Shown here: piece after piece, positions 1 to 47,338 of the stretch | How the letters are laid out: every line of letters begins with the position of its first letter | How positions within the stretch are numbered: the stretch's first letter is position 1 | Origin: Archangiaceae bacterium | GTDB lineage: Bacteria; Myxococcota; Myxococcia; Myxococcales; Myxococcaceae | Length of the DNA stretch: 47,338 nucleotides | Assembly (NCBI GenBank): GCA_043750125.1 | Contig: JAYVCD010000066.1 | Location: forward strand, 1 to 47,338 | Reading direction: 5' to 3' | Program-made: the position numbers and the translations under genes | Notes under the pieces: model-generated | What the model was told of the DNA's origin: nothing | Database searches by the model: none | The model's input: only the letters and a program-made list of their open reading frames with translations

Positions 1-663
1 CGTCACCGCAATGGCTGGAGCGGGGAGCGGTATTTGCGACGGTCCGCCATCAACCGAGGGGTCCAGGCAGCTCACCCCTCCGTCGGCCATCAACCCGCAG
101 CAGGACCAATCTCCGCAGGCGATGGCGACCGCGCCTTGCATTGCCCCCACGACACGCACGGGACCTGTGAAGACGGGTTTCTCGAAACAGACAACTTCGC
201 CGGTTTCAATCAATGCGCACGAACCCAGGCCACCGACCGCAATGGTCCGCGCCCGATCGATTTGTGCCTCGTGACGCTTTGAACACGAGCCCCCGCTCGC
301 CTCGCAGACCACGCGTCCCCCTTCCATCAGGGCGCAGGCGTAGGAAGGTTCGGAACACCACGGGGTCCACCCTCCGACCGAGATCGCGATCGCTCCCAAC
401 TCGACGACCGTAAATCGAATGGGGGTCCCGTCCGCTCCCGTGGCCTCGCACTCGACGCGGCCCGCCTGCGAGCGGGTGCAATGGACTCCGTCGCCCACGC
501 TCACCTCGATCACCCGATCTACCGGCGGCCCCGCGTCGAACTGGCCTGCGTCAAGGCGAGGCTCCTCCCACCCCGTGTCAGGGGACAAACCAGGTGCGAT
601 CTGAGTTCGACCGCAGGCACAGAGTAGAGCGACGACGAGCAGGAGGGGCAGTGAGGGGTTCAT
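1..663 (-). CDS. Cys-containing lipoprotein with RCC1/BLIP-II-like beta-propeller repeats (partial; runs off the left edge)
   Basis: Not in the ORF track; translated by hand from ATG at 663: MNPSLPLLLVVALLCACGR (lipobox). Repeats follow, such as VSVGDGVHCTRSQAGRVEC, YACALMEGGRVVC, IAVGGLGSCALIETGEVVC and IACGDWSCCGLMADGGVSC. The frame is open to position 1. Confidence 0.75.
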   Translation of the reverse strand, partial: MNPSLPLLLVVALLCACGRTQIAPGLSPDTGWEEPRLDAGQFDAGPPVDRVIEVSVGDGVHCTRSQAGRVECEATGADGTPIRFTVVELGAIAISVGGWTPWCSEPSYACALMEGGRVVCEASGGSCSKRHEAQIDRARTIAVGGLGSCALIETGEVVCFEKPVFTGPVRVVGAMQGAVAIACGDWSCCGLMADGGVSCLDPSVDGGPSQIPLPAPAIAVT

Positions 664-685
664 GGGCGCATAAGGTAGCTGCGGC

Positions 686-705
686 ACTCATGAATAAAAG
701 TGAGT
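686..705. promoter_or_regulatory. AT-rich inverted repeat in the divergent promoter; possible LysR operator
   Basis: ACTCA-N10-TGAGT (686-705) in the 91-bp gap between divergent genes; contains a T-N11-A spacing (691-703). Confidence 0.35.
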
Positions 706-754
706 AGTGTTCATCACATTCAGTCGTCTACGGACTCAATCTTCCGGAGCACCC

Positions 755-1702
755 ATGGAGCTCTCTCACCTTCGCTACTTCTTTCATGTCGCCACTGCCC
801 GAAGCTTTGTGCGCGGGGCTCGCGCCGCGTTCGTCACCCCACCCGCGTTGAGCAAGGCCGTTCGTGGGCTCGAAAAAGAGCTCGGCGTCGCATTGCTCGA
901 GCGCAGCACGCGACACGTGCGTCTCACCCGCGCGGGTGAAGTGGTGCTGGAGCGGTGTCGCCGCATTCTGGAAGAAGCTGAATCGCTGCGACGCGATGCG
1001 GCCACGGCGTCCCGCGAGATCAAGGGCGAGCTGCGCATCGCCGCGATGGAAGTCTTCTCAATCGATTTGTTGCCCATCGCCCTCACCCACCTGGTGAAGG
1101 CTCATCCGGGAGTCGTTCCGTTGGTGTACGAGATGGGCCCCGAAGACCTGCGGCTCGCGCTCAGCCGTGGCCTCCTCGATGTGGGGTTCAGCGTCGGAGG
1201 ACAGTCCACCGCCGACGTGTCGCGCGACGTGCTGGGTCTGAGTGTCGCCTGCATCGTCAGCGGGCCCGATCACCCGCTGCATCGCCACAAGCGGGTCACG
1301 CCCGCCACACTCGCCACCCAGAGTTGGGTCGTGCCGCGATTTTTTGGAAGGCCCCCCTTCCCTTCCCTGGACCAATTTCCCGACGAGAAGTATCCCCGCG
1401 CGATTGGAGCCACCATCGAGCTGCTCCAGGCGGGAATCAAACTGGCGGGGGGTGGCGCCTACCTGGGTTGCTTCCCCGAGATTTCGATTCGGCGAGAGTT
1501 GAATGACGGGAGTCTGCTGCGGATCAAGAGAGCCCCGCGGGTGCCGCCCTTCGAGCTGGCCGTCTTTACCCGACGCAACACCACGCCTTCCCCTGCGGTC
1601 GAAGCTCTGATCACGCTGATGCGCAAAGTTCTCGCCGAACGCCCCAAAAGTGTGCGCCCGCTCGCTTCAACGGCAACAGGGCCCGCACGACGACCTCGGT
1701 GA
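755..1702 (+). CDS. LysR-family transcriptional regulator
   Basis: N-terminal HTH MELSHLRYFFHVA...SFVRGA...VTPPALSKAVRGLEKELGVALLERSTRHVRLTRAG followed by a substrate-binding domain. Start taken at ATG 755. Confidence 0.95.
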   Translation: MELSHLRYFFHVATARSFVRGARAAFVTPPALSKAVRGLEKELGVALLERSTRHVRLTRAGEVVLERCRRILEEAESLRRDAATASREIKGELRIAAMEVFSIDLLPIALTHLVKAHPGVVPLVYEMGPEDLRLALSRGLLDVGFSVGGQSTADVSRDVLGLSVACIVSGPDHPLHRHKRVTPATLATQSWVVPRFFGRPPFPSLDQFPDEKYPRAIGATIELLQAGIKLAGGGAYLGCFPEISIRRELNDGSLLRIKRAPRVPPFELAVFTRRNTTPSPAVEALITLMRKVLAERPKSVRPLASTATGPARRPR

Positions 1703-1902
1703 GCGCGTCTAGAACCCGGGCGACCGACAGTCCGTTCGGCCGGCGGTACCGCGTCGGAAGCAAGGCGCGCTTCGCCGCATTCGCGCGCGCGTTCTTCCCC
1801 GCGTGGTTGTTCGACTTCGTCCTGCGCCGAGAGTTTCGGCTCGGCTGATATCCGCGCGGCGGGTGTAACCCCCGGGCCCCGGGGCTCGTAGGATGTCTTC
1901 AG

Positions 1903-3156
1903 ATGCGAGCCGCCCTCTTCCTTGCGCTCGTCGCGCTGTCACTTCCAGCTGCGGCGCAATGCACAACTTGAGTGAACCCTGCGCTCCCGTCGGGAGCGGG
2001 AGCAGACGGGGTCACGCTTCAAGGCCTGTCGCAGTCCTGGTCGGCGTCGGCTCAACTCGCCGTCGGGTGGATCCCCTTCCCAGGTCGGCTCGCCAACGGG
2101 CAGACCATCGAGGACCCTGCCCGGCCCCGGTTGGATTTGGGCCTGGCCACCGTCTCGGCCGGTTTCGGGCGCGGCCTGGGACCGGGTCTCGAGCTGCAGT
2201 TGCCGATGGGGATCATTGGCCGCAGCGACCTCGTCAATGGCGCGCAGCGTGACGTAGGTCTGGGCGATCTCGAGCTTCGCGGGCGCTTTACCGCGGCGCC
2301 CAACCCCATCCGGCTCACTGCCAGCGCCGGTCTCGCGTTGCCCACCGGGGCCTATGCCGCAAAGAGCGGCGCGCTCGCGCTCCAGGAAAACGCCCGCTAC
2401 CTGACGCTCGGCAGAGGAACGACCTGGTTCCTGGGCGACCTTGATGCGCGCGTCACGCTGCCCCAGCGGTTCGGCGCTTTCGCCTCGAGCACCGTGCGCC
2501 TGGCGCTGGCCGACGCCCATGACGGGTTTCGCTGGGGCCCCGAGGCGCGGGTGACGGCCGGAGCCACGCTCGGCCCGCTGGTCGAACGAATCTCGTTCTC
2601 ACTCGGCCTCGAAACCCAGTGGCGCGCTCAATCTTCCGAGATCGATCCGTTCACCAATGCGCGGGTGTCTTCCGCCAACACCGGTGGAACCTGGCTCACC
2701 CTCACCCCGGCCGGGCAAGTGCGGGTGATCGATGGGCTTGGAATCTTCGCGGCCCTTCGCGTCCCGCTGGCTCAGTGGGCCAGCGGGCTCCAGTTCATCC
2801 CCGGTCCGGGGGTGTTCGTGGGCATCGGAGGCAGTCTCGAGGTGATCCCTGCGACCCGCCCCGACACGGGCGCTTCCAGGGGCAAGGTGACCCTGGTGGA
2901 CTATTGGGCCACGTGGTGCGCTCCCTGTGTGAAACTCAAGCCGCTGATCGCTGCGGCCCGGCAGCGGCATCCCGAGCTCGAGGTAAAGGAAATCGATGCC
3001 AGCGCATGGACCGCAGAAGAGCTGGCGAAGGAAGTGCCCGGCGCCGCGGGGCTTCCGGTGCTCTTGATGTACGCGCCCGACGGCAGCCTCGCGGCTCAGT
3101 GGGTGGGCGAAGATGCGTTCGAGTTCGAAAACAAGTTGAAGGAGCTGCTTCCATGA
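1903..3156 (+). CDS. Putative selenoprotein: signal peptide + CxxU motif + outer-membrane beta-barrel (MetA-pathway/transporter-like) + C-terminal thioredoxin domain
   Basis: AGGA at 1890-1893, ATG 1903, MRAALFLALVALSLPAAA-QCTT-TGA(1969-1971)-VNPALP in frame with track ORF 1972..3156. Amphipathic strands (GLGDLELRGRF, LALPTGAY, RWGPEARVTAG) and C-terminal LVDYWATWCAPCVKLKP. SECIS-like hairpin at 1982-1998. Confidence 0.8.
1982..1998 (+). other. Putative bacterial SECIS element (gene 1)
   Basis: CGCTCCC-GTC-GGGAGCG: perfect 7-bp stem with a GU-containing loop, starting 10 nt after the in-frame UGA; loop G at +18. Confidence 0.7.
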
Positions 3157-3743
3157 CGACGAAACCCGGCTGGACTCACGCGCTGCTGGCTGCCTGTTCG
3201 ATGGCGATGTTTGCGTGCGGCGGGACGATGAAAGGGGCCGACGCGGGCGGGGGCGGCGGTGCCGGCGGTGGCTTCGCGCTGACCGACGGCGGGGACGTCG
3301 TCGCGATGTACCCCAGCTGGCAGCTGGCTGACATTCAGCCCCAAAGTCCGCGCTTCAACCAGGTCTACGGCCTGTCTGCGTTCCAGACCCGGCCAGTGGT
3401 CGTCGTGCTTCTGGAAGGGTTTTGAACCGTTTGTCGATCCCAGGCTGGGGTCGCCGAGTCGCTCTGGGCAGATCTGAAGGCCGAAGGCCGCAGCGTGCAG
3501 TTCGTCGTGCTGTCTGACGCGAACGCCAGCGACTTCGTGCCCGTGTTGACGATGCCGCTCTTCCGAGACCCAAGCCCCAACCGTGCCGCGTGGCTGGAGC
3601 TCGACGCCACCGCGTACAAACACGACACGTTTGTGTTTGATGCGCAGGGACGACGGGTGCTGACTCTCAAGTTGAACGGTTCGCTCAACCCGGCGACCTG
3701 GCGCAGTGACGTAGGGGCGGCGGTCCGCGCTCTTCCTCCTTGA
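3153..3743 (+). CDS. Putative selenoprotein lipoprotein with UxxC thioredoxin/peroxiredoxin-like fold (SelP N-domain-like)
   Basis: AAGGAG at 3139-3144 and ATGA overlap with the upstream stop. Lipoprotein-type signal MTTKPGWTHALLAACSMAMFAC. VVVVLLEGF-TGA(3423-3425)-TVCRSQ continues in frame into track ORF 3495..3743 (DTFVFDAQGR). 196 aa with readthrough. Confidence 0.85.
3435..3453 (+). other. Putative bacterial SECIS element (gene 2)
   Basis: CGATCCCA-GGC-TGGGGTCG: 8-bp stem with one U-G pair, starting 9 nt after the in-frame UGA; first loop G at +18. Confidence 0.7.
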
Positions 3744-3766
3744 ATCAGCCCGGCGTGCGGGTCGAC

Positions 3767-4525
3767 TCAGAAGGGCAAAAGAGTCGCCACCACGGCTCCG
3801 ATCGGAAGGACTTCAGCCCCCGCCGCCGCCGACGCCCGGAGCACACGCTCGAGATCGCGCGGGGTCACTCCAAATCCGGTCGGGCGATCGCTCACGTCGT
3901 GGGAATACAAGATGAGCCACCCTCCCCCCTGGGCGACCTGGTCGATCAAGCGCAGCGCCTGGTCGACGTGACCGCCTGACGAGTACAGCTTGTTGCCCTT
4001 GAGGAGGTTCAGATCCACCCGGTCGCGGTGCAGTCCGGGGAAGATCGACCGCATGCTCGCAAACCGTTCGCCGAGCCTGGCCTTCAACGACGGCCGCAGC
4101 CGCCCGTACGGATACGCGAAGTGTGACAACGGTCTTCCCGGTTGCAGCCCCGCGAAGCTCGCCTGATTTCGATCGAGATCCTCGTCGATCGTCTGCATAC
4201 GCGAGGTCATCAGGTCGAGGTGTGAATGGCTGTGACAGCCCAGCTCATGCCCGCCTGCACTCACTTTGAGCAGGTCCTCGCGGGTGAACGCGTCCTTCGC
4301 AGACGTCTGTTCTGTCATCAGCCCCATCGCCACGTAATAGGTGGCGTGCACCCCTTGAGCCTCGACCACCTCGGCTCCCAGTCGCGCCGCCGAACGGGGG
4401 AAGTCATCGAAGCTGAACGAAATGCAACGGCGGCCCGCAGCCAGTCGTGCCATTCGCGCACCCACATGCGGCGTCACCCATCGGGTGCCGTGGTACAGCG
4501 CGCTGTCGACGAGACGCTTGATCAC
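3767..4525 (-). CDS. Polysaccharide deacetylase (CE4/NodB domain)
   Basis: ISFSFDDFP, GHELGCHSHSH, FAYPYG and LILYSHDV motifs. Start taken at GTG 4525, just after the upstream stop. Confidence 0.88.
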   Translation of the reverse strand: MIKRLVDSALYHGTRWVTPHVGARMARLAAGRRCISFSFDDFPRSAARLGAEVVEAQGVHATYYVAMGLMTEQTSAKDAFTREDLLKVSAGGHELGCHSHSHLDLMTSRMQTIDEDLDRNQASFAGLQPGRPLSHFAYPYGRLRPSLKARLGERFASMRSIFPGLHRDRVDLNLLKGNKLYSSGGHVDQALRLIDQVAQGGGWLILYSHDVSDRPTGFGVTPRDLERVLRASAAAGAEVLPIGAVVATLLPF

Positions 4526-4536
4526 GGCTTTTGTCT

Positions 4537-5556
4537 CTATGGCTGTTCTGTCTTGTGCCGCTCTGGGTAGCGACGCACCCGGAACGGCGCCATCCACAAG
4601 ATCTTCCCCAGTCCGCCCGAAGCGATGCACAGGTACCGCCGCGCCGTCTCGGCGCTGAAGGGGCTGGTCGCAATCGCAACCATTCCACCCACCGACACCT
4701 GTGCCGCACCGACCAGCATCCAGAGCAGCGCTTCGATCTTGTTCGAATGTTCAGAAGATACGCACAGCGAAGTCCGTACCTGCCCCGCACTGAAGCGGCG
4801 CTTGAGCAGGTACCGCATCGTCAGGCGTTCTTCGCTGAAGTATTCCCGCACCCGCGCTTCCGGACACCAGTTGAGCTGGCGCCCCTCGGCAAGCAGCTTT
4901 CGAATCAGGGCTGAGTCTTCGCCGCCTGCGAGGCCCAGCGACAAATCGAAGGGCTCTGCCCCCGAGAAGCAGCTGCGGCGAAAGAGCGAATTTCCTGACC
5001 CCAGCGAAGCAATGCGCCGGGCCGGTACGGGGCCCGACGGCTCGGTGAAGAGCCGGGTCATTTCCTTTTCATGCAGCTGGGCGTTGTCCCGGGTCGGACC
5101 ATCGAAGTGGCCGAGCACCGCACCGAAGACCGCGTCAGACCCACTTTCCCTCTGGGCAGCAACGAGCGCGGCCAACCACTCAGGCTCGGCATCTTCATCG
5201 TCATCGAGGAACGCGATCAGCTGGCCGTGCGCGCTGGCCACCCCTCGATTGCGGGCCGCCGAAACTCCCGGAATCGGTTCACTTTCGTAGCGGAAGCGAA
5301 GCCGACCGTGGGCCGACACCTCTTTGACCGTGTCGCTCGCCGTCCGATCGGGACAGTTGTCGACCACCACCACTTCGAAGTCGTCGGGTGAAATTCCGAC
5401 CTGGGCCTGACAGCTCTCGAGCGCACGCCGAAGGGATTTCGGCCGACGAAAGGTGGGAATGATGACCGAAATTTTCGGCAACGCCACCAGCGCGCTCGTA
5501 CTTTCCTCGCGGGTCTTGTCGCCAGCGGCCTTTTCCACTCCCTGCTGGGAAGCCAT
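4537..5556 (-). CDS. GT2 glycosyltransferase, ExoM-like
   Basis: ISVIIPTFRRP, VVVVDNC, GVSAARNRG, IAFLDDDE, GGEDSAL. Start uncertain (5556 or 5571). Confidence 0.9.
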   Translation of the reverse strand: MASQQGVEKAAGDKTREESTSALVALPKISVIIPTFRRPKSLRRALESCQAQVGISPDDFEVVVVDNCPDRTASDTVKEVSAHGRLRFRYESEPIPGVSAARNRGVASAHGQLIAFLDDDEDAEPEWLAALVAAQRESGSDAVFGAVLGHFDGPTRDNAQLHEKEMTRLFTEPSGPVPARRIASLGSGNSLFRRSCFSGAEPFDLSLGLAGGEDSALIRKLLAEGRQLNWCPEARVREYFSEERLTMRYLLKRRFSAGQVRTSLCVSSEHSNKIEALLWMLVGAAQVSVGGMVAIATSPFSAETARRYLCIASGGLGKILWMAPFRVRRYPERHKTEQP

Positions 5557-5779
5557 CAGGGCCACCCGCAATCAGGCGAGGGCCCTTCGGGGAATGTCGA
5601 ATCGCGCCGAGACACGCGCCCAAACAGACCACGTTTTCGGTTGGAAGGCCGGCAGCAACCAGGGCCACCCGGCGGTGAGTAAAAATGTCCCACGCTCAAA
5701 GCCCAGCCGACCCCCGGTTGTTATAGCCGTTCGTGTTACCACTCTGAGCCGATTGGGCAGGAACCAAACGGGGGCGCAC

Positions 5780-6265
5780 ATGAAGAAGAAGCCGCAGGAA
5801 GATCCGCTGCACGCATTGTGGAGTGGTGATCCGCTCGCGATTCAGAAATTGCTGCACTCGAAGGTGAACCTCAATCAGACGGATGCCCAGGGGCGCACGT
5901 TGCTGATGGAAGCGGTCCTCGAGAAGCGAACTGATCTGGTCAAGCTGTTGCTCGAACACGGAGGCGATCCAAAGCTGTCCGATCGCGAAGGGGTCACTGC
6001 ACTCCACTTCGCAGCTCAAGCCCAGTTGCCTGAGATCGTTCAGCTGCTGCTCGACAAGGGAGCGCCCGTCGACGCCAAAGACCACCTCGGAAACACGCCC
6101 CTCTTCAAGGCGCTGTCGACCTTCCGTGGCGAGGCCGATGGAGATGCCATCTGGGCCCTGCTGCTGGCCGGCGCGGACAAGACTCTCAAGAACACCCACC
6201 AGATCTCATCCGAAGATCTCAGTCACCGGGTGTCGAACTATGATCTCGAGCGCTTCTTTCGCTGA
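5780..6265 (+). CDS. Ankyrin repeat protein
   Basis: DAQGRTLLMEAV, DREGVTALHFAA and DHLGNTPLFKAL ankyrin repeats; ATG 5780. Confidence 0.9.
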   Translation: MKKKPQEDPLHALWSGDPLAIQKLLHSKVNLNQTDAQGRTLLMEAVLEKRTDLVKLLLEHGGDPKLSDREGVTALHFAAQAQLPEIVQLLLDKGAPVDAKDHLGNTPLFKALSTFRGEADGDAIWALLLAGADKTLKNTHQISSEDLSHRVSNYDLERFFR

Positions 6266-6276
6266 AAGCTGAAAGC

Positions 6277-8424
6277 TCAGCTCGACGATGCGAGCAGCGC
6301 GTAGCCTTCGCCCGTGAGCTCGACGGTCGCCTGACCGACGAAGACGCGGACCCGCGGCGAGACCTGGCCGTACCAACCGACCAGGCGTGCGAGCGGAACC
6401 TTGAGTGGAGTGCCCGGAGGAATGCCGATCGCCTTCAGGGTTCCCTCGAGCTTGAGCAGCACCGCGCCATGTCCCTTGAGGTGCACCATGTCGACCGTGA
6501 TGCCTTCGGCGGACAACCGGGCATTCTCGAACGCGACCGCTTCTTCGAAGGCGAACACCCGCTCTTCGCGCAGGTAGCAGCCCTCGTCGTCCAGATCGAT
6601 GGCTTGAAAACGGGCCTTGCCCGGTTCGAGATACATCGTCCCGTGGCCCTTCACCCGCTGCAGCTGGTCGGCCCCTTCACCGAAATTCTGATCGATCGGG
6701 CGTCCCCGGTTGCGGCGTTTCTCGGGCTGCGCATCGACGCCCCCCACCACTGCGACCAGCCCGCCCAACCGCGAGAGCATCTCGCCATTGACTGCCAGGG
6801 CCAGCCCTTCGGGACCAATGTGAAACGGACCGGTGGTCGGGTTGTGCGCGTAGTCCAGCTGCGGACCCAGGTCGGTCAGGCGCGGCACCGACAGCGCCTG
6901 GTAACCCGCCTGAACTTGCGGACCTGCCTGCTCGGGCTCAGCTTCGGAGTTGAACCCGGGCTCCGATTCGGACTGGGGCTGCGGCTGCGACTCCAGCTGC
7001 GGCTCCGACTCCAGCTGTGGCTCCGACTCCAGCTGTGGCTCCGGCTGCGACTCGCTCCACTGCTCCGCCTGAATTTCGGGGGCAGCGGGAACCGCTTCCG
7101 CAGACCCTGTGACCCAGGTCGGAAGCGGCTCTGAGCCGCCCCACACCGGGTCCGGCAACGGCGCCTCTTCGGCGGGAGCAGAATCCCACCCACCCTCGGC
7201 GACTCCGGCCCACGATTGTTCCGACTCGGCGCTCGAAGGGCCGGGAACAGGCTCGGGCGTCCAGCTCGGATCTTCTGCGACCATCGGCTCGGACTCCGAC
7301 GGGAAAGGCTGATCGCTCAACCCGCCCTGGTCCTCGAGCGGCACCAGCACGTTCTGCTCGACCATCACCAGGGACGCGTTCTCGTTCGGAACTTCTTCGA
7401 CCATCGCTTCGACGACATCGCCCTCGTACAGCGGCATCTCGTCCGAGCTGGTTTCGGTCATCAGGCTCGCCGGCATCTGCAGCCCGGTTGCGACTGCCCC
7501 TTCGGACGAACCTTCCGGGGGCCCTTCGTCTTCAGCAAACCGCAGGTCGTCGGACACCACGACGTTCGGCGACGACAACGGAGGAGGCGGCGGGGTCTCC
7601 TCGTCCATTCCAAATTGAGCGCCCCAATCGGAATTGAGCGCCGGAATCCTGGTGTCCGCCATCTCTTCGAAGCCCGGCTGGGGAAGGGGTGGGCCGCCCA
7701 TCCCTCCCATCGACTCATCCCTCGACTGCGCTTGAGAGACGATCGTCACCGCGGACGCAGGCCCTTGTTGCGCCGGTCGAACCTCGACCTCAGGGGGCAC
7801 GTCTTCTTCCTCACCCATCATCTGAATCTGAATCTCTTCCCGCCGAGGAGGCGACGGGGGCGGCGGCGCGGTGATGGCCGGCAGCGGCAACGATTCAGCC
7901 TCGAGCTCGGGCGCAGAAGACATCTTCACCGTCGCTGGCGCTTCGGCCGAGACCATCGCCCGCGCCATCTTCTCGGCCATCACGTCGCTGCCGCTGATCA
8001 CGAAATGCTCGCGCGCCCGCGCGTAGTCACCGGCCTGGGCCAACGCGAGCCCCAGGTAGTTGTGCGCCTTCTTGTGCCCCGGCTCGAGATCGGTCGCCGT
8101 CTCGAACTCGCGCACGCTGCGGGTCAGGTTGTTGGTCTTCAAGTACACCAACCCCAGGTTCACCCGCAGGGTCGGGTCGGCCGGGTTCTCGTTCACCAGC
8201 TGCTCGTAGATGCTCGAGGCCCGCTCGAACTGTCCCAGCTTGAAATACGTGAGCCCCAACAGGTTCTGGGCCTTCTCGTTTTTCGGGTGCAGTTGGTAGG
8301 CACGCTCGAGATGACTCTTCGCCTCGTCCACCTTTCCTGCCGCCAACAACTCCCCGCCTTTGTAGAGCTGGGCGAGAAACTCTTCGTCCGTCGCTGGATC
8401 GCGTCGGACTGTCGTACTCGTCAT
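6277..8424 (-). CDS. TPR protein with long acidic/Pro-rich linker and C-terminal AIM24-like domain
   Basis: N-terminal TPRs (AQNLLGLTYFKLGQF, LRVNLGLVYLK, AHNYLGLALAQ). The C-terminal YLREERVFAFEE and MVHLKGHGAVLL resemble AIM24. Confidence 0.8.
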   Translation of the reverse strand: MTSTTVRRDPATDEEFLAQLYKGGELLAAGKVDEAKSHLERAYQLHPKNEKAQNLLGLTYFKLGQFERASSIYEQLVNENPADPTLRVNLGLVYLKTNNLTRSVREFETATDLEPGHKKAHNYLGLALAQAGDYARAREHFVISGSDVMAEKMARAMVSAEAPATVKMSSAPELEAESLPLPAITAPPPPSPPRREEIQIQMMGEEEDVPPEVEVRPAQQGPASAVTIVSQAQSRDESMGGMGGPPLPQPGFEEMADTRIPALNSDWGAQFGMDEETPPPPPLSSPNVVVSDDLRFAEDEGPPEGSSEGAVATGLQMPASLMTETSSDEMPLYEGDVVEAMVEEVPNENASLVMVEQNVLVPLEDQGGLSDQPFPSESEPMVAEDPSWTPEPVPGPSSAESEQSWAGVAEGGWDSAPAEEAPLPDPVWGGSEPLPTWVTGSAEAVPAAPEIQAEQWSESQPEPQLESEPQLESEPQLESQPQPQSESEPGFNSEAEPEQAGPQVQAGYQALSVPRLTDLGPQLDYAHNPTTGPFHIGPEGLALAVNGEMLSRLGGLVAVVGGVDAQPEKRRNRGRPIDQNFGEGADQLQRVKGHGTMYLEPGKARFQAIDLDDEGCYLREERVFAFEEAVAFENARLSAEGITVDMVHLKGHGAVLLKLEGTLKAIGIPPGTPLKVPLARLVGWYGQVSPRVRVFVGQATVELTGEGYALLASSS
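6988..7041. repeat. Three tandem 18-bp repeats encoding (EPQLES)x3
   Basis: CGACTCCAGCTGYGGCTC at 6988, 7006 and 7024. Confidence 0.9.
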
Positions 8425-8434
8425 TCGTTCCCCT

Positions 8435-9106
8435 TCACTGCCCGATCGGCTTGGCCACTTGCGCAGCCTGCTGCTCCATCTGGGTTTTGTATTGGAAATA
8501 GAGGGACAACACTTTTCGCACGTACGCCTGGGTCTCGGCGTAGGGCGGCACCTGGCCGTTGTACTTCTTCACCGCGTCGGGCCCAGCGTTGTACCCCGCC
8601 ACCATCTTCACCATGTCACCGTCGAACTCATTGGCCAGCACGCGAAGGTATCGCACTCCCCCCTCGATGTTGTCCTTCGGGTCGAAGATGTCTTTGACGT
8701 ACATCTCTTGCGCCGTGGGGGGCATCAGCTGCATCAGCCCCGACGCTCCGACCACCGAGACCGCCTGGGGATCAAAAGCCGACTCGGCATGCATCACCGC
8801 GCGCACCAGCGCCGCTGGAATCCGGTACCGAATCGCGGCCTCATCGATGTACCCGTCGTACGAGCTTGCCTTCTGAGTCGAGGAGTCACTGACCCGGGCA
8901 GGCGCGGTGGGCAAAGGCGCCGGCCGAAACTCGCCTTCGATTCTCCGGGCTTTGGCCGCCTTCGGGCCCGAGGGCGAAACGTTGGTGTAGACGATGGTCC
9001 CGTCTTTCTCGACGTACTTGTAGATGCTTCCGCCGGCCCACGCGCAAGGCGAGGCCAGCAACGCCAGAAAAATGAGGCAACGCACGCGGAGGGGGGACCC
9101 GTTCAA
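8435..9106 (-). CDS. Lytic transglycosylase (SLT domain) with N-terminal DUF4124-like domain
   Basis: Signal peptide, IYKYVEKDGTIVYTN, AVMHAESAFDPQAVS, GASGLMQLMP, AGYNAGP, ETQAYVRKV. Confidence 0.93.
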   Translation of the reverse strand: MNGSPLRVRCLIFLALLASPCAWAGGSIYKYVEKDGTIVYTNVSPSGPKAAKARRIEGEFRPAPLPTAPARVSDSSTQKASSYDGYIDEAAIRYRIPAALVRAVMHAESAFDPQAVSVVGASGLMQLMPPTAQEMYVKDIFDPKDNIEGGVRYLRVLANEFDGDMVKMVAGYNAGPDAVKKYNGQVPPYAETQAYVRKVLSLYFQYKTQMEQQAAQVAKPIGQ

Positions 9107-9192
9107 AACGGTGTTCAGCGTACCCTCACCGCAGGGGTGCGTCCAAAACCCCCGGTGCTGATATGCGGATGCCCGGAGCGAACCTTCAAGCC

Positions 9193-10773
9193 ATGGCCCA
9201 TTCCTTCGACTTCCTTGTCCTCGGCGGCGGAATCGCCGGTCTTACCTACGCGCTCGAAGCGAGCAAGCACGGCTCGGTCGCGGTGCTCACCAAGCGCGCG
9301 CGCGATGAGAGCAATACCGTCTATGCCCAGGGCGGCATCGCCTCAGTCCTGGCCGCAGACGACTCGTTCGAGCTGCACATCGAGGACACGCTCGTTGCCG
9401 GGGCGGGGCTCTGTCATTCCGACGCCGTCGCCGTGACGGTCCAGGAAGGGCCGCAACGGCTCAAAGCCCTGGTCGCCCTGGGCGCCGAGTTCAACCGCAA
9501 GGCCACCGGCGAGTTCGATCTGACCCGCGAAGGCGGACACTCGCGGCGGCGCATCGTCCACGCCGGAGACGTGACCGGCCGGGAAGTCATCCGCGCGCTG
9601 TTGGCCGCCTGCGACGACGCGAAGAACATCACCTTCTTTCCGAACACCACCGCGATCGATCTGCTCGTCGATCGCACCCAGCCCCGGGGCAAGGCCCGCG
9701 CACGAGGCGCCTACGTGTTGCAGCCCGACGGCCAGATCGAGACCTTCCTCTCGAAGTTCACCGTCCTGGCGACAGGCGGCGCGGGCAAGGTCTACCTCTA
9801 CACCACCAACCCCGACGTGGCGTCCGGCGACGGGGTCGCGATGGCGTACCGGGCCGGCGCGCAGATCGCCAACATGGAATTCTACCAGTTCCACCCCACC
9901 TGCCTGTTTCACCCCGAGGCGAAGAGCTTCCTCATCTCTGAAGCCCTGCGCGGCGAAGGGGGCCGCCTGCGGCTCAAGAGCGGAGAGCCCTTCATGGAGC
10001 GCTACCACCCGATGGGCGCGTTGGCTCCTCGCGACGTCGTGGCGCGCGCGATCGACGCCGAGCTGAAGCTCACCGGCGATCAGCACGTGGTCCTCGACAT
10101 GACCCACCTGGGCCGCAAGTACCTCGTCGACCGTTTTCCCAACATCTATGCGACCTGCCGCGAGTTCGGCATCGACATGGCGGTGCAGCCCATTCCCGTC
10201 GTCCCTGCCGCCCACTACATGTGCGGTGGAGTCGTCGCCGATCTTCGTGGCCAGACGTCCATTCCCGGGTTGTTCGCGATCGGCGAGGTCTCGTGCACCG
10301 GGCTTCACGGGGCCAATCGGCTCGCGTCCAACTCGCTGCTCGAAGGCCTGGTGTTCGGGTACCGCGCTGCGCAGGCCGGCGCCGAAGAGCTGAAGAGCGT
10401 CGCCGCTCCGGGGCCGCTGCCCGAATGGGACCCCGGCACGGCCGTCGCTTCGGACGAAAGCGTCGTTGTCAGCCACAACTGGGAAGAGATTCGCCGGCTG
10501 ATGTGGAACTACGTGGGCATCGTCCGCACCGGAAAACGGCTGGCCCGCGCGCGCCGTCGGCTCGATCTGCTGCGCGAAGAAATTCGCGAGTACTACTGGA
10601 GCTTCAAGGTCACCCGAGACGTGATCGAGCTGCGAAACATCGCCGACGTGGCGTTGCTGATCGTCGAATGCGCGACCCGGCGCAAAGAGAGCCGCGGGCT
10701 GCACTACACCCTCGACTACCCCGCGCTGGATGATCACAACTGGCTGCACGACACCGTGGTCACCCACCCATGA
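9193..10773 (+). CDS. nadB: L-aspartate oxidase
   Basis: GGGIAGL, AQGGIA, REGGHSRRRIVHAGD, MEFYQFHPT, LISEALRGEG, GLHGANRLASNSLLE, RKESRGLHY. Confidence 0.96.
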   Translation: MAHSFDFLVLGGGIAGLTYALEASKHGSVAVLTKRARDESNTVYAQGGIASVLAADDSFELHIEDTLVAGAGLCHSDAVAVTVQEGPQRLKALVALGAEFNRKATGEFDLTREGGHSRRRIVHAGDVTGREVIRALLAACDDAKNITFFPNTTAIDLLVDRTQPRGKARARGAYVLQPDGQIETFLSKFTVLATGGAGKVYLYTTNPDVASGDGVAMAYRAGAQIANMEFYQFHPTCLFHPEAKSFLISEALRGEGGRLRLKSGEPFMERYHPMGALAPRDVVARAIDAELKLTGDQHVVLDMTHLGRKYLVDRFPNIYATCREFGIDMAVQPIPVVPAAHYMCGGVVADLRGQTSIPGLFAIGEVSCTGLHGANRLASNSLLEGLVFGYRAAQAGAEELKSVAAPGPLPEWDPGTAVASDESVVVSHNWEEIRRLMWNYVGIVRTGKRLARARRRLDLLREEIREYYWSFKVTRDVIELRNIADVALLIVECATRRKESRGLHYTLDYPALDDHNWLHDTVVTHP

Positions 10774-11411
10774 CTCCCGCGCCCGCGGCGACGCTCGCGC
10801 CCCCCCTGCCGATTCCCTGGGTCTGTTACGCCGTGCTGGGTGGCAGCGTCGGCGTCTTTGGAATCGATGCGCTGCTGACCCAGGGACAGCTCAAGTCGGC
10901 GCTGTTGCTCTACGGCCCGGCGGTTGTCGCGGGACAGTGGTGGCGGCCATTCACCACGCTGTTCGTGCACGGAAACCTGATTCACCTGGTCTTCAACATG
11001 ATGGCGGTGTGGTCGCTGGGACGCGACGTAGAGCGCAGCATCGGCAGCTTCCGATTCATGATCGCCTCGCTCGTCGGAGCGATGGGCAGCGCGTTTGCCG
11101 TCCTGGTGTGGAACTTCGATCAGCCCACCGTGGGCGCTTCGGGAATGATCCTCGCCTGGGCCGGCGCGCTGCTGCCCATCGTCAACCAGTCCGCCCGACG
11201 CCAGCTGGGAATCTGGCTCGCCCAGGTCGCCTTGATCAGCTTGTTGCCAATGGTCAGCGGCGCCGGCCACGTCGGTGGATTTCTCTTCGGGTTGCCCTGC
11301 GGGTGGCTGATGCGCCGGCCCCGCGCGTTGTTTCAGACCGTGGCCCCCATCCTCGTCTTTATGGCCGCGACCCTGCTGTACCTGGTGGGATCTGGACGGC
11401 TGAAGATTTGA
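10770..11411 (+). CDS. Rhomboid family intramembrane serine protease
   Basis: QWWRPFTTLFVHGNLIHLVFNM, VGASG (catalytic Ser), GHVGG (catalytic His). Confidence 0.93.
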   Translation: MTPAPAATLAPPLPIPWVCYAVLGGSVGVFGIDALLTQGQLKSALLLYGPAVVAGQWWRPFTTLFVHGNLIHLVFNMMAVWSLGRDVERSIGSFRFMIASLVGAMGSAFAVLVWNFDQPTVGASGMILAWAGALLPIVNQSARRQLGIWLAQVALISLLPMVSGAGHVGGFLFGLPCGWLMRRPRALFQTVAPILVFMAATLLYLVGSGRLKI

Positions 11412-12019
11412 AACCCGTCACTCCCAAGACGCTGAAGTGGGTGGGCGTGTACTGCGGGTCACGGGACGGGGCGCGACCCATCTACCGTGAGGCCGCGACC
11501 GAGCTGGGCCGGGTGCTGGCGAAAAACAGCCTCGGACTGGTGTACGGCGGCGCCCATTCGGGGTTGATGGGAGCGGTCGCCGACGGCGTCCTGCGCGGGG
11601 GACAGAGCGTGACCGGAGTTCTTCCCCGGGGGCTGGCGCGTGCCGAGTTCGCCCACCCGAAGCTCACGACCCTGCACCTGGTCGAGTCGATGCACGAACG
11701 AAAGGCGCTGATGGAAAAGCTGTCCGACGCGTTCGTCGCGATGCCTGGGGGCTTTGGCACCCTCGACGAGCTGTTCGAGATTCTCACCTGGGCGCAGGTG
11801 GGGCTCCACGCGAAGCCGGTCGGCCTGCTCAACGTCGACGGCTATTGGGATCCTCTCGAAGAGCAGATCCACCGCAGCTTCGAAGAAGGGTTCATTCCCT
11901 CGAACCTGTTGACCGCGCTGGTGGTCGAGAAGACCCCCGAGGCGTTGATCGACAGGCTGCTGCTCCACCAGCCGCCCGCATCGGCGATCACGTGGATCCG
12001 CCCGTCAGGCGGTCACTGA
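11408..12019 (+). CDS. LOG family protein (cytokinin riboside 5'-monophosphate phosphoribohydrolase-like)
   Basis: VGVYCGS, LVYGGAHSGLMG, SMHERKALM, PGGFGTLDELFE. TTG start at 11408 overlaps the rhomboid stop. Confidence 0.93.
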   Translation: MKPVTPKTLKWVGVYCGSRDGARPIYREAATELGRVLAKNSLGLVYGGAHSGLMGAVADGVLRGGQSVTGVLPRGLARAEFAHPKLTTLHLVESMHERKALMEKLSDAFVAMPGGFGTLDELFEILTWAQVGLHAKPVGLLNVDGYWDPLEEQIHRSFEEGFIPSNLLTALVVEKTPEALIDRLLLHQPPASAITWIRPSGGH

Positions 12020-12792
12020 ATACATTTGCCGCCGGCGCCGCTCGAGGAACAAACGCTGCCCACCTTGCACGTCAGGCCCGGGCAACAAGGAGCGATCAGC
12101 GTCCCCGAGCTCGTATCCAGACAGCCGGTTTCGCCCGACGGTTTGCACGCTGCCGGAAATGCAAGCCCGGCTGAATCGAACTCGGACTTGGTGATGCACC
12201 GGTTGGTGGCGCCCGCCGAGCAGGAACAGCTGCCGCCTGCCCCCAGGGGAACGCAGCTTCGCGCCGACCCCATCCACCCGGGACCCGCTGCAGAGCACGA
12301 CAAGCCACCGCCCGCTCCACCCCCGTTTCCCGTTGGAAGTGCGCGCTGCGCAGTGAACCGGCAAATCTTCTTCGCGTCGACCGCGCTGCAGCACTCGTCA
12401 CCGGCCCGAATCACCGTGTTGCCACAGAAGACGCCGGGATTTCCGCTGAACATCAACGTCTCGTCGATATCCGTGCTCGAGTTCACCAACCCGAGAGTCG
12501 ATTCGCCGCAGCAGAACTTCGCCGCCGTATTGGGGGGACACGTGCCGATTCCCCGCGCGAGGCACTTCTTGCCCAGTCCTCCCCCCGCGGTCGGGCATTG
12601 GCTCAGGCCGCCTGAAGGCGAATCGTCGCAACAGGTGGTGCCCTCTTCGATGCACCCCGGGCCGCAATCGATCGTCCGCGGAGGGCAATGGGTCGCCAGC
12701 CCTTCCAGCGGCGGGCCCCACCCGCACTGCAGGCCCATCGAGCCGAACGCGACGAGCAGCAACAGCAGAGCGGGAAGCGGTCGACGCAGCAT
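12013..12792 (-). CDS. Cys-rich exported/lipoprotein of unknown function
   Basis: MLRRPLPALLLLLVAFGSMGLQC; 27 Cys in 259 aa; start overlaps the upstream stop (TGATG). Confidence 0.75.
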   Translation of the reverse strand: MLRRPLPALLLLLVAFGSMGLQCGWGPPLEGLATHCPPRTIDCGPGCIEEGTTCCDDSPSGGLSQCPTAGGGLGKKCLARGIGTCPPNTAAKFCCGESTLGLVNSSTDIDETLMFSGNPGVFCGNTVIRAGDECCSAVDAKKICRFTAQRALPTGNGGGAGGGLSCSAAGPGWMGSARSCVPLGAGGSCSCSAGATNRCITKSEFDSAGLAFPAACKPSGETGCLDTSSGTLIAPCCPGLTCKVGSVCSSSGAGGKCIQ

Positions 12793-13781
12793 CAGTACTC
12801 CACGCCAAACCCGGCGCCGAGCGTCGGGACCACCACGAGGGGGTTGGCAAAAAAGTTCGCGTACACGCTGGCCGTCAACAGCTTGACCTTCACCCGCACC
12901 GGCCCGACGGGAAAAGAGAACCCCAGTACCTGGGTCGCGAGCTCGACCGCCACATTCAGGCGGCTGGGGTACAGCAGCAGCCCCAGATCGAAGCCGAACT
13001 CGATCCTCCAGCGTCGAATCACCGGACCAAACTGAATTCGAAATGCCGCGCCCACCCCCCACAGTCGCCCCGGGAAGAGAGTGACGACCGCGCTCAATTG
13101 TCGACCTCCCCGTTGGCTTTCCAGGGTGCCTTCGACCCCGGCACCGAGCACTTCGTCCAGCGGGTTGTAGAGCAGACGCATTCCGGCCCCGAAGTGCAGC
13201 CCGTCGTCGGGGTTGGGCGGCTCAGGCTCTGGCTCCTTGACGATTGTAGAAGGCGCCGGCCGGCCCGTTACGGGAGCAGGCAGCGGCGGGGCGGAAAATC
13301 CTGATTCGCGAGGGACAGTCAACATCGGCGGTGGGGGCAGTGCCTCCGGCTCGGCTGAGGCAGAGGGCGCTGCGGGCAGCCCGGTGGGACTGGCCCACTC
13401 GGAAAGATCCGCTCGGGCCTCGAGCCGGGCTTTGGTCTCGGCTCGAATGACTTCCGCGCTGGCCGCAATCTCGGGCCGGGTGCCAAAGGGAATTGCGAGG
13501 CCCGGGTCGAGCTCGAAGGCATCGGCGAACGAAGCGGTCGCTCCAATCTTTTCGCCCAACTTCGAGAGCGCCAGCCCGATGTAGAGGTGCGCGTGGGCAC
13601 GCGTGGCGACCGTCGCTTCGCTGGACGCGGCCACCGCGCGCAGGGCCTTGACCGCCTGTTCGGACTTCTTGGCGTCGTAGAGCCCGATGGCGAGATTCAG
13701 GTCCTCGACCGGGTCCGCCCACGCTGGCAACGCGAGGACCGCCAACATCCCACCCAGTCGCCAAAGTTTTCCGCCCCTCAT
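12792..13781 (-). CDS. Exported TPR + Pro-rich linker + C-terminal beta-strand (outer-membrane-like) protein
   Basis: Signal ...LAVLALPAWA-DP, TPR (AHLYIGLALSKLG...FADAFELDP), Pro-rich linker, beta-signal-like end GAGFGVEY. Start uncertain. Confidence 0.7.
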   Translation of the reverse strand: MRGGKLWRLGGMLAVLALPAWADPVEDLNLAIGLYDAKKSEQAVKALRAVAASSEATVATRAHAHLYIGLALSKLGEKIGATASFADAFELDPGLAIPFGTRPEIAASAEVIRAETKARLEARADLSEWASPTGLPAAPSASAEPEALPPPPMLTVPRESGFSAPPLPAPVTGRPAPSTIVKEPEPEPPNPDDGLHFGAGMRLLYNPLDEVLGAGVEGTLESQRGGRQLSAVVTLFPGRLWGVGAAFRIQFGPVIRRWRIEFGFDLGLLLYPSRLNVAVELATQVLGFSFPVGPVRVKVKLLTASVYANFFANPLVVVPTLGAGFGVEY

Positions 13782-13813
13782 CCTCCAAAAGTATAGGCGA
13801 TACTCGTCACTCC

Positions 13814-15109
13814 GTGCCCCCGCCCAGATCCAGGCCAGGTGACACCACCGACCCGCGCTCGTTGAATGACGACGACGAGGGCGAGGCCGTCGCGCCCACC
13901 CGTGAGCGCACCCGGCCACAATTTCCCGACACCTCACCCAGCAACCCACGTCTGGTGCGCGATCCCCTGATCGACACCGCCGTCAGCGGTTTCCAGGTCG
14001 AAGGAGTGCTCGGGCGCGGCGCGGCCGGCATCGTCTACACCGCGCGTCAGCTGAGCACCGGGCGGAAGACGGCCTTCAAGGTGCTCAAGCCCGAGTTCGC
14101 CGAAGAGCCCGAATACATCCGTCGGCTGATCGAAGAGGCGAAGGCGCTCAGCGCTCTGCGTCACCCGGGAATCATCGACATCATCGATTTCGGTGCCCTT
14201 CCCAACGGACAGCCGTACCTGGTGATGGAGCTGTGCGACGGACTTTCCCTCGAGGACCAGCTGAAGCTCGGCGGAAAGCCAACCTTGCGCGAGACGCTTG
14301 GGCTGCTCGATGAGCTGCTCAGCGCGTTGGCGGTGGCCCATGAGCGCGGAATCATTCACCGGGACGTGAAGCCCTCGAACCTGTTTCTGGCGACCAACGA
14401 CGATGGCACCCAATCGCTGAAGGTCCTCGATTTCGGGCTCGCTCGATTTGGTGATCGTCGCCGGAGCATGCGCCCGACGATGCCGGGCGCGATCCTCGGC
14501 ACCCCCGACTACATGGCCCCCGAGCAGATCCTCGGCAAAGAAGTGGGCCCCTGGACGGACATCTATGCCACCGGAGGACTCGCGTTTCGCCTGCTCACCG
14601 GTGAGCTGCCGTTCATCGGGACCAGCGGGATCGCGGTCATCACCAACAAGATGGAGTCCCCTCCTCCGCATTCGCGCGACCTGGATCCCCAGATTTCCGG
14701 CGAGCTCGACGCGCTGGTGCACCAGATGATGTCGCCGGACCCCGCGAGAAGACCGAGCCTTCCCGAGGTGCGCGCGCGTTTGACTGCGCATCGGAAGTCG
14801 CTCGATCGCGGGCCGACGCCATTTACGGATCAAGACCCTTCGTTTCGGCCGACCACCTTCCATCAGTTCGACGACCAGGTCGCCTGGCGACGGGTCGCCA
14901 AGACTCAGATCAACAGCCATCCTCCGCACCTGGCCGACTCACGACCGACCGAGCTCCAACCGCAGCTGACGCCCCCCACGACCGAGCTCGTCCCCGCGCA
15001 TGTTCCTGCTAAGCGCGCCGACTCTCCGGTTTGGTTGAAAGTGCTCGGGCTGCTGCTGGTCTTTCTCGGCGCCGCCGGGGCCGCGTTGTTGTGGCTCGGA
15101 CGTAACTAA
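13814..15109 (+). CDS. Hanks-type Ser/Thr protein kinase with C-terminal TM helix
   Basis: LGRGAAGIVY, AFKVLK, IIHRDVKPSN, VLDFGLA, GTPDYMAPEQ, DIYATG; C-terminal hydrophobic helix. Confidence 0.95.
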   Translation: MPPPRSRPGDTTDPRSLNDDDEGEAVAPTRERTRPQFPDTSPSNPRLVRDPLIDTAVSGFQVEGVLGRGAAGIVYTARQLSTGRKTAFKVLKPEFAEEPEYIRRLIEEAKALSALRHPGIIDIIDFGALPNGQPYLVMELCDGLSLEDQLKLGGKPTLRETLGLLDELLSALAVAHERGIIHRDVKPSNLFLATNDDGTQSLKVLDFGLARFGDRRRSMRPTMPGAILGTPDYMAPEQILGKEVGPWTDIYATGGLAFRLLTGELPFIGTSGIAVITNKMESPPPHSRDLDPQISGELDALVHQMMSPDPARRPSLPEVRARLTAHRKSLDRGPTPFTDQDPSFRPTTFHQFDDQVAWRRVAKTQINSHPPHLADSRPTELQPQLTPPTTELVPAHVPAKRADSPVWLKVLGLLLVFLGAAGAALLWLGRN

Positions 15110-15131
15110 AGGCCGGCGCACGCGTCCGGTT

Positions 15132-15932
15132 TCAGGGGCGCCCCCAGCGGCTGCGCATCCGTAGAATCCAGAAGGCCAACATGCTGACCAGGGCTGTCGC
15201 TGCGGCTGCGAACGGCACCGGTTGGTCCAAGAGCAGATCAATCGTTCGCGGAAAGAAGTGACTGTTCGTCGGGATCGGCGCCCGGATGATGATCGGCGCG
15301 CTGTACGCACTCATCTTGCCGTCGGTTCGCAGCGCAGCCACACGGACTCTTACTTTCGGAGCCACCCAGACATAATTTTTCCTGCAGTCGATGTAACCAA
15401 TGTCCAGATAGGCCGGAACTTCCGGCGGCTCTCCCCAGTATTGACCCCGTCGCCCAGGGACAATCAGCGTTTGCGGAATGCCGTCGGGAAGATCCTGCAC
15501 TTCAATCTGGTAGGCATCGGCTGCTGTGGGAACGGTGAGCACCACCGCCTGAACCGGATCCGGCGAACCGTGCGAGTAGCGGTAGATTTGCCCTACCACT
15601 GGCGGAGGAACCTCAGAAGGGTCCTGCCCTATCACCCGGTACGGGCCAAACTTGTTCTTGCTGCCACGAGGCCCCTGGACGGTTTCGAGGGTAAAACTCG
15701 TTCTCTCGGGCGCCACGATCTTCACTCCGTACGGAACCTGAACGAAGGGCAAATCCACGCCACGTTCGTCGACCACGCGAACAACGTTCTCCGCGTAGAG
15801 CGTCGGGTTTGGGAGGACCTTCCCTTCTGCCGGAAATGCGTAGGGATTGCTGGCGGCGCATGAGCCCAATGCCTCCCGTGCGCCCAATGACATGAGCAGG
15901 CAGGCTGCGATGGAAATGGGCTTTACGGGCAT
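15132..15932 (-). CDS. Exported protein with C-terminal membrane anchor, unknown function
   Basis: MPVKPISIAACLLMSLGAREALG signal; C-terminal FAAAATALVSMLAFWILRMRSR; overlaps the upstream stop by 10 nt. Confidence 0.65.
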   Translation of the reverse strand: MPVKPISIAACLLMSLGAREALGSCAASNPYAFPAEGKVLPNPTLYAENVVRVVDERGVDLPFVQVPYGVKIVAPERTSFTLETVQGPRGSKNKFGPYRVIGQDPSEVPPPVVGQIYRYSHGSPDPVQAVVLTVPTAADAYQIEVQDLPDGIPQTLIVPGRRGQYWGEPPEVPAYLDIGYIDCRKNYVWVAPKVRVRVAALRTDGKMSAYSAPIIIRAPIPTNSHFFPRTIDLLLDQPVPFAAAATALVSMLAFWILRMRSRWGRP

Positions 15933-17302
15933 TCCGGAGGTTTCGACGAGCACGTGTCGCTGGGACGATAGGGCCCGGGGCACAGCCTGTCGTTTTTGGG
16001 AGCGTCTGCAGGACAGGTCTTGCAGCAATTGAAGTCCTCCGAGCCTACGGCTGTGCCTTCGCAAGTCTTGCTCGAGGAATTTTCACAGGTCTCGCATCGA
16101 GCGTTGACCCCCACGCCACCATGGCAAAAGGCATTGTCAGGACACGCTGCGCTCTTCAGCTCGGTCTTGATGCCGCAACTCTTCTTTTCCGAGGTCGACC
16201 CGGCGCAGTGGACGCAGTCCAGGTTGTCGCTTGGAAAAGGAGTGCCGGCACCGAAGCCACCGAAATTGATGCAACCGACGCAGTAGCGCGCACACGAATA
16301 GATCGGGTCGATGCCATCTTCATGATGGGCACCTTGCTCGGCCTTAGCCAAGTGCATCAACTCGTGTAACACGGTGCTGCACGCTTCGTCGGCGCTCCAG
16401 GTATCGAGCCTTGAACCATTGAAGTTCGTTTGCCCCTTGTAGGGCCCAAACGCCGGGAGTGTGGAGGCCAACGCATCGGTGCAAGGGTTGTTGCATCCGT
16501 ACTGCAAATCATCGCCGAGCAAATGCGCCTCGACTTGCTTCTTCATCGAAGAGTTTGTCCGGCCTACGCAGTCGAGCTTCTTTCGCGCGCACTCGAAAGC
16601 TGCCCCCAGTTTTTTACTTCGGGCCGGATCGCATTTCACATTGGGGTGGTTCGAAAATCCGGGCGGCGATCCCCCTTGCCACAAACCAAATTCTGTCGGG
16701 AAGTTGGTGTTCCCATCGCATTCGACATGCGTCCCCTGATCTGAGCTCGCCGCGCGCACCCACCGACGCGAGACCACCAGCCCACCCGGCCCCGCGTCAG
16801 AGGCACCGGCATCGAAGTATTCGGTCGCTTCAATGTCTCCCCCGTCGCGAAACTCGTCGATGCGACGTTCGAAGGCGCGGTCATGGTCGGAATCGAACTC
16901 AGTGATGCGGTGACCGTCGGGGAACTCTTCGTCCACAATCGCCGGTGCCCCGTAGTTCTGGTACCAGTACGTGTAGCGAACGCGTCCGTCGGCGAAGTGC
17001 TCGATCTTGAAGTCGAGAGGACCGCCATTGGTCTCCTGGATCCACGTCTGGGTACCGTCGGCTGAGCGCAGACAGAGCGTCTCTCGAACCCCATCGCCGT
17101 CGAGATCCGCCGCCTCGCAGCGCTTCGCTTTCCCGAGCTCGACCAGGTACCGCAGCGTGCCCGCATCGACCAGGCCTTCCCACGCAGAGACGTCAATCGG
17201 CACGGCAGTGTCCGGGTTGAAAACACCGCCATCGAGACTGTTTCGTGAGCCGCACCCGACCAGCAGGCCCAGGACGAGCAAAGAGGCAATGAGTCTGTTC
17301 AT
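15923..17302 (-). CDS. Cys-rich lipoprotein with HExxH zincin-like motif
   Basis: Lipobox LLVGC, DLDGDG Ca-binding-like loop, STVLHELMHLA, about 27 Cys concentrated in the C-terminal part. Confidence 0.75.
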   Translation of the reverse strand: MNRLIASLLVLGLLVGCGSRNSLDGGVFNPDTAVPIDVSAWEGLVDAGTLRYLVELGKAKRCEAADLDGDGVRETLCLRSADGTQTWIQETNGGPLDFKIEHFADGRVRYTYWYQNYGAPAIVDEEFPDGHRITEFDSDHDRAFERRIDEFRDGGDIEATEYFDAGASDAGPGGLVVSRRWVRAASSDQGTHVECDGNTNFPTEFGLWQGGSPPGFSNHPNVKCDPARSKKLGAAFECARKKLDCVGRTNSSMKKQVEAHLLGDDLQYGCNNPCTDALASTLPAFGPYKGQTNFNGSRLDTWSADEACSTVLHELMHLAKAEQGAHHEDGIDPIYSCARYCVGCINFGGFGAGTPFPSDNLDCVHCAGSTSEKKSCGIKTELKSAACPDNAFCHGGVGVNARCETCENSSSKTCEGTAVGSEDFNCCKTCPADAPKNDRLCPGPYRPSDTCSSKPPECP

Positions 17303-18318
17303 TGGAAGTCGAACTGCGCGCGGGTGGAACTGCCTTTGAGGCCGACCGACCCCGAGACCGTGGTGGTCCCAGTCGGAAAGTCCACCACCAGCTCGGCGTA
17401 ACCCGAGACGTAGATCTCGGCGAGTTGCTCGAACAGCGTGGGAAGCGCGTCTCGGGACACGAGGGTAATCAACCCCCCGGTCGCAGCAGAGCAGCGGCGC
17501 AAGTCGTTGTACGCCCGAGGGGCCAGATAGGGAGTGCTGCCTCCGTCGACCTGCCCATACCCGACCGCATCGAACGGTACGCCCAGCGAAACGCCTGCAT
17601 CGAGGCCCTGACTCAGGCTGAAGGTGGAATCGGTGTCCTCTCCATCCGAGACGATCAACAGCCGCACCGGCACACCCCCATCAGGGAAGCTGAAGCGGCG
17701 CTCGCCGACCGCGGTGTCCGGCACCGCGTACAAAGCGTCGTAGAGGTAGGTGCCGCCCCCCGACTTCAGAAGGTCGGCCCCCGATTCCAGGTCCTGAACC
17801 CGCGAGGTGTAGCCGGCGATCAACCGGGTGGAACGGAAGCTGTTGATCGAAACAGGTCCGAAATCGAACAGACCCACCCGCCACTTCGGCGCGCGGTCCA
17901 ACAGCACGCGAACCAAATTCTTCACCGCCCCCTTTCGTTTGCCTTCCGGGTCCGTGGGGCAGCCGGTGCAGACTTTCGGCAACGCCGAGTTGGAACCTGA
18001 ATCGTCGACGACGATCGCAAGCACACCTTCTTTGCTGCCGGGCACCACCCGCGCGCTGACAATCGCGCAGGGCCCTGCCGAACATTGAACGTCGAAGTCT
18101 TCCGCAACCGGCGTTCGGTAGAACCCCTGCCCTGCGGTGGTCGCCACGAACACCGAGAAGGTTCGCGCGCTCAGGCCGCCGTCGGTCAACCGCGGCGGCG
18201 GTTGGGCGCCGACCACCGCAGGGTAGAAGGCGCCCGGCGGTGGAAGAGCGGTCGAGTTCCCACAGCCCAGCGCTGCGACCGCCAGCACCCAGACACCCAC
18301 CCGGCGCGCGTCGTTCAT
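17299..18318 (-). CDS. VWA-domain lipoprotein
   Basis: Lipobox ALGC; MIDAS IVVDDSGS, GGTYLYDAL, LLIVSDGED, ATGG. Confidence 0.85.
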   Translation of the reverse strand: MNDARRVGVWVLAVAALGCGNSTALPPPGAFYPAVVGAQPPPRLTDGGLSARTFSVFVATTAGQGFYRTPVAEDFDVQCSAGPCAIVSARVVPGSKEGVLAIVVDDSGSNSALPKVCTGCPTDPEGKRKGAVKNLVRVLLDRAPKWRVGLFDFGPVSINSFRSTRLIAGYTSRVQDLESGADLLKSGGGTYLYDALYAVPDTAVGERRFSFPDGGVPVRLLIVSDGEDTDSTFSLSQGLDAGVSLGVPFDAVGYGQVDGGSTPYLAPRAYNDLRRCSAATGGLITLVSRDALPTLFEQLAEIYVSGYAELVVDFPTGTTTVSGSVGLKGSSTRAQFDFQ

Positions 18319-18375
18319 GGGGCGGCACTGTGTTCGCCCCGTCGCCCAAACACCACCTTCAAGACAGCCGTTCGC

Positions 18376-21300
18376 TCAGGACTGGCGCGCAATCTCGCCG
18401 GTGGTCGCGCGGCGCGCCTGGGTCAAGTCCACCACCATCGACTTCAGCTGCCTGCTCATCATCTTGAACACCCCCCGCAGCAGCTCGGGTCGATCGCCCA
18501 ACAGATCGAGGAAGTCACGCCGGTCGATCACCAGCACCGTCAGCGGCTCGAGCACCACGATGTCCGTCACTCGCGGGGCACCGTCGAACAACGAGTGATC
18601 TCCAAACGCTTCCTTGCTGCCCATTCTCATCAGCAGTTCGCCCTCGCGTCGCGCCTCGACGGTTCCTTCGAGAATCACGTAGAGCGCGTCGCCGGGGTCT
18701 CCCACCTGGTAGACGTTCTCACCGCGCTTGAACTGCTGTTCTTTCGCGACCGCGGCCACCGCCGCCAAATCGTCCACGTCGCTCTGGGCAAAGATTTCCA
18801 CGCCCTCGAGCGCGAACAATCGCTTCATCGTTCCATCGGCCATGTCGTCCTCCTTCAGCGTCAGCGGCCACAATCCCCGCTCGCGGGCCGCCCCTCGCGC
18901 GCACGAGCGCAACACCGGGTCTTCGCTTTTGCACAGCGCCTGCAGGTGCGCCTCAACCCCATTCTTGTCACCCACCTTCTGCCCGCGGTGGTGGGTGTCG
19001 ATCTGTTCCTGAACCAGCAGCCTCTCTTCCCCGGTGAGCACCGCATCGACGAGCTCGATCGCCCACGCCTTGCGGCGCGGATCGTTGCCGGCCAGGTGCG
19101 CGTGCGCCCGTCGCATCGCCTTCGCGTCGTGCTTCAACCCCAACAGCCAGAACGACAGCTCGAAAGACTGATCGAGCCGGTCTCCCACCGCGCGAGTGAC
19201 CAGCGCGTGGGGGCCCAGCGCGGCCTTCAGGTCGATGAACGCCTGCGACAGCCCTCGCCACGTCTGCTGGCGGCGGCGAAGCGCGTCGAGCACCCGGGCC
19301 CCATCGACGGGATGCTCGGGGTGCTCGTCGCGCAGCCGGGCAATCGCCACCCCCACCCGGTAATGCAAAAACGCATCGTCGATCGCATTCGAGAACAGCA
19401 GCGCGTCGAACGCCGCCGGAGTGCCGATCTGCCGCAGCACCCGGGGAAGCTGAAATCGCAGGTGCAGCGCCCGGCTTCGGTCATCGAGAGCGCGCGCCAC
19501 CAGGGGTACCGCGGCGTCCTTCAGCGCGGACAGCGCGTCTCGGGCCGCCCGACGATCTTCGGGCCAGGTCAGAAAGCGAAGCAGCCGGGGCGCCAGGCTC
19601 ACATAGCCCCCCGCGCCCACCGCCGAGATCGCAACCCTGCGCACCGTGCCGTCCGCGTCCTCGAGATACCGAGACAGCCCCTGCCCCAGCGCTTCGTCCT
19701 TCAAGCTGCCGAGCAGCCGGGCGACTTCCCGACGTTCCATCGTCGGCGCGTTGGCTCCCCGCTTCAACAGCGCGTCCAGAGACCGGGCCGCGGGCGAAAC
19801 CTGTTCTTCTTTGACGAAGGACAGCAGCCCGCCAATTGCCGCGCAGCGATCTCCAATGTCCAAAGAGTCGAGCAGCGGGGGCAAGACGATCTTCGCCCGA
19901 TCCGGGTGCAGCCGCGCCAGAGCCCAGACCGCTTCACCGCGCGGCCGCCGCATTCCGTCGGCGACCAATTCCTCGAGCTCGGTCGCGGCCGTCGTCAGGC
20001 CCAGCTGCTGCAGCACCTTCACCCCTCGCTCTTGAACCCGTTCGTCTGCGTGCGACAGCAGCCCCCGCACGTGCGGCTCGAGCGAAGCGCCGGCATGAAC
20101 GAGCAGGTCGACCGCTCGCAACACCCGCTCGGGCGAACGCGACTGCAGCGCCTCGCCGAGCATCAACACGTCCAACGCGACCGCGTCCTTCGCGCCCGAC
20201 ACGCGCGCGTGCAGCGCCTGCAGGTAGAGCGGTCGAAGTCGCAGCAGGGCCACCGCGGTCAGCACGCACAGCAGCACCACCAGAAACGGCAGCACGCTCG
20301 GCGGCGCCCAGGGTCCGATCAACAGCAACAACAGCCCCCCAATCGCCGACCCGCCCTTGCGCAAAAACCCATCGATGCTCTTGCGCACCCCGTCTCGAGC
20401 GTCGTCGGGCAGCGGCGCATAGAGCAGCAGGAACCCGACCGGCAGCAGCGAGAAGCTCGCCGCGCCTTCGACCAGCTTCAGCGCCCACGCCGACCAGACC
20501 GAAGGCACCCACCAGGAGGCGACGGCCAGCACCCCCAGCGTCCCGGGCACCAGCGTCAGGTAGCGCAAGATCCCCAACCTGCGCAGCAGTCGTTCGGCGA
20601 GGAACAGCTGGAACACGACGCAGATGACTCCCGTCCACACCTGGGCCGAAGCGAACAACGAGGCGAGCTCGGCTTCCTTCAGGGTGGCTCCCGCCCGCTG
20701 GCGAAAGACGAAGTCGGACAGCACCGAGAGCACCGAGAAACCGAGCACCACCAGCCCCAACAGCCAGGGGTACCGATGGTTGCGCAGGTAGGCCCGGGTG
20801 GCGTCGCGGTTGGAACTGGCGCTCAGCGCGCGCTGCGGTTCGAGCTGAGATCGATGCCACAAGAATGCCGCCGCCGCGCACAACATCAGCACCGCGCTAC
20901 AGAACAGCTGTGCGCTGGCTCCCCCGATGCCCGCCGCGGCTTGAGCGAGCAGCCCGAAGGCGATCGCCCCCGACATTCCCACTCCGCTGACCCAGGGAAA
21001 AACCTTGCGCGACTCGCGCGCGTCGAAGGCGTCGCCCATCGTCCCCCAGAAGTTCAGCGACATCGAGGTCGCGAAGACTTCTGCGAAGACGTATGCGACC
21101 AGCGAGAGCTCGACGATGCCCAGTTGCTGACCCAGCGCCAACAGCAACGTGACGATTCCGCCGACCACCGCCAGACTCGAGGGCGAGAGCTTTCGGACCC
21201 GCAGCCCGCTCACGTTTGCCGCGGCGAGCAACGCGGTGAGCGCTGCGCTGCCGATGTAGAGCCAGGGAAGCGCGCCAGCCTGGTAGCGGGTGAGCACCAG

Positions 21301-21396
21301 CGCGTTCGACGCCGGCTTGAGCATTGCGACCGCGCCGATGAAGAAGAAGTGAAATGCGGCGGCGGGCCACAACCGCCGGGTCATTTCCCTGTTCAC
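18376..21396 (-). CDS. Npt1/TLC-like nucleotide-transporter domain + HEAT repeats + cyclic-nucleotide-binding domain fusion
   Basis: About 12 TM N-terminal domain (LKPASNAL, LPWLYI, NFWGTMGDAFDARESRKVFP, LLYAPLP, KSIDG), then HEAT-like repeats and C-terminal cNMP domain (QVGDPGDALYVILEG, FGDHSLFDGAPR). Confidence 0.85.
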   Translation of the reverse strand: MNREMTRRLWPAAAFHFFFIGAVAMLKPASNALVLTRYQAGALPWLYIGSAALTALLAAANVSGLRVRKLSPSSLAVVGGIVTLLLALGQQLGIVELSLVAYVFAEVFATSMSLNFWGTMGDAFDARESRKVFPWVSGVGMSGAIAFGLLAQAAAGIGGASAQLFCSAVLMLCAAAAFLWHRSQLEPQRALSASSNRDATRAYLRNHRYPWLLGLVVLGFSVLSVLSDFVFRQRAGATLKEAELASLFASAQVWTGVICVVFQLFLAERLLRRLGILRYLTLVPGTLGVLAVASWWVPSVWSAWALKLVEGAASFSLLPVGFLLLYAPLPDDARDGVRKSIDGFLRKGGSAIGGLLLLLIGPWAPPSVLPFLVVLLCVLTAVALLRLRPLYLQALHARVSGAKDAVALDVLMLGEALQSRSPERVLRAVDLLVHAGASLEPHVRGLLSHADERVQERGVKVLQQLGLTTAATELEELVADGMRRPRGEAVWALARLHPDRAKIVLPPLLDSLDIGDRCAAIGGLLSFVKEEQVSPAARSLDALLKRGANAPTMERREVARLLGSLKDEALGQGLSRYLEDADGTVRRVAISAVGAGGYVSLAPRLLRFLTWPEDRRAARDALSALKDAAVPLVARALDDRSRALHLRFQLPRVLRQIGTPAAFDALLFSNAIDDAFLHYRVGVAIARLRDEHPEHPVDGARVLDALRRRQQTWRGLSQAFIDLKAALGPHALVTRAVGDRLDQSFELSFWLLGLKHDAKAMRRAHAHLAGNDPRRKAWAIELVDAVLTGEERLLVQEQIDTHHRGQKVGDKNGVEAHLQALCKSEDPVLRSCARGAARERGLWPLTLKEDDMADGTMKRLFALEGVEIFAQSDVDDLAAVAAVAKEQQFKRGENVYQVGDPGDALYVILEGTVEARREGELLMRMGSKEAFGDHSLFDGAPRVTDIVVLEPLTVLVIDRRDFLDLLGDRPELLRGVFKMMSRQLKSMVVDLTQARRATTGEIARQS

Positions 21397-21406
21397 GGCA
21401 GCAACT

Positions 21407-21970
21407 TCACCCTGGGAAATCCCGACGGGCGAAGAGCGCGTTCACTTTCACGCCGGTCTTCTCCACTGCGTCTTTCCCACCCTCTTCACGATCTACCAGG
21501 GCGAACACGGCGACCGGCACCAGCCCTTCGGCCCTGGCGCGCTCGATCGCTTTGATCGTGCTCGCTCCGGTCGTGATCACGTCCTCGAGAATCGCCACCC
21601 GGGCTCCGGTCTCAAACGCACCCAGGCCTTCAATCCACTGCCCGGTGCCGTGACCCTTGGGCTCCTTGCGCACGTAGAAAGCCGCCAACGGCTGACCTTC
21701 CTGATGGCTGACCAGGCTGACCGCCGACGACAGCGGGTCGGCGCCCATCGTCAGCCCACCGACCCCCACCGCTTCCGGCGCGAGTCGGCGAATCGCCTCG
21801 AAGAACAAATGCCCGACGAGGAAGTGACCTTCGGCGAGCAACGCCGTCTTCTTGCAGTCGATGTAGAAGTCGCTTTCTTTACCCGACGACAACAGCACCT
21901 TCTGTTTCTTGAACGAGCGCTCGGTCAGCAGAGCCAGCAGTCGCTCACGCGAAGCCGCCGAAACGCTCAC
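21407..21970 (-). CDS. pyrE: Orotate phosphoribosyltransferase
   Basis: [27 protein letters not shown] motif [13 protein letters not shown]. Confidence 0.96.
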
Positions 21971-22746
21971 TTCTGGCCCTCGAGGAATTCGACCAGCTGG
22001 CTCGAGTATTTGAGCTGCTTCAAGAGCTCGACCCGCCGCACCCCATCGAGGTCGCTGAACACATCGGCCAGCAGCGAAAGGTCCTGGTTGATTTCCCCCA
22101 GGCGAACGGTCACGTCGGCCGCCAGCTCATCGGCGTCGACCTCCTCTTCCTCGCCTTCCTTGTATTCCTCGGGCGCCAGGCCATCGTCATCGGCCAGCGC
22201 CTTCTCGAGCATGTCTCGGGCGGCAGCAGTCAGCCGACCGTCGATCAGCAACCGTTCTCGATACGCCGCCAGCTCGGCTCGCGCGACGGGCGCAGAATGA
22301 ATGCCTTCCGCGAGCGCCAGCAGCGTGGCGTCATCGTCCGAAAGCTCGGTGTGCAGGCGGGCGAGCACCTTCTCTCGCTGCAAGAACTTCAGCGCCGCCA
22401 CCCGGCGAAACCCGGTGATGATGACGAAGCGGTCGGGCGCCTCGAGCCGCAGGTCGATGGGAAACAGCTGCCCCAGGCGCGCGATGTCGGTCGCGAGCCC
22501 CGAAATGTCGCCTTCAGAGTGGGCGCGAACCCGAAATCTCTCGTCGATTTCGACGCGATCCAGATTCAGCAATGCGGGCGCAACATGGTGACGCCGAGGC
22601 GGCTCGGGCGCGGACGGAGGAGGACTGACCGCCGCCGGCGCTGACGGCTCGTGGGTCTGCAGCTCTTCGGGCGCCTGAAGCCCCTGGGCCGCGGGCTCGA
22701 GCCCCTCGGCTGCAACAGGTTCAACCGGCGGATTCACGTCTGACAC
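21967..22746 (-). CDS. padC: ParB/Srx-domain bactofilin adaptor PadC
   Basis: ParB-like N domain ([25 protein letters not shown]) without an obvious HTH; directly downstream of three bactofilin genes, as in M. xanthus. Confidence 0.85.
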
Positions 22747-22755
22747 GCAGCCACC

Positions 22756-23337
22756 TCACTTCTTCTTCTTCACCAGCACCTTCTTCTTGCCAGCCTCGGC
22801 GAGTACCGGCGGAGCAGGAGGAGGAGGCGGTGCCGGACGGGTGGGTTCGAACTTGGTGGCGGTAACGACTCTCGGAGGCAAAGCGGCCGGCTTCGAGACC
22901 ATGGCCGGTTTGTTGACGATGCCCGGACGAACGGTGGCACGAACCAACGCCGGCCGTGCAGTCGCACCCTCGGGACGCGGGCCGGCATCGCCCATGTCGA
23001 TCTGTCCACGGAAGCTGGCCCCGTCGACGATGATCACGCGCGGCGATCGAATGTCGCCGACCATTCGCCCTTCCTGGGTCAACTCGACGCTCTCGGTCGC
23101 AGCGATGTTGCCGACCACCACGCCCGAGATGATCGCGTTCTTGACCGAGACGTTGGCTTTGACGATGCCCGAAGGCTCGACAATCAAGGTGCGGGTCAGG
23201 TTGACCTCGCCCTCGACCCGGCCGCGAATGGTGAGGTCTTCATCGCCGGTCAGCTTTCCGCTGATGAGAATCGAGGGACCGATCACGGTGTTGTCCGAAC
23301 GATCCGAAGGGTTGGCCGAAAATTCCTTGGCGGGCAT
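22756..23337 (-). CDS. bacP: Bactofilin with Pro-rich/basic C-terminal tail
   Basis: TVIGPSILISGKLTGDEDLTIRGRVEG...IVDGASFRGQIDM plus a disordered tail; third gene of the bactofilin trio. Confidence 0.88.
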   Translation of the reverse strand: MPAKEFSANPSDRSDNTVIGPSILISGKLTGDEDLTIRGRVEGEVNLTRTLIVEPSGIVKANVSVKNAIISGVVVGNIAATESVELTQEGRMVGDIRSPRVIIVDGASFRGQIDMGDAGPRPEGATARPALVRATVRPGIVNKPAMVSKPAALPPRVVTATKFEPTRPAPPPPPAPPVLAEAGKKKVLVKKKK

Positions 23338-23341
23338 CGGC

Positions 23342-23665
23342 TCAACGCTCCTTCACGTCCATATCGACGTTGCCTTTGAAGCTCGCGCCGTCCGCAATCA
23401 AGATTCGCGGCGCACGGATGTCGCCCACCACGCGGCACTCGGTCTTCAACTCGACCCGATCACTGGCGGCGATGTTGCCCGTCACCCGTCCGGCGATCTC
23501 GACGTTCTGGGTCTCGATGTCGGCCTCGACCACGCCCGAACCTTCGACAAACAGGCTCTCTTTGAGGCTGATCTTCCCCTTCACCGTCCCCTGAATCACG
23601 AGATCCTCGTCACCTGAAATTTCGCCGTCAATGACGATGCTGCTACCGATGATGGTGTTGGCCAT
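23342..23665 (-). CDS. bacO: Bactofilin
   Basis: TIIGSSIVIDGEISGDEDLVIQG...IADGASFKGNVDM; middle gene of the trio. Confidence 0.88.
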   Translation of the reverse strand: MANTIIGSSIVIDGEISGDEDLVIQGTVKGKISLKESLFVEGSGVVEADIETQNVEIAGRVTGNIAASDRVELKTECRVVGDIRAPRILIADGASFKGNVDMDVKER

Positions 23666-23704
23666 GATCCCCTTGATTTAGAAAACAGGAAAAACCGCTG
23701 GTGG

Positions 23705-24046
23705 TCAGATGTCGTCCGGCAGCTTCACGTCCATCTCGATGGTGCCGTTGAAAATGGCTCCATCTTCGATCACGACCCGCGGAGCCTTCACGTCTCCATG
23801 AACCCGGGCGCTGTTGTTGATCGCAACCCGCGCAGAGGCGTCGATGTTGCCCGAGGCCTCTCCGTTGATTGTCAGCTCGTCGGCGCGAATGTCCGCTTCG
23901 ACCCTGCCGCTGCTCTCGATGGTGAGGTGGTTCTTCAGCGAGATCTGACCTTCGACCCGCCCTTCGATCACGAGGTCCCCGCCGCCTGAAAGGCTGCCGC
24001 GAATGGTGATGCCCTTACCGATGATGTTTGTTTGATCGTTCGCCAT
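23705..24046 (-). CDS. bacN: Bactofilin
   Basis: IIGKGITIRGSLSGGGDLVIEG...IEDGAIFNGTIEM; first gene of the trio. Confidence 0.85.
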   Translation of the reverse strand: MANDQTNIIGKGITIRGSLSGGGDLVIEGRVEGQISLKNHLTIESSGRVEADIRADELTINGEASGNIDASARVAINNSARVHGDVKAPRVVIEDGAIFNGTIEMDVKLPDDI

Positions 24047-24087
24047 GATCGGAAAAAAGCCCCTCCCTCAGGGCTCACGCTTGTAGG

Positions 24088-24924
24088 TCAACGGTGGCCT
24101 GAGATCCAGCGACAGATGTCGGCCCAGAGCGCTTCCTTGCCGACCTCACACAACACTTCGTGCCGCATTCCTTCGCGCGCCTCGAACGTTTTGTCGCTGG
24201 AAGCAACGGTGTCGAAAAACGCCTTGCTCGCGGGCGTCGAGGCGATCGGGTCGTCCGCGCCCGCGATGACATAAATCGGCAACGTGAGATCTTTACCCCT
24301 GCCGGCGAGATCGTTCTGGGCCTGGGTGCTCTGCACGAACCAACGCGGCGTGGCCTTGGTCCCGTAGAGCGGGTCGGCCGCCGTTTCTTTCTGCCACTCG
24401 ACATCGCGCGAGAGCTGCTCGTACTTGATGTCGGTCGGCACCGGCAGCCAGGGAATGATCGTGCCGACGACGCGCGCGGCCAGCACCTTGAGCACCGGCG
24501 GGTTCAGGGCGAGCTTCAGATACGGCGAGGTGAGGATCAGCCCCTTCAGCCCTTCGGGGCGCTTGAGCACCCAGTGCAACGCCATCAGCCCGCCATGCGA
24601 GTGGCCGAGCAGAAAGGTGGGCTTGCCCTGGGCCGCTCCGCGCAGCCGGGCCCAGAACACTTCGAGATCATCGAGGTAGTCCGTCCACTTCACGCAGTAA
24701 CCGCGGCGCCCGTCGGCCCGGCCATGCCCGCGGTAGTCCAGCGCCATGACCCCCACACCTTCGGCAGCCATCGCGTCCGCGAAGCGGCGATACCGCCCGC
24801 TGTGATCGCCAAAGCCATGCACCACGCCGAGGAAGCAACTGGGCTCGCCTTGCGGCAATACCGACCGCCAAAAAAGGCGGGTGTTGTCTCTCGCGGAAAA
24901 AAAGCCTTCGTCGCGGCGCGTCAT
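24088..24924 (-). CDS. agmH: Alpha/beta hydrolase, lysophospholipase
   Basis: VHGFGDHSGRY, DYRGHG, GHSHGG nucleophile elbow, MRHEV. The symbol rests on recalled synteny upstream of bacNOP. Confidence 0.8.
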   Translation of the reverse strand: MTRRDEGFFSARDNTRLFWRSVLPQGEPSCFLGVVHGFGDHSGRYRRFADAMAAEGVGVMALDYRGHGRADGRRGYCVKWTDYLDDLEVFWARLRGAAQGKPTFLLGHSHGGLMALHWVLKRPEGLKGLILTSPYLKLALNPPVLKVLAARVVGTIIPWLPVPTDIKYEQLSRDVEWQKETAADPLYGTKATPRWFVQSTQAQNDLAGRGKDLTLPIYVIAGADDPIASTPASKAFFDTVASSDKTFEAREGMRHEVLCEVGKEALWADICRWISGHR

Positions 24925-24939
24925 CCCGCCATCGACTTA

Positions 24940-26796
24940 CTACCTTTCTTCGAGCCCCTTCAATTTCTTCTCAATCCCACTGCGCTGCCCTTTGTTCTCG
25001 GCGAGATCAGGATCTTCCTTTAGCGCGTTGAGCGCGCGCAGGTAGGCGTCGGCGGCGTCCTTCTTCTTCTGCGCGCGCGCACACGCATCGCCCAGATGCT
25101 CGTTGATCGTCGGCTCATTGGGTGAGACCGCGTTCGCACGCTGCAGAGTCTCGACCGCTTTGTCGAGCTCGCCGCGCCGCAGGTAGACCCAGCCGAGCGA
25201 GTCGAGGTAGCTGGCGTTGTCCGGCTTGATCTCCAGCGCCCGCATCAGCAGCTTCTCGGCCTCTTCGAAATCCCGACCGGTGTCGGCCAGCAGGTACCCG
25301 ATGAAGTTCATCGCGTTCGCGTTCTCCGGATTCACATCGAGCACCGACCGCATCTTCTCGATCGATTTCTGGGTATCGCCTTTGCGCTCGTAGACCGTGC
25401 CCAGGGCAAAGAGCAGCTGCTCGTCTTTGGGGCGCTTGCGCAGGGCCTGGGTGAGCACGTTCACCGCTTCGCCCAGCCGCCCTCCTCGCTCGTACAGCCC
25501 CGAGAGCGCCTCGAAGACTTCGGCCGCGGGCTTGTCATTGACCGCCTTCGCCAACACCGCCTCGGCTTCCTTCACCTGCCCTCCCCGCTCGAGCGCGCGG
25601 GCGAAAGCGGGAATCAGCGGCTGATAGTCCGGTCGTTCTTCGAGGCCCTTCTTGAGCAGCTCGATCGCCCGGGTGTGCTGGCCCAGGGAAGAAAGCGCGA
25701 TCGCGCGGTGCAGCCGGGCCTCGTGAAACAGCTCGCCGGCGTCGCGACCCACGCCACCGTAGGCCTCGGCGGCCTTGGCCCAGGCTTTCATCCGCTCGTG
25801 AACCAGCCCGGCATAGAAGTGCAACCGCGGCTCACCGAACGTCGTGCGGGTGCTGTCGAGCACTTCGGCCGCCGAGCTCAACCGGTGCATCGCCAGATAG
25901 GAAAAGGCGACCTTCACCGCGACCTCGGGATCTCGCGAGAGCCCCAGCAGCTGATCGAAGTAGGCGTGCGCTCGTACCGGCGCGTCGAGGCGCAGCGCCA
26001 GCCGGCCGGCGGCCAGCAGCACATCGCGGTTTTCAGGGTCGCGCTCGAGCGCCGCGGCGTAGGCGTCTTCGGCCTTCTGCAGGCGATTCGAGGCTTCGAA
26101 CATCGTCGCGATCACCACCCACGATTCGACATCGCCCGGATCGCGGTCGACCGCCTTGGTGAGCAGCTTCTCGGCACGCGCGGTGTCGCCTCGCTCGGCC
26201 AGCGCCAGCCCCAGCCTTCGATATCCGATCGGCTCACCGGGAAGTGCGGCGGCGAGCTCTTCGACCACCTTCACCGCTTCGTCCGGCTTGTTCTGATCAA
26301 GCCACAGCTGGGTGAGCACCAGGTACGCGTCGGAATCTCTGGGCTTCAGCTTGATCGCCCGCTGCAGGTGCACCCGGGCGCGGGTCATTTTCTGGCCTTC
26401 ATAGAGCACCCTTCCCATCAACAGCTGGGCCGGTTGGTAGCTCGCGTTTCGTTCGAGCGCTTTGTTCAGCGTCAGCTCGGCGCGCTCGAGCTCGGTGAGC
26501 CGCGCGTATTGCTCGGCCAGCTGGGTGAGTAGAAAGGGGTTGGCATCATCGGACGCGAGCGCAAGCCGCAGCTCGTCGAGGGCGAGCCGATGATCTCCTT
26601 CATGATGCGCAAGTCGCGCGCGCATGAAGTGCGCATAGCTGGCGGCGCTGGCGAACTGTTCGTTCGGCTCTTGCGCGGAGCTCATCGCCTCGCGCATCGC
26701 CGCCACGTCCACCGCAGGGCGCCGAGGTGCAGCCGACGCAGGCAGAGCGGTCAACGCACCCACTGCAAACAAGCTGGTCAAAAGGTAGCGGCTCAT
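24940..26796 (-). CDS. Exported multi-TPR protein
   Basis: Signal peptide MSRYLLTSLFAVGALTALPASA, many TPRs, NAMNFIGYLLAD...YLDSLGWVYL...EHLGD. Confidence 0.9.
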   Translation of the reverse strand: MSRYLLTSLFAVGALTALPASAAPRRPAVDVAAMREAMSSAQEPNEQFASAASYAHFMRARLAHHEGDHRLALDELRLALASDDANPFLLTQLAEQYARLTELERAELTLNKALERNASYQPAQLLMGRVLYEGQKMTRARVHLQRAIKLKPRDSDAYLVLTQLWLDQNKPDEAVKVVEELAAALPGEPIGYRRLGLALAERGDTARAEKLLTKAVDRDPGDVESWVVIATMFEASNRLQKAEDAYAAALERDPENRDVLLAAGRLALRLDAPVRAHAYFDQLLGLSRDPEVAVKVAFSYLAMHRLSSAAEVLDSTRTTFGEPRLHFYAGLVHERMKAWAKAAEAYGGVGRDAGELFHEARLHRAIALSSLGQHTRAIELLKKGLEERPDYQPLIPAFARALERGGQVKEAEAVLAKAVNDKPAAEVFEALSGLYERGGRLGEAVNVLTQALRKRPKDEQLLFALGTVYERKGDTQKSIEKMRSVLDVNPENANAMNFIGYLLADTGRDFEEAEKLLMRALEIKPDNASYLDSLGWVYLRRGELDKAVETLQRANAVSPNEPTINEHLGDACARAQKKKDAADAYLRALNALKEDPDLAENKGQRSGIEKKLKGLEER

Positions 26797-26809
26797 GGCG
26801 CGGCCTGCC

Positions 26810-29137
26810 TCAAGCAAGTAGCAACTCGAGTGCCGCCGCAGCCGTCTGATCGCCCGCCAATGCGACCAGCCTCACCGAGTACCCGACGCCCTGGGCCTCG
26901 AGCAGCGCACACAGCCGCGCCGTCAGCCCGCGGGCCGGTTCCAGAGGAGTCTCGGGCAGCACCACCACCAACACTCCGTTCCCCAGGTGGCCCAACACAT
27001 CAGGGGTCCGCAGCTCGTTGCGAACGATCGCCGCGCAAGCCGCAGTTTTTTCCTTCGGAGGAATCGAAGGCTTGAGCACCGCGATGGTGAGCGGACGATC
27101 GTATCGATTGGACCGCGACAGCTCTTCTTCGAGACGGGTGACGACGCCGAGCTGATCGAACAGGCCGGTCGTGGGGTCGTTGCCCGGCTGAACCTGGGTC
27201 GTGGGCGAAGTCCGGCTGCGACCCAGGGCTGCGGTCACCCGGGTGAGCAGCTCTCGGGGCTCGAAGGTGCGCGGGAGCACGTCGATCGCTCCGACATTCA
27301 GGGCGCGCACCTTCTCGCCCAGATCCTTGTGCCCCGAGATCAGCATCAAGGGCAGCTTCGCAGTCTGGGGGTTGTCGGTCAGCGCCTTGATCGTCTGCAG
27401 CCCGTCGAGCTTGGGTAGAAACAGATCGATCAGCACCAGGTCCGGAAGCAGCGACAAGGCCTTGGCCACGGCCTCGGGTCCGTCTTTGGCCAGCTCGATG
27501 CGGTAGTGCCCGCGCAGCGACAACTGACACAGCTGCGAGACCTGCACATCATGCTCGGCGATCAACACCAGCGGAGCCCCGGTCCCTTCGGGCCGACCCA
27601 CCGGGGCCGGGGGCTCGAGCGGCAGCGTGAAGACGAAGGAAGTGCCTTTCGGGGTTCCCTTCTCGGCCCAGATCTCGCCTCCGTGAAGGCCGACGAAATC
27701 GCGGCAGATCGTCAACCCCAGCCCCATGTGGCCGAAGCGATCAAACATTCCCAACAGCTGTTCCTCTGGCAGACCCACCCCATCGTCCTCGACCACCACC
27801 CGGACCCGCGCCCCATCGAGCTGCCGCATCGGGGTGCAGCGCACCAGGACCCGGGTCGCTGCGATGGCGTGGGCGAAGGCGTTGGTGATCAGGTTCTGCA
27901 GCACCTGGCGCAACTTCAGCTCGTCGCCGAGGACATCGATGCTCATCGGCACTTCGGCTTGCAGCACCAGGTTGTGCTCGCGCGCGAGGATCTGCAGCTC
28001 TTCGACGGTGTCGGTGCAGACCAGCGAGAGGTCGAACACCCGCTTCTCGAGCTTCAGCGGCTGGCCGTCGGTGCGCGCCTTGTCGAGCAGACTCTCGACC
28101 AGCCCGAGGATCTTCTTTCCCATGCGCACCGTGGTCTCGACCGAAGGACGGTGAGCGTCTTTGAGATCCTTCGAGTCCAGCAACAGTCGCCCGTGCCCCA
28201 GCAGCACGTTCAGCGGCGCGCGCACATCGTGACTCACCAGCGCGAGCACGTCGTCTTTGAGCTTGTCGGCCGCCTTCAGCCGTCGGTTGGCCTCGCCCAG
28301 CTCGCGATACCGATCGAGGTACGCCGACTCGAGCGCACTGCGCTGACCCTGCAGCGACTCGTAGAGCCGGGTGTTGTACACCGAGCGGGAAACGGCTCCG
28401 GCGACGGCCGCGATGAAGTCACGATCGTCGTTCGACCACCCTCCGGAAGCTCGGCGCAGCAAGAACGCCCCCGCGACCTCGTCGGCATCCGCCAGGGGCT
28501 GGACCAGCGTTGCATCCGAATGAGAAGCGGTGCGGGTGGTGACCGCGTTGCGCATCGCCGGAGACAGCGCCAGGTCCACCGAGGTCTGGCTTCCGGTCAC
28601 CGGATCCAGCAGGCGCGATTGAACCGGAGGGCCCTCCTCGAAGATCAACACCGAGACCTGCTCACACGGCAGCACTTCTTTGAGCCGCAGGGCCGTGCGC
28701 ACCAGCAGCTGCTCGGCATCGCGCGAATCGCAGGCCAACCGGGTGATCTCGAGCAGCACTTCGAGGCGGTGGCGCGACAGCTCCTCTTTCCGCACCAGCT
28801 CTCGCGCCCGCAGCGCGATCACCAGCTTTCGTTCGAGCGCGACTGCCGAGCGCGCGACGCCATCGACTTCCAGCCCGCGCGCCGGCCGTCCGGACTCGGG
28901 GGCGTCGGCCAGAAACGGCACGCTTCGCAGCGTGGGCTGGGCCCGCAGCGTCGCGAGAATCCCGGGCGCCGGACCCCACGGACCGGTCAAGACCACCGCG
29001 TCCGGCTGCAGCGCAGCGGCCGCCGGCACCGCCTGTGCGCCGGACGCGGCGACGCAGACGTACCCCCGCTCTTCGAGCCGCCGGGCCACTTTGGCGGCGG
29101 GTCGGCCACCGACGATGAGGATGCGAAGCGCCGTCAC
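26810..29137 (-). CDS. sgmT: Hybrid histidine kinase: degenerate REC, GAF, HisKA/HATPase, REC, degenerate GGDEF (SgmT-like)
   Basis: H-box VSHDVRAPL, QVLQNLITNA, VEDDGVG, GLGLTIC, receiver PDLVLIDLFLPKLDG. The GGDEF-like tail has DPTTGLFD, I-site RTPD and degenerate GNGVL. Start uncertain (29137-29209). Confidence 0.85.
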   Translation of the reverse strand: MTALRILIVGGRPAAKVARRLEERGYVCVAASGAQAVPAAAALQPDAVVLTGPWGPAPGILATLRAQPTLRSVPFLADAPESGRPARGLEVDGVARSAVALERKLVIALRARELVRKEELSRHRLEVLLEITRLACDSRDAEQLLVRTALRLKEVLPCEQVSVLIFEEGPPVQSRLLDPVTGSQTSVDLALSPAMRNAVTTRTASHSDATLVQPLADADEVAGAFLLRRASGGWSNDDRDFIAAVAGAVSRSVYNTRLYESLQGQRSALESAYLDRYRELGEANRRLKAADKLKDDVLALVSHDVRAPLNVLLGHGRLLLDSKDLKDAHRPSVETTVRMGKKILGLVESLLDKARTDGQPLKLEKRVFDLSLVCTDTVEELQILAREHNLVLQAEVPMSIDVLGDELKLRQVLQNLITNAFAHAIAATRVLVRCTPMRQLDGARVRVVVEDDGVGLPEEQLLGMFDRFGHMGLGLTICRDFVGLHGGEIWAEKGTPKGTSFVFTLPLEPPAPVGRPEGTGAPLVLIAEHDVQVSQLCQLSLRGHYRIELAKDGPEAVAKALSLLPDLVLIDLFLPKLDGLQTIKALTDNPQTAKLPLMLISGHKDLGEKVRALNVGAIDVLPRTFEPRELLTRVTAALGRSRTSPTTQVQPGNDPTTGLFDQLGVVTRLEEELSRSNRYDRPLTIAVLKPSIPPKEKTAACAAIVRNELRTPDVLGHLGNGVLVVVLPETPLEPARGLTARLCALLEAQGVGYSVRLVALAGDQTAAAALELLLA

Positions 29138-29223
29138 TTGAGTCTCTGAGTATAACGAGCCCATGCGCGCCGTTCCCCCTTCGGTATAGTGCGCGCGCTT
29201 CGCCCCCACCTACACGAGACTTC

Positions 29224-31479
29224 ATGCGCTTACTCTTTGCTCTCGTCGGATGTTTGTTGCCTCTTGCTGCCGGTGCTCAGAACGAGTGGTCGAATTTCCC
29301 GGCTGCTCCACCGCCCGCCCGAGCCGTCGTTGACGCCGGCACCCCGGCCCCCCCGCCGGTCGCGACGCCGCCGGTGGTTCGACCCGCGCCCGTGGCCGTA
29401 CCTGCCCCGACACCCGCCCCGACGCGCAACGATGTCGCTCCCGCCCCTTCGCGGAACAACTTCGACCCCACCGCCAAGTCGCGGGTCGAAGAGCGCCTGA
29501 AGGCCGTCGAGTCCGGCCAGCCCGTCCCCACCCCGGCAACCGCCACTGGAAAAGCCGCGGCCGATGCCGCCCAACTTCCGATCGTCTCGAAGCGAGAAGA
29601 ATTTCTCCCCGGCACTGAGCCGCACAGCGACGCCACCTACAACAACGACTTCACCGATCCTTCCAACGCGCGCGTCACCGTCGGCAGCGTCGGAGTCGGG
29701 GTGCTCCACACGTCCAGCGCGAAACTTGGGCCCAAGGGGATCCTCCGGTTCTCGATGCTGGGCGAATACTTCAACCAGAACGACTTCCCGGTGCTCAACG
29801 CGACCAACATCCGCTCAGGCGGAACATTCGCGGTTTCGTTCCAGCCTTTCACCTGGGGTGAGCTGTTCATCGGCTACGGCGCGGCTGCGAATACCAACAA
29901 CCGGACCGCGCCGAATCTGATTCAGGCCCTGGGAGATCTGACCATCGGGATCAAGGCCGCGAAGGAATTCGCCAACGGCTTCTGGGCGGGAGCCGACCTG
30001 CGGCTGCTGACTTTCTCGGCCGTCGGCAACCAGTCGGTCGATCGCTGGGCGGTGGGCTTCAAGCCCCGGCTGATCGCGGCCTACGATTTCCGGGCGCTGA
30101 CTCCGAAATTGCCCGCGATTTTTCACTTCAACATCGGGTTCACCATCGACAACAGCGGGGGCCTGCTCAACACCACCAAGCCCAACGCGTCAGAAGAGTT
30201 CGCCCTCAGTCTCAATCGCTTCAATCGCTTCAACCTCGGCTTCGCCCTCGAGGCCCCGCTGCCCTGGGTCACCCCGTACATCGAGTACCAGTTGGCGCTT
30301 CCGCTGGGCGTTCCCAACGGCCAGCTCGATGGGCCGAACGCCGCGAAGGTCGAGATCGCCGCGGCGATGCCCCAGTCGATTGGGTTGGGCCTCAAGCTCA
30401 CCGCGATCAAAGATTTGACCGTGCTGTTTGGAGTCGACCTCGGCCTGATTCGTTCGGTCGGCCTGGGCGTCCCGGCCACTCCTCCGTGGAACTTCCTGCT
30501 CGGGGCCTCGTTCAACATCGACCCGTTCCAGCGCGGCGAGACGAAGATCGTCGAGACCATTCGGGAACGCACGCTCGAGAAGAAGGTCGCCGAGGCGCCG
30601 AAGACCGGAAAGGTCGAAGGCACCGTCGTCGACGCCGACACCAAGAAGCCCATTCCCGGAGTGATCGTCGCGATGATTGGCGCCGGCCTGCCCCCCGTCG
30701 CCTCGGATGCACCGAGCGGAAAGTTTCTCACCCACGAGCTGCCCGTGGGCCCGGTGAAGCTGCGCGCCTCGCGCGATGGCTACAAAGAGATCGAGCAGGA
30801 ACTGAAAATCGAATCGGGAAAGAATTCGAAGGTCGAGCTCGTGCTCCAGTCGGAAGTGAAGAAGGGCACCTTTGATCTGAGCGTGACTTCGAAGAAGAAG
30901 CCGATCACCTCGACGGTCGCCTTCATCGGGCCCACCCAGCAGTCGGCGGCCACCACCGAAGCGGTCAAAGATCCGGTCAAGGTCGAGGTCCCCGCCGGCA
31001 CCTACATCGTCAACGTCACTGGCCCCGGTTACCTCGCGCAAACCCGCGAAGTGCAGATCCCTCCCGGGGGGCAGATGGCACTGGTGTTCGACCTCGCCGC
31101 CGCGCCGAAGAAGCTGTTGGTGGTCTTCAAGGACGACAAGATCGAGATCCTCCAACAGGTCCATTTCGAGTTCGGCAAGGCGACGATCCTCGGCGACAGC
31201 TACTCGCTGCTCGACCAGGTGGTCGATGCGATCGTGGCCAACAACGTCAAGCGGATCCGGGTCGAAGGTCACACCGACAACAAGGGCGGCAAAGAAAAGA
31301 ATCAGAAGCTGTCGGAAGACCGCGCCAAGTCGGTGTCCGACTACCTGAGCTCGAAGGGCATCGATAAGGCCCGGCTGGAATCAGTAGGCTTCGGCGACAT
31401 CAAGCCGGTTGCACCGAACCTGACCGCCAAGGGCCGTGAGCTGAACCGACGAGTCGAGTTCATCGTCGTCGAGAGGTAA
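29224..31479 (+). CDS. OmpA family outer-membrane protein (Pro-rich N-terminus, beta-barrel, carboxypeptidase-regulatory-like domains, OmpA C-terminal domain)
   Basis: Signal peptide; GTVVDADTKKPIPG; VHFEFGKATI, RVEGHTDNKG, NQKLSEDRAKSV, NRRVEF. Confidence 0.92.
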   Translation: MRLLFALVGCLLPLAAGAQNEWSNFPAAPPPARAVVDAGTPAPPPVATPPVVRPAPVAVPAPTPAPTRNDVAPAPSRNNFDPTAKSRVEERLKAVESGQPVPTPATATGKAAADAAQLPIVSKREEFLPGTEPHSDATYNNDFTDPSNARVTVGSVGVGVLHTSSAKLGPKGILRFSMLGEYFNQNDFPVLNATNIRSGGTFAVSFQPFTWGELFIGYGAAANTNNRTAPNLIQALGDLTIGIKAAKEFANGFWAGADLRLLTFSAVGNQSVDRWAVGFKPRLIAAYDFRALTPKLPAIFHFNIGFTIDNSGGLLNTTKPNASEEFALSLNRFNRFNLGFALEAPLPWVTPYIEYQLALPLGVPNGQLDGPNAAKVEIAAAMPQSIGLGLKLTAIKDLTVLFGVDLGLIRSVGLGVPATPPWNFLLGASFNIDPFQRGETKIVETIRERTLEKKVAEAPKTGKVEGTVVDADTKKPIPGVIVAMIGAGLPPVASDAPSGKFLTHELPVGPVKLRASRDGYKEIEQELKIESGKNSKVELVLQSEVKKGTFDLSVTSKKKPITSTVAFIGPTQQSAATTEAVKDPVKVEVPAGTYIVNVTGPGYLAQTREVQIPPGGQMALVFDLAAAPKKLLVVFKDDKIEILQQVHFEFGKATILGDSYSLLDQVVDAIVANNVKRIRVEGHTDNKGGKEKNQKLSEDRAKSVSDYLSSKGIDKARLESVGFGDIKPVAPNLTAKGRELNRRVEFIVVER

Positions 31480-31481
31480 CA

Positions 31482-33107
31482 ATGGCCCGATCGTGCGCAG
31501 TGCTCCTCACGACCGCTCTCGTGTGCACAGCGTGCTCCAGCAGTGGGAGCAGCACCGGAGGGATGAAGGACCCACCGCAGGTCTTCCTCACCGCGCTCGA
31601 GTCGACGATCATCGCCCCCACGCTCAAGGTGAGGGCGAATGTCTCGGGCTGCGTGAAGGTCCGGGGAATCGAAATCTTCAACGACAAGAAGCTTTTGATT
31701 TCCTACGAGAGCCCCTCGAAGTTGCCGTTCGACATCGAGCTGCCGCCCAGCCTCTTCAGCCCGCTGTACCAGACGCTTGGAATCGCGCTGCAGCTCAACT
31801 TGAAGGCCCGGGGGGTTTGCGACGACGGCCGCGAGAGCCTGTCGACCGGGTTGGGGTTGAGCTTCTTTCCGGTCGAGAGCGTGACGGTTCCCACCGGGCT
31901 CAACGTGACGGCGCTTCCCGACGCGTTCATCGCTGAGGGAGGCGTGGGCAGCACCCCCACCACCTTCATCGGCTGCGTGGGCACGGCGTCCGGCCCCGCA
32001 CTGGCGCGCTTTGATACCGCGGCCAACGTAGTGAACTTGAACCAGTCGCTGCCCTTCGCGTGCACCTACAACTCGGTGATCAGCGAGAAGAACAAGGCCA
32101 CCGGGGTTCGCTGGCTGATCGAGCCGGGGGTCGGAGTGTTCGCGTTCGACTCGCAGCCCAGCTCTTCGCTCAACATCAGCACTTCCCAGATGGGCGTCAT
32201 TCCCAACATGGGCGTCGGCCCCGACGGAGATGCCTTGATCTGGGACTCGAAGGCTGTCGCGGCAAAAAACTTCTATCGGATCCCGAAGACGGGGGGCGCG
32301 AACGCGACTCCAGTCTGGGCGACCCAGGTGCAGGGGATCATGGCGGGAACCCCGGTGGTCAGCCTGAACGAAGTGCGGGTGATCATGTGGCGCGGGATGC
32401 TCGGCCAGTTCTTCGGGACGATGGTGGTGATGCGGTTCAACTACGCCACCGGTTCCTTCATCAGCGAAAGTGCCCTGGCGACCATCGAGTACGGCGAGCT
32501 CAACGCCCCGATCATTCCGGCGGCGGCCTTCAACGCCAGCGGAACCCTGGTGTACTTCGCCTTTCAGAACAACGGCGGCACCCACACCACGTCCCAGGTC
32601 ATCGCCTGCGCCAGCGACAGCACGACCGGTTGCATCACCGGCGGCGCATCCAGCTGGATCAGCCCCCTGCTCGATGCGGTCGTGGTCGCTGCGGTCCCAT
32701 TCGGCAACGGCGGGCTGATCGCCGCGATCGCGGGGAAGAAGACCTTCTTCCTTGCAGCTGCGACCGGGAAGGTCGTCAACGTCTTCGACTCGCCGATCAA
32801 GCCCAGCGGCAGCCTGGTGACGATGGGCGCCCAACCCGGAAATGGAAATGACTTCTACCTGCTCAACGGTCCGGTCGGTGCCGGCTACCCCACCGAGATC
32901 ATCGCGATCGACAGCCCCCAGAACGGCGAGCTGTGGCGGGTGCAAATCGAAGGCGGACAAACCCCGCTGACTGCGATGAACATCGCGATCGACGATGGCA
33001 ACAACGCCTGGCTGCGCGTGGGGCCCAACATGGTCCGCCCCAGCACCCTGACCCAGTACCGCACCCAGAAAGGCACCAATCTTCAGCCCCCGGACGGCGG
33101 CGAGTAA
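31482..33107 (+). CDS. Lipoprotein, probable beta-propeller, unknown function
   Basis: Lipobox VCTAC-SSSG; beta-rich sequence with WATQVQG and ELWRVQIEG motifs; starts 2 nt after the OmpA gene. Confidence 0.75.
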   Translation: MARSCAVLLTTALVCTACSSSGSSTGGMKDPPQVFLTALESTIIAPTLKVRANVSGCVKVRGIEIFNDKKLLISYESPSKLPFDIELPPSLFSPLYQTLGIALQLNLKARGVCDDGRESLSTGLGLSFFPVESVTVPTGLNVTALPDAFIAEGGVGSTPTTFIGCVGTASGPALARFDTAANVVNLNQSLPFACTYNSVISEKNKATGVRWLIEPGVGVFAFDSQPSSSLNISTSQMGVIPNMGVGPDGDALIWDSKAVAAKNFYRIPKTGGANATPVWATQVQGIMAGTPVVSLNEVRVIMWRGMLGQFFGTMVVMRFNYATGSFISESALATIEYGELNAPIIPAAAFNASGTLVYFAFQNNGGTHTTSQVIACASDSTTGCITGGASSWISPLLDAVVVAAVPFGNGGLIAAIAGKKTFFLAAATGKVVNVFDSPIKPSGSLVTMGAQPGNGNDFYLLNGPVGAGYPTEIIAIDSPQNGELWRVQIEGGQTPLTAMNIAIDDGNNAWLRVGPNMVRPSTLTQYRTQKGTNLQPPDGGE

Positions 33108-33119
33108 TGGACCCTGCGT

Positions 33120-33992
33120 TCAGCCCTTCGAGCGGGCGCGCGCAACCTGAGCCTTGGTGTACGAGTCGGTAATCTCGCGCACCAAAGCGAAGTGTTCATC
33201 AGACGATCGCACCTCGCACAACTCCAGGTTGAGCCAAGTGGCGTCTGCACTGAGCACCCGCGGGCAAGGCTGACTTGCCTCCAACCCCAGCCGGGCGATC
33301 ACCCCTGCCAACGGCCGCGCTTCGATTGAAAAGCTGTTGTCTGTAAGGCCCGAGAGCTCGACCGGGACTCGCTCCAAGACCGCCTCGAAGTCCGCCGACG
33401 AGACCTCGAACCACATTCCGATTCGGAACTCTTCGCCGCCCAGCACCGGCAGCGGAAGCAGCGCGCGCACGAACCGGCGTTCTTCGAGTCGTGCGAAGTT
33501 CTCGTTGATCTGGCGCTCGCCGCGCGGAACCGGAAGCAACGCATCGGGAAGTCGAAAGCTGAAGTCGAGCGCCTGGCGGGTCGCTTCCGTCGGGCCGGCC
33601 AGGTGAATCGCCGCATCGGGGCTGTTGAACAGCAGCACGTCGAGCAGCCCGAACATCGCCGCCAGCCGCCCCTCGTCGGTAGGCACGCCCGGTCGAAAGC
33701 CTTTGAGCAGACCCGACTCGACCGCGGCCACGGGTTGATAAGAGGTAGGCCCACCTTCGAAGGCAAAGGCCCACGCCGCACAGTCGGTCTGCAGCAGCGG
33801 TCCCCGCAGCCCGACCAGCACCCGGCGTTGTCCCTGCTCGTGCACGCAACCCGCCTCGAACGCGTGACTTCCTTCAGGGCCGGAAATCGCTCCTTCCAAC
33901 CAGGGCAACTGCAGCCGGCAACCACAAGGGCAGGTTCGGCGCTCGCGCGTCGCGATGTTCAGCCGATGGGTCCTTCGGAAGTCGTCGGCCAT
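33120..33992 (-). CDS. Hypothetical protein with C-terminal DUF2199-like domain
   Basis: FSFRLPD...RRFVRALLPLPV...FRIGMWFEVSSADF resembles DUF2199; N-terminal CPCGC; ATG 33992 just after the tlyA stop. Confidence 0.6.
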   Translation of the reverse strand: MADDFRRTHRLNIATRERRTCPCGCRLQLPWLEGAISGPEGSHAFEAGCVHEQGQRRVLVGLRGPLLQTDCAAWAFAFEGGPTSYQPVAAVESGLLKGFRPGVPTDEGRLAAMFGLLDVLLFNSPDAAIHLAGPTEATRQALDFSFRLPDALLPVPRGERQINENFARLEERRFVRALLPLPVLGGEEFRIGMWFEVSSADFEAVLERVPVELSGLTDNSFSIEARPLAGVIARLGLEASQPCPRVLSADATWLNLELCEVRSSDEHFALVREITDSYTKAQVARARSKG

Positions 33993-33996
33993 CTTC

Positions 33997-34731
33997 TTAA
34001 GGTTTCCGAGCGACCAGCAGCGCCTCGACGTTCCCCGCCGGCCCCGGAAGCGGGGAATCAATCCACCCTAGCTCCCGCAGCCCTGCCCCGGTCACGAAGG
34101 CACGAATGTCGTCGATCACCTCGGCTCGGGCAGCCGCGTCACGCACCACCCCTCCCTTCTCGATCCGATCGAAGCCCACTTCGAACTGCGGCTTCACCAG
34201 GGCAATCAACAAGCCGCCGGGTTTGATCTTCGGCAGCACCGCGGGCAGCACCAGCTTTAGCGAAATGAAGCTCACGTCGATCACCAGCACGTCGACGCTC
34301 TCGGGCAGATCCGCGTCGGTGAGGTGTCGCGCGTTGACCCGTTCGCGAGAAATCACCTGCGGGTTCTGGCGCAGCTTCTCGTGAAGTTGCGCGCGGCCTA
34401 CGTCAATCGCGTGCACCCGCAGGGCGCCTTCCTGCAGCAGGCAATCGGTGAACCCCCCGGTGCTGGCCCCGATGTCCGCGCAGACCGCCCCCTTCACATC
34501 GAGCTTGAAGTGATCAATCGCGCCCTTGAGCTTCAACCCTCCGCGAGACACGTAGGGCAGCACTTCGCCCTTGAGCCGCAGCTCGATTTCCACCGGTACG
34601 CGCACTCCCGGCTTGTCGACGCGCTGGTCTCCAGCCACGACCATTCCCGCCAGGATCAAGGCCTGGGCGCGGGTGCGTGAATCGGCCAGGCCGCGCTCGA
34701 CCAGCAGCACGTCGACCCGCTCCTTTCTCAT
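33997..34731 (-). CDS. tlyA: TlyA family rRNA methyltransferase
   Basis: S4 domain, YVSRGGLKL, DIGASTGGFTDCLLQ, DVSFISL, LVKPQFE, GPAGNVE. Confidence 0.95.
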   Translation of the reverse strand: MRKERVDVLLVERGLADSRTRAQALILAGMVVAGDQRVDKPGVRVPVEIELRLKGEVLPYVSRGGLKLKGAIDHFKLDVKGAVCADIGASTGGFTDCLLQEGALRVHAIDVGRAQLHEKLRQNPQVISRERVNARHLTDADLPESVDVLVIDVSFISLKLVLPAVLPKIKPGGLLIALVKPQFEVGFDRIEKGGVVRDAAARAEVIDDIRAFVTGAGLRELGWIDSPLPGPAGNVEALLVARKP

Positions 34732-36452
34732 TTCAACAACTCGAGCGCCGCGCGTTCCAACCCCGCAGCATCCAGACCCAGCTGGGCCCGCTGCAGTCGC
34801 GCTTCGCCATGGGGCACAAACCGGTCGCCTGGCATTCCCAGGGTCGCGACCCGGGTGCCCAGACGGCGAGCCGCGAGCAGCTCGAGCACCGCGCCCCCCA
34901 GGCCCCCGCGCACGGTCCCCTCTTCCACCGTCACCACCGCGCCCTGCCCCGCTGCCTCGATCACCTTGGCCTCATCGAGCGGAGCGGCGTACCTTGCATC
35001 GAGCACCGACCACGATGGGTGGGCGCGCGCAGCCTCCAGCGCCGCCATCGCGATCGGACCGAGCGTCACGAAAGTGAGTGTGGGGTTCGGTGCCTTCACC
35101 AGCCACCGCGCCCCTGCCGAGGATCCAGGGACAATCGCAACGGGCTCCGGCAGCGTGCCTCGTGGAAAGCGAATCGCAAAAGGCCCCGGGCTCGCCAACC
35201 CTGCGCCCAACAACCCGTCGAAGTCCTCACCCCACACCGCAGCGGCCACCGTCATTCCAGGCAACGCGCGCAGAAAAGAAATGTCGTAGGCGCCCTGGTG
35301 GGTGGCTCCGTCCGCGCCCACCACTCCGGCGCGATCGATCGCAAACACCACCGGCAGCCCGGGCAGCGCCACGTCGTGAACCAGCTGGTCGTACGCCCGC
35401 TGCAGAAACGTCGAATAGATGATGCACACCGGCCGGGCTCCGGCGTGGGCCAGCCCGGCACAAAAGGCGACCGCGTGCTGCTCGGCGATGCCCACGTCGA
35501 ACACCCGCTCGGGAAACCGGGCCTTCAAGGCGACCAGCGCCGAGCCTTCGAGCATCGCGGGAGTGACCGCCACCACCAACGGATTGCGTTCCATCGCGCG
35601 CTCGAGGCTCGCCACGAAAGCCTCGCTGAACGTCGGCTGCCCTGCCCGCGAACGCACCAGCTTCCCATCGCGCAGCTCGTACGGGCCCATCGCATGCCCA
35701 CGCGTCCGCCCATCGTCCTCTGCCGGACCAAAGCCCCGTCCTTTTTGGGTCCTCACGTGCAGCACCGCGGGCCTCGGTGACTTGTAGAGCCGGCGGGTCC
35801 CCTCGAGCAGCTCGGGCAACGCATGACCGTCGACCGGCCCCAGCCAGGTGAAGCCCAGCGCTTCGAAGAACGCCCGCGAGTGCTCGCCCAACATGCGCGG
35901 CACCGCTCCGACGTTCTGCGAAATGCTCATTCCATTGTCGTTGAGGACGATCTTCAAGGGCAGCGGCCCGTAGCCGGCGTTGTTCAGCCCTTCGAACGTG
36001 AGCCCGCCGGTCAGCGCCCCGTCCCCCACCACGGCCACCACCTGCCCCGGCTGGGCGGCGAGGCGCTTGGCGGCCAGAATTCCCAGGCTCACCGACACGG
36101 CGGTACACGCGTGGCCAGCTCCGAAGGCATCGTGCTCGCTTTCGGAAGGGTCAAGGAAAGGCGCAATTCCCCCCGCCTGCCGCAGCGTCCCCATTCGGGG
36201 GCCCCGACCGGTGAGGAGCTTGTGCGCATACGCCTGGTGCCCCACGTCAAAGACGATCCGGTCCACGGGCGATTTGAAGGTGCGGTGCAAGGCGACGATC
36301 AGCTCGACCGCCCCCAGCGAGGCGCCCAGGTGCCCGCCCACCTGCGCACAGATTTCGATGATCTGCGCACGCAATTGATCGCACAGGGCGGGCAGCTGAT
36401 CTTCGGCCAGCGCGCGCACCGCCGCAGGAGATTCGACCCGCCCAACGCTCAA
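34728..36452 (-). CDS. dxs: 1-deoxy-D-xylulose-5-phosphate synthase
   Basis: GGHLGASLG, FDVGHQAYAHK, GDGALTGG...NDN, DVGIAEQHAV, YSTFLQRAYDQ, DGATHQG. Confidence 0.96.
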   Translation of the reverse strand: MSVGRVESPAAVRALAEDQLPALCDQLRAQIIEICAQVGGHLGASLGAVELIVALHRTFKSPVDRIVFDVGHQAYAHKLLTGRGPRMGTLRQAGGIAPFLDPSESEHDAFGAGHACTAVSVSLGILAAKRLAAQPGQVVAVVGDGALTGGLTFEGLNNAGYGPLPLKIVLNDNGMSISQNVGAVPRMLGEHSRAFFEALGFTWLGPVDGHALPELLEGTRRLYKSPRPAVLHVRTQKGRGFGPAEDDGRTRGHAMGPYELRDGKLVRSRAGQPTFSEAFVASLERAMERNPLVVAVTPAMLEGSALVALKARFPERVFDVGIAEQHAVAFCAGLAHAGARPVCIIYSTFLQRAYDQLVHDVALPGLPVVFAIDRAGVVGADGATHQGAYDISFLRALPGMTVAAAVWGEDFDGLLGAGLASPGPFAIRFPRGTLPEPVAIVPGSSAGARWLVKAPNPTLTFVTLGPIAMAALEAARAHPSWSVLDARYAAPLDEAKVIEAAGQGAVVTVEEGTVRGGLGGAVLELLAARRLGTRVATLGMPGDRFVPHGEARLQRAQLGLDAAGLERAALELLK

Positions 36453-37342
36453 TGCGTCCGCTCCACCGTGTACATCGCGAGCGCCGAAAGCGGTCCCGCC
36501 TGCGGCTCGAGCGCCCGCGCTGCCACCAGGGCGATCTGCACGTTCTCCTGCGCGAGCTGCCGCGATCGCTCGAGTCCGACGACCGCGGGGAACGTGTATC
36601 GGCCCGCGTCCGCATCGGCCTTGGTCGGCTTGCCCATCTGCTCGGGCGTGGCCGTCACATCGAGAACGTCGTCGGCGATCTGAAACGCCAGCCCAATGGC
36701 TTCCCCGTAGACCTCTGCCGCTTTCAACGCCGCGGAGCTTCCGCCGGCGGCCAGCACGCCCAACCGGCAGGAGGCCTTGAGCAGCGCACCGGTCTTCAAG
36801 CGGTGCAGACGCACCAGGTATTCGAGCTCAGCGGGGCGATCGGTCGCGATGTCCAACACCTGGCCACCAATCATTCCCCCGCCTCCTGCGGCCAACGCCA
36901 GCTCGCAGACCAACTGCGCGCGCACCGCGGGTTGCTCTCCGACCGCGACCGTCGCGAGCGCATCGGTCAGCAGCGCGTCGCCCACTAAAATCGCCATCGC
37001 CTCGCCAAACATCTTGTGGCTGGTCGGCCGACCCCGGCGCAGATCGTCGTCGTCCATCGCCGGCAAGTCGTCGTGCACCAGCGAGTAGGTGTGAATCATC
37101 TCGACCGCGCACGCGGCATCATTCGCCGGCGCCCCGCCCCCGTTTCGCCCCGCCGCATCGGCGAAGGTCAGGACCAGCACCGGTCGAAGCCGTTTTCCTC
37201 CCGCCAACAGCGAGTACCGCATCGCCTCAGCCAGCTTCGGCGGCGTTCGCGCCGACAACGCGTCCATTCGGGAGGCCAGCAGCCCCTCGACCCGGGCCTG
37301 CTGCGCCTTGAGCCACGCTTCGAAGTTGAAAGGCGTGGTCAT
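36449..37342 (-). CDS. ispA: Polyprenyl (farnesyl/geranyl) diphosphate synthase
   Basis: [39 protein letters not shown]. Confidence 0.93.
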
Positions 37343-37641
37343 CAGAACGGTACGTCCTCATCGGTCTTCGTCCGCCGGGCGGCGGTCGGGGTGGCGGGCG
37401 CCTCAGCAGGGTTGAGCGCGGCGGTGCGACCATCGTCCGACAGCAGCTGCTCGACCCGCTTCTCGGCCTCGGCGAGCAGCTTCTCGCCCCGCTTGACCAG
37501 CTGCACACCCTCGGCAAATTTCTCGAGCGACGCCTCGAGCGACAGCGACCCGCCCTCGAGCGACTCCACGATTTCCTGCAGCCGGGCCACTACGTCGCCG
37601 TAGCCGGTGCGCTCAGTCTTCTCCACTTTGGTCGTCGTCAC
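37342..37641 (-). CDS. xseB: Exodeoxyribonuclease VII small subunit
   Basis: [26 protein letters not shown]...[11 protein letters not shown]; lies between xseA and ispA. Confidence 0.93.
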
Positions 37642-39310
37642 GGCGGGCTGTATAGGACGTTTGGCGGGACCCCGTCACGGTCGCGTCGACCTCTCCTTCC
37701 TGCAGCCGGATCCTCAACCCATCGCCCGGCTTCACGTCCGAGGCCGAGCGAACCGCCCGTCCGTCCGCCGAGGCGAAAGCAATCGCATACCCACGCGAGA
37801 GCACCTTCAGCGGGCTGAGCGCATCGAGCTGCCCTTCGAGCGCCGCGAGCGCCACCCGCTCGCGGACCAGGGTTCGGCCCATCAACATCGGCAGCCGCCC
37901 CTTCACCGTCTGCAAGGCGGCCCGAGCCGCATGCGCCGCCGGCTTGGGTGAAACGTGGTGCAGTCGGTCGCGCCACAGCGCAAGGCCATCGCGCTCTCGA
38001 CGGAAAGTGAAGCTCGCCGCCGACTGCAGCCGCGCCGCCAGCTGGTGCAGTGCTTTTCGGGTCGCCAGCAACTGGGCCTGGGGCCGAAGCTGATGAAGCT
38101 TCACGTTCAGCGCCCGCAACACCTCGCGGCGCTCGCGGGTGGTCCGCTCGAGACCGGCGCGCATCTTCTCGACCAGCTCCGAAAGCTGCAGCCTTCGTTG
38201 CGACAGTCCCCGCCGGGGGTCCTTCAACGTGGCCTGCAGACTTCCCAGCCGGTGGTGGCCTTCGAGGATCCGGCGCTCGACGGCCTTTCGCAGCCGGGCG
38301 CGGGTCGTCGCCAGGTGCAGCTGAAGATCTGCCAACACCGGTGCAATCGCCTCGGCCGCTGCACTCGGAGTCGGCGCCCGCAGGTCCGCGACGTAGTCCG
38401 CCAACGTCGTGTCCACCTCGTGTCCGACGGCTGAAACGACCGGCAGGGGGCACTCGAAGATCGCCCGCGCCACTGTTTCTTCGTTGAAGGCCCACAGATC
38501 TTCAGCCGACCCTCCCCCGCGGGTGACCACGATCACATCGACGTTCTGGCGCCCCAGTCGCCGAATCGCGCGGGCAATCTCCAGCGCCGCCCCTTCTCCT
38601 TGCACCCGGGTATCTGCCACCAACACCGCCAACCGGGGGTGCCTGCGGTGAAGCACTTTCAAGAAGTCGCGCAGCGCCGCGCCGCTGATGCTGGTCACCA
38701 CTCCAATTCGCCGCGGCAAGGTCGGCAGCGGCCGCCGCGGCTTCTTGCGGTTCGGCCCGAACAACCCCTCGGCCATCAGCTTCGCCTTCAGCTGCTCGTA
38801 GGCGAGCGCCTGGGCCCCCACCCCCGTCGGATCAATGCGCTGAACAATCAGCGAATAGCGCCCCGAAGGCTCGTAGAGGTCGATGCTTCCCTCGACGATC
38901 ACCGACAGCCCATCTCGAAGGGCGAACTTCATTCGCGCCGCAGTCGTCTGCCAGACCTTGATGTCGATCGACGAGACATCGTCTTTGAGCGCGAAGTAGA
39001 GGTGACCGCGCACGTTCGGCCCGCGAAAACCCGAAACCTCGCCCCGCACCAGCACCCGCCCGAAAACCGGCTCGATCGTCTCTTTGAGCGCGCGGGTCAG
39101 CTGCCCCACAGTCAGAACCTTCGGCTCGGATTTCAGTACCGGAAGTGCCGGGCGGGGCAGTTGCGGTGCGGCCACCACCACCGGCTTTTCCGCCGCAGTC
39201 GTCCCGGCGCGCACCCACTCGGGCTCCGACGGCGGCGCGACGGGGTCGGCCTTGCCCACGGGCTCTGAAGGTTTCGGGGCTGAGCCGCCGAAGAGATCCT
39301 GCTGCTTCAT
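37613..39310 (-). CDS. xseA: Exodeoxyribonuclease VII large subunit
   Basis: VRGEVSGF, GHLYFALKD, RGGGSAEDLWAFNEE, SAVGHEVD, RAPTPSAAAE, LSPLKVLSRGY. Confidence 0.95.
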   Translation of the reverse strand: MKQQDLFGGSAPKPSEPVGKADPVAPPSEPEWVRAGTTAAEKPVVVAAPQLPRPALPVLKSEPKVLTVGQLTRALKETIEPVFGRVLVRGEVSGFRGPNVRGHLYFALKDDVSSIDIKVWQTTAARMKFALRDGLSVIVEGSIDLYEPSGRYSLIVQRIDPTGVGAQALAYEQLKAKLMAEGLFGPNRKKPRRPLPTLPRRIGVVTSISGAALRDFLKVLHRRHPRLAVLVADTRVQGEGAALEIARAIRRLGRQNVDVIVVTRGGGSAEDLWAFNEETVARAIFECPLPVVSAVGHEVDTTLADYVADLRAPTPSAAAEAIAPVLADLQLHLATTRARLRKAVERRILEGHHRLGSLQATLKDPRRGLSQRRLQLSELVEKMRAGLERTTRERREVLRALNVKLHQLRPQAQLLATRKALHQLAARLQSAASFTFRRERDGLALWRDRLHHVSPKPAAHAARAALQTVKGRLPMLMGRTLVRERVALAALEGQLDALSPLKVLSRGYAIAFASADGRAVRSASDVKPGDGLRIRLQEGEVDATVTGSRQTSYTARRDDDQSGED

Positions 39311-39357
39311 CGGGGTGAAAGTTCTTCCTTCTGTCGGTCGGGCGCAACAGCCGAACG

Positions 39358-41055
39358 CTACTGCTTGAGTTTTTCCAGCTGCGAGCGGGCCTTCTCGTAA
39401 AACTCGTCACCCTTCACCGTCATCTGCATCACCTGCTTGAAGAACGTGACCGCTTCGTCCGGACTGCCATCTTTGAGCTGGTAGCCCCGCAAGTAGAGCT
39501 CCCGCGATTGAACCCGGGCTTCACTCGCGATCGCCCCTGCCCCCGGGTGGCCCGGGTCGGCGGTCAGCACCTTCTTCGCGTACTCGACCGCCTGCCCCCA
39601 ATCGCCCTTCGATTTCGCCGAGGTGGCCTTGAGGTAGTAGGCGGTCACGACCCGGGTCGCGATCGGCTTCGAAAGAGCGCTGGCAGAACCGCCGGTGATC
39701 CTGCGATCCAGCTCGAGCAGGGACATCAGGTCCGAAGGACCCAACGTCTCGAGCTTCTTGTTCTTCTCGTTGAATTCCTGAATCTGGCCCATCAGCGTCT
39801 TGCACTGCCGGAAGTTGCCCGCGCACGCATTGGCCGTTGCCAGCGCCCCGGCCTGGTCCCCATTCAAGAACAACAGCTGCACCGGGACCCACGGGGTTTT
39901 CGGGGCGGCCGTCGGAACGAAGGGGTGCTCGCTTCTGTAGATCGCCCGGGTGGCGGTGTCCTTGAATTCCAGCCCGTCCCGGTGATCGTCCTTCAGCGCC
40001 AGGACATCGTTTGCAATCGCCAGCACTTCCCGCATCTTGGCCAGATCGCCCGTCGACCCCACCAGTTCCCGCGCCACTGCGAGCTTCTGCTCGACCTTCG
40101 CGTCCAGGTCGGCTTTCACCTTCTCGCGACGGTCGGTCTGCTGGGTGTCGCTGCTCACCAGCAGCAGTTCTTTGTTGGCGTTCGCCACCTGCCCAAGCTT
40201 GGTGAACTCGGCGGCCTTGGCCAGGTGCTGCTCGTTGGGAATCTCTTTCTCCGTCCGGTCAAGGTACTGCTGCACGGTGCCCCCGCCGAAATTGGAATTG
40301 GCCGACTGCACCTGCTCGAGCATCGCCTTCGCCTCGACCCACTTCCCCGCGCGAATCTGGTTCTTGGCTTCCTGAAACATCGTCCGCAGCTGTTCCATCG
40401 AACGGGCCTCGATGTCGGCGGTCGCCCCCGCGGCTTCCTTCCGCTTGGCCTCGATGATCTTGTAGCCGACGAAACCAGCCATCAACACCACCGCGATCGC
40501 GCCCACCCGAACGAGCAGCTTTCTTCGCCTCGCCTTCGCTTCCGGGTCCTCCTGGTTGCGATGCCGCGAGCTGCGCACCACCGGACGCCGGCCGCTGTTC
40601 ATCTCTGCCCCGATCGAGTTGCGGCGCGCGGGACGCTGGGCCGCTCCTTCATCGACGTACTGCAGCTCGGTATCGCCCATCGCGACCACGTCGCCATTTT
40701 GAAGAATCGTCTCTTCCGCAATCGAGCTGCCGTTCACCATCGTTCCGTTGCCGCTGCCCATGTCGCTCGCGGCCCAGCCTTCCGGAGTGCGACGCAACAG
40801 CACGTGCTTGCGCGAGACCGAAGTGTCCGGAATGGCGATCGCGTTTTCAGCCGACCGACCCATCACCACTTCGTCCCCTTCCAGCGTGAATTCCTGCCCG
40901 GCAGAAGGACCCGAGGTGCAAATCAGCTTCTGGACCGCCGCCAGAGGAGCGCTGACCCGCGGTGCCTGGCCCGTGGGCCTGCGTGCGCGGTTTGGGCCCC
41001 CTGTAGCAGGAGCGGCGACACCGGTCGGTCTTCGTCGGGGAGGAGGAGGGGGCAT
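39358..41055 (-). CDS. FHA domain + TM + periplasmic TPR-like protein (Kil/Tad-associated)
   Basis: FHA motifs MGRS, SVSRKH and DMGSGNGT; TM LLVRVGAIAVVLMAGFVGY; helical C-terminal region. Confidence 0.88.
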   Translation of the reverse strand: MPPPPPRRRPTGVAAPATGGPNRARRPTGQAPRVSAPLAAVQKLICTSGPSAGQEFTLEGDEVVMGRSAENAIAIPDTSVSRKHVLLRRTPEGWAASDMGSGNGTMVNGSSIAEETILQNGDVVAMGDTELQYVDEGAAQRPARRNSIGAEMNSGRRPVVRSSRHRNQEDPEAKARRRKLLVRVGAIAVVLMAGFVGYKIIEAKRKEAAGATADIEARSMEQLRTMFQEAKNQIRAGKWVEAKAMLEQVQSANSNFGGGTVQQYLDRTEKEIPNEQHLAKAAEFTKLGQVANANKELLLVSSDTQQTDRREKVKADLDAKVEQKLAVARELVGSTGDLAKMREVLAIANDVLALKDDHRDGLEFKDTATRAIYRSEHPFVPTAAPKTPWVPVQLLFLNGDQAGALATANACAGNFRQCKTLMGQIQEFNEKNKKLETLGPSDLMSLLELDRRITGGSASALSKPIATRVVTAYYLKATSAKSKGDWGQAVEYAKKVLTADPGHPGAGAIASEARVQSRELYLRGYQLKDGSPDEAVTFFKQVMQMTVKGDEFYEKARSQLEKLKQ

Positions 41056-41150
41056 GTCGAAAAACCGTTATCGATCGTCCAACTGACTGATTGTGACAGC
41101 CTTGGTCCTCGCTCGCCAAGGGGGCGTTGCGCCTACCTGCGTTAAAACAA

Positions 41151-42393
41151 CTACCTCGCCCGCAGCACCTGGAGCACTCTTTCTGCCTTCTCCCGCTGAG
41201 GGTCTCCCGCGGGCAGCATCCCCACCACCTCGTTGCACAACCCGATCGCCTGCTCGGGCTCGGTCTGACGCAGTTGGTAGCAGCGCAGGTAGCTCTCGCG
41301 CGCGCGTTCCTTTCCTTCCGCAACCATCGCTTGCGCTTCCCGCGTGGCCAGGCTCAGCGTCGATCACCTTTTGTGCATGCTGCATCACCTGCGACCAATC
41401 GCCGATCGTCTTCGCAGCCGAGGCCTTTCGGTAGAAGACCGCAGAAATGCGGGTGACGATCTGGGTGCTCTGCGGCGACGATTTTCCGCCGGAGATCTGT
41501 CGATCGAGCCGCAAGGCCGTCTCGAGCTCCGCCGCCTGGAGCGCTTCGAGCCGCTTCAGCAGAACATTCAGCTCGCCCATCTTTCCCTCCAGCGCCCGGC
41601 ACGACTCGGCGCTGTTCGCGCACGCAGCTGCAGCCGCCAACGCTTCTGCAGCAGCCCACCCGCATAGGTCGACTGCACCCTCAGCCCCGGATCGTCTTTG
41701 GGCAACTCGGCCTTCTCCACCACCCGAATGCGCAGCGCGCGATCGGCCGTCGCTTTGAACTCGAGCGCATCGCGATCTTCCGGGCGGGCCACGAGCAGAT
41801 CTTCAGCCAGGCTCTTGAGCTTCTTCATCTTCGCCTCCCCGCCTGCCTGCACCAGGGCCTGGGCTTCGAGGATCCTCGCCTTGAAAACCTCTGCTTCCCG
41901 CGCCTGCAGCTGATCGCGCCGACTCTGTTGTTGGGTGTCCGCCAAGACCGCCCCGATCGCACGATGGGCGTTGCCCACTTCATTGCGTCCCAGCGCCGCC
42001 GCCGCGAGGTACGTCTTCACCGCCCCGTCGGCGAAGTCGGGGCGAACCGCGATCACTTCCTCGAACTTCGCGCCCGCCTCGACCCACTTCCCCTGCCGAA
42101 TGAAGTTCTTTCCTTCCTGAAAGGCGATCTTCAGCTCCTGGGTCTGAGCCTGGGAAGGGTCCAGCGGCACCGTCGAGGGCCAATGGGTCGACTTCCAGTA
42201 GCCCGCCGCTGCCACTCCTTACCAGCGCCACCAGGACGACCGCCAGGGGCGCCTTGCTCTTCGACTTCTCCGGCGGTTTCACCCTGCGCGCCACCCGACG
42301 ACGAGAAATCGCCGAAGGCTCGTCGGAGACTTCCGAAGGCGCGGGCGGCACAGCCCGACGCTTCGACAACTCTGCCCGCACCCACCGCTTCAC
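41151..42393 (-). pseudogene. Frameshifted paralogue of the 39358..41055 TM/TPR protein, lacking the FHA domain
   Basis: GTG 42393 overlaps the upstream stop. Homology to the neighbour is spread over four frame segments (shifts near 42219, 41656 and 41337) and ends at TAG 41151-41153. Confidence 0.8.
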
Positions 42394-44120
42394 AGCTGAT
42401 ACTCGTCGAGCTTTTCGTTGGCCAGCGTGTGACAGCGGTGCTCGGTGGTGGGGAAGTACTGCGCCACTTCCATCAAGATTTCTTTCGCCCGCTGGGGGTC
42501 CTTGAGCTCCATCTGTTTCTTCGCCTCGAGCATCAGCGCACCGCATTGTCGGTCGAGCTCCTGTCCGATTTCGTCCGCCTTCCTCCGGGCCTGTTCGAAG
42601 AGCGACGTGCGCTGCTCTTCGGGCAGCCCCAACAACAGCTGCCACGTCTGGCGGTAGGCCTTCCATGATCGAAATACGTTCTGACTGCCTACCTCGCGCT
42701 GGGCATACAGTTGGCCGGCCTGGCGGCCCATCTCTCGCGCGCGTCGAAGCGCGTCCGCCGGGGTGGACGGCGGCACCGGCAACAGCTCGAGCCACAAATC
42801 TGCCACCCTCCAACGCTCGCGCCCTGGAGGGTTGCGCACGTTGTCGAAGACCAAAGTGTTCTTCTCGCCCCGCTTGAGCATCCGCTGGGGAATCAACGTC
42901 TCGATCTCCCTGTCCGGGACGCCGATGTCCGGGGGCACGAAACCCACGTCCACCCCATTGACCATCACCGCCACCTCGTCGCGATCGATGTCCTGCGCGA
43001 GGTAGTGGATCAGCACTGCGGCCTCCGTCGGAGTCACGAAGTCGAACGTAAACTCCTTGGCTTCTTCACGGGGGTAGTCGACCCCGTCCCCCAGGCCGAA
43101 GGAATAACGAATGCGCTCGCTCGAGACCTTCAGTCGATCGGGCTCCGAAGGCAGCGCCGCTCCGGGCGCCGGTCGGAAAAATTGAAACAACCCGATGATC
43201 AAGCCGGTGACGACCAGCGCGCACCCCGCGGTGATCAAGGCCTGAGTTCGGGTCGACAAGCCCCCCCACCACTGGGCCGCCTGGGCCCCCAGCGTCGCAG
43301 TCGCCAGGCGCCTTCGACGCGACCGACTCGACTGGCTCTCTCGCACCGGAATCGAGTCGGTCTGATGCCGTACCGGGGCCGACTCGGACCTGGCCCGGGC
43401 CGGCACCGACTCCATCTTTTGCCGCGCCGGAGCGACGGTCGAGTCTTCCAGCGGCCTTGCATCTGCCGCGGTCGCATCAGCCAGGGGTTTGAAGTCACTG
43501 CCCGACAGCTCGAGCGGAATCAGCGAATTGGACGAAGCCTCGATGTCGGTCAGCAGCAGCTGGTTGAACGAAAGCGTCGGCCCCTTCCCCACCGGTGAAT
43601 GTGCCTTTTCGGCGGAAGGGCTTTCGCCCAGGGGGCTCGCAACCGGTTGGGTGCCTTCGTCCGCGAACAACGGCTTGCCCACCGGGGCCGTCGCTTCCTG
43701 ATCCTCGGTGTAGAGCGCGCGGCCTGGGGGCTCCAACGTCAGCAGATGATTCCTACCCGACTCGGTGACCAACTCTTCGCCGTCGCTGACCGGGGGCGGA
43801 AGTCTGCCGGGCTTCGACACCGTCGGCTCGAGCTCGACGAAGTTGATCAGTGCCGCTCCGATCGCCAGGGCGTCGCCGGTCTTCAGCTCGCGGGGAAGAT
43901 CGATGCGCTCGCCGTTGACCAGGGTGCCATTGGCACTGCCCAGGTCCTCGATCCACGGGCGACCCAGGTTCTCGAAGATTCGGGTGTGCTCGCGTGAGAC
44001 GCCCGCATCCGACAACACGACGTCGTTGTCTTCACCCCGGCCGATTCGAAACACAGCCTGAACGACGACGAACTGCTGTCCTTCACTGTTGCCTCGAGCA
44101 ATGAGCAGCCGGAACGCCAT
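42390..44120 (-). CDS. FHA domain + TM + periplasmic domain protein (Kil/Tad-associated)
   Basis: FHA IGRGEDND...GVSREH...DLGSANGT; TM LITAGCALVVTGLIIGLF. Confidence 0.88.
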   Translation of the reverse strand: MAFRLLIARGNSEGQQFVVVQAVFRIGRGEDNDVVLSDAGVSREHTRIFENLGRPWIEDLGSANGTLVNGERIDLPRELKTGDALAIGAALINFVELEPTVSKPGRLPPPVSDGEELVTESGRNHLLTLEPPGRALYTEDQEATAPVGKPLFADEGTQPVASPLGESPSAEKAHSPVGKGPTLSFNQLLLTDIEASSNSLIPLELSGSDFKPLADATAADARPLEDSTVAPARQKMESVPARARSESAPVRHQTDSIPVRESQSSRSRRRRLATATLGAQAAQWWGGLSTRTQALITAGCALVVTGLIIGLFQFFRPAPGAALPSEPDRLKVSSERIRYSFGLGDGVDYPREEAKEFTFDFVTPTEAAVLIHYLAQDIDRDEVAVMVNGVDVGFVPPDIGVPDREIETLIPQRMLKRGEKNTLVFDNVRNPPGRERWRVADLWLELLPVPPSTPADALRRAREMGRQAGQLYAQREVGSQNVFRSWKAYRQTWQLLLGLPEEQRTSLFEQARRKADEIGQELDRQCGALMLEAKKQMELKDPQRAKEILMEVAQYFPTTEHRCHTLANEKLDEYQL

Positions 44121-44147
44121 CGGATCTGACCTGAACAGAGGCCGACA

Positions 44148-45038
44148 CTACCCTCCGATGTTTCCGAACATGAAAGCGAAAACGATCGGCCCGAAGAGCA
44201 CCATGAACACCGTGGGAAAAATGCAGGCGATCAGCGGAAAGAGCATCTTGACCGGAGCCTCGTTGGCGAGCTTCTCGGCACGCTGGGTCCGGTCGATGCG
44301 CAGCTGGGTCGACTGAATGCGCAGAATCTTGCCGAGGCTGGTGCCCATCTTGTCGGCCTGAATCAACGCCGTGACGAACTGGGTCAACGAGCTCAAGTCG
44401 ACGCGGGCGATCATGTCCTTGAGCGCCTCTTCGCGGGTCTTGCCCATCTTCAGCTGCTTGAGCACCATCTGCAGCTCTTCGCGCAGCGGCCCGCCCTTGC
44501 CCTTCTCGACCACCTTGGCCAGCGCCCCGGTGAAGTCCAGGCCGGCTTCCACCGACAACGTCAACAAGTCGAGGTTGAACGGGAGCGCGCGGCTGATCTG
44601 AAGGTGCCGCTTCTTCACCTGATCGTTGATCCAGATCAGCGGGTAGAAAAGACCGATGAACGCACCGAGCAACGACGCCGCCAGGTTCCACCCGACCGCG
44701 TTGGCGACCACCAGGCCGAACAACAGCCCGACCACGAACCCGATCTCCTGCAACGCCATCATGTCTTCTGGCTTGTAGCCCTTGGGATCACCGCTCTTGA
44801 TCAGGCTGCGGCGCATCTTCGATTCATAGCCGGGCCACATGAACCGGCGGTTGGCGACACCCAGCTTGCGCACGACGACGCTGCCGACTCCGGCGACACC
44901 GCCGGCCGACTCTTCCTTCACTTCGACGATGAACCGCTCGAAGACGTTGGAATACAGACCGACCGCGAGGAAGCCGATCGCCCCGGCCGCGAAGATCGCC
45001 GCGCCCACCATCAGAACTGTCGTCAGGGCTTCTTGCAC
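44148..45038 (-). CDS. tadC: Tad pilus inner-membrane platform protein TadC (T2SSF; Kil-type)
   Basis: LPFNLDLLTLSVEAGLDF, LIQADKMGTSL, RAEKLANEAPVKMLFPLIACIFP. Confidence 0.92.
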   Translation of the reverse strand: MQEALTTVLMVGAAIFAAGAIGFLAVGLYSNVFERFIVEVKEESAGGVAGVGSVVVRKLGVANRRFMWPGYESKMRRSLIKSGDPKGYKPEDMMALQEIGFVVGLLFGLVVANAVGWNLAASLLGAFIGLFYPLIWINDQVKKRHLQISRALPFNLDLLTLSVEAGLDFTGALAKVVEKGKGGPLREELQMVLKQLKMGKTREEALKDMIARVDLSSLTQFVTALIQADKMGTSLGKILRIQSTQLRIDRTQRAEKLANEAPVKMLFPLIACIFPTVFMVLFGPIVFAFMFGNIGG

Positions 45039-45048
45039 TGTGGCTCCG

Positions 45049-45894
45049 TTAGATGTCGATGTTGACGATGCGGCGAATGATCAACATCCCCAGGACTTCC
45101 ATCACCACGATTGCGCCGACCAGCACGTACCCGAAGATGTGATCGAGCATCGGCTGCATCAGGTCCGGCCGCATGTAGTTGAGGACCATGCCGAGGATCA
45201 GCGGCATCGAGCCGACCACCCACCCCTGCAATTTTCCCTGCGAGGTCAGCGCGTCAATCTTGCCCTCGAGACGAAAGCGCTCGCGAATGGTCGTCGAAAG
45301 CGTCTCGAACATCTCAGCCATGTTTCCGCCCAACTGACGGCTGATGTTCGTCGCCGTCACCACCAATTCCAGGTCGTCACTGCCGACGCGCTTGGCCATG
45401 TTGACCAACGCTTCTTCCAGGGGCACGCCCAGCTTGGCTTCCTTCACGAACAGTCCGAATTCCTGACTCAGAGGCGCCATCGCCTCTTTCGACACATGCT
45501 CGATCGCTTGTTGGAAGGTGAGGCCAGCCTTGAACGCATTGGCCATCGCTTGCAGCGCATCGACCAACTGGGTGTTGAACTTCTTGATCCGGCGCTTGCG
45601 GTAGTGCTTGACGAGGATCATCGGCAGAAAGAAGCCGAAGATGGTCGCGCCCACCGCCACCAGCGGGTTGATCACGACGTAGCTGAACAACCCCAACAGA
45701 CACATCGAGGCGATGTTCAGGACCAACATCTGCCGCGGGTCGATGAACAAGAACATGTCGCTCAAGTCGTTCATCGACTTGACGACGTAGCGCTCCTGGT
45801 ACTGCTCGTACGCCTTCGACATCACCCCGAAAATGACGAGGCTGAAGAAGAAGACCGAGCCGGTCACCAGGAGCAGGACGATGGCTGGAAGCAT
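45049..45894 (-). CDS. tadB: Tad pilus inner-membrane platform protein TadB (T2SSF; Kil-type)
   Basis: QLVDALQAMANAFKAG, GGNMAEMF, TIRERFRLEGKIDALTSQGK. Confidence 0.92.
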   Translation of the reverse strand: MLPAIVLLLVTGSVFFFSLVIFGVMSKAYEQYQERYVVKSMNDLSDMFLFIDPRQMLVLNIASMCLLGLFSYVVINPLVAVGATIFGFFLPMILVKHYRKRRIKKFNTQLVDALQAMANAFKAGLTFQQAIEHVSKEAMAPLSQEFGLFVKEAKLGVPLEEALVNMAKRVGSDDLELVVTATNISRQLGGNMAEMFETLSTTIRERFRLEGKIDALTSQGKLQGWVVGSMPLILGMVLNYMRPDLMQPMLDHIFGYVLVGAIVVMEVLGMLIIRRIVNIDI

Positions 45895-45929
45895 GCGCGT
45901 TCGCTCCTTTGACCCTTAGGACTTGAAAC

Positions 45930-46754
45930 CTACGGCGTCGGGGCGGCTGAGCCCTTGGTGTCACTGCCAGTCGCGCCGCGGATCACTTGAATGGTGTTGA
46001 ACCGCTTCTGCTGCAGCACGCGGGTGCGCTCGCCCGACAAGAGGGTGTTGATCGTCGCCCTGCCCCGCTCTTCGATCACATCTACGTCGTCTTCGTTGCG
46101 CAGAGACATCGTGAGCGAGCCGAGCTCCTGAGCCAGAACGAGAATCTCGGCTTCCTCCGGAATCACCAGCAACGAAACGTTGCTGTACTCGCGCTGGTTT
46201 TCAGGAATCAGGTTCACGTTGGTGGTCCCGGTGATCTTTCCGGTCGCGAGCACGATGACGTTCTGCAGCAGCGTGACCGCGACGTTCTCGTTGGTCTGAG
46301 GGTCTTTGAAGGTGCCGATGATGTCGACGTGGTCGTTGGGACGAATCCAGCCGCCGACCGCCACCGCCTTGCCGGCTTCGATCGTGATCGCGCGGGCCTT
46401 TTTCTGCACCTTGGTGGAAAGCCGCTCGGCCGCCTTGGTGGTCTCGAACTGGCTCCACAACAGCGGGTCGCCTGCCTGAACCGGAACCAGCACCTTCTGG
46501 TTGACGACGTAGCTGGCCGAGTCGGGTTTCACCACCGACGAAGTGACGAACTGTTCAGGCACGCTGCGCTGCGAGATCATGTCGAAGGTGACGACAGTTC
46601 CTTCCGAGATGTCGACCGCGGCGACGACGACCGGAATGAGATTCCACCCGCGACGGACGTCAGATTCTTTCTTCTTGATCGCGGAGTACGCGACGATGCC
46701 GGCGAACAAACCGAGCACCAGCGCCACGATGAGAGGAGTCTTGCCCTTGAGCAT
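45930..46754 (-). CDS. cpaB: Flp pilus assembly protein CpaB/RcpC
   Basis: N-terminal TM, SAF-like VVVAAVDISEG, AVGGWIRPNDHVDII, TLLQNVIVLATG, LTMSLRN. ATG 46754. Confidence 0.92.
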   Translation of the reverse strand: MLKGKTPLIVALVLGLFAGIVAYSAIKKKESDVRRGWNLIPVVVAAVDISEGTVVTFDMISQRSVPEQFVTSSVVKPDSASYVVNQKVLVPVQAGDPLLWSQFETTKAAERLSTKVQKKARAITIEAGKAVAVGGWIRPNDHVDIIGTFKDPQTNENVAVTLLQNVIVLATGKITGTTNVNLIPENQREYSNVSLLVIPEEAEILVLAQELGSLTMSLRNEDDVDVIEERGRATINTLLSGERTRVLQQKRFNTIQVIRGATGSDTKGSAAPTP

Positions 46755-46863
46755 TGGGGGATTCTCCGAACGGAACTGTGGGGTTGTGGGTGCGAAAGAC
46801 GGTCGAATGGTACTGGCCACCGCGCGAGACTGTCAAAAGGTGTTCTGGCCCTGCGTCGCTTCT

Positions 46864-47331
46864 TCAATTTCTCGTGTCGGGCGTGTATGCACCTCGAAGC
46901 TCGAAAGGGTGTCCCAGATCATCGCGCAGCCGAACGGTTTGGTGCTCGGGATCCAGCCCAACCATCGTGATTGTGAACCGGCTGGCATCGGGAGGAACGA
47001 AGACCGTGAACGTCCCGGGCGCCGCATCCAGCAAGAAGTCCCCGTCTTTGACCAGGGTCCGCACCTGCCACCCGACGGTTGAAAAAAACCGGTCATGAAA
47101 CGGAGAGTCCAGCTGCGGGTTTTCCGCCTCGAACGCCCGCAGCGCAACTTCCCATTCGGCGGCGTTGGTGGCGACCGCGCCCGTCTGCTGAAGCCGGGCC
47201 CGCATCTTCTCATGCAGCCCCGTCCCCACTTCGAGCATCGCCAGGTTGGCGCCCGCCACGCTGCGGCGTGAGAACAGGTAGCCTTGTTGCCAGATTGAAG
47301 TCGCGAACGCGGCGAGCATCACCCCGGACAT
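46864..47331 (-). CDS. Hypothetical membrane-anchored protein (may extend beyond the window)
   Basis: ORF with a hydrophobic N-terminus; the frame is open to the window edge; no recognised motif. Confidence 0.5.
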   Translation of the reverse strand: MSGVMLAAFATSIWQQGYLFSRRSVAGANLAMLEVGTGLHEKMRARLQQTGAVATNAAEWEVALRAFEAENPQLDSPFHDRFFSTVGWQVRTLVKDGDFLLDAAPGTFTVFVPPDASRFTITMVGLDPEHQTVRLRDDLGHPFELRGAYTPDTRN

Positions 47332-47338
47332 CCACAGT

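What the first reader, a model, noticed from the sequence alone, without database searches (positions are those of the whole stretch)
1903..3156. Unusual architecture: N-terminal CxxU on a beta-barrel fused to a C-terminal thioredoxin
Seen: the motif sits two residues into the mature protein after the predicted AAA-Q signal cleavage, followed by amphipathic beta-strands and a canonical DYWATWCAPC thioredoxin. The track's 1972 start has no signal peptide, which supports the 1903 start. Inference: both barrel termini normally face the periplasm, so the thioredoxin could recycle the selenenyl-sulfide of the N-terminal CxxU. That segment may act as a plug or a soft-metal binding gate.
Basis: partly seen in the sequence, partly recalled or inferred. 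Interest (0 to 1): 0.8.

Follow-up and report, generated by a model that had tools for sequence, protein, structure and literature searches.

The report
Outer-membrane channel selenoprotein with thioredoxin
This gene encodes an exported outer-membrane channel protein that reads a TGA codon as selenocysteine near its mature start and carries a thioredoxin at its other end, a family absent from the selenoprotein lists checked here, which points to selenium-based redox chemistry at the bacterial outer membrane.

Summary
ATG1903 opens a signal peptide, then Q-C-T-T-U (TGA 1969-1971), a roughly 270-residue beta-barrel, and a WCAPC thioredoxin.

- **Conservation:** of 57 distinct Myxococcota loci that include the N-terminus, 52 have TGA and 5 have TGC at this codon.
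- **RNA signal:** the codons after TGA are frozen at synonymous sites into a CUCC...GGAG hairpin. The five Cys forms lack it.
- **Sec machinery:** the genome has SelB, SelD and tRNA-Sec. SelA was not found (genome 89% complete).
- **Fold:** the barrel models as a COG4313/FapF-type 12-strand channel (Z 26.9 to 4RL8), a fold whose N-terminus folds into the lumen.
- **Partner gene:** the overlapping downstream gene (3153-3743) is a second selenoprotein, a lipoprotein redoxin (FUTVCR), linked in 32 of 32 loci of this clade. A distant clade has a Cys-form redoxin lipoprotein upstream instead.

The likely function is a thiol/selenol relay from redoxin and/or Trx to the N-terminal Cys-x-x-Sec at the channel mouth. 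The substrate is unknown: a hydrophobic oxidant or a soft metal. The N-terminal tail modelled with low confidence, so its role as a plug is unproven. The family is in neither the 2026 list of 119 selenoprotein families nor NCBIfam 20.0.

The parts
1903..1956 (+). Signal peptide (residues 1-18, MRAALFLALVALSLPAAA). Predicted signal peptidase I cleavage after AAA.
   Evidence: Translation. Sequence-diverged but signal-like peptides ending small-x-small|Q in all 57 loci that include the N-terminus. An AGGA lies 10-13 nt upstream of the ATG. SignalP was not run.
1957..1971 (+). Mature N-terminus Q-C-T-T-U. Cys codon 1960-1962; TGA 1969-1971 read as selenocysteine.
   Evidence: TGA in 52 and TGC in 5 of 57 distinct loci. 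Q1, C2, U/C5, P8 and G13 are invariant in 48 aligned mature proteins. Cys-form relatives begin QCxxC.
1976..2012 (+). SECIS-like hairpin region. The conserved core is CUCC (1984-1987) paired with GGAG (1993-1996), with loop CGUCG (1988-1992). 12 nt separate the UGA from the first core pair and 16 nt separate it from the loop.
   Evidence: Single-sequence fold -34 kcal/mol, z -3.13, 0 of 200 shuffles as good. Core 4 bp paired in 48 of 48 distinct sequences. Synonymous sites are frozen: CTC 52/52, CCG 52/52, GGA 49/52 against 8.2% GGA elsewhere in the same genes. The hairpin is absent from the 5 TGC forms.
2038..2847 (+). 12-strand COG4313/FapF-type outer-membrane beta-barrel (precursor residues 46-315).
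   Evidence: AlphaFold models: pLDDT 81.3 and 89.4, pTM 0.81. Foldseek: FapF E 5.5e-12, 4rl8_C E 7.4e-10. VIA: 4rl8_C Z 26.9, FapF Z 24.9, autotransporters about 19.
2887..3147 (+). C-terminal thioredoxin domain. Active site WCAPC, with Cys codons at 2917-2919 and 2926-2928.
   Evidence: PF00085 36.2 bits (cut-off 23.5), E 6.3e-9. Profile hits to solved thioredoxins up to E 7.7e-15. Both Cys and the Pro before the fold's third strand are invariant.
3154..3156 (+). True stop codon (TGA) of the barrel-Trx gene. It overlaps the ATG of the next gene (ATGA).
   Evidence: The same 4-nt overlap occurs in 15 of the 28 other loci scanned, where the simple first-start rule gave a believable lipoprotein start.
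3153..3743 (+). Partner gene: a lipoprotein thioredoxin-fold redoxin of 196 aa, itself a selenoprotein (LLEGF-U-TV-C-RSQ). TGA 3423-3425, Cys 3432-3434. A Gly-rich linker follows the lipobox.
   Evidence: Translation. AhpC-TSA E 2.4e-4 and Redoxin E 9.7e-4, both below cut-off. NF053656 redoxin_TUGYCR 33.1 bits against a cut-off of 100. Found next to the barrel gene with U in 32 of 32 distinct loci of the QCTTU clade.
3436..3452 (+). SECIS-like hairpin of the partner gene: GAUCCCA-GGC-UGGGGUC.
   Evidence: 27 sequences, 189 of 189 cells paired, 2 pairs with changes on both sides (G-C to A-U; U-A to G-U), 0 of 500 shuffles reach the covariation score. The single-sequence fold of 3414-3484 was not better than shuffles (z -0.19).
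707..1702 (+). LysR-type regulator upstream on the same strand. A neighbour only, not part of the conserved module.
   Evidence: PF00126 and PF03466. Outside the window it was found only as two weak matches among the 61 locus records.

Best explanation
**What it is.** Window 1903-3156 encodes one exported selenoprotein of 417 residues. After signal-peptide removal the mature protein starts Q-C-T-T-Sec. About 25 flexible residues lead into a 12-strand COG4313/FapF-type outer-membrane barrel. A short linker then holds a thioredoxin (WCAPC) at the periplasmic mouth. UGA 1969-1971 is recoded by SelB and tRNA-Sec with the help of a small hairpin 12 nt downstream.

**How it most likely works (inferred).** It forms a conserved two-gene module with the overlapping downstream gene, a lipoprotein UxxC selenoredoxin on a long Gly-rich tether. 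Reducing equivalents would pass from the tethered redoxin and/or the fused Trx to the N-terminal Cys-x-x-Sec pair. By analogy with the lumen-inserted N-terminus of COG4313 channels, that pair would sit in or at the periplasmic mouth of the channel. There the selenol would react with whatever the channel admits, form a Cys-Sec selenenylsulfide, and be re-reduced.

**Shown versus inferred.** The gene structure, the Sec codon, the hairpin, the fold, the Trx domain and the gene linkage are shown. The position of the N-terminal tail, the direction of electron flow and the substrate are inferred. My rough split for the substrate is:
- hydrophobic peroxide or electrophile, about 0.3;
- soft metal or chalcogen, about 0.25;
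- redox gating of the channel itself, about 0.2.
For: **Selenoprotein status**
- TGA is conserved in 52 of 57 loci and TGC sits at the same codon in the other 5.
- 20 of the 146 best family representatives are full-length QCxxC forms.
- Hairpin-forming codons are frozen (CTC 52/52, CCG 52/52, GGA 49/52 against 8.2% background), whereas the Pro codon outside the hairpin uses all four codons. The hairpin is lost in the Cys forms.
- SelB scores 281 bits (cut-off 242). tRNA-Sec scores 65 bits (gathering 47). SelD scores 339 bits and has its own in-frame TGA.

**Fold**
- Models have pLDDT 89.4 and pTM 0.81.
- 4rl8_C aligns at Z 26.9, rmsd 2.2 A over 256 of 268 residues, with model range 7-294 on chain range 1-268.
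- In the COG4313 structure the N-terminal ~14 residues occupy the lumen on the periplasmic side (PMC4493636).

**Redox sites**
- C2, U5 and both Trx cysteines are invariant in 48 sequences.

**Coupling to a redoxin**
- The UxxC lipoprotein lies downstream in 32 of 32 loci of this clade, mostly with an ATGA overlap.
- In a distant clade a WCxxC redoxin lipoprotein lies immediately upstream in 17 of 17 loci that have that neighbour. The pairing therefore survives a change in gene order.

**Importance of the N-terminus across the wider family**
- Barrel-only relatives begin QCxxC or HH right after the signal peptide.
Against: - The N-terminal tail is not confidently placed.
- No coordinates were available, so no Sec-to-Trx distance was measured.
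- Of the 20 full-length QCxxC representatives, 9 showed no Trx motif in my regex scan (some may be cut contigs). The fused Trx is therefore not obligatory for the N-terminal motif.
- The hairpin core never varies, so it gives no covariation. Only the lower pair 18-32 shows 4 double changes, and 13 of 48 sequences are unpaired there.
- SelA was not found in the 89.4%-complete genome.
- The window protein itself does not match PF13557 at E <= 1.
- No reductant such as DsbD or CcdA is encoded in the module.
- The complex prediction that might have tested redoxin docking could not be run (see Tried and rejected).
- No expression or selenium-incorporation data exist.
Confidence: 0.55

Rival explanations
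1. A metal gate rather than a catalyst. The N-terminal Cys-x-x-Sec is a soft-metal or chalcogen ligand (Cu(I), Hg, Ag, Se or S species) that captures or gates the ion at the channel. The Trx and the redoxin only keep it reduced and able to bind metal, as TlpA-type reductases do for copper sites (that comparison is recalled, not tested).
For: - 37 of the 146 best representatives, almost all barrel-only, begin with His-His directly after the signal peptide. That is a metal-type ligand in the same place as QCxxC/U.
- One relative (P0126) has a His/Asp-rich linker (repeats of the type DKHDHGGE) between barrel and Trx.
- An outer-membrane TonB receptor selenoprotein with a CxxU motif is listed among known families (PMC13188914 Table 1).
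Against: - No metal-resistance or metal-transport gene is linked in the window or in the conserved neighbours.
- The solved relatives of the barrel are implicated in hydrophobic-molecule uptake or polypeptide export, not ion transport (passages; titles).
- The His-His relatives sit next to di-haem peroxidase/MauG-type genes, which fits peroxide chemistry as well as copper chemistry.
Confidence: 0.2
2. An export or surface-display device. The FapF-like barrel is a translocon for a polypeptide, for instance the tethered partner lipoprotein with its long Gly-rich or Cys-rich region. The Trx and Cys-Sec sites would keep the passenger reduced during passage or isomerise its disulfides.
For: - FapF, a polypeptide secretion pore, is nearly as close a structural match as COG4313 (Z 24.9 against 26.9), and autotransporter barrels follow.
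- In the distant clade the partner carries 30-47 cysteines ahead of its redoxin domain in 15 of the 16 loci where that ORF is not cut by the contig end.
- In the window's clade the partner has a long Gly-rich linker.
- An earlier finding of this scan (e1-945115, not tested here) describes another Myxococcota selenoprotein lipoprotein paired with an outer-membrane barrel.
Against: - FapF has a periplasmic coiled coil and other fap genes; no counterpart was seen here.
- The NCBIfam FapF model does not match. There was no hit for the window protein and E 0.091 for one relative.
- Nothing shows that the lipoprotein leaves the periplasm.
Confidence: 0.1
3. Not a selenoprotein. TGA 1969 is a real stop ending a 22-codon upstream ORF, and the protein starts at GTG 1972, as gene callers annotate it.
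For: - Table-11 ORF calling gives 1972..3156.
- All database entries are annotated that way, many starting M/V-NPALP.
- SelA was not found.
Against: - A barrel protein starting at 1972 would have no signal peptide.
- The stop is TGA in 52 of 52 loci and never TAA or TAG. The reading frame and zero spacing are always kept.
- The next codon is a start codon (GTG) in only 24 of 52 loci.
- Five loci and many representatives carry Cys there in one continuous ORF.
- Synonymous-site freezing makes a hairpin only in the TGA forms.
- SelB, SelD and tRNA-Sec are present.
Confidence: 0.03

Closest known systems
COG4313 / Pfam PF13557 (Phenol_MetA_deg) outer-membrane channels, e.g. Pput2725 of Pseudomonas putida (PDB 4RL8)
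   Same: 12-strand barrel. Best structural match: Z 26.9, rmsd 2.2 A, 256 of 268 residues. Weak sequence kinship: PF13557 matches 2 of 27 family members, and 4 of 10 remoter relatives score over the cut-off. An N-terminal segment precedes strand 1 on the periplasmic side, and in Pput2725 that segment fills the lumen.
   Different: COG4313 channels as described have no fused thioredoxin, no Cys/Sec motif at the N-terminus and no linked redoxin. The window protein itself does not reach the Pfam model. The substrates proposed for COG4313 are hydrophobic molecules; the substrate here is unknown.
FapF, the Pseudomonas functional-amyloid secretion pore (PDB 5O65, 5O67)
   Same: 12-strand barrel with an occluding N-terminal element. 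Top Foldseek hit at E 5.5e-12; VIA Z 24.9.
   Different: 12-14% identity. There is no fap operon context. The NCBIfam FapF model does not match. FapF has no redox motifs.
Outer-membrane selenoproteins already listed: the TonB-dependent receptor of FCYXU-motif type (NF049945, CxxU) and the GSU2204/MtrB-PioB-type barrel (NF041027)
   Same: Predicted selenocysteine in an outer-membrane beta-barrel protein; the TonB receptor also has a CxxU motif (PMC13188914 Table 1; PMC12013277 passages).
   Different: Different barrel families (22-strand TonB receptors, MtrB/PioB porins). None has Sec at the mature N-terminus or a fused Trx. Neither model matched the window protein in NCBIfam 20.0.
Periplasmic reducing pathways with TlpA/ResA/DsbE-type membrane-tethered thioredoxins and the modular relay of DsbD (recalled knowledge)
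   Same: Several CxxC-type modules in series in the cell envelope. The partner redoxin and the Trx domain give weak hits to TlpA, ResA, DsbE and DsbD models.
   Different: All those hits are far below the family cut-offs. Two of the three sites here use Sec. The end acceptor sits on an outer-membrane channel. No membrane electron importer is encoded in the module.
TUGYCR-motif thioredoxin-fold (seleno)protein, NCBIfam NF053656, and the listed UxxC 'Prx-like thiol:disulfide oxidoreductase' / 'Redoxin family' selenoproteins. These compare with the partner gene.
   Same: Thioredoxin fold with U-x-x-C-R at the active site (FUTVCR against TUGYCR). 33.1 bits to NF053656.
   Different: The score is a third of the cut-off (100 bits), so it is not a member. 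The partner is a lipoprotein with a Gly-rich tether and is fixed next to the barrel gene.

Membership tests
Bacterial selenoprotein gene (SelB-dependent UGA recoding) | In-frame UGA conserved in orthologues, with coding conservation on both sides | tested here: met
   52 of 57 distinct loci have TGA at the aligned codon. The signal peptide upstream and NPxLP downstream are conserved in frame.
Bacterial selenoprotein gene (SelB-dependent UGA recoding) | Homologues with Cys aligned to the UGA | tested here: met
   5 loci have TGC. P0031 begins AQACATC. 20 of the 146 best representatives begin QCxxC.
Bacterial selenoprotein gene (SelB-dependent UGA recoding) | Stem-loop (bacterial SECIS) shortly downstream of the UGA | tested here: met
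   The conserved CUCC/GGAG core is paired in 48 of 48 distinct sequences, with a G-containing 5-nt loop. Synonymous-site freezing is seen, and the hairpin is lost in the Cys forms. Fold z -3.13. SelB binding itself is not testable here, and no Rfam family covers it.
Bacterial selenoprotein gene (SelB-dependent UGA recoding) | Sec machinery in the same genome (SelA, SelB, SelD, tRNA-Sec) | tested here: inconclusive
   SelB 281 bits, over the cut-off. tRNA-Sec 65 bits, over gathering. SelD 339 bits. SelA was not found in a genome that is 89.4% complete and in 460 contigs.
Bacterial selenoprotein gene (SelB-dependent UGA recoding) | Selenium actually incorporated into the protein | not testable with these tools
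   Needs 75Se labelling or mass spectrometry.
COG4313 / Pfam PF13557 Phenol_MetA_deg outer-membrane channel | Match to the family HMM over the gathering score | tested here: not met
   The window protein has no PF13557 hit at E <= 1. 2 of 27 close family members match (best E 3.9e-5). Of 10 remoter relatives scanned, 4 score over 22 bits: P0123 37.1, P0197 29.8, P0196 22.8, P0081 22.6.
COG4313 / Pfam PF13557 Phenol_MetA_deg outer-membrane channel | Monomeric 12-strand barrel fold | tested here: met
   Predicted model only: Z 26.9, rmsd 2.2 A over 256 residues to 4rl8_C, well above the next unrelated barrels at about 19.
COG4313 / Pfam PF13557 Phenol_MetA_deg outer-membrane channel | N-terminal segment folded into the barrel lumen | tested here: inconclusive
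   The alignment to 4rl8_C starts at model residue 7 against chain residue 1. However, residues 6-9 and 11-19 have pLDDT under 50.
Thioredoxin (Pfam PF00085) | HMM match over the cut-off and a WCxxC active site | tested here: met
   36.2 bits against 23.5. WCAPC is present, and both Cys are invariant in 48 sequences.
FapF amyloid transporter (NCBIfam NF058560) | HMM match over the cut-off; fap operon context | tested here: not met
   No hit for the window protein. One relative scores E 0.091, 11.5 bits against a cut-off of 700. The neighbours are a LysR regulator, the redoxin and polysaccharide genes.
NF053656 TUGYCR-motif thioredoxin-fold (seleno)protein (partner gene) | HMM match over the cut-off | tested here: not met
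   33.1 bits against a cut-off of 100. The motif is FUTVCR.

The most novel reading that the evidence does not exclude
The two selenoproteins form a haem-free electron conduit across the periplasm based on selenium and sulfur chemistry. A tethered selenoredoxin would carry electrons from the inner membrane to a thioredoxin docked under an outer-membrane channel. That thioredoxin would charge a Cys-Sec pair inside the channel lumen. The cell could then reduce hydrophobic or extracellular substrates at the outer membrane itself, for example lipid hydroperoxides, prey-derived oxidants, or elemental sulfur or selenium. This would amount to a GPx-like enzyme built into an outer-membrane pore. It would also be a candidate for the thiol-bearing outer-membrane protein that has been postulated for mobilising insoluble chalcogens (that postulate is recalled, not from a call).
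Probability: 0.15. Interest if true: 0.9.

Novelty: new variant of a known kind. Interest (0 to 1): 0.72.

Why it matters
Selenoproteins with CxxU or UxxC motifs are well known, and two outer-membrane barrel selenoproteins have been predicted before. This family is different in three ways:
- it puts selenocysteine five residues from the mature N-terminus of a COG4313-type channel;
- it fuses a thioredoxin to the other end;
- it is hard-wired to a second selenoprotein.

**Not yet described, as far as I could check.** It is absent from the May 2026 inventory of 119 prokaryotic selenoprotein families (PMC13188914, Table 1 read in two parts). It is absent from the 2022 list (PMC9312934) and from NCBIfam 20.0. 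Every database entry I saw is truncated and named only as a thioredoxin.

**Practical consequences**
- Dozens of Myxococcota gene models need correcting.
- Selenium-dependent redox chemistry is placed at the outer membrane of mostly aerobic predators.
- COG4313 channels, whose transport mechanism is still unsettled (PMC4493636), gain a natural variant whose N-terminal "plug" carries a chemically addressable Sec.
- The His-His and QCxxC N-termini of the sister groups suggest that the N-terminus is the business end of this whole barrel branch.

Tried and rejected
- **Complex prediction.** There is no verdict and I did not try any variant. Docking of the partner therefore remains untested.
- **Rfam scan of window 1-6000 at E <= 1.** Two chance hits only (a microRNA and a snoRNA family) and nothing at either hairpin.
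- **Single-sequence folding of the partner's post-UGA region.** It was no better than shuffles (z -0.19; 84 of 200 as good). The comparative count was needed to show that hairpin.
- **Profile search of PDB sequences.** Among the 60 best of 344 matches, only thioredoxins appeared and no barrel. The barrel kinship is visible only by fold and by weak Pfam hits.
- **NCBIfam on the window protein.** Only Trx-domain hits, all under their cut-offs.
- **LysR as part of the module.** Rejected. Apart from the window's own locus, the six-frame search of the 61 locus records gave only two weak matches.
- **Does the gene track SelB among relatives?** Not informative. SelB is over the cut-off in 30 of 41 genomes, while full-length orthologues were found in only 3 (G000, G005, G014), plus a contig-end fragment in G003.
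- **Lipoprotein reading of the barrel protein.** Rejected. The residue before the Cys is an invariant Gln, which does not make a lipobox.
- **Literature.** Haft and Tolstoy 2025 (mSystems, PMC12013261) could not be read because it is not held. I saw its families only as listed in PMC13188914. Deng et al. 2026 (Cell Rep) was not seen either. Supplements are closed. Candidate lists in these sources could already contain this family.
- **Earlier findings of this scan.** Nothing for this genome or this sequence.
Full report
**1. What is in the sequence.**
On the + strand an ATG at 1903, with AGGA 10-13 nt upstream, opens MRAALFLALVALSLPAAAQ-C-T-T-(TGA)-VNPALPSGAG.... The TGA is at 1969-1971 and the frame then runs open to the TGA at 3154-3156. 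Standard ORF calling sees only 1972..3156, starting at a GTG (394 aa). That product would begin MNPALPSG and has no signal peptide. Pfam finds one domain, a C-terminal thioredoxin (36.2 bits, cut-off 23.5, residues 328-403, WCAPC). It finds nothing for the first 320 residues. NCBIfam gives only Trx-domain hits below their cut-offs.

**2. The TGA is a selenocysteine codon.**
- *Relatives of the genome.* A six-frame search of 41 genomes (40 relatives plus the window's own) found full-length orthologues in two other genera, G014 and G005. Each has one in-frame TGA and the same QCTTU-VNPALP after a different signal peptide. A contig-end fragment was found in G003.
- *Species-representative genomes.* A scan returned 77 loci. 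In all, 61 locus records were examined: 54 TGA, 5 TGC and 2 cut at a contig end. Two of the TGA records duplicate other loci, leaving 59 distinct loci. Of the 57 that reach the N-terminus, 52 have TGA and 5 have TGC at the aligned codon. The motif is always (A/G)-Q-C-x-x-U/C-x-(N/S)-P.
- *Not a stop plus restart.* No TAA or TAG ever occurs at this site. The next codon is GTG in only 24 of 52 loci.
- *Database entries.* 56 homologues were found, all named thioredoxin-like and mostly truncated to M/V-NPALP. The exception is a Cys form (P0031) that begins signal...AQACATCSPLSLP.
- *RNA signal.* After the TGA, codon 5 is CTC in 52 of 52 loci (33% of Leu codons elsewhere in these genes). Codon 6 is CCG in 52 of 52 (52% elsewhere). 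Codon 8 is GGA in 49 of 52 (8.2% elsewhere). The Pro codon at position 3 uses all four codons.
- *The hairpin.* These frozen bases form CUCC...GGAG around a 5-nt G-rich loop, and they pair in 48 of 48 distinct sequences. In the window the region folds at -34 kcal/mol with z -3.13. The five Cys forms encode F-A or F-V instead of L-P and have no such hairpin.
- *A weakness.* The core never varies, so real covariation is limited to one lower pair.
- *Sec machinery.* The genome has SelB, tRNA-Sec and a SelD with its own TGA. SelA was not found in this 89.4%-complete assembly. Rfam has no matching family.

**3. The fold.**
- *First model.* Built on truncated homologues, it gave a barrel plus Trx with pLDDT 81.3.
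- *Second model.* Built on 48 mature full-length sequences with Sec read as Cys, it gave pLDDT 89.4 and pTM 0.81.
- *Fold searches.* Foldseek ranks FapF and the COG4313 channel 4RL8 first. VIA-align gives 4rl8_C Z 26.9 (rmsd 2.2 A, 256 of 268 residues) and FapF Z 24.9. Autotransporter barrels follow at about 19.
- *Sequence kinship.* It is faint but real. PF13557 matches 2 of 27 close members. It exceeds its cut-off in 4 of 10 remoter relatives scanned. The window protein itself does not reach the model.
- *Precedent for a plug.* The Pput2725 paper reports that the N-terminal ~14 residues fold into the lumen from the periplasmic side (PMC4493636, passages).
- *The tail here.* Mature residues 6-9 and 11-19 stay under pLDDT 50. 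The plug position is therefore a homology-based expectation, not a prediction with confidence. I had no access to coordinates.

**4. The module.**
- *Partner gene.* The stop of the barrel gene overlaps the ATG of the next gene (ATGA at 3153-3156). That gene (3153-3743) encodes a lipoprotein with a Gly-rich linker and a thioredoxin-fold domain. Its active site is LLEGF-U-TV-C-RSQ, with an in-frame TGA at 3423-3425.
- *Family matches of the partner.* It scores weakly against AhpC-TSA and Redoxin. It scores 33 bits against the TUGYCR selenoredoxin model, whose cut-off is 100.
- *Linkage.* The partner lies next to the barrel gene, always with U, in 32 of 32 distinct loci of the QCTTU clade. In 15 of the 28 other loci scanned, where a simple start rule worked, the same 4-nt overlap is present.
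- *Partner hairpin.* GGUCCCA-GGC-UGGGACC is paired in 189 of 189 cells of 27 sequences, with two compensatory pairs. The single-sequence fold was not significant.
- *Distant clade.* In the QC(A/S)xU-xNPxLPVGD clade this downstream gene is missing. Instead, 17 loci have immediately upstream a lipoprotein with a Cys-rich region (30-47 Cys in 15 of the 16 ORFs not cut by the contig end) and a C-terminal WCxxC redoxin domain. Pfam detected the domain in 4 of 4 scanned, and the motif is present in 17 of 17. For the other loci of that clade the neighbour was not resolved.
- *Conclusion on linkage.* Barrel-Trx and a tethered redoxin thus stay linked in two different gene orders. The upstream LysR regulator of the window is not conserved.

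**5. The wider barrel branch.**
A profile of the barrel part found 960 representatives at E <= 0.001 and 273 at E <= 1e-10. Among the 146 best that I could read:
- 20 begin QCxxC after a signal peptide (11 with a Trx motif, 9 without);
- 12 begin M-(N/S)PxLP, which are probably further truncated Sec forms;
- 37 begin His-His right after the signal peptide, almost all barrel-only proteins of about 335 aa;
- 77 are other or truncated starts.

In five Myxococcota loci of the His-His group, four have a di-haem cytochrome c peroxidase/MauG-family lipoprotein just upstream (three were scanned by Pfam, E 1e-44 to 1e-48). A histidine kinase lies downstream (two scanned). One Trx-bearing relative has a His/Asp-rich linker. 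A reactive or ligand-type mature N-terminus therefore looks like the hallmark of this branch.

**6. Mechanism.**
- *Shown.* An exported protein with four invariant redox residues (C2, U5, C321, C324). A barrel of the type whose N-terminus enters the lumen. A Trx held close to the periplasmic rim by a short linker in a confident two-domain model (pTM 0.81). An obligate genomic partner that is a tethered redoxin.
- *Inferred.* Electrons flow from the redoxin and/or the Trx to the Cys-Sec pair. That pair reacts with a species in the channel and cycles through a selenenylsulfide.
- *Substrate.* The evidence does not settle it. The hydrophobic-channel kinship, the peroxiredoxin-like partner and the peroxidase neighbours of the sister group favour a hydrophobic oxidant. 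The His-His and His-rich variants keep a soft-metal reading alive. A redox-gated pore and a FapF-like export role are further rivals.

**7. Comparison and novelty.**
- *Lists checked.* The 2022 table of prokaryotic selenoproteins (PMC9312934) and the 2026 inventory of 119 families (PMC13188914, Table 1) hold no barrel-plus-Trx family with an N-terminal CxxU.
- *Nearest listed families.* A TonB receptor with a CxxU motif and a GSU2204/MtrB-PioB-type barrel are listed. The first comes from deep-Sep (PMC12013277, passages).
- *Other literature.* The two-term search 'selenocysteine' + 'Myxococcota' returned four papers, none on this subject judging by their titles and abstract starts. In the four-term search that included 'COG4313' and 'TUGYCR' with 'selenoprotein', none of the 15 papers listed held either of those two terms.
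- *Not seen.* I could not read Haft and Tolstoy 2025, Deng et al. 2026 or any supplements, so prior mention there cannot be excluded.
- *Classification.* I class it as a new variant of a known kind. It is a new selenoprotein family and domain architecture within the known world of CxxU/UxxC redox selenoproteins.

**8. Verdict.**
Confidence in the mechanism as stated is 0.55. Interest is 0.72.

Noticed in passing
window 3153-3743 (+): A second selenoprotein directly downstream: a lipoprotein redoxin with FUTVCR (TGA 3423-3425) and its own covarying hairpin (3436-3452). Gene callers would split it at the TGA.
   Followed up: yes
L116-L119 (G141:C551, G084:C289, G133:C21, G044:C4): A barrel-only sister group whose mature N-terminus is His-His (HHxxxxxR[VIL]G). 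It sits between a di-haem cytochrome c peroxidase/MauG-family lipoprotein and a histidine kinase. This suggests a related but selenium-free envelope system.
   Followed up: partly
L067-L092, upstream of the barrel gene (e.g. L088:1477-2916, L075:1321-2928): In the distant clade the partner is a lipoprotein with a Cys-rich N-terminal region (30-47 cysteines in 15 of the 16 ORFs not cut by the contig end; weak Dickkopf_N-like hits) and a C-terminal WCxxC redoxin domain.
   Followed up: partly
P0126 (protein): A Trx-bearing relative that starts MNPNLPVGG (probably truncated after a Sec). It has a His/Asp-rich repeat linker (DKHDHGGE type) between barrel and Trx, which looks like a metal-binding stretch.
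   Followed up: no
G000:C240:7300-7743 (L115): A degraded second copy in the same assembly. It is 88.7% identical in protein over query residues 206-320 (tblastn; 87% over 208-325). It lacks the N-terminus and the Trx domain and is missing roughly residues 119-207, at a contig end. It is either a pseudogene fragment or an assembly piece of a strain variant.
   Followed up: partly
G000:C278:3012-3932 (L112): The genome's selD gene itself contains one in-frame TGA, as in Sec-containing SelD.
   Followed up: no
L074, L076, L077, L078, L085, L090: These MAG records are titled 'uncultured Enterobacteriaceae' or 'Klebsiella pneumoniae', yet they carry this high-GC family, which is otherwise seen almost only in Myxococcota-labelled records. 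The labels look wrong.
   Followed up: no
L076/L078, L073/L080, L071/L082: Some MAGs hold two paralogues of the barrel-Trx selenoprotein on different contigs: one of QCSTU-GNPALPVGD type and one of QCATU-TSPALPVGD type.
   Followed up: no
window 1-687 (-), 3767-5571 (-): The flanking genes are an RCC1-repeat lipoprotein, a polysaccharide deacetylase and a family-2 glycosyltransferase. None is conserved next to the module.
   Followed up: partly

What the first reader, a model, noticed from the sequence alone, without database searches (positions are those of the whole stretch)
1903..3743. Hidden two-gene selenoprotein operon: outer-membrane CxxU-barrel-thioredoxin plus UxxC lipoprotein
Seen: two coupled genes (ATGA overlap at 3153-3156) each have one in-frame TGA exactly at a Cys position of a CxxC-type motif (CTT-U at 1969; U-TVC at 3423). 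Each has a good RBS and export signal upstream, a long coding continuation downstream, and a hairpin right after the UGA. Together they carry three redox centres: CxxU, WCAPC and UxxC. Established: bacterial Sec is encoded by UGA plus an adjacent downstream SECIS and mostly occupies CxxU/UxxC motifs. Inference: an envelope redox relay, or a redox-coupled metal/metalloid transport system, that standard annotation would miss. I do not recognise this combination as a described system.
Basis: partly seen in the sequence, partly recalled or inferred. Interest (0 to 1): 0.92.

Follow-up and report, generated by a model that had tools for sequence, protein, structure and literature searches.

The report
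Paired envelope selenoproteins: barrel-thioredoxin plus lipoprotein
Two neighbouring genes of a myxobacterium each hide a selenocysteine codon and encode an outer-membrane channel fused to a thioredoxin and a tethered redox lipoprotein, a conserved pair that gene callers truncate or split and that I did not find described.

Summary
Gene 1 (1903-3156) has an in-frame TGA at 1969-1971, giving a mature N-terminus Q-C-T-T-U. Gene 2 (3153-3743) has one at 3423-3425 (G-F-U-T-V-C-R).

Both are genuine Sec codons:
- tRNA-Sec, selB and a TGA-containing selD are in the genome.
- In 27 related Myxococcota loci the two genes are always adjacent. 21 carry TGA in both genes, 6 carry Cys in both, and none is mixed.
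- A 6-bp hairpin 10 nt after the UGA is kept in all Sec forms, with compensatory changes in gene 2, and is lost in the Cys forms. The genome's own selD has the same hairpin geometry.

Gene 1 models as a 12-stranded COG4313/FapF-like outer-membrane barrel (Z 26.2) followed by a thioredoxin domain (WCAPC). Gene 2 is a lipoprotein with a redoxin fold, distantly related to NCBIfam TUGYCR and the selenoprotein P N-domain.

Wider relatives of the barrel carry QCxxC, QUxxU or His-His at the same N-terminal tip, and some have His-rich linkers.

Function is inferred: a three-centre selenol/thiol relay or soft-metal handling device at the outer membrane. Neither of two inventories of prokaryotic selenoproteins (2022, 2026) lists the barrel family.

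The parts
1890..1893 (+). Shine-Dalgarno-like AGGA, 9 nt before the start of gene 1
   Evidence: Sequence read.
1903..3156 (+). Gene 1 coding sequence: 417 residues with the internal UGA read as Sec, stop TGA at 3154-3156
   Evidence: Translation. Orthologues with 1 in-frame TGA in G014 and G005.
1903..1956 (+). Signal peptide (M1-A18). Cleavage is inferred after A-A-A, which leaves Q19 as the mature N-terminus.
   Evidence: By inspection. Q is invariant directly before the first Cys in all 27 rows of A5. No signal-peptide predictor was run.
1960..1971 (+). C-T-T-U redox/ligand motif. The Sec codon TGA is at 1969-1971.
   Evidence: TGA in 21 of 27 loci and Cys in 6 of 27 at this aligned position.
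1982..1998 (+). SECIS-like hairpin of gene 1: a 6-bp stem (1982-1987 with 1993-1998) and a 5-nt loop
   Evidence: 5-6 of 6 pairs form in 22 of 22 Sec forms and 2-4 of 6 in the 6 Cys forms. The selD hairpin has the same geometry.
2038..2847 (+). 12-stranded outer-membrane beta-barrel domain (about residues 46-315)
   Evidence: AF2 models (mean pLDDT 85). VIA-align against 4rl8_C gives Z 26.2, rmsd 2.4 A over 256 residues. Foldseek finds FapF and 4rl8.
2884..3147 (+). C-terminal thioredoxin domain, with W-C-A-P-C at 2914-2928
   Evidence: Pfam PF00085, 36.2 bits against a cut-off of 23.5. PDB thioredoxins down to E 1e-15.
3141..3144 (+). Shine-Dalgarno-like GGAG before gene 2
   Evidence: Sequence read.
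3153..3743 (+). Gene 2 coding sequence: 196 residues with the UGA read as Sec, stop TGA at 3741-3743. Its start overlaps the stop of gene 1 (ATGA).
   Evidence: Translation. Orthologues with 1 TGA in G003, G014 and G005.
3153..3218 (+). Lipoprotein signal peptide ending in the lipobox Cys22 (TGC 3216-3218). A Gly-rich tether follows, to about 3299.
   Evidence: By inspection. The window has M-F-A-C-G. Orthologues have L-V-A-C-G (G003 and G014), L-G-C-A (G005), V-A-A-C-G (L051) and L-V-G-C-G (L072). No predictor was run.
3300..3740 (+). Redoxin (thioredoxin-fold) domain of gene 2
   Evidence: NF053656, 34.5 bits against a cut-off of 100. Pfam AhpC-TSA, Redoxin and SelP_N all below their cut-offs.
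3423..3434 (+). U-T-V-C motif: Sec codon TGA 3423-3425 and the second Cys of the motif (Cys94) at 3432-3434
   Evidence: TGA in 21 of 27 loci and Cys in 6 of 27.
3436..3452 (+). SECIS-like hairpin of gene 2: a 6-bp stem (3436-3441 with 3447-3452) and the loop A-G-G-C-U
   Evidence: 100% of cells pair in 22 Sec forms, and 2 pairs change on both sides. 0 of 500 shuffles reach the percentage of paired cells or the covariation score. Cys forms form 1-3 of 6 pairs.

Best explanation
The two genes encode genuine selenoproteins that work together at the outer membrane.

Gene 1 is exported. Its mature N-terminus is Q-C-T-T-Sec. A 12-stranded COG4313/FapF-type outer-membrane barrel follows, then a periplasmic thioredoxin domain (W-C-A-P-C).

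Gene 2 is a lipoprotein on a Gly-rich tether. It carries a thioredoxin-fold domain with Sec-x-x-Cys that is distantly related to the TUGYCR redoxins and the N-domain of selenoprotein P.

Both UGAs are decoded by SelB and tRNA-Sec, with a short hairpin that starts 10 nt after the UGA.

Inferred mechanism: the three centres (CxxU, CxPC, UxxC) form a selenol/thiol-disulfide exchange chain. In COG4313 channels the N-terminal segment lies in the barrel lumen. Here that arm carries the CxxU pair, by analogy with the Cys-Sec tail of mammalian thioredoxin reductase. It would reduce or seize a thiophilic substrate in or below the channel (a disulfide, a peroxide or a soft metal/metalloid). The fused thioredoxin and the UxxC lipoprotein would then return it to the reduced state.

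Shown: Sec coding, the domain architecture and the conserved pairing. Inferred: the relay, its direction and the substrate.
For: Sec decoding:
- tRNA-Sec scores 65.1 bits and ARAGORN calls SeC(tca).
- selB scores 281 bits. selD scores 339 bits and has its own in-frame TGA.
- selA is present in 5 of 5 relatives searched.

Sec/Cys pattern:
- 21 of 27 loci have TGA in both genes, 6 of 27 have Cys in both, and 0 are mixed. Gene 2 is adjacent in 27 of 27.
- 7 of 12 database homologues that I fetched start exactly at the residue after the TGA, which is what a gene caller produces at an unrecognised Sec codon.

Hairpins:
- Gene 2: 100% of cells pair, and 2 pairs change on both sides. 0 of 500 shuffles reach the percentage of paired cells or the covariation score.
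- Gene 1: 96.2% of cells pair.
- Cys forms form only 1-4 of 6 pairs.
- The genome's own selD has the same geometry: a stem from +10 and the loop C-G-G-G-A-C.

Fold:
- AF2 mean pLDDT 85.
- 4rl8 at Z 26.2 and FapF at Z 24.6.
- Thioredoxin Pfam hit above its cut-off.
- In COG4313 channels the N-terminal segment folds into the lumen (PMC4493636, passages read).

Self-contained module: no flanking gene family is shared by more than 5 of 28 loci.

Centres change together in the sampled loci: W-C-x-P-C in 21 of 21 Sec forms and W-C-x-A-C in 5 of 5 Cys forms.
Against: - No experiment, substrate or contact was tested. The complex prediction could not be run.
- The first 19 residues of the mature protein, which include the CxxU motif, have pLDDT below 50. 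Its position in the lumen therefore rests on analogy and on an alignment range (model 8..294 against chain 1..268).
- The 27-of-27 concordance reflects few events. On the gene 1 tree the Cys label needs only 2 changes.
- The P/A link in the thioredoxin motif is specific to these clades. In the wider family, Cys forms also have W-C-A-P-C, W-C-P-P-C and W-C-V-N-C.
- Gene 1's hairpin shows no covariation, and its sequence also encodes conserved residues.
- selA was not found in this 89.4%-complete genome.
- His-His tips and His-rich linkers in relatives point to metal binding rather than to electron transfer.
Confidence: 0.55

Rival explanations
1. Soft-metal or metalloid handling instead of electron relay. 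The N-terminal CxxU and the UxxC of the lipoprotein would be ligands that take a thiophilic ion (Cu(I), Hg, Cd, or selenite- or arsenite-derived species) through the barrel and hand it on. The thioredoxin domain would only keep the ligands reduced.
For: - In the wider barrel family the same mature N-terminal position carries His-His in 36 of the 150 clusters classed (146 new ids plus 4 seen earlier), QCxxC in 21, and TGA-x-x-TGA in 3 loci read through.
- About 19 clusters have His-rich stretches between the barrel and the thioredoxin domain.
- One UxxU locus lies beside an ArsR-HTH/methyltransferase fusion.
- Sec-bearing metal-binding families are listed in the 2026 inventory.
- Gene 2 has a nearly invariant His (K-H-D) about 66 residues after the UxxC.
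Against: - The window's own proteins have no His-rich segment.
- No metal gene is conserved beside the pair.
- Neighbours of the UxxU forms are inconsistent.
- W-C-x-P-C thioredoxin domains are typical of reductases (recalled knowledge, not tested here).
- The His-His relatives are distant (E about 1e-19) and lack both the thioredoxin domain and gene 2.
Confidence: 0.3
2. Envelope peroxidase. The UxxC lipoprotein (selenoprotein P N-domain/peroxiredoxin-like) or the CxxU tip would reduce hydroperoxides, for example of outer-membrane lipids that reach the lumen of a hydrophobic-substrate channel. The thioredoxin domain would be the reductant.
For: - AhpC-TSA and Redoxin matches in 22 and 26 of 27 gene 2 homologues, and SelP_N in 17 of 27 at E up to 0.1.
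- COG4313 channels are implicated in the passage of hydrophobic molecules (PMC4493636).
- Sec is frequent in peroxidases (inventory tables).
Against: - All these Pfam matches are below their cut-offs for the window's protein.
- The motif is CxxC-type (G-F-U-x-x-C-R), not the PxxxTxxC/U of peroxiredoxins.
- The barrel interior, judged from alternating invariant residues (D-x-E-x-R-x-R and further Arg), looks charged, not hydrophobic. This is my reading of the alignment, not a measurement.
Confidence: 0.1
3. The TGAs are real stops, or the genes are decaying. Gene 1 would then be a leaderless thioredoxin-fusion ORF starting at GTG 1972, and gene 2 would be two fragments.
For: - This is how public gene callers read them: the 394-aa P0003 and the many homologues that start M/V-N-P-A-L-P.
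- selA was not found in this assembly.
Against: - An outer-membrane barrel needs the signal peptide, and that peptide lies upstream of the TGA in the same frame in 27 of 27 loci.
- Cys replaces the TGA in both genes in 6 loci.
- The hairpins are kept only in the TGA forms.
- tRNA-Sec, selB and selD are present.
- Both sides of each TGA are conserved at 50-67% identity.
Confidence: 0.02
4. The barrel is a FapF-like polypeptide pore. It would secrete or surface-display a partner, for example by threading the Gly-rich tether of gene 2, with the redox centres acting on the passenger.
For: - FapF is the second-best structural match, tied within about 2 Z units with 4rl8 (Z 24.6; Foldseek E 1.6e-11).
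- Gly-rich linkers of 30-57 residues are present in all four gene 2 orthologues read.
Against: - No Fap-like neighbours or passenger gene are conserved.
- Gly-rich tethers could be ordinary lipoprotein linkers (my assumption, not tested).
- Structural similarity of 12-stranded barrels does not show function.
Confidence: 0.05

Closest known systems
COG4313 / Pfam PF13557 (Phenol_MetA_deg) outer-membrane channels, e.g. Pput2725 (PDB 4rl8)
   Same: - 12-stranded barrel: Z 26.2, rmsd 2.4 A over 256 of 268 residues.
- A segment precedes strand 1. In Pput2725 that segment occludes the lumen (PMC4493636).
- Distant His-His-type relatives of gene 1's barrel reach the Pfam cut-off: P0129 at 23.3 bits and P0159 at 22.8 bits, against a cut-off of 22.
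   Different: - The window's protein gives no PF13557 match at E up to 1.
- It carries a CxxU at the tip of the N-terminal segment and a fused thioredoxin domain.
- It always sits beside a UxxC lipoprotein.
- None of these features is described for COG4313 channels in the passages I read.
FapF, the amyloid-subunit transporter of Pseudomonas (PDB 5o65/5o67)
   Same: [quoted passage not shown] Z 24.6 and Foldseek E 1.6e-11.
   Different: - Only 11-13% identity.
- No fap operon.
- No coiled-coil N-domain is seen in the model.
- Redox motifs and a thioredoxin domain are present here.
NCBIfam NF053656, 'TUGYCR motif thioredoxin fold (seleno)protein'
   Same: - 27 of 27 gene 2 homologues match it, best E 4.4e-13.
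- The Sec-x-x-Cys-Arg pattern is shared.
- Paralogue-like genes with S-S-U-G-Y-C-R and a lipoprotein-like leader exist in relatives (G014:C129, seen).
   Different: - The window's protein scores 33-34.5 bits against a cut-off of 100.
- The motif is G-F-U-T-V-C-R-S-Q, not T-U-G-Y-C-R.
- This branch is defined by its pairing with the barrel gene.
Selenoprotein P N-terminal domain (Pfam PF04592) of vertebrates
   Same: - Thioredoxin-fold domain with a UxxC motif.
- 17 of 27 gene 2 homologues match at E up to 0.1, best 2.1e-6.
- The L073 homologue passes the cut-off (25.9 bits against 23.2).
   Different: - The window's protein scores only 12.5-13 bits.
- It is a bacterial lipoprotein and has no Sec-rich C-terminal domain.
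[quoted passage not shown]
   Same: Sec in an outer-membrane barrel protein. The first of the two has a CxxU motif (table read).
   Different: - These are different barrel families.
- Neither model matched gene 1 in the NCBIfam scan at E up to 1.
- The table lists no fused thioredoxin and no paired UxxC lipoprotein for them. I saw only the table rows.
C-terminal Gly-Cys-Sec-Gly arm of mammalian thioredoxin reductase (recalled; not from any call)
   Same: A Cys/Sec pair sits on a flexible terminal arm that would shuttle reducing equivalents from a buried dithiol centre to a substrate. This is a comparison of how it may work only.
   Different: - The arm here is N-terminal, not C-terminal.
- The spacing is CxxU, not CU.
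- There is no flavin domain.
- The setting is the outer membrane.
- No homology is claimed.

Membership tests
Bacterial selenoprotein (UGA decoded as Sec) | In-frame UGA with a conserved coding sequence on both sides | tested here: met
   Orthologues at 50-67% identity keep 1 TGA at the same aligned place in both genes.
Bacterial selenoprotein (UGA decoded as Sec) | Cys-containing homologues aligned at the UGA | tested here: met
   6 of 27 loci have Cys at both positions. P0030 is a full-length Cys form.
Bacterial selenoprotein (UGA decoded as Sec) | SECIS stem-loop shortly downstream of the UGA | tested here: met
   The in-genome control, selD, has the same geometry. No dedicated bacterial SECIS predictor was available, and Rfam gave no relevant match.
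Bacterial selenoprotein (UGA decoded as Sec) | selC (tRNA-Sec), selB, selD and selA in the genome | tested here: inconclusive
   tRNA-Sec, selB and selD were found. selA was not found with TIGR00474 or PF03841. The assembly is 89.4% complete in 460 contigs. selA is present in 5 of 5 relatives searched.
Bacterial selenoprotein (UGA decoded as Sec) | Selenium shown in the protein | not testable with these tools
   Needs 75Se labelling or mass spectrometry.
COG4313 / PF13557 outer-membrane channel | Match to the Pfam model above its cut-off | tested here: not met
   No PF13557 match for P0001 at E up to 1. Only distant relatives reach it: P0129 at 23.3 bits and P0159 at 22.8 bits, against a cut-off of 22.
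COG4313 / PF13557 outer-membrane channel | 12-stranded beta-barrel of this shape | tested here: met
   Predicted model only. 4rl8_C at Z 26.2, rmsd 2.4 A, 256 of 268 residues aligned. Foldseek TM (by target length) 0.78-0.80.
COG4313 / PF13557 outer-membrane channel | N-terminal segment folded into the barrel lumen | tested here: inconclusive
   The alignment spans model residues 8..294 against chain 1..268, but model residues 1-19 have pLDDT below 50.
Thioredoxin (PF00085) | Pfam match above its cut-off, and a CxxC active site | tested here: met
   36.2 bits against a cut-off of 23.5, residues 328-403. W-C-A-P-C is present, and W, C and C are invariant in 40 sequences.
NCBIfam NF053656 TUGYCR redoxin | Score at or above the curated cut-off of 100 bits | tested here: not met
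   33.2 and 34.5 bits.
NCBIfam NF053656 TUGYCR redoxin | T-U-G-Y-C-R motif | tested here: not met
   The window has F-U-T-V-C-R. Only U-x-x-C-R is shared.
Selenoprotein P N-terminal domain (PF04592) | Pfam match above the cut-off of 23.2 bits | tested here: not met
   12.5-13 bits for the window's protein. Met only by the L073 homologue, 25.9 bits.
Bacterial lipoprotein | Signal peptide ending in a lipobox Cys | tested here: met
   By inspection only. The window has M-F-A-C-G, which is not canonical. Orthologues have L-V-A-C-G, V-A-A-C-G and L-V-G-C-G. No lipoprotein predictor was run.

The most novel reading that the evidence does not exclude
An outer-membrane channel whose lumen-inserted N-terminal arm carries a selenenylsulfide pair (CxxU here, UxxU or UU in relatives). 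The arm would work as a moving redox or metal-binding tip. It would carry reducing power or a thiophilic ion across the outer membrane. A fused thioredoxin and a bacterial relative of the selenoprotein P N-domain would serve it. The Cys/Cys paralogue pairs found in the same genomes would be selenium-independent back-ups.
Probability: 0.25. Interest if true: 0.9.

Novelty: new variant of a known kind. Interest (0 to 1): 0.74.

Why it matters
- It would add a selenoprotein family, the barrel-thioredoxin, that is absent from the two inventories I read (87 families in 2022, 119 in 2026). It would also add a new branch of a redoxin family.
- Both genes are wrongly truncated or split in public annotation. 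All 40 database homologues carry only the thioredoxin domain match, and those with a source name are called thioredoxin-type.
- It puts redox-active Sec centres at the outer membrane of aerobic soil and sediment myxobacteria, where reductive chemistry is hardly described.
- The both-or-neither Sec/Cys state of two separate genes gives a natural handle on why Sec is chosen over Cys.
- The series His-His / CxxC / CxxU / UxxU at one structural position of a channel family suggests a tunable reactive tip. That idea can be tested directly with peptides and mutants.

Tried and rejected
- Rfam scan of 1800-3900 at E up to 10: only chance matches and no SECIS family.
- Promoter/terminator scan of 1600-4000: 0 promoter-like sites, and 1 terminator-like site on the minus strand. 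That is not above the shuffles.
- Conserved neighbours: clustering the ORFs of 28 loci found nothing beyond the two genes in more than 5 loci. The upstream LysR gene is not conserved.
- Profile searches of PDB sequences found only thioredoxins for gene 1 and weak TlpA/thioredoxin matches for gene 2. No barrel was found by sequence.
- Complex prediction of gene 1 with gene 2: no result, so contact between the two proteins is untested.
- ESM Atlas look-up: no result.
- Earlier findings of this scan were not open.
- Sequencing runs: no RNA holder is listed, so nothing can be said about expression.
- Position of the CxxU arm: a second AF2 run with full-length N-termini still gave pLDDT below 50 for residues 1-19.
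- Neighbours of the UxxU relatives gave no consistent functional clue, and no gene 2 homologue lies in those loci at tblastn E 1e-3.
- Paper searches. 'TUGYCR' gave 0 papers and 'Phenol_MetA_deg' with thioredoxin gave 0. Selenocysteine with Myxococcota gave 4 and selenoprotein with Myxococcus gave 11, none on this subject judging by title and abstract start. Passages of the 2022 preprint on eight selenoprotein families did not concern this system. Supplementary files of papers were closed, so the lists behind the inventories could hold these genes unseen.
Full report
**1. What is in the sequence**

The stretch 1903-3743 holds two same-strand reading frames, and each is interrupted by a single TGA.

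Gene 1:
- It starts at ATG 1903, preceded by AGGA.
- It encodes a hydrophobic leader ending A-A-A, then Q-C-T-T, then TGA (1969-1971), then V-N-P-A-L-P.
- It runs on for 394 more codons to TGA 3154-3156.
- W-C-A-P-C lies at 2914-2928.

Gene 2:
- It starts at ATG 3153, inside ATGA and preceded by GGAG.
- It has a leader ending M-F-A-C-G, then a Gly-rich stretch, then L-L-E-G-F, then TGA (3423-3425), then T-V-C-R-S-Q.
- It ends at TGA 3741-3743.

Under table 11 the list of ORFs shows the truncated or split products a gene caller would make: 1972-3156, and 3495-3743 for the second half of gene 2.

**2. Are the TGAs selenocysteine codons? Yes, with high confidence.**

(a) Machinery.
- The window's genome (89.4% complete, 460 contigs) has a tRNA-Sec above Rfam's cut-off (65.1 bits). 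ARAGORN calls it SeC with anticodon tca.
- It has selB (281 bits) and selD (339 bits), and selD itself contains one in-frame TGA.
- selA was not found with TIGR00474 or PF03841.
- selA is present above cut-off in 5 of 5 related genomes searched, three of them from the same genus. All five also have tRNA-Sec. An assembly gap is therefore the likely reason for the miss, but I cannot show it.

(b) Orthologues.
- Among 60 related genomes, gene 2 has clear orthologues in three: G003 (67% identity), G014 (64%) and G005 (50%). Each has one TGA inside.
- Gene 1 is full length with one TGA in G014 (59%) and G005 (52%). In G003 it is cut by the contig end.
- The residues around the TGAs are Q-C-T-T-U-V-N-P-A-L-P and G-[FY]-U-x-x-C-R-S-Q-A-G.

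(c) Sec/Cys pairs.
- A pattern scan of one genome per species returned 27 loci. All are labelled Myxococcota MAGs except L073, which is labelled an Enterobacteriaceae MAG but has 67% G+C.
- At the aligned gene 1 position, 21 of 27 have TGA and 6 of 27 have Cys (L054, L055, L056, L060, L068, L073).
- A gene 2 homologue lies next to gene 1 in 27 of 27. The 21 with TGA in gene 1 all have TGA in gene 2, and the 6 with Cys all have Cys.
- Of 12 database homologues that I fetched, 7 start exactly at the residue after the TGA (M/V-N-P-[AS]-L-P-G-G), and one (P0030) is a full-length Cys form.

(d) SECIS.
- Both genes have a hairpin of the same geometry in all 22 Sec forms: a 6-bp stem starting 10 nt after the UGA, a 5-nt loop, and G as the second loop base.
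- Gene 2: 100% of cells pair. Three pairs vary, two of them with changes on both sides (G-C/A-U/G-U and U-A/U-G/G-U). 0 of 500 shuffles reach the observed percentage of paired cells or the covariation score (the two counts of pairs and pair types were reached by 25 of 500), and sliding the partner columns destroys pairing. The varying bases sit in a codon whose amino acid itself varies (I/T/V/A/S), so the constraint is on the RNA.
- Gene 1: 96.2% pair, but nothing covaries. That hairpin is compatible with the structure, not proof of it.
- The six Cys forms form only 2-4 (gene 1) and 1-3 (gene 2) of the 6 pairs.
- As an in-genome control, selD has a 7-bp stem from +10 and the loop C-G-G-G-A-C.

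(e) Reads.
- Contigs assembled independently from 4 runs of one study cover both TGAs, and no differing letter is listed there. Two of the runs may be the source sample.
- A sequencing error is in any case excluded by the 21 other assemblies.

**3. What the proteins are**

*Gene 1.*
- Pfam sees only the C-terminal thioredoxin domain (36.2 bits).
- Two AlphaFold2 models (mean pLDDT 85.1 and 85.5) give a beta-barrel over about residues 46-315 and a thioredoxin fold over 329-415.
- The best structural matches are the COG4313 channel Pput2725 (4rl8: Z 26.2, rmsd 2.4 A, 256 of 268 residues) and FapF (Z 24.6). Autotransporter barrels come next at Z about 19.
- The paper on Pput2725 (abstract and passages read) describes a 12-stranded barrel whose first ~14 residues fold into the lumen from the periplasmic side.
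- In my model the alignment to 4rl8 starts at model residue 8. Residues 1-19, which include the CxxU motif, have pLDDT below 50. The arm's position is therefore an analogy, not a result.
- By sequence the window's protein does not match PF13557.

A profile of the N-terminus plus barrel found 684 representative clusters at E up to 0.001, 213 at 1e-10 and 54 at 1e-30. Distant members of this set do reach PF13557's cut-off.

*Gene 2.*
- It has a lipoprotein-type leader. The lipobox is canonical in orthologues (L-V-A-C-G) and less so in the window (M-F-A-C-G).
- A Gly-rich tether of 30-57 residues follows, then a redoxin domain.
- All 27 homologues match NCBIfam NF053656 'TUGYCR motif thioredoxin fold (seleno)protein' (best E 4.4e-13). 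The window's protein scores 34.5 bits, far below the cut-off of 100.
- Pfam Redoxin matches 26 of 27, AhpC-TSA 22 of 27 and SelP_N 17 of 27 at E up to 0.1. The L073 homologue passes SelP_N's cut-off.
- True S-S-U-G-Y-C-R genes exist elsewhere in G014 and G005. The barrel-linked gene is therefore a separate branch of that superfamily.

**4. The pair as a unit**

- ORFs from 28 loci were clustered. Only the two genes are shared by all, and no flanking family occurs in more than 5 loci.
- In the window the neighbours are a LysR regulator upstream and a convergent polysaccharide deacetylase downstream.
- Gene spacing varies, so the ATGA coupling is local to this genome.
- The thioredoxin motif is W-C-x-P-C in 21 of 21 Sec forms and W-C-x-A-C in 5 of 5 Cys forms (A5; L049 was left out as a near copy of L048, and L073 has no thioredoxin domain).

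Two cautions apply.
- On the gene 1 tree the five Cys forms are one clade (support 100/99), sister to the Myxococcaceae Sec clade, and L073 is a long branch. The Cys label needs only 2 changes, so the perfect concordance stands for about two events, not 27.
- In the wider family, Cys forms also carry W-C-A-P-C, W-C-P-P-C, W-C-K-V-C and W-C-V-N-C.

Two MAGs hold both a Sec pair and a Cys pair (L048 with L056, and L049 with L068).

**5. The wider family gives the best functional hint**

I classed the listed clusters with simple patterns. This covered 146 new ids plus 4 seen earlier.
- 21 have a mature N-terminus Q-C-x-x-C: 12 with a C-terminal W-[CS]-x-x-C domain and 9 without.
- 10 start M-N-P-x-L-P, that is, cut right after a TGA.
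- 36 have A-H-H after the leader and are barrel-only proteins of 330-350 residues.
- Most of the rest are truncated at the N-terminus.
- About 19 have His-rich stretches (5 or more His in 30 residues) between the barrel and the thioredoxin domain.

Three such loci in other Myxococcota families, read through, show Q-U-x-x-U, with two in-frame TGAs. A fourth shows U-U. No gene 2 homologue lies in those loci, and their neighbours are inconsistent.

One structural position, the tip of the segment before strand 1, therefore carries His-His, CxxC, CxxU, UxxU or UU across the family.

**6. How it most likely works (inference)**

- The N- and C-termini of a 12-stranded barrel both face the periplasm. 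The tethered lipoprotein is there too.
- The three centres can therefore meet. I read them as an exchange chain that ends in the CxxU arm at or in the channel.
- The thioredoxin motif is of the reductase type. This rests on recalled knowledge of TlpA/ResA/CcmG-type proteins.
- Whether the arm passes electrons (to a disulfide or a peroxide) or holds a soft metal or metalloid cannot be decided here. The His-His and His-rich relatives favour a ligand role. The fused thioredoxin and the joint switch of the centres favour redox exchange. A redox-coupled capture would satisfy both.

**7. Known or new?**

- I read the tables of the 2022 inventory (87 families, PMC9312934) and the 2026 inventory (119 families, PMC13188914, section 7 parts 1-2 of 3).
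- They list Prx-like, redoxin and thiol:disulfide UxxC proteins, a TonB-dependent receptor with a CxxU motif, and an MtrB/PioB-type barrel.
- They list no COG4313-type barrel-thioredoxin fusion, and the 2026 text does not contain 'TUGYCR' or 'NF053656'.
- NCBIfam release 20 has no model that matches gene 1 outside its thioredoxin domain.
- Paper searches found nothing on the subject.

**8. Verdict**

- The finding is a new selenoprotein family (gene 1) paired with a new branch of a known redoxin superfamily (gene 2).
- The function is open but testable.

Noticed in passing
L083 (G109:C4), L086 (G127:C150), L087 (G140:C29), L085 (G114:C105): Relatives of gene 1 in other Myxococcota families read Q-U-x-x-U-x-N-P-N-L-P-V-G-G, with two in-frame TGAs three codons apart. 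One reads U-U (adjacent TGAs). They also have His-rich linkers between the barrel and the thioredoxin domain. They look like double-Sec proteins and have no gene 2 nearby.
   Followed up: partly
Proteins P0099-P0187 (e.g. P0103, P0108, P0129, P0159): There is a large set of barrel-only relatives of 330-350 residues. Their leader is followed by His-His (A-H-H-G/S/T ... R-[VL]-G) at the position of the CxxC/CxxU tip. Two reach Pfam PF13557's cut-off. This may be a metal-binding N-terminus.
   Followed up: partly
G000:C240:7306-7764 (same genome, another contig): A degraded fragment of a gene 1 paralogue, 86-92% identical in DNA. It has an internal deletion of about residues 119-207 and has no N-terminus or thioredoxin domain. 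Contigs of runs X3 and X4 show the same 270-nt skip (2257 to 2528), with 5 and 16 other letters on its two sides.
   Followed up: partly
G000:C278:3012-3932: The genome's selD is itself a selenoprotein gene (G-G-U-G-A-K). Its SECIS hairpin has the same geometry as those of the two genes studied.
   Followed up: yes
G000, whole genome: selA was not found (TIGR00474, PF03841), although tRNA-Sec, selB and selD are present. A partial selD-like match sits at the end of contig C370. This is probably due to assembly gaps.
   Followed up: partly
L073 (record labelled uncultured Enterobacteriaceae MAG): The contig has 67% G+C. It carries a Cys-form barrel without a thioredoxin domain, and the redoxin gene lies upstream of it: a 359-aa ORF whose C-terminal part passes Pfam SelP_N. 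The taxonomic label looks wrong for this contig.
   Followed up: partly
G014:C129:2689-3063 and G005:C152:13280-13729 (L025, L024): Separate lipoprotein-like redoxin genes with one in-frame TGA. The one read through (L025, G014:C129) has the motif S-S-U-G-Y-C-R, which fits the NCBIfam TUGYCR type by motif. I did not score them against the model.
   Followed up: no
L048+L056 and L049+L068 (two MAGs): The same genome carries one Sec/Sec pair and one Cys/Cys pair of the two genes. This could be a selenium-dependent set and a selenium-independent set.
   Followed up: no
window 707-1702 (+) and 5453-6265 (+): A LysR-family regulator lies 200 nt upstream of gene 1 on the same strand, but it is not conserved beside the pair elsewhere. 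An ankyrin-repeat protein gene lies further downstream.
   Followed up: partly
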